Shown in pieces: positions 1 through 14,727 of a DNA stretch of 14,727 nt. Made by a program: the position numbers and the translations under genes. The notes beneath the pieces are model-generated. The model saw only the letters and a list, made by a program, of their open reading frames with translations, ran no database searches and was not told the DNA's origin. Numbering within the stretch: position 1 is the first letter of the stretch; every line of letters starts with the position of its first letter. The stretch is from Fonticula alba ATCC 38817 (Eukaryota > Protista > Nucleariida), in NCBI GenBank assembly GCA_000388065.2, contig KB932207.1; one strand, written 5' to 3'.

Positions 1-525
1 CCCCCCCCCGGCTTCCCCCCCCCCCCGCCTCCCTGGCTGAACGACGTGCAGCGCGCGCCCACCCGGGCCGCTCCGCCCGCCGCATCCCCCGTCCCCACCC
101 CGGCACGCGTACGGTCACCGGTCGCGAGGCCGGTGCCCGGAGCGGGGCCGATTGCCGCTCGCCGCGCCTGTGTCGGCCCCGGCGCACGACGCACGGCCCA
201 AGCGCCGGTGTCGGCCGGCGGCCGTCACGGAGCTGGACGCGCCCGTGTGCTGATTTCACAGCACTGCTACCGGCGATAAACAACAATAACAACAACTGAA
301 ACACCTCTGCCCCCGTGCTCCGCCGATCGTTCTACACCTCCAGCACGCAGGCGCTTGCGCGGCACCGAGATGGCCCCGCCGCCGCCGCCGGTCGGACGCC
401 ACACCCCCTGCCGCGACAAGAGCCGCACCTGGGACCGCCCCCCACCCCCCAAAGGCGCCTGGACCCGCGGAAACACACTTCGGCGAGACCCCTCGAGGAG
501 GAGGGAGGTGCTGTCCTTCCACGCA

Positions 526-549
526 ACACACACACACACACACACACAC
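526..549. repeat. (AC)12 microsatellite
   Basis: Directly visible. Confidence 0.95.
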
Positions 550-584
550 GCATGCATCAGCTCTCTTGGAAGGGGTGCAGTTGC

Positions 585-603
585 AAAAAAAAAAAAAAAA
601 AAA
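585..603. repeat. A19 homopolymer
   Basis: Directly visible. Confidence 0.95.
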
Positions 604-1187
604 CAGCCGCGGTGAACACCGCCCAGGGAGCGGCCGGCTCACTGTCTTGACCACAGCCCCCCACGCCCAACCGGGCTTGCCGCCACGATCCCAACACTCA
701 ACAAAGCCCCTCTTGGGCCTGCTTCCATCCGAAGGACCGACACACGCGCCTCCCCCGGAGGGGGGGCCCAGGCTCCGCCGCGGCGATCTTACTCGCCGGC
801 GTGACGTCCGGGCTCCCCCTCGCCAGGGCGGGATCGCCTCGAGGCCTCCGGAGGGCCTGGCTCCCGGCCCTCGGCCTCCCCGCCCATCGAAAGGAAGACA
901 GCATGGAAGTGGGTGACATGGATGCAGCACACAACACACGGAAACAGGCAAAGCGCCGGGGAGGGTTTTTCATTGGGCGAGGGGGGAGGCCTCTTCGCAT
1001 GATGTTGGCAGTGCGCACAAGGGAAGGCCACCCGAGCGGCACTCGCCCGGGCCCGCACCACGCACGGGGCCTTGCGTGTGCGGGGCCGGCAGCAAGCCGC
1101 GACCGGGCAACGGCAAACCCGCGAGCGAGCGAGCGACGCAGCAAGCGGGCAAGGCGCCCCTCCTCTGGGCCTCCGGGCCGGTCACTC

Positions 1188-2690
1188 TCAGGAGTACAGA
1201 TACACGGCCACGCACACCAATGTGGCTCCCACGACAAAGGTGGAGGAGATGACAAAGTTGAAGAGATACACCGAGGCAATGGCCGAGAGGATGATCGACA
1301 CCGAGGTGGCGTAGCCCTTGAGGATGTTGTCGGCGTACTTGACCACGACGGCCACCAGCAGCCCCCCGAGGGCTTGGTTGGCGATGGCCAGCCATGTCCA
1401 GCCGGTGTACCCCCCGAGGAAGCCGTGCTCATCGATGTGCGCCCCGTCGGCCAGCAGGGCCCCGGCCAGGCCGATGCCCGCGCCGAAGAGAGCCAGCTGC
1501 ACATTCCGCACCCACACCGACGGGTCGGCCCGATAGGCGGCATTGACCACGGCCAGGCGTCGAGCGTCATTCTTGCTGGCCACATCGACTCCGGCCCGGC
1601 GATCGGGCCCGGGCTCGGTCCAGAAGTAGTTGGCCTTGGCCTCGCCGGCGGCCGCCGGCCCGGCCCCGGCCACCACCAGCGGGTGCAACGGGTAGCCGGC
1701 CTGGTGGGGCGTGCTGCCGGGGGGGCCCGGCTCCACCGGGGGCGCACCGGCCGAGCCGCCGGCCACGGTCGGCTCGCGCGGCGGCTCCACCCCACCGCTG
1801 TTCTTCTTGAGGATGCGCTCGAAGTAGACCCCGGCAAAGCCGCTCAGGGCGCAGGCCACCAGCACGGCCACCAGGCCGACGAAGGCATTCTGCCGGCCGG
1901 GGCCGCCGCTGGAGAGGGCCGCCACACCGCCGCTGAGGGTGCTACGCGCGGTGCGCAGCAGCCCCGAAGGCCCGGCCCCGGGGGCCGCCGCCGCCGCCGC
2001 CGCCGCATGGCGCGCTTCGCGCTGGCCGCCGGATGCCCGGACGAAGTTGGCCGCCTGCGGCAGCAGCCCGGACAGCATCGACCCGACGGTCAGGTCCACC
2101 AGGTTGGCCACTTCGGCCGGGGACATTTGCACCAGGGCCACCCCGGCGGTCAGGACCACCAGCGACAGCCACCGGGTCTTGGACAGGGACCGGCCCAGCA
2201 TCAGCACCGAGCACAGGGCCGTGGCAATGATCTTCAATTGGTAGGTCACCTGGAAGACCGCGGCGTCCAGATTGCTGGCCGCCACATATTGCAGGTTATT
2301 TTGCAGGGTGTACAGCACGGCCGGGATGGCCAGCGGCAGCAGCTGCCGCGGGGTGAAGATGAACCGCCGGAGCAGGACCCCGAAGGCCCGCGGCGAGGAC
2401 CGGGCATCCAGCAGGAACACCAGCAGCAGGCAGGTGATCAGCTTCAGGGTCTCGCTCAGGACCACGGCCGTGGACGAGGCGTACGGCACGCCGCCCGGGG
2501 CGGCGGCCACGCGCGACTGCCGCAGCGTCAGCACCAGCGCGCTGTTTTGGATGACCAGCAGCACCAGCGACACATACTTCAGCGGGAAGCCGAAGAGCCG
2601 CGGCCCGTCCGGGCTCCCGGCCGCCGGCCCCTTGTGGGGGCCAACCTCGGGGCCCTTTCTATAGGAGGGCAAGTGCATTCGGGCGGTCAT
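1188..2690 (-). CDS. SLC35A-family nucleotide-sugar transporter (UDP-galactose/UDP-GlcNAc transporter-like, Nuc_sug_transp family), single exon, ~500 aa
   Basis: Family motifs in order: LKYVSLVLLVIQNSALVL, STAVVLSETLKL, AIPAVLYTLQNNLQYVAASNLDAAVFQVTYQLKI, LSGFAGVYFERILK, SVWVRNVQL, GGLLVAVVVKYADNILKGYATSVS, giving ten hydrophobic segments. Start placed at ATG 2690 (gcggccATG context); the track ORF extends to 2789. Stop TGA 1190-1188. The residue aligning with the CMP-sialic acid transporter Tyr214 (WVRNIQMY) is Ala here (WVRNVQLA), which favours a UDP-sugar substrate. SLC35A2 versus SLC35A3 cannot be resolved by eye. Confidence 0.95.
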   Translation of the reverse strand: MTARMHLPSYRKGPEVGPHKGPAAGSPDGPRLFGFPLKYVSLVLLVIQNSALVLTLRQSRVAAAPGGVPYASSTAVVLSETLKLITCLLLVFLLDARSSPRAFGVLLRRFIFTPRQLLPLAIPAVLYTLQNNLQYVAASNLDAAVFQVTYQLKIIATALCSVLMLGRSLSKTRWLSLVVLTAGVALVQMSPAEVANLVDLTVGSMLSGLLPQAANFVRASGGQREARHAAAAAAAAPGAGPSGLLRTARSTLSGGVAALSSGGPGRQNAFVGLVAVLVACALSGFAGVYFERILKKNSGGVEPPREPTVAGGSAGAPPVEPGPPGSTPHQAGYPLHPLVVAGAGPAAAGEAKANYFWTEPGPDRRAGVDVASKNDARRLAVVNAAYRADPSVWVRNVQLALFGAGIGLAGALLADGAHIDEHGFLGGYTGWTWLAIANQALGGLLVAVVVKYADNILKGYATSVSIILSAIASVYLFNFVISSTFVVGATLVCVAVYLYS

Positions 2691-2961
2691 GGCCGCGGCC
2701 GAGCGGAGGACCGGGGGGCGCGGGGCTGGAGGTGGGCCGAGCCACGCGAATGGGGCAGCAGGGGCCGGAACGGACGCCGACCCGGACAAGGAGGGGCGAG
2801 CAGGCGGGAGGGGATGCTCACGCGCGCGGGGTCAACCTCCTGGGGGAGGCAGGAGGGGCGGAGGGCAAGGACCACTTCTGTGCGCGCCGGGGGCGGGCAT
2901 CCGCGGGGAGAAGGGCCCGAAGGCACGCCAGCCGTCCAGGGGGGAGGGGAGGGGGGGGGGG

Positions 2962-3011
2962 NNNNNNNNNNNNNNNNNNNNNNNNNNNNNNNNNNNNNNN
3001 NNNNNNNNNNN
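2962..3011. other. assembly gap (50 N) inside a G-run
   Basis: N characters flanked by G homopolymers. Confidence 0.99.
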
Positions 3012-3030
3012 GGGGGGGGGGGGGGGGGGG

Positions 3031-4643
3031 GGCACAGCCCATGATGCGGCGGGATTGCGCGATGAGTGAGTAGGCGCCAGGGCCGTCATGGATGTGGCGC
3101 GCCCAGGAAGCTGGCATCGGACGTACAGGCCACCAACGAGGTGAGGCGCGGCTGGAGGGTAAACGAGGGGGACACGGTGCGGGTCGGGCACCGGGCGTGC
3201 GGTGTCCTCCGGGGTGGGGGGGGGACCGGTGCTGGCAGACAAAGACGCAGGGAGGGAGCGGAGGTCGGCGAGGGGCGGGGAGGAAGGAGGAGAAAAGGTC
3301 GGGAGCAAGCTACAGAGGGGCGAGGCGGTGCTGGTCCTTTCCCCCCTCCACCCTCCGTGGAAGCAGGACTTATGCATGTACGACATATATGCCGGCCGCC
3401 CGAGGCCCGGGCGACTTGCCGAGGCCCGGGCGACTTGCCGAGGCGCCGAAGCCCCGGCAGGCGTGTCGGGCCCCTGGTTGACCAGCAACCGCACCACCGA
3501 GGGCCCCGGTGCGCTCCTGGCCGGCCTGGACCCCGGAGGGACCCAGGACGTCGTCCGTGTCGAGCACCCGAGTGAACACATCCGCCTGTGTGAGCGAGTT
3601 AAAATGCCTCCCCGACAGTCGGCTCGACGGTACCAAAGCCCGGGGCCCGAGCCGCGGCGAGGCCCGGCCGGGAGGGCTCCAACGCGAGGGCGCGATCGGC
3701 CCGAGTGGCATTTCCCAGCCCACAATCCATTGGCCTCCGGGGGGGGGGGGAAGATGCCCGAGTGGCACACGCGCGCGCGTCCATGCCCCTCGACACGAAT
3801 GCGCGAGGACATCAGGCTGCGTAATGGCGGCGATGGGGAAATGTCCCCCCCCCCCCNNNNNNNNNNNNNNNNNNNNNNNNNNNNNNNNNNNNNNNNNNNN
3901 NNNNNNNNNNNNNNNNNNNNNNNNNNNNNNNNNNNNNNNNNNNNNNNNNNNNNNNNNNNNNNNNNNNNNNNNNNNNNNNNNNNNNNNNNNNNNNNNNNNN
4001 NNNNNNNNNNNNNNNNNNNNNNNNNNNNNNNNNNNNNNNNNNNNNNNNNNNNNNNNNNNNNNNNNNNNNNNNNNNNNNNNNNNNNNNNNNNNNNNNNNNN
4101 NNNNNNNNNNNNNNNNNNNNNNNNNNNNNNNNNNNNNNNNNNNNNNNNNNNNNNNNNNNNNNNNNNNNNNNNNNNNNNNNNNNNNNNNNNNNNNNNNNNN
4201 NNNNNNNNNNNNNNNNNNNNNNNNNNNNNNNNNNNNNNNNNNNNNNNNNNNNNNNNNNNNNNNNNNNNNNNNNNNNNNNNNNNNNNNNNNNNNNNNNNNN
4301 NNNNNNNNNNNNNNNNNNNNNNNNNNNNNNNNNNNNNNNNNNNNNNNNNNNNNNNNNNNNNCCCCCCCCCGGACCGAGTACCGGGCGCACGGCCGACGGA
4401 CTCCCGACGGGGGGGGGGGCGGCACCCTGGGTGATCGCCTCATTCGCCCACTCGGCGCCCGTCCGGGCCCGCGACCTCCGCACCATCCCCGGCCCCCCAC
4501 CCTGGGAGAGACACACCACCGGCCGACATCCACTGCTCCATCCTCGGGGACCGGGCCCCGGTGTCGCTTCAGATGCATCCCCCAGGAGAAGTCTCCCCCA
4601 CCCGGCACTCGGGGGACCCAGGTGCCCATCTCTCTCTCTCCCC

Positions 4644-4674
<31 letters not shown>

Positions 4675-4935
4675 TGACAGGTTCCCCGTCCCTGACCCCC
4701 GCCTCCAGAAGAGCGGCTCTACGCCGCCCTCACGGCACATTGCGCTCGTGATCCGTGCGTTCTGATGAAGCGAATGCATTGGCACATGGCAGGAGAACAC
4801 ACTGGGCTCAAGCAGGGCGCCCGAAGCCGGCCGCGAGGGAGGGGCCAACACACCGACGACGGGCAGGCAGACGCGGAGAAAGGCACCCCAAGGGCCCCGG
4901 CGACCCCGGACATGCGCTATTTCTCCGATCACCAC
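3031..4935 (+). CDS. possible spliced hypothetical protein spanning the 505-N gap (speculative)
   Basis: Candidate introns 3066-3106 (GTGAGT..CAG), 3141-3366 (GTGAGG..CAG) and 4622-4708 (GT, (CT)n, CCTGAC branch-like site, CAG) keep a frame open on each side of the gap. Segment 3451-3570 has mostly G/C third positions. No start codon, family or terminal exon identified, and a TGA at 4432 must be explained. Confidence 0.22.
3400..3444. repeat. 19-bp tandem repeat CCGAGGCCCGGGCGACTTG x2.4
   Basis: Exact copies at 3400-3418 and 3419-3437, partial copy at 3438-3444. Confidence 0.9.
3857..4361. other. assembly gap (505 N) between C-runs
   Basis: N characters flanked by C homopolymers. Confidence 0.99.
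4629..4670. repeat. (TC)n microsatellite, slightly interrupted
   Basis: Directly visible. Confidence 0.95.
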
Positions 4936-5150
4936 GTCAGGGCGTGCTTCCCCCCCCCCCCCTTTCGAAGAGCCATACGTCTCCGGGGCTGGCAGCGCCC
5001 GAGATGCCCGGGCAAGTCTGCCCCCGACTCTACCCCCCCCCCCCCCCCACACACACACACACACACAGCCCGGCCCCCGCCCCTTTTCCTTTTGGACGTC
5101 GCCTTTTGTCTGTCTATCGGGATGATTGTGTATCTCATACGTGTACACAT

Positions 5151-5156
5151 TTTATT
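5151..5156 (-). promoter_or_regulatory. polyadenylation signal AATAAA, probably for the 242-aa ORF transcript
   Basis: Plus-strand TTTATT at 5151-5156, about 420 nt downstream of the TAG at 5577, in an AT-richer patch. Confidence 0.5.
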
Positions 5157-5534
5157 GGCAGAAGGGAGAAAACATACGAAGGTGCGCGCGCCATCGCACT
5201 CTCGAGCGCGAGCATCTACATGTGCGCGGGCGCATGTGCGTACAGGTATAAGAAATGTGTACTTACACACATACACACATGCACACACGCACACTCACAC
5301 CGGACACCGTCGCAGCAACAGAAAGGAGGAGTGGGGACATTCAAAGGGCAAGGAGGATAAGGGCGGTCCCCGGAGGAGAATAGAGCAGAGGGGGGAGCAA
5401 GGGGGAAACGAGGAGCAAGGGGGAAAGTGGGAAGACAAAAACGCAAGAAGGGGGGGGGGACTCATGGGAGAGCCCCGCCCCCCTCTCTCCCCCCTCTGCC
5501 GGAGGCGGTGCGGTGCGCACACAGCACCACGCAC

Positions 5535-5569
5535 ATGCGCGATGCGCGATGCGCGATGCGCGATGCACG
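5535..5569. repeat. 7-bp tandem repeat (ATGCGCG)4 + ATGCACG
   Basis: Directly visible, 7 nt downstream of the 242-aa ORF stop. Confidence 0.9.
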
Positions 5570-5576
5570 CACGGCT

Positions 5577-6305
5577 CTACTTCTTCTTCTTCTTCAGGGG
5601 ATGGTGCTTCTTCTTCTTCTTCTTGTCGGCCGAGGCTGCACCACCATCGGCCCCATGCTTGGCGGTGATCGGCCGATGGGAGTAGAGCTTCGTCTGGCCC
5701 CCGTCAACGGGTGACCGCGTGTTGGAGAAGAGGTTCGCCGTGTCGATCTCCCCCGGCATCAGACGAGACTTGCCGGTGGCGGATGCCGCCGGCGGGGGCT
5801 TGGTGGTGTCACCCAGGCCGGGCGAGTCGGAATCGGAGCCCGACGAGGAGGAAGATGAGGAAAAGCCCGAGGAAGAGGAGAAGGAGGAAGAGGCGCCACC
5901 GGCAAAGGCCGACGCCGGACCACCGGTGAAGGCGTGCATGATGGACGGGTCGTAGACAAAATCGTCCTCCAGACCGTCGCTCTCGTCGGCCGAGGCCAGT
6001 CGCCGGAGCTTGGCCATGAACTGGGCCTCAGTCAGCCGGTCGACCGCCTCCTCCGGGGTGGCCACCTCCTCCGGGGCCATGCGCGACTCCATGGTCCGCA
6101 ACAACGCCCGGTAGAGATCCGCCTCGGGCCGAGAGACCGCCGGGTCGTCGGCCGACTGACGCAAGAGCACAATCACCAGCTCGTTGATGATGTCGGTGAA
6201 GATGTCATCCGGCGATGGATCGCCCTCCTGCACGCCAGAAGCCTCCTGGGCGTCGAGCAGCTCCAGGTGTGCCAGCACCCGGGTGTACTTCTCCGGCGAC
6301 GCCAT
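5577..6305 (-). CDS. hypothetical protein, 242 aa: acidic helical N-half, Ser-rich linker, Lys-rich C-terminal tail (probable nuclear/nucleolar signal)
   Basis: Uninterrupted ORF with perfect Kozak context GCCGCCATGG at 6305, GC-ending codons like neighbouring genes, and stop TAG 5579-5577. Ends DKKKKKKHHPLKKKKK. AATAAA on the same strand at 5156-5151. No family confidently recognised. Confidence 0.75.
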   Translation of the reverse strand: MASPEKYTRVLAHLELLDAQEASGVQEGDPSPDDIFTDIINELVIVLLRQSADDPAVSRPEADLYRALLRTMESRMAPEEVATPEEAVDRLTEAQFMAKLRRLASADESDGLEDDFVYDPSIMHAFTGGPASAFAGGASSSFSSSSGFSSSSSSSGSDSDSPGLGDTTKPPPAASATGKSRLMPGEIDTANLFSNTRSPVDGGQTKLYSHRPITAKHGADGGAASADKKKKKKHHPLKKKKK

Positions 6306-6320
6306 GGCGGCCGCTGTGAA

Positions 6321-6898
6321 TTATTTGGCCGATGTGAAGAGGTCTGTGGGTTTGGGGAGCAGAGGGGGGGAGAGAGAGAGGGGGAGGGAGAGAGGGGGGG
6401 AGAGAGAAGGGGAGAGAGAAGGGGAGGGAGAGAGAGGAGGAGGGAGAGAGAGGAGGAGGGAGATAGACAGAGAGAGAGAGAGAGGGAGATAGACAGAGAG
6501 AGAGAGAGATAGACAGAGAGAGAGAGAGAGAGACAGAGAGAGAGAGAGAGATAGACAGAGAGAGAGAGAGAGATAGACAGAGAGAGAGAGAGAGAGAGAA
6601 GAGGAAGAGGGTGCAGCGCCAGCAGCAGCGAGGGGAGGCACGCGTGTGAGGACAGGGCACGGATATGAGCACGCAAGGACGGCCAGCGAGGCGGAGAGGC
6701 GCAGGTGAAGGATGGATATGGCGAGAGCGGCACGGTGTCCGTTTTCATGGAGGGAAGGCGCACACATCGGACACCCAGGCGCCGGGAAACAAGGCGAGAA
6801 GAGGAGAGTGCGAGCACAAGCAAGCGGGAGAAGATGGAGCAAGAGGGGGAGGAGCGCGACGTATCGGGAACAGGCCCGGGATGCGCAGAGGGACGAAC

Positions 6899-6936
<38 letters not shown>

Positions 6937-8976
6937 GGGGAGGGGGTGTGAGCAGATGGAAGTGCAAACAGGAGGCCATTGAAAGGGCCCACTCCGTCCC
7001 CCGCTCGCACCATCCCCCCCACTCGAGGGAGCGGCGCAAAGGAAGTGTGGGAGAAGGAGAGCCGGAACGCACTGCGAAGCTTGGAGAGGAGAGAGTCGCT
7101 CGGGGCCGACGCCTCGGTCGAGTCAGCGCCCGCCGAGGGGGCAGCCGCCGCAGCGGCACCACCATCGTCAGAGCCAGCGGCCGGGGTGCCACCCTCACCG
7201 GAGGCCGTGGCCTCGGGGCTGGAGGAGTCGACCGGGGCCGTGGTGGTGGCAGTGGCGGCAGCGGCCGCCGCCGCGGTGGCAGCCTCCTTGGCCGCGCCCG
7301 CCCTGGCCGCGCCCTCCCGACGGGCGATGATGGCCCGCGCCGCGGCAGCCGCCTCGGCAGCCGCCTCCGGCCCCGGGCGCATGCTGTCGGCGAAGGTGCG
7401 CAGGAGCACCGTCTGGGCTTCGGTCAGCGGCCGCTCGCCCAGGGCCCCGGGCATGCGGACATTGATCGACACAACATGGTCACCGCGGCGCGGACGCCGG
7501 GAGCTGTGATCCGACACATAGGGCACACCCAGCCGCGGGAGGCGGATCTCGGCCCCGGTATTGGACCCGGCCGGCACATCGACCAGCTTCGTGCCGTCGA
7601 TGGTGTTGACCGGGAGCCCCTGGATGCCGAGCAGCGCGTCGGCCAGCGAAATGTCCACCCGGGCCACGATGTCGTGCTCCTTGCGCTCCCAGCCGCGGGT
7701 ATTGTCACGGGTGGCCACCTGGAAGACCACGGTCAGGTCCCCGGGCGGGCCCTTGCGGGAGCCGGCCCCGCCGCTGCCGCCAATCTCCATGGCATTGCCG
7801 TCGGCCATGCCGGGAGGCACCTTGATGGTCACGCGCTTGTGGTCCAGCACCACGCCCTCGCCCTCGCAAGGGTGGCACAGGAACTCCTCCTGCCCGGTGC
7901 CATTGCACGAGGGGCACATTTGCACGTAGGAGGCATTGAGGAAATTCTGCCGGACGAATTTGCTCCCCCGGCACTGGGAGCACACCCGCGGCCGGGTGTT
8001 CTTGCTGGTGCCGGCTCCGGAGCACGAGGGGCAGGTGACCGCCGCGCGGAACTCCACCTCCTTCTCGCACCCGGTGATGGCCTCCACCAGAGTCAGGCTG
8101 ACATTGGCCACGACATCCTCGCCGCGTCGGCGGAACATGCCGCCCGGGCCGCCGCCCATTCCCTGGCGCATCATGTTCTCCAGGATGTCGGAAAAGATGT
8201 CCCCACTGCCGTGGCCGCCATGGCCGCCGGCCCAGTTGAAGTCGAACCCGAAGCCGTCCATGCCACCGGCGTTGGGCCCGACCCGGCCAGCCTCAAGCAG
8301 TGTGTCATACTGGGCGCGCTTCTCCTTATCGAGCAAAATCTATCCCGGGGGGGGGGGGAGGAGCAGAGTGAGTCGTGTGTCGGCAACGTCAAGAGAATTG
8401 AGGCACGGGTGCAAGAAACAGTGGACGGGGGAAGAAAGAGAAGAAGGACAGAGGGGCGCATGAATCTCATGTGCACACGGGCACACAGACAGACACCGAC
8501 AGATACAGACAGACACAGACAGACACCGACAGATACAGACAGATACAGACACAGACAGACACCGACACACACGCACCTTCTTGGCCAGCAGGGCTTGCTG
8601 CAGCTTTTCCTGGTTCGAGTGGTCACCCTGGTTGCGATCCGGGTGCGCCTCGCGGACGATCTGGCCCGGCGGAGAAGGCACAATGAGAGGAAAGGGGGGA
8701 GGGGGGATCGGGGGGGGGGGGTCAGGCAATCGCAACACCAGGTGGAGGAGCACAGAAGGCAGGCAGAGGAAGGATCATGCATACCCGGGATGAAGCGGAC
8801 TTGATCTCGGCATCGGTGGCATTCTTCGAAACGCCGAGGACGTCATAGAGATTGAGCTTGAGCGCCTCCTCGGTGAGATTGCGCCGGACAACCGACGGCC
8901 CGGCGGTGGAAGAGGGAGGCTGAGTGTTGAAGGCCAGCCGGCTGGCGGCGAAGAGGCCACCCGAGCGGGCTGCCAT
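6321..8976 (-). CDS. dnaJ: type I DnaJ/Hsp40 co-chaperone, probably mitochondrial (Mdj1/DNAJA3-like), 4 exons, 521 aa in the preferred model
   Basis: Exons 8976-8785, 8660-8577, 8339-7073, 6343-6321; introns GTATGC..CAG, GTGCGT..TAG, GTGCGT..CAG with consistent phases. The spliced J-domain reads NLYDVLGVSKNATDAEIKSASSR|IVREAHPDRNQ...AKK|ILLDKEKRAQYD. Then a G/F region with DIF motif, four Zn-finger repeats (CPSCSGAG, CSQCRGSK, CPSCNGTG, CHPCEGEG) and CTD motifs (KVPPG, GDLTV, ISLADALLG, RGDHVV). The N-terminal 30 aa are R/S/A-rich with no acidic residues (presequence-like). The last exon gives ...LLSKLRNLFTSAK* and is less certain than the rest. Confidence 0.92.
6361..6598. repeat. compound (AG)n microsatellite with five GATAGACAG interruptions, inside DnaJ intron 3
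   Basis: GATAGACAG at 6462, 6488, 6508, 6550 and 6572. Confidence 0.9.
8491..8550. repeat. 10-bp-period minisatellite in DnaJ intron 2
   Basis: Units AGACACCGAC, AGATACAGAC, AGACACAGAC, AGACACCGAC, AGATACAGAC, AGATACAGAC. Confidence 0.9.
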
Positions 8977-9433
8977 GGCTGACGGGGGGGGGGGAGGAGG
9001 AGGAGAAGGGGATCAGTCACTGTGTGCGTGGGGGTGGCGGCGTGTAGGTGACGGGGCACAAGCAAACGCACTGGCCGAACGCAGGGAACCAGCCCGACGG
9101 CCCGCGGAGCCCAGGGCGGACATCAGGAGCGACATGGCGGAGGGGAGGAGGGGAGAGAGGGAGGGAGAAGAGGGGAGTTTGCCGAGAGCCGAAGCGCGTG
9201 GTGGGTATAATCAGGGATCGCAGGCAGACAGGTGCGCAATCAGAGTGCAGGGGAGCGGGGAGGGGGGAGGATCGCCCGGCAGATGCCTTGATAGGGAGGA
9301 GGGGGGAATCAGGCTCGAACGGGGCGAGGGGCGAGGGAGAGAGAGGGAGAGAGAGGCGAGGCAAGTTGAAAGTGGCCTCGAAAGTGCGAGATACTCGGAC
9401 CCCTTTGCGTTTTTTTTCTCCCCCCCCCCCCCC

Positions 9434-9555
9434 NNNNNNNNNNNNNNNNNNNNNNNNNNNNNNNNNNNNNNNNNNNNNNNNNNNNNNNNNNNNNNNNNNN
9501 NNNNNNNNNNNNNNNNNNNNNNNNNNNNNNNNNNNNNNNNNNNNNNNNNNNNNNN
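9434..9555. other. assembly gap (122 N)
   Basis: N characters following a C homopolymer. Confidence 0.99.
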
Positions 9556-9845
9556 CCCGGGGGCTACTCGGACCCGGTAGGCGGAGACCCCCGCCCAGCC
9601 CGGAAAGTTCGTATGACTGTGCGTACCCCCCCCCCCCCATCCCGCCGGTCAGGGGGGTGGGGGGACCATGGGAGATCCCTCCTCCGGCGCGCGGCGGCGG
9701 CGGTATCTAGGCCAGTGCCAATCTAGCAGGCGCTCACGTCCCAGAGTGCTGCCCCCCCCCCCCCCCTTCCCCACCAAGGCAGCCCATGTGTATCGTAAGC
9801 GGGACGCCGGGCGGGCGGAGGAATACACGCGGGACACACCATTCT

Positions 9846-9846
<1 letters not shown>

Positions 9847-9911
<65 letters not shown>
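9847..9911. repeat. G65 homopolymer
   Basis: Directly visible; exact length may be an assembly estimate. Confidence 0.9.
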
Positions 9912-10561
9912 CGACCCCGGGGATCGGGGCTTTGGCGAGGGCCGGGAATTCCACATTTTGGGCGTCCCCAGCGCTCTCCCCCCCTTCTTCCACCCCCGTC
10001 CCCCGCCGGGGCCCCCCGTTCGGCGGGTTGGGGAAAAAGGGCGCCGGGGGGGGGGGGCCCGCGCGGGCGGGGGGGGGGGGGAGGGGGGCGAGCACAAAAT
10101 GAACGGGGACGACGGAGGGAGAGACCGGGGGCGGGCAAACAGACCTCCGACGGCGGAAGGCTCCCCCCCCCCCCCCCGGAGGGGCGCAGCGTGGCCTCTG
10201 GAACTGGGCACCCCGTGTTGCCGGGCACCGCCCCGGGGCCGCCACCCCTGCATGTGATCCACACTCGCGGCGCATGAAGGCGCCTCGGTGATGAGTTCAA
10301 AGCATCGGGGGGAGGGGGGGCGTCGCCGCCCATGGAACCCTCTGGGCGGATCCCGCCCTGTGGGGTGCATCGGGGTCGGGGTGGGGTCGCCTCGGCGCGG
10401 TCGCGAAAAAGCCTCCAAAAAGCCAAGACAAAATGTCCCGCCGAGGAGGCCCAAGTTGGTCATCGTAAGTTATATCATAATGCCCTTTTGTTGGGCCCAA
10501 TTGCATGAATGCTATTTCTTGAGAATGCGCCTGAGCATGCTGTGAGAAAGACTATTTGGGG

Positions 10562-10569
10562 TATATTTT
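10562..10569 (+). promoter_or_regulatory. TATA-like element upstream of the tRNA gene
   Basis: TATATTTT at -28 to -21 from the tRNA first base, the usual TFIIIB position, in otherwise GC-rich DNA. Confidence 0.45.
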
Positions 10570-10589
10570 CCGGCACCAACCTACCGACA

Positions 10590-10661
10590 GGTTGAGTGGT
10601 GTAATGGTTATCACGGCAGACTCTGAATCTGTCAATCCGAGTTCGATTCTCGGCTCGACCT
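10590..10661 (+). tRNA. tRNA-Gln(CUG): tRNA-Gln, anticodon CUG (10623-10625), intronless, 72 nt
   Basis: Cloverleaf: acceptor GGTTGAG/CTCGACC, D-arm GTGTAATGGTTATCAC, anticodon stem GCAGA/TCTGT with loop CTCTGAA, short variable loop, T-arm CCGAG-TTCGATT-CTCGG, discriminator T. No encoded CCA. Confidence 0.97.
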
Positions 10662-10664
10662 TGC

Positions 10665-10669
10665 TTTTT
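10665..10669 (+). terminator. RNA polymerase III terminator (T5) of the tRNA-Gln gene
   Basis: TTTTT begins 4 nt after the tRNA discriminator base. Confidence 0.85.
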
Positions 10670-10890
10670 GGATTTCGCCTCGGATGACGACGCGTCTGGG
10701 CGCCCTCGTCCAGTGTCCCCCCCCCCCCCCGGCCCGTGTGTGTGTGTGTCTCTCTCTCCTTTGTGCTGACTTTCCGGGGCGGGGGGCGGCGCCCCCTTCT
10801 TTTTTGGCACCGTGTACGTGGCTGGACTGCGAAGCAGGCCAGAGTCCCTGGGTACAGTGGCTGTGCGTCCGCTGCCCGTCAGCACTGTCC

Positions 10891-11008
10891 NNNNNNNNNN
10901 NNNNNNNNNNNNNNNNNNNNNNNNNNNNNNNNNNNNNNNNNNNNNNNNNNNNNNNNNNNNNNNNNNNNNNNNNNNNNNNNNNNNNNNNNNNNNNNNNNNN
11001 NNNNNNNN
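10891..11008. other. assembly gap (118 N)
   Basis: N characters. Confidence 0.99.
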
Positions 11009-11727
11009 AGACGTGTGGGGGGGGGGGGGGGGAAAGAGAGAAAGAGACCCGCGGGGAGGGGTAGGCCGCGCGTCAGACCGGCGTGCCTCCTCCGCTCCCC
11101 CCTCCCCCGGACTGGAACTGTTGGCTCCGGAAGGACCTCGGCCGTGTCTGCGGGGGCGAACATCAGGCCGGACTGTGTGGGCCGAGGCCAGGCCGCGGCG
11201 CCCACGGGGGGGGGAAAAGCCCGGGGCATCAACTTGTCAGGGCTGAGTGCATGGATGATGATGCCCAGAGGGGGACATGAGGGCCGGAGCCGCGACCGGC
11301 CTCGGCTCCCCACGCGGAGCCCCTCAATATGGGTTTTCGAGCGGCCAGAGATCGGGAGATTCCAATATCCGCGGGCGGGGCGGGGCGCGCTGGCGGTCGA
11401 CCCCTCCGGGCATTCCTCCGGTGGCATAAATGACCTCCGACGGGTGGCGCCCGCGCCCAGAGGTCGCAGGTGCATTACGCGCCGGGGGGGGGGAAGCGAG
11501 AGAGCCGGGTTTTCCGCGCCGCGCGTTCATAGGAGGCGTCGCAGAAAACAGACGATGATACCCCCCTTCCCTGGGAACAACCTCGAGGCTTGCCAGGGGG
11601 GGGCGGGCATCTCCCGGCGACCGTCCCCCCCGCCTTACGCACACGGCCGGGGGGGGGGGGGGGCCCCCCAGGGCCTCTACAAGGGGGGGGGGGGGGGTGG
11701 GAGCCTCGGCCACAACAACTTTCCGGG

Positions 11728-11762
<35 letters not shown>

Positions 11763-11831
11763 GGGCGTCGGAGAAACCACCGCCGGCCCCGGGTCCGCGC
11801 GCACATTGGGTCTGGAGCAAATATCAAAGGC

Positions 11832-11837
11832 AATAAA
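11832..11837 (+). promoter_or_regulatory. AATAAA with no assigned gene
   Basis: CAATAAATAG inside a short AT-rich patch (about 11817-11852). Confidence 0.3.
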
Positions 11838-12794
11838 TAGGGGCTCTATTCTTGTCGCCACGCCGCTTTCTCTCCCGGGCCCAGGCCGGAGGAAGGGGCC
11901 GCCAGGCGGGAGTCCACCCATCATTGTGCCCCTCCGGGGGGCCACAGCCCGACCTGTGGGGCCTTTTCACACGATCCCCCGCCGGGAGGACAGCCACAAG
12001 CGGCCCCGGGGCCTCTCTGCGCTGCTCTCCCCCCCCCCCCCCTCGCCGGGGCCCTTTCTCGCGTGTCCCTCGGCTCATCCCGCGGGAGCGCTCCCCCTTT
12101 TCTTGGAGCCGAGGAGGAGGAGGAGGAGGATGGGCCTGCCTCGGAAGGGGCATGTCCTGCCCGGGGCCTACCTCGGGGGTTGCCGGCGCCCGCGCGGCGG
12201 CGTGTCCGCTGGCCTTTGCTCATTCACGCGTTCCCGGAGGGCTTCGCCGAATTCACAGGGCGGCGGTGTTCGCTTGGCGCGCGCGCTCGCATGAATACCC
12301 GCCCCCCTACCCTGCCCTCGTCCTGCCAGGAGCATGGCCCCGCCCCCCGGGCGCGCGGCGGGATCACTTGTACTGCCCGACCGCCCGGCAGGGGCCCCGA
12401 ACAAGCAGGTGTGCACTCTCGGCCACCCTTTGACGGGGCCGCCCCCCCGTGCCACCCCCCCCGCCCCGACCGGAAATCCATCCTCGCATCAGGGTCCCCG
12501 TCATCTGGCCCAGGGGCATTTCCATACACAGGGACCGGGGGCGCATTCGCGAGCTCACATTCACTTGGCCGGCCAACCGCCATCCGGACGCGGGAGGGGG
12601 GGCGGGCGGGGGGGCCCTGCCGGGTGCGGCGCCGGCGCAGGAGGGGCCTGCTGCGCGCCGCCCCCGTGCCTCCGCCAGAGGCGCTTTCCAGGCGGCCAAG
12701 TATTCGGCACTCCCGGCGGTTGTTGTTATTTTTTCTCCCCACGGCCTCGGTGGGTGTGTGCGCGCGCGCGCGCGCGTGCGCATTCGCACTAGCG

Positions 12795-12860
<66 letters not shown>
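12795..12860. repeat. C66 homopolymer followed by interrupted C-runs to about 12918
   Basis: Directly visible; exact length may be an assembly estimate. Confidence 0.9.
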
Positions 12861-12864
<4 letters not shown>

Positions 12865-13223
12865 CCCCCCCCCCCCCCGCCCCCCCCCCCTCCCCCCCCC
12901 CCCACCCCCCCCGCCCCCGCAATTGCCTGTTGAGCCCTCGGCACTGGGCCGAGGATTTCTCGGCCCCCGGCCCCCGGCCAGGGCCCAATCCCCCCGGGAC
13001 ATACTCGTGCATCCGTCTTCCTCCTCCTGCAGACGTGTTGTCCCACTCCCTCACCTCCCCCCCTCCTCCTCCTCCTTCTCTTGATTTGCATTTCCTCGCC
13101 TTCCCTGCCCGCGGCCCCGCGCCTCTGTTCTCCCTCCCCCCCCCACCCTCGCGTGAGCCACATCCTTTGCACGCGTTCGCCGGTCTCGCCTGTCGCCGGC
13201 CCTCCCCCGTCCCTTCAAAAAGC

Positions 13224-14629
13224 ATGAACGACCTCTTCCGGATTGTGGAGCACGGCGATGTTGCCACCCTCAAGGAGATCATCCACAGTGGCAGTGCGTC
13301 TGGCCTTCCCTGCCTCCTATCCCTCCTTCCCCTTTCGCTCTCCCTCACACACTCTCTCCCCCTGATGATGCTTTCATACTTACACTTTCGTGCTCGCTGC
13401 CAGGCATCGACATCAACGCCTGCATCGCCGATGGCTCAACCATCCTGCACTATGCCTGCACCATCGGCAACCCCGCCATCGTTTCCACCCTCCTGAGCCA
13501 TGTGCGTGCCCCTTCCGCCCTCCCTCCACGCATTCACCCCCTTCCCCTTCCTCTTCTTCTCCTCTCTCCCTCCCTTTTGTACCGGAGGCGTTTGCCTATC
13601 CTTACATGTCTCCCCCCCCCCACAGCCCAACATCATCCTCGACGCCACCAACAGCGACGGCAACACCCCGCTGCATGTGGCGGCCGCCTACACCCACCTG
13701 GCCATCGTCAAGCTCCTGATCAAGGCCGGCAACACGCCGCACTCCATCTTCTCGCACAACATCAAGGGCAAGCTACCGATCGACTATGCTGTCCATCCGG
13801 AAGTTCACTCGTACCTGGAGTGTACGCACCTCTCCCTCCTCTCTCCCCCCCCCCCCATGCACGCACTCGCCCGCTCGCCAATGCCCCCCCCCCCACTGTG
13901 GGGTCCGAAGGAGCGCCCCAGCGGTCTCCCCCATGCCCCCCCCCCCTCCTTGCCCTTTGCTTCGCCATTCACACCGTTTGCTCCCCCCCTCTCCCCCCTC
14001 TCCACCCACACACCGCCTGACAGCCTGCATGAGCATCCACGACCAGATCTACAACTTCACGCCCGACCCGAACGTCCTGAAGAAGTACATCATCGATCTG
14101 ACCATCGAATGGTCGGAGTTCCAGCTCCGCGCGCAGGAGGTCATCCACGAGCAGATCGAGCAAAAGCAGATTGCCCTGCACAAGCTGCACCTGGTGGAGC
14201 GTGCCACCGGTGTCACCGACAGCAATGGCGCCGCCTCGGTCATCGATCACCTGGCCCTGCTCCAGGACGAGAACGATCGCCTGACTTCGGAGCTGATGGA
14301 GATCCGCCGGAAGATGGCCATCCTGGAGGAGCACCTCCAGGAGCATGAGCGCTCGGAGGCCAACGACGCCAGCGCCGGCGATGCCGACGCCCCGGCCGAG
14401 ACGGCCGGCAGCAGCCCGGCCGCCGCCGGCGCCAGCGAGGACAGCGTCAACATGCTGAACACCGCCTACGAGAACCAGGCCCGCGTGGACGCCGAGGACG
14501 AGAAGAACGGCCTCATTGTCTACGTCAAGAATGCCAGCAGCGAGACCTCGCCCAACACTCGCCGGCAGATCCGCGGTGCAACCAAGGAGAAGCTGGTTGC
14601 CCGGCTGGCCGCGTATGGTGGTCCTTCCG
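13224..14629 (+). CDS. ankyrin-repeat + coiled-coil + RasGEF N-terminal (REM) domain protein, 5' partial (continues beyond window)
   Basis: Exons 13224-13293, 13404-13501, 13626-13821, 14024-14629 join in frame (donors GTGCGT, GTGCGT, GTACGC, GTGCGT; acceptors CAG). Ankyrin repeats: DLFRIVEHGDVATLKEII, DGSTILHYACTIGNPAIVSTLL, DGNTPLHVAAAYTHLAIVKLLIKAG, KGKLPIDYA. Heptad-like segment LALLQDENDRLTSELMEIRRKMAILEEHLQE. Ends IRGATKEKLVARL, the typical start of a REM domain. The CDC25 catalytic domain is not in the window, so the RasGEF call rests on this one motif. Confidence 0.88.
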
Positions 14630-14727
14630 GTGCGTGGCTCCGCCGCCTCGGTCTTTTTTGTTCCGCGTCCCTTTCGCTCTTTCGCTCCTTCTCCCTCGCT
14701 CTTGCTCTCACACACACACACACACAC

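What the first reader, a model, noticed from the sequence alone, without database searches (positions are those of the whole stretch)
6303..6346. DnaJ stop is 15 nt upstream of and in frame with the next ORF, bracketed by two same-phase splice acceptors: candidate fusion/dicistronic switch
Seen: the minus strand reads ...cccaCAG|AC CTC TTC ACA TCG GCC AAA TAA TTC aCAG|CG GCC GCC ATG GCG. With the phase-1 donor at 7072 (CGC A|GTGCGT), acceptor 1 (intron end 6344) gives ...KLRNLFTSAK* (521 aa, a plausible DnaJ C-terminus). Acceptor 2 (intron end 6314, 30 nt further) skips the stop and gives ...KLRTAAMASPEK..., a 759-aa DnaJ-orphan fusion. TAA readthrough would also be in frame (769 aa). The downstream ATG has a perfect GCCGCCATGG context, so it also looks like an independent start. 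There is no room for a DnaJ 3'UTR or a separate promoter between the ORFs. The only AATAAA seen on this strand downstream is at 5156, though AAATAAT overlaps the DnaJ stop. Inference: the options are (a) an alternatively spliced fusion joining a mitochondrial-type presequence/J-protein to a Lys-rich NLS-like tail, (b) a dicistronic mRNA, or (c) an orphan promoter inside DnaJ intron 3, with acceptor 2 ending a 5'UTR intron and the DnaJ 3'UTR overlapping the orphan CDS. Any of these is unusual for a nuclear gene pair.
Basis: partly seen in the sequence, partly recalled or inferred. Interest (0 to 1): 0.82.

Follow-up and report, generated by a model that had tools for sequence, protein, structure and literature searches.

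The report
DnaJ stop skipped by alternative acceptor
In the amoeba Fonticula alba, two splice sites 30 bases apart decide whether a mitochondrial DnaJ chaperone ends with its ancient tail or runs on into a 242-residue protein found nowhere else; which site the cell uses could not be measured here.

Summary
The sequence observation is correct. The window is Fonticula alba.

Two new results:
- The downstream 242-codon ORF is truly coding. Its GC3 is 0.84 against 0.85 for DnaJ, and its codon score is +102 bits in that frame only. It has no homologue in about 1.8 billion representative proteins.
- The acceptor-1 reading is not a random stop. Exon 3 ends SLLSKLR, and only acceptor 1 completes it to SLLSKLRNLF-TSAK*. 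This is the extreme C-terminal motif found in 78 of 79 bacterial DnaJ sampled. Chance for the mini-exon part is 0.0005 to 0.003.

So the public model drops a conserved DnaJ end, and both acceptors look meaningful.

My best reading (about 0.4) is one transcription unit with an alternative 3' splice site. It would give a canonical 543-aa DnaJ or a 781-aa DnaJ-orphan fusion, loosely like human Tid1 long and short forms. Rivals are an internal promoter for the orphan (0.3), fusion only (0.15) and a true dicistron (0.05).

Interest is moderate.

The parts
9072..9135 (-). It holds the start ATG at 9135-9133 and encodes the first 21 residues of an Arg-rich, acid-free, mitochondrial-type presequence. 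The donor is GCCA|GTGCGT.
   Evidence: the spliced translation equals the public protein P0001.
8785..8978 (-). DnaJ exon 1: the rest of the presequence and the start of the J domain. It follows a 93-nt intron at 9071-8979.
8577..8660 (-). DnaJ exon 2: the HPD part of the J domain.
7073..8339 (-). DnaJ exon 3. It holds the end of the J domain, the G/F region, four CxxC zinc-finger motifs, CTD1/2, and an Ala/Thr/Ser-rich linker of about 100 aa. It ends SLLSKLR (7094-7074) plus one base.
6344..7072 (-). Intron to acceptor 1, 729 nt. It begins GTGCGT, has no AG from 6992 to 6344, and its last 250 nt (6354-6603) are a (CT)n-derived microsatellite array. It shows no coding signal in any frame.
   Evidence: RNA runs hold about 0.48 of the sampled words of 5577-7100, which equals the ORF part alone.
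6314..6343 (-). The 30-nt switch segment between the two CAG acceptors. It encodes (N)LFTSAK and the stop TAA at 6323-6321. It also holds a branch-like TTCAC (A at 6335), 21 nt before the end of acceptor 2.
5577..6313 (-). Exon after acceptor 2. The 8 nt CGGCCGCC are followed by the 242-codon orphan ORF, from ATG 6305 to stop TAG 5579-5577. The predicted product has four helices at low confidence in residues 4-105, then a Ser-rich disordered region and a poly-Lys end.
   Evidence: GC1/2/3 are 0.61/0.50/0.84 and the codon score is +102 bits in this frame only. Searches found no relatives. One search gave the structure model.
5151..5156 (-). The only AATAAA on this strand downstream of the locus. 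It is a candidate poly(A) signal about 420 nt after the orphan stop.
   Evidence: Its use is untested. The word shares suggest that most of 5100-5576 is not in the RNA contigs.

Best explanation
I read this as one transcription unit, H696_04450 of Fonticula alba, with an alternative 3' splice site at its last intron.

- **Acceptor 1** (donor 7072 spliced to exon start 6343) gives a canonical 543-aa mitochondrial class-I DnaJ. Its last residues, SLLSKLR|NLFTSAK*, restore the family's extreme C-terminal motif. That region is described as the dimerisation domain in this class.
- **Acceptor 2**, 30 nt downstream and in the same phase, removes the NLF...TAA segment as intron. This joins the DnaJ, through its 100-aa low-complexity linker, to a lineage-specific 245-residue tail that ends in poly-Lys. 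The result is the 781-aa protein of the public annotation.

**Shown**
- The anatomy of the locus.
- The orphan ORF is coding.
- The motif is completed only by acceptor 1.
- The acceptor-2 product is identical to the public model.
- The intron is absent from the RNA contigs and the ORF is present in them.

**Inferred**
- That both acceptors are used.
- That the orphan began as a separate downstream gene with its own ATG and was captured by splicing.
- That the poly-Lys tail adds nucleic-acid or nucleoid binding inside mitochondria.
For: 1. **Motif at acceptor 1.** 78 of 79 bacterial DnaJ from 80 loci end with [GS][FW][FLM][DSE][KG]V[KR]x[FL]F plus 1-11 residues.
   - The acceptor-1 reading SLLSKLRNLF scores 12.2 bits, with P 4.5e-6 per random 10-mer.
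   - The fusion reading scores -4.8 bits.
   - The chance that a random segment after the acceptor gives at least this fit plus a stop within 10 codons is 0.0005-0.003.
   - HMMER aligns residues 528-540 to the tail profile. Of 30,000 shuffled decoys, 0.7% do as well anywhere and 1 does so at the C-terminus.
2. **The orphan ORF is coding.** GC3 is 0.84 against 0.85 for DnaJ and about 0.6 for the intron. The codon log-odds is +102 bits in frame and negative in the five other frames. It must therefore be translated by some route.
3. **Acceptor 2.** It puts the ORF in frame and is the public model. A TTCAC branch-like motif lies 21 nt upstream of it, close to the 24-35 nt seen in the three solid introns.
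4. **RNA.** Four RNA runs hold the ORF but not the intron.
5. **Spacing.** Coding-scoring regions in the window lie more than 1 kb apart, and a 15-nt spacer leaves no room for a promoter.
Against: - No junction read was seen for either acceptor.
- The public annotation lists only one isoform, and it may rest on ab initio prediction.
- Acceptor 1 has no adenine 10-119 nt upstream. It would need a distant branch point, such as the consensus CTCAC 303 nt upstream at 6647.
- Acceptor 2 has a poor pyrimidine tract.
- The ORF starts with Met three codons after acceptor 2, in the context GCCGCCATGG. This fits an independent start as well as it fits a fusion.
- The unspliced reading SLLSKLRSAF also fits the motif, although the GTGCGT donor largely forces that sequence and no stop follows for 243 codons.
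- The plant mitochondrial DnaJ GFA2 (P0010) and its relatives retrieved lack the tail motif. Its retention in a eukaryote is therefore not the rule.
Confidence: 0.4

Rival explanations
1. Two genes that share a 3' end. DnaJ always uses acceptor 1 and stops at TAA 6321. The orphan is transcribed from its own start site inside the CT-rich 'intron' and translated from its own ATG. Acceptor 2 might end a 5'-UTR intron. The public 781-aa fusion would then be an annotation artefact.
For: - The acceptor-1 terminus is conserved.
- The Met sits in GCCGCCATGG at the very start of the coding signal.
- The DnaJ gene's own 5' flank is the same kind of CT-rich sequence.
- There is no ATG between about 6745 and 6305, so the orphan's ATG would be the first AUG of such a transcript.
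Against: - The in-frame CAG 8 nt before the ATG would be a coincidence. I estimate about 0.05, by reasoning and not computation.
- The RNA word share of 0.47-0.49 leaves room for at most a few tens of bases of the intron in transcripts.
- Coding-scoring regions in the window lie more than 1 kb apart.
- The public model was built by a centre that had RNA-seq data (inference).
Confidence: 0.3
2. Fusion only. Acceptor 2 is the sole 3' splice site in use, as in the public model. The NLFTSAK-TAA segment is a recent relic of the ancestral terminal exon and is now intronic.
For: - The public model.
- The branch-like TTCAC lies between the two acceptors at the usual distance from acceptor 2, and there is no adenine 10-119 nt upstream of acceptor 1.
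- The long linker makes most sense as an interdomain linker (inference).
Against: - An unused relic should decay, yet the motif, its preferred codons (AAC CTC TTC) and the stop are all intact.
- Acceptor 1 is the first AG after an AG-free pyrimidine zone of about 650 nt. By established splicing knowledge, that is the classic signature of a used 3' splice site.
Confidence: 0.15
3. A true dicistronic mRNA. Acceptor 1 is used, DnaJ terminates at the TAA, and ribosomes reinitiate 15 nt downstream at the orphan's AUG, or read through the stop.
For: The 15-nt spacing, the in-frame layout and the good AUG context. The ORF is coding.
Against: - By established knowledge of eukaryotic translation, reinitiation after a 543-codon ORF is very inefficient.
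- TAA followed by T is a strong terminator context.
- There is no structured element at the junction (z +0.9; no Rfam match).
- The strong codon bias of the ORF argues for efficient translation.
Confidence: 0.05

Closest known systems
Human DNAJA3/Tid1 long and short isoforms (Tid1-L, Tid1-S)
   Same: Both are mitochondrial class-I DnaJ with two alternatively spliced isoforms (PMC4941349). From my own recollection, not read here, the Tid1 isoforms differ only at the extreme C-terminus.
   Different: Here the choice would lie between two acceptors 30 nt apart in one intron. The long form adds a whole 245-residue orphan region rather than a few tens of residues. Use of both sites is not shown. 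There is no sequence relation between the tails.
Bacterial DnaJ and yeast Mdj1 (class-I J-proteins)
   Same: - J domain with HPD, a G/F region, four CxxC motifs and CTD1/2.
- A C-terminal tail motif like the alphaproteobacterial GFFS[KR]VK[DE][FL]F.
- The extreme C-terminus of this class is described as a dimerisation domain, and Mdj1 binds DNA and nucleoids (PMC3750215).
   Different: - A low-complexity insert of about 100 aa separates CTD2 from the tail motif.
- The motif is split by an intron.
- The scores lie below NCBIfam's trusted cut-offs for bacterial DnaJ equivalogs (260 against 377 bits), as expected for a eukaryotic homologue.
Conjoined or read-through chimeric genes, and alternative 3' splice sites that bypass a stop codon
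   Same: An upstream gene's donor is spliced to an acceptor just before a downstream ORF. This skips the upstream stop and gives an in-frame fusion alongside the parental product. This is a known kind of event in eukaryotes (my own knowledge).
   Different: The two acceptors share one intron and lie only 30 nt apart. There is no intergenic region at all, and the downstream partner has no known family.
Polycistronic nuclear mRNAs of green algae and some fungi
   Same: Two coding ORFs lie on one mRNA with a very short spacer.
   Different: As I recall, the described cases rely on leaky scanning past a short upstream ORF or one with a weak AUG context. Here the upstream ORF has 543 codons. None of this was tested.

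Membership tests
Class-I (type A) DnaJ/Hsp40, mitochondrial or bacterial type | J domain with the HPD motif | tested here: met
   PF00226 matches residues 64-126 of P0001 with E 4e-16. HPD is encoded in exon 2.
Class-I (type A) DnaJ/Hsp40, mitochondrial or bacterial type | Cys-rich zinc-finger region (CxxCxGxG repeats) and the DnaJ C-terminal domains | tested here: met
   PF00684 has E 2.5e-8 and PF01556 has E 7.8e-33. TIGR02349 aligns over model positions 2-342 of 354. The best solved match is DnaJ 6jzb_A, E 7e-46.
Class-I (type A) DnaJ/Hsp40, mitochondrial or bacterial type | Extreme C-terminal tail motif (dimerisation region) | tested here: met
   Met only by the acceptor-1 product: SLLSKLRNLF scores 12.2 bits, and 1 of 30,000 decoys matches as well at the C-terminus. 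Not met by the public 781-aa fusion, which scores -4.8 bits.
Class-I (type A) DnaJ/Hsp40, mitochondrial or bacterial type | Mitochondrial targeting presequence | tested here: inconclusive
   The first 56 residues hold 7 Arg and no Asp or Glu. No targeting predictor was available and localisation is untested.
Alternative 3' splice-site (tandem acceptor) isoform switch | Both junctions present in mature mRNA | not testable with these tools
A scan of metagenome contigs for either junction found nothing.
Alternative 3' splice-site (tandem acceptor) isoform switch | Both products keep an open, meaningful reading frame | tested here: met
   products of 543 aa and 781 aa, each with a single terminal stop. 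Both downstream readings carry evidence of function.
Dicistronic nuclear mRNA | Independent translation of the second ORF from the same mRNA | not testable with these tools
   This needs ribosome profiling or reporter assays. No structured element was found at the junction.

The most novel reading that the evidence does not exclude
The locus is a genuine dicistronic nuclear mRNA in a relative of fungi. DnaJ would terminate at its conserved TAA, and the orphan protein would be made from the same mRNA by reinitiation 15 nt downstream.
Probability: 0.05. Interest if true: 0.8.

Novelty: new member of a known kind. Interest (0 to 1): 0.42.

Why it matters
- **The public record.** The public model of this gene (KCV69031.1, XP_009496602.1, A0A058Z4J6) omits the conserved C-terminal end of DnaJ and presents only a fusion.
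- **If both acceptors are used.** A 30-nt choice would swap the chaperone's C-terminal motif (the dimerisation region of this class) for a lineage-specific tail ending in poly-Lys. That would be a compact, testable example of how a neighbouring gene is captured as an alternative C-terminus. It would loosely parallel the two spliced isoforms of human Tid1, where two forms of one mitochondrial DnaJ behave differently.
- **If the orphan has its own promoter.** The lesson is then about annotation: coding-looking neighbours in this GC-rich genome can be merged into false fusions. That bears on the many 'fusion' genes noted in Fonticula.
- **Either way.** The matter can be settled cheaply with existing RNA-seq data.

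Tried and rejected
**RNA evidence**
I therefore have no junction counts and no strain variation.
- I scanned JGI metagenome contigs for either spliced junction, using a pattern with a 0-30 nt gap. There were 0 hits.
- The word shares from the look-up of sequencing runs show the ORF present and the intron absent in RNA contigs. The 30-nt difference amounts to only about 3 sampled words, too few to tell the acceptors apart.

**Relatives of the orphan**
- The search for homologous proteins found none.
- JGI metagenome loci: none.
- HMMER against 1.84 billion representatives returned only the protein itself and a tandem-repeat protein, P0006. Its E of 2.6e-4 is inflated by three repeats and I rejected it.
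- Pfam: none.
- ESM Atlas: best score 0.72, not usable.
- AlphaFold with a single sequence gave pLDDT 51, too poor for a fold search.

**Database look-ups**
- An exact look-up of the 242-aa ORF and of P0001 in assembly collections found only the NCBI genome.
- Logan-derived proteins for these RNA runs seem not to be on record, so their absence says nothing.

**Structure at the junction**
- No RNA structure (z +0.9) and no Rfam family.

**Readings I rejected**
- Intron retention as the real reading. It is open and in frame, but it has no coding signal and is absent from the RNA contigs.
- The idea that the orphan ORF is a chance ORF in GC-rich DNA.

**Literature**
- No paper mentions H696_04450.

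Full report
**Identity of the locus**

The window is from Fonticula alba. A search with the exon-3 reading frame returned H696_04450 at 100% identity. Its accessions are KCV69031.1, XP_009496602.1 and UniProt A0A058Z4J6; it is 781 aa long and lies on the 2.16-Mb scaffold KB932207.1.

The protein is a class-I DnaJ:
- J domain, E 4e-16.
- CxxCxGxG zinc-finger region, E 2.5e-8.
- DnaJ C-terminal domain, E 7.8e-33.
- The bacterial DnaJ model TIGR02349 aligns over positions 2-342 of 354.
- The best solved relative is DnaJ 6jzb_A, E 7e-46.

Its first 56 residues hold seven Arg and no acidic residue. That is the look of a mitochondrial presequence, but I could not test targeting.

**Check of the observation**

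- The donor is CGCA|GTGCGT with its G at 7072.
- CAG acceptors end at 6344 and 6314.
- The TAA is at 6323-6321.
- The ATG at 6305-6303 sits in GCCGCCATGG, 15 nt after the stop and in frame with it.
- The only minus-strand AATAAA is at 5156-5151.

Splicing in silico gives ...SKLRNLFTSAK* with acceptor 1 and ...SKLRTAAMASPEK... with acceptor 2.

The products are therefore 543 and 781 aa.

The acceptor-2 product is identical, residue for residue, to the public protein. The 'candidate fusion' is thus the existing annotation.

The intron to acceptor 1 is 729 nt, a multiple of three, and open in frame. This follows from its CT-rich make-up. Its last 250 nt are a (CT)n-type microsatellite and it carries no coding signal.

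**Is the downstream ORF a gene?**

Yes. GC at codon positions 1/2/3 is 0.61/0.50/0.84, against 0.68/0.56/0.85 for DnaJ and a flat 0.6 for the intron and the 3' flank. A codon-usage log-odds trained on the DnaJ exons gives +102 bits in the ORF frame and negative values in the other five frames.

The ORF has no relatives:
- Nothing in the 5.8-billion-protein word search.
- Nothing in JGI metagenome contigs.
- A full HMMER pass over 1.84 billion representatives returned only the protein itself and a tandem-repeat protein whose E-value is inflated by three repeats.
- Pfam and the ESM Atlas gave nothing usable.

A single-sequence AlphaFold model is poor (pLDDT 51). It suggests four helices in residues 4-105 followed by disorder. 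The end is KKKKKKHHPLKKKKK.

**Is the 'DnaJ stop' a real stop?**

This is the new result. I fetched 80 bacterial DnaJ loci and read their C-termini. Of the 79 with a complete reading, 78 end with [GS][FW][FLM][DSE][KG]V[KR]x[FL]F followed by 1-11 residues. Alphaproteobacterial examples read GFFSKVKEFF and GFFSRVKDLFN*.

Exon 3 of the Fonticula gene ends SDSLLSKLR. The acceptor-1 mini-exon continues NLFTSAK*, giving SLLSKLRNLF plus four residues.

| Test | Result |
|---|---|
| Position matrix, acceptor-1 reading | 12.2 bits; P 4.5e-6 per random 10-mer |
| Position matrix, fusion reading SLLSKLRTAA | -4.8 bits |
| Random or shuffled sequence after the acceptor fits positions 8-10 as well and stops within 10 codons | 0.0005-0.003 |
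| HMM of the bacterial tails | aligns residues 528-540 of the acceptor-1 product |
| 30,000 shuffled decoys, equal hit anywhere | 0.7% |
| 30,000 shuffled decoys, equal hit at the C-terminus | 1 decoy |

One caveat: the unspliced reading SLLSKLRSAF also fits (11.1 bits). There, Ser-Ala is forced by the GTGCGT donor and no stop follows for 243 codons.

The extreme C-terminus of this J-protein class is described as a dimerisation domain (PMC3750215).

I conclude that TAA 6323-6321 is the ancestral DnaJ stop, probably still in use, and that the public model drops a conserved end.

**Splice signals**

GTGCGT is strongly over-represented in the window, 20 occurrences against 4.9 expected. It starts three of the gene's four introns.

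The three solid introns carry a CT[GC]A[CT] branch-like motif 24-35 nt before the AG.
- **Acceptor 1** is the first AG after an AG-free zone of about 650 nt. It has no adenine 10-119 nt upstream. The nearest consensus motifs, CTCAC and CTCAT, lie about 300 nt away.
- **Acceptor 2** has TTCAC 21 nt upstream, between the two acceptors, but a weak pyrimidine tract.

Each site therefore has a conceivable branch point of its own, and the sequence alone does not pick a winner. No RNA hairpin or known RNA family sits at the junction.

**RNA evidence**

Four 2012 RNA runs of the organism hold 0.47-0.49 of the sampled words of 5577-7100. That equals the ORF part alone; DNA runs hold 0.91-0.93. The same runs hold 0.52-0.57 of the words of 5100-9000, which equals the coding exons without most of 5100-5576.

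So the intron is spliced out and the ORF is expressed about as well as DnaJ. The 30-nt difference amounts to only about three sampled words, so this cannot separate the acceptors.

A scan for either spliced junction in metagenome contigs found nothing.

**Weighing the explanations**

Acceptor 1 must matter, because the motif and stop are kept. The ORF must be translated, because it shows codon bias.
- **Alternative 3' splice site (about 0.4).** This satisfies both requirements. It also explains the in-frame CAG 8 nt before the ATG and the public model.
- **Internal promoter for the orphan, with DnaJ's 3' UTR running over it (about 0.3).** This fits the Met in a good context at the very start of the coding signal, and the CT-rich upstream sequence, which resembles DnaJ's own 5' flank. 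It makes the in-frame acceptor a coincidence.
- **Fusion only, with a recent relic (about 0.15).**
- **A true dicistron (about 0.05).**

Coding-scoring regions in the window lie more than 1 kb apart and the called genes are likewise well spaced. A 15-nt 'intergenic' spacer is not ordinary tight packing.

**Comparison and novelty**

The nearest analogue is human Tid1/DNAJA3, a mitochondrial DnaJ with long and short alternatively spliced isoforms (PMC4941349). Conjoined genes and stop-skipping alternative acceptors are known kinds of event.

The fusion itself is already public. What is new is that the alternative acceptor restores a conserved DnaJ terminus, and that the appended part is a true coding orphan.

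I file this as a new member of a known kind, of moderate interest, pending junction counts.

Noticed in passing
window 5567-5572 (minus strand): A consensus donor hexamer GTGCGT lies 5 nt after the orphan's stop codon, and two more lie at 5534-5529 and 5292-5287. The RNA runs seem to hold few words of 5100-5576 (share 0.57 where about 0.69 would be expected). A 3'-UTR intron or an early poly(A) site are both possible.
   Followed up: partly
window 6354-6603 and 8483-8561: Two of the DnaJ gene's introns carry long microsatellite-like arrays: (CT)n with a 22-nt TCTGTCTATCTC... period, and a 10-nt or 30-nt CTGTCTGTGT period. The first forms an AG-free pyrimidine zone of about 650 nt before acceptor 1.
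   Followed up: partly
window 3856-4371 and 9434-9555: Two assembly gaps (runs of N) are flanked by long G or C homopolymers. Homopolymer runs of 15-60 C or G are frequent across the window, for example 9846-9906.
   Followed up: no
The annotated DnaJ start at 9135 does not. This echoes an unchecked scan note that acceptor-like sites precede many start codons in this genome.
   Followed up: partly
runs X29-X34 (no window coordinates): Soil and sediment metagenomes, and DNA runs labelled with another organism, hold 0.29-0.66 of the words of this locus. Near-identical Fonticula strains therefore occur in environmental samples and could supply polymorphism data.
   Followed up: no
window 3086-3812 (minus strand): The public annotation places a 103-aa gene with no Pfam hit here. 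My codon-usage scan found no coding segment scoring above threshold in it, so the model may be spurious.
   Followed up: no
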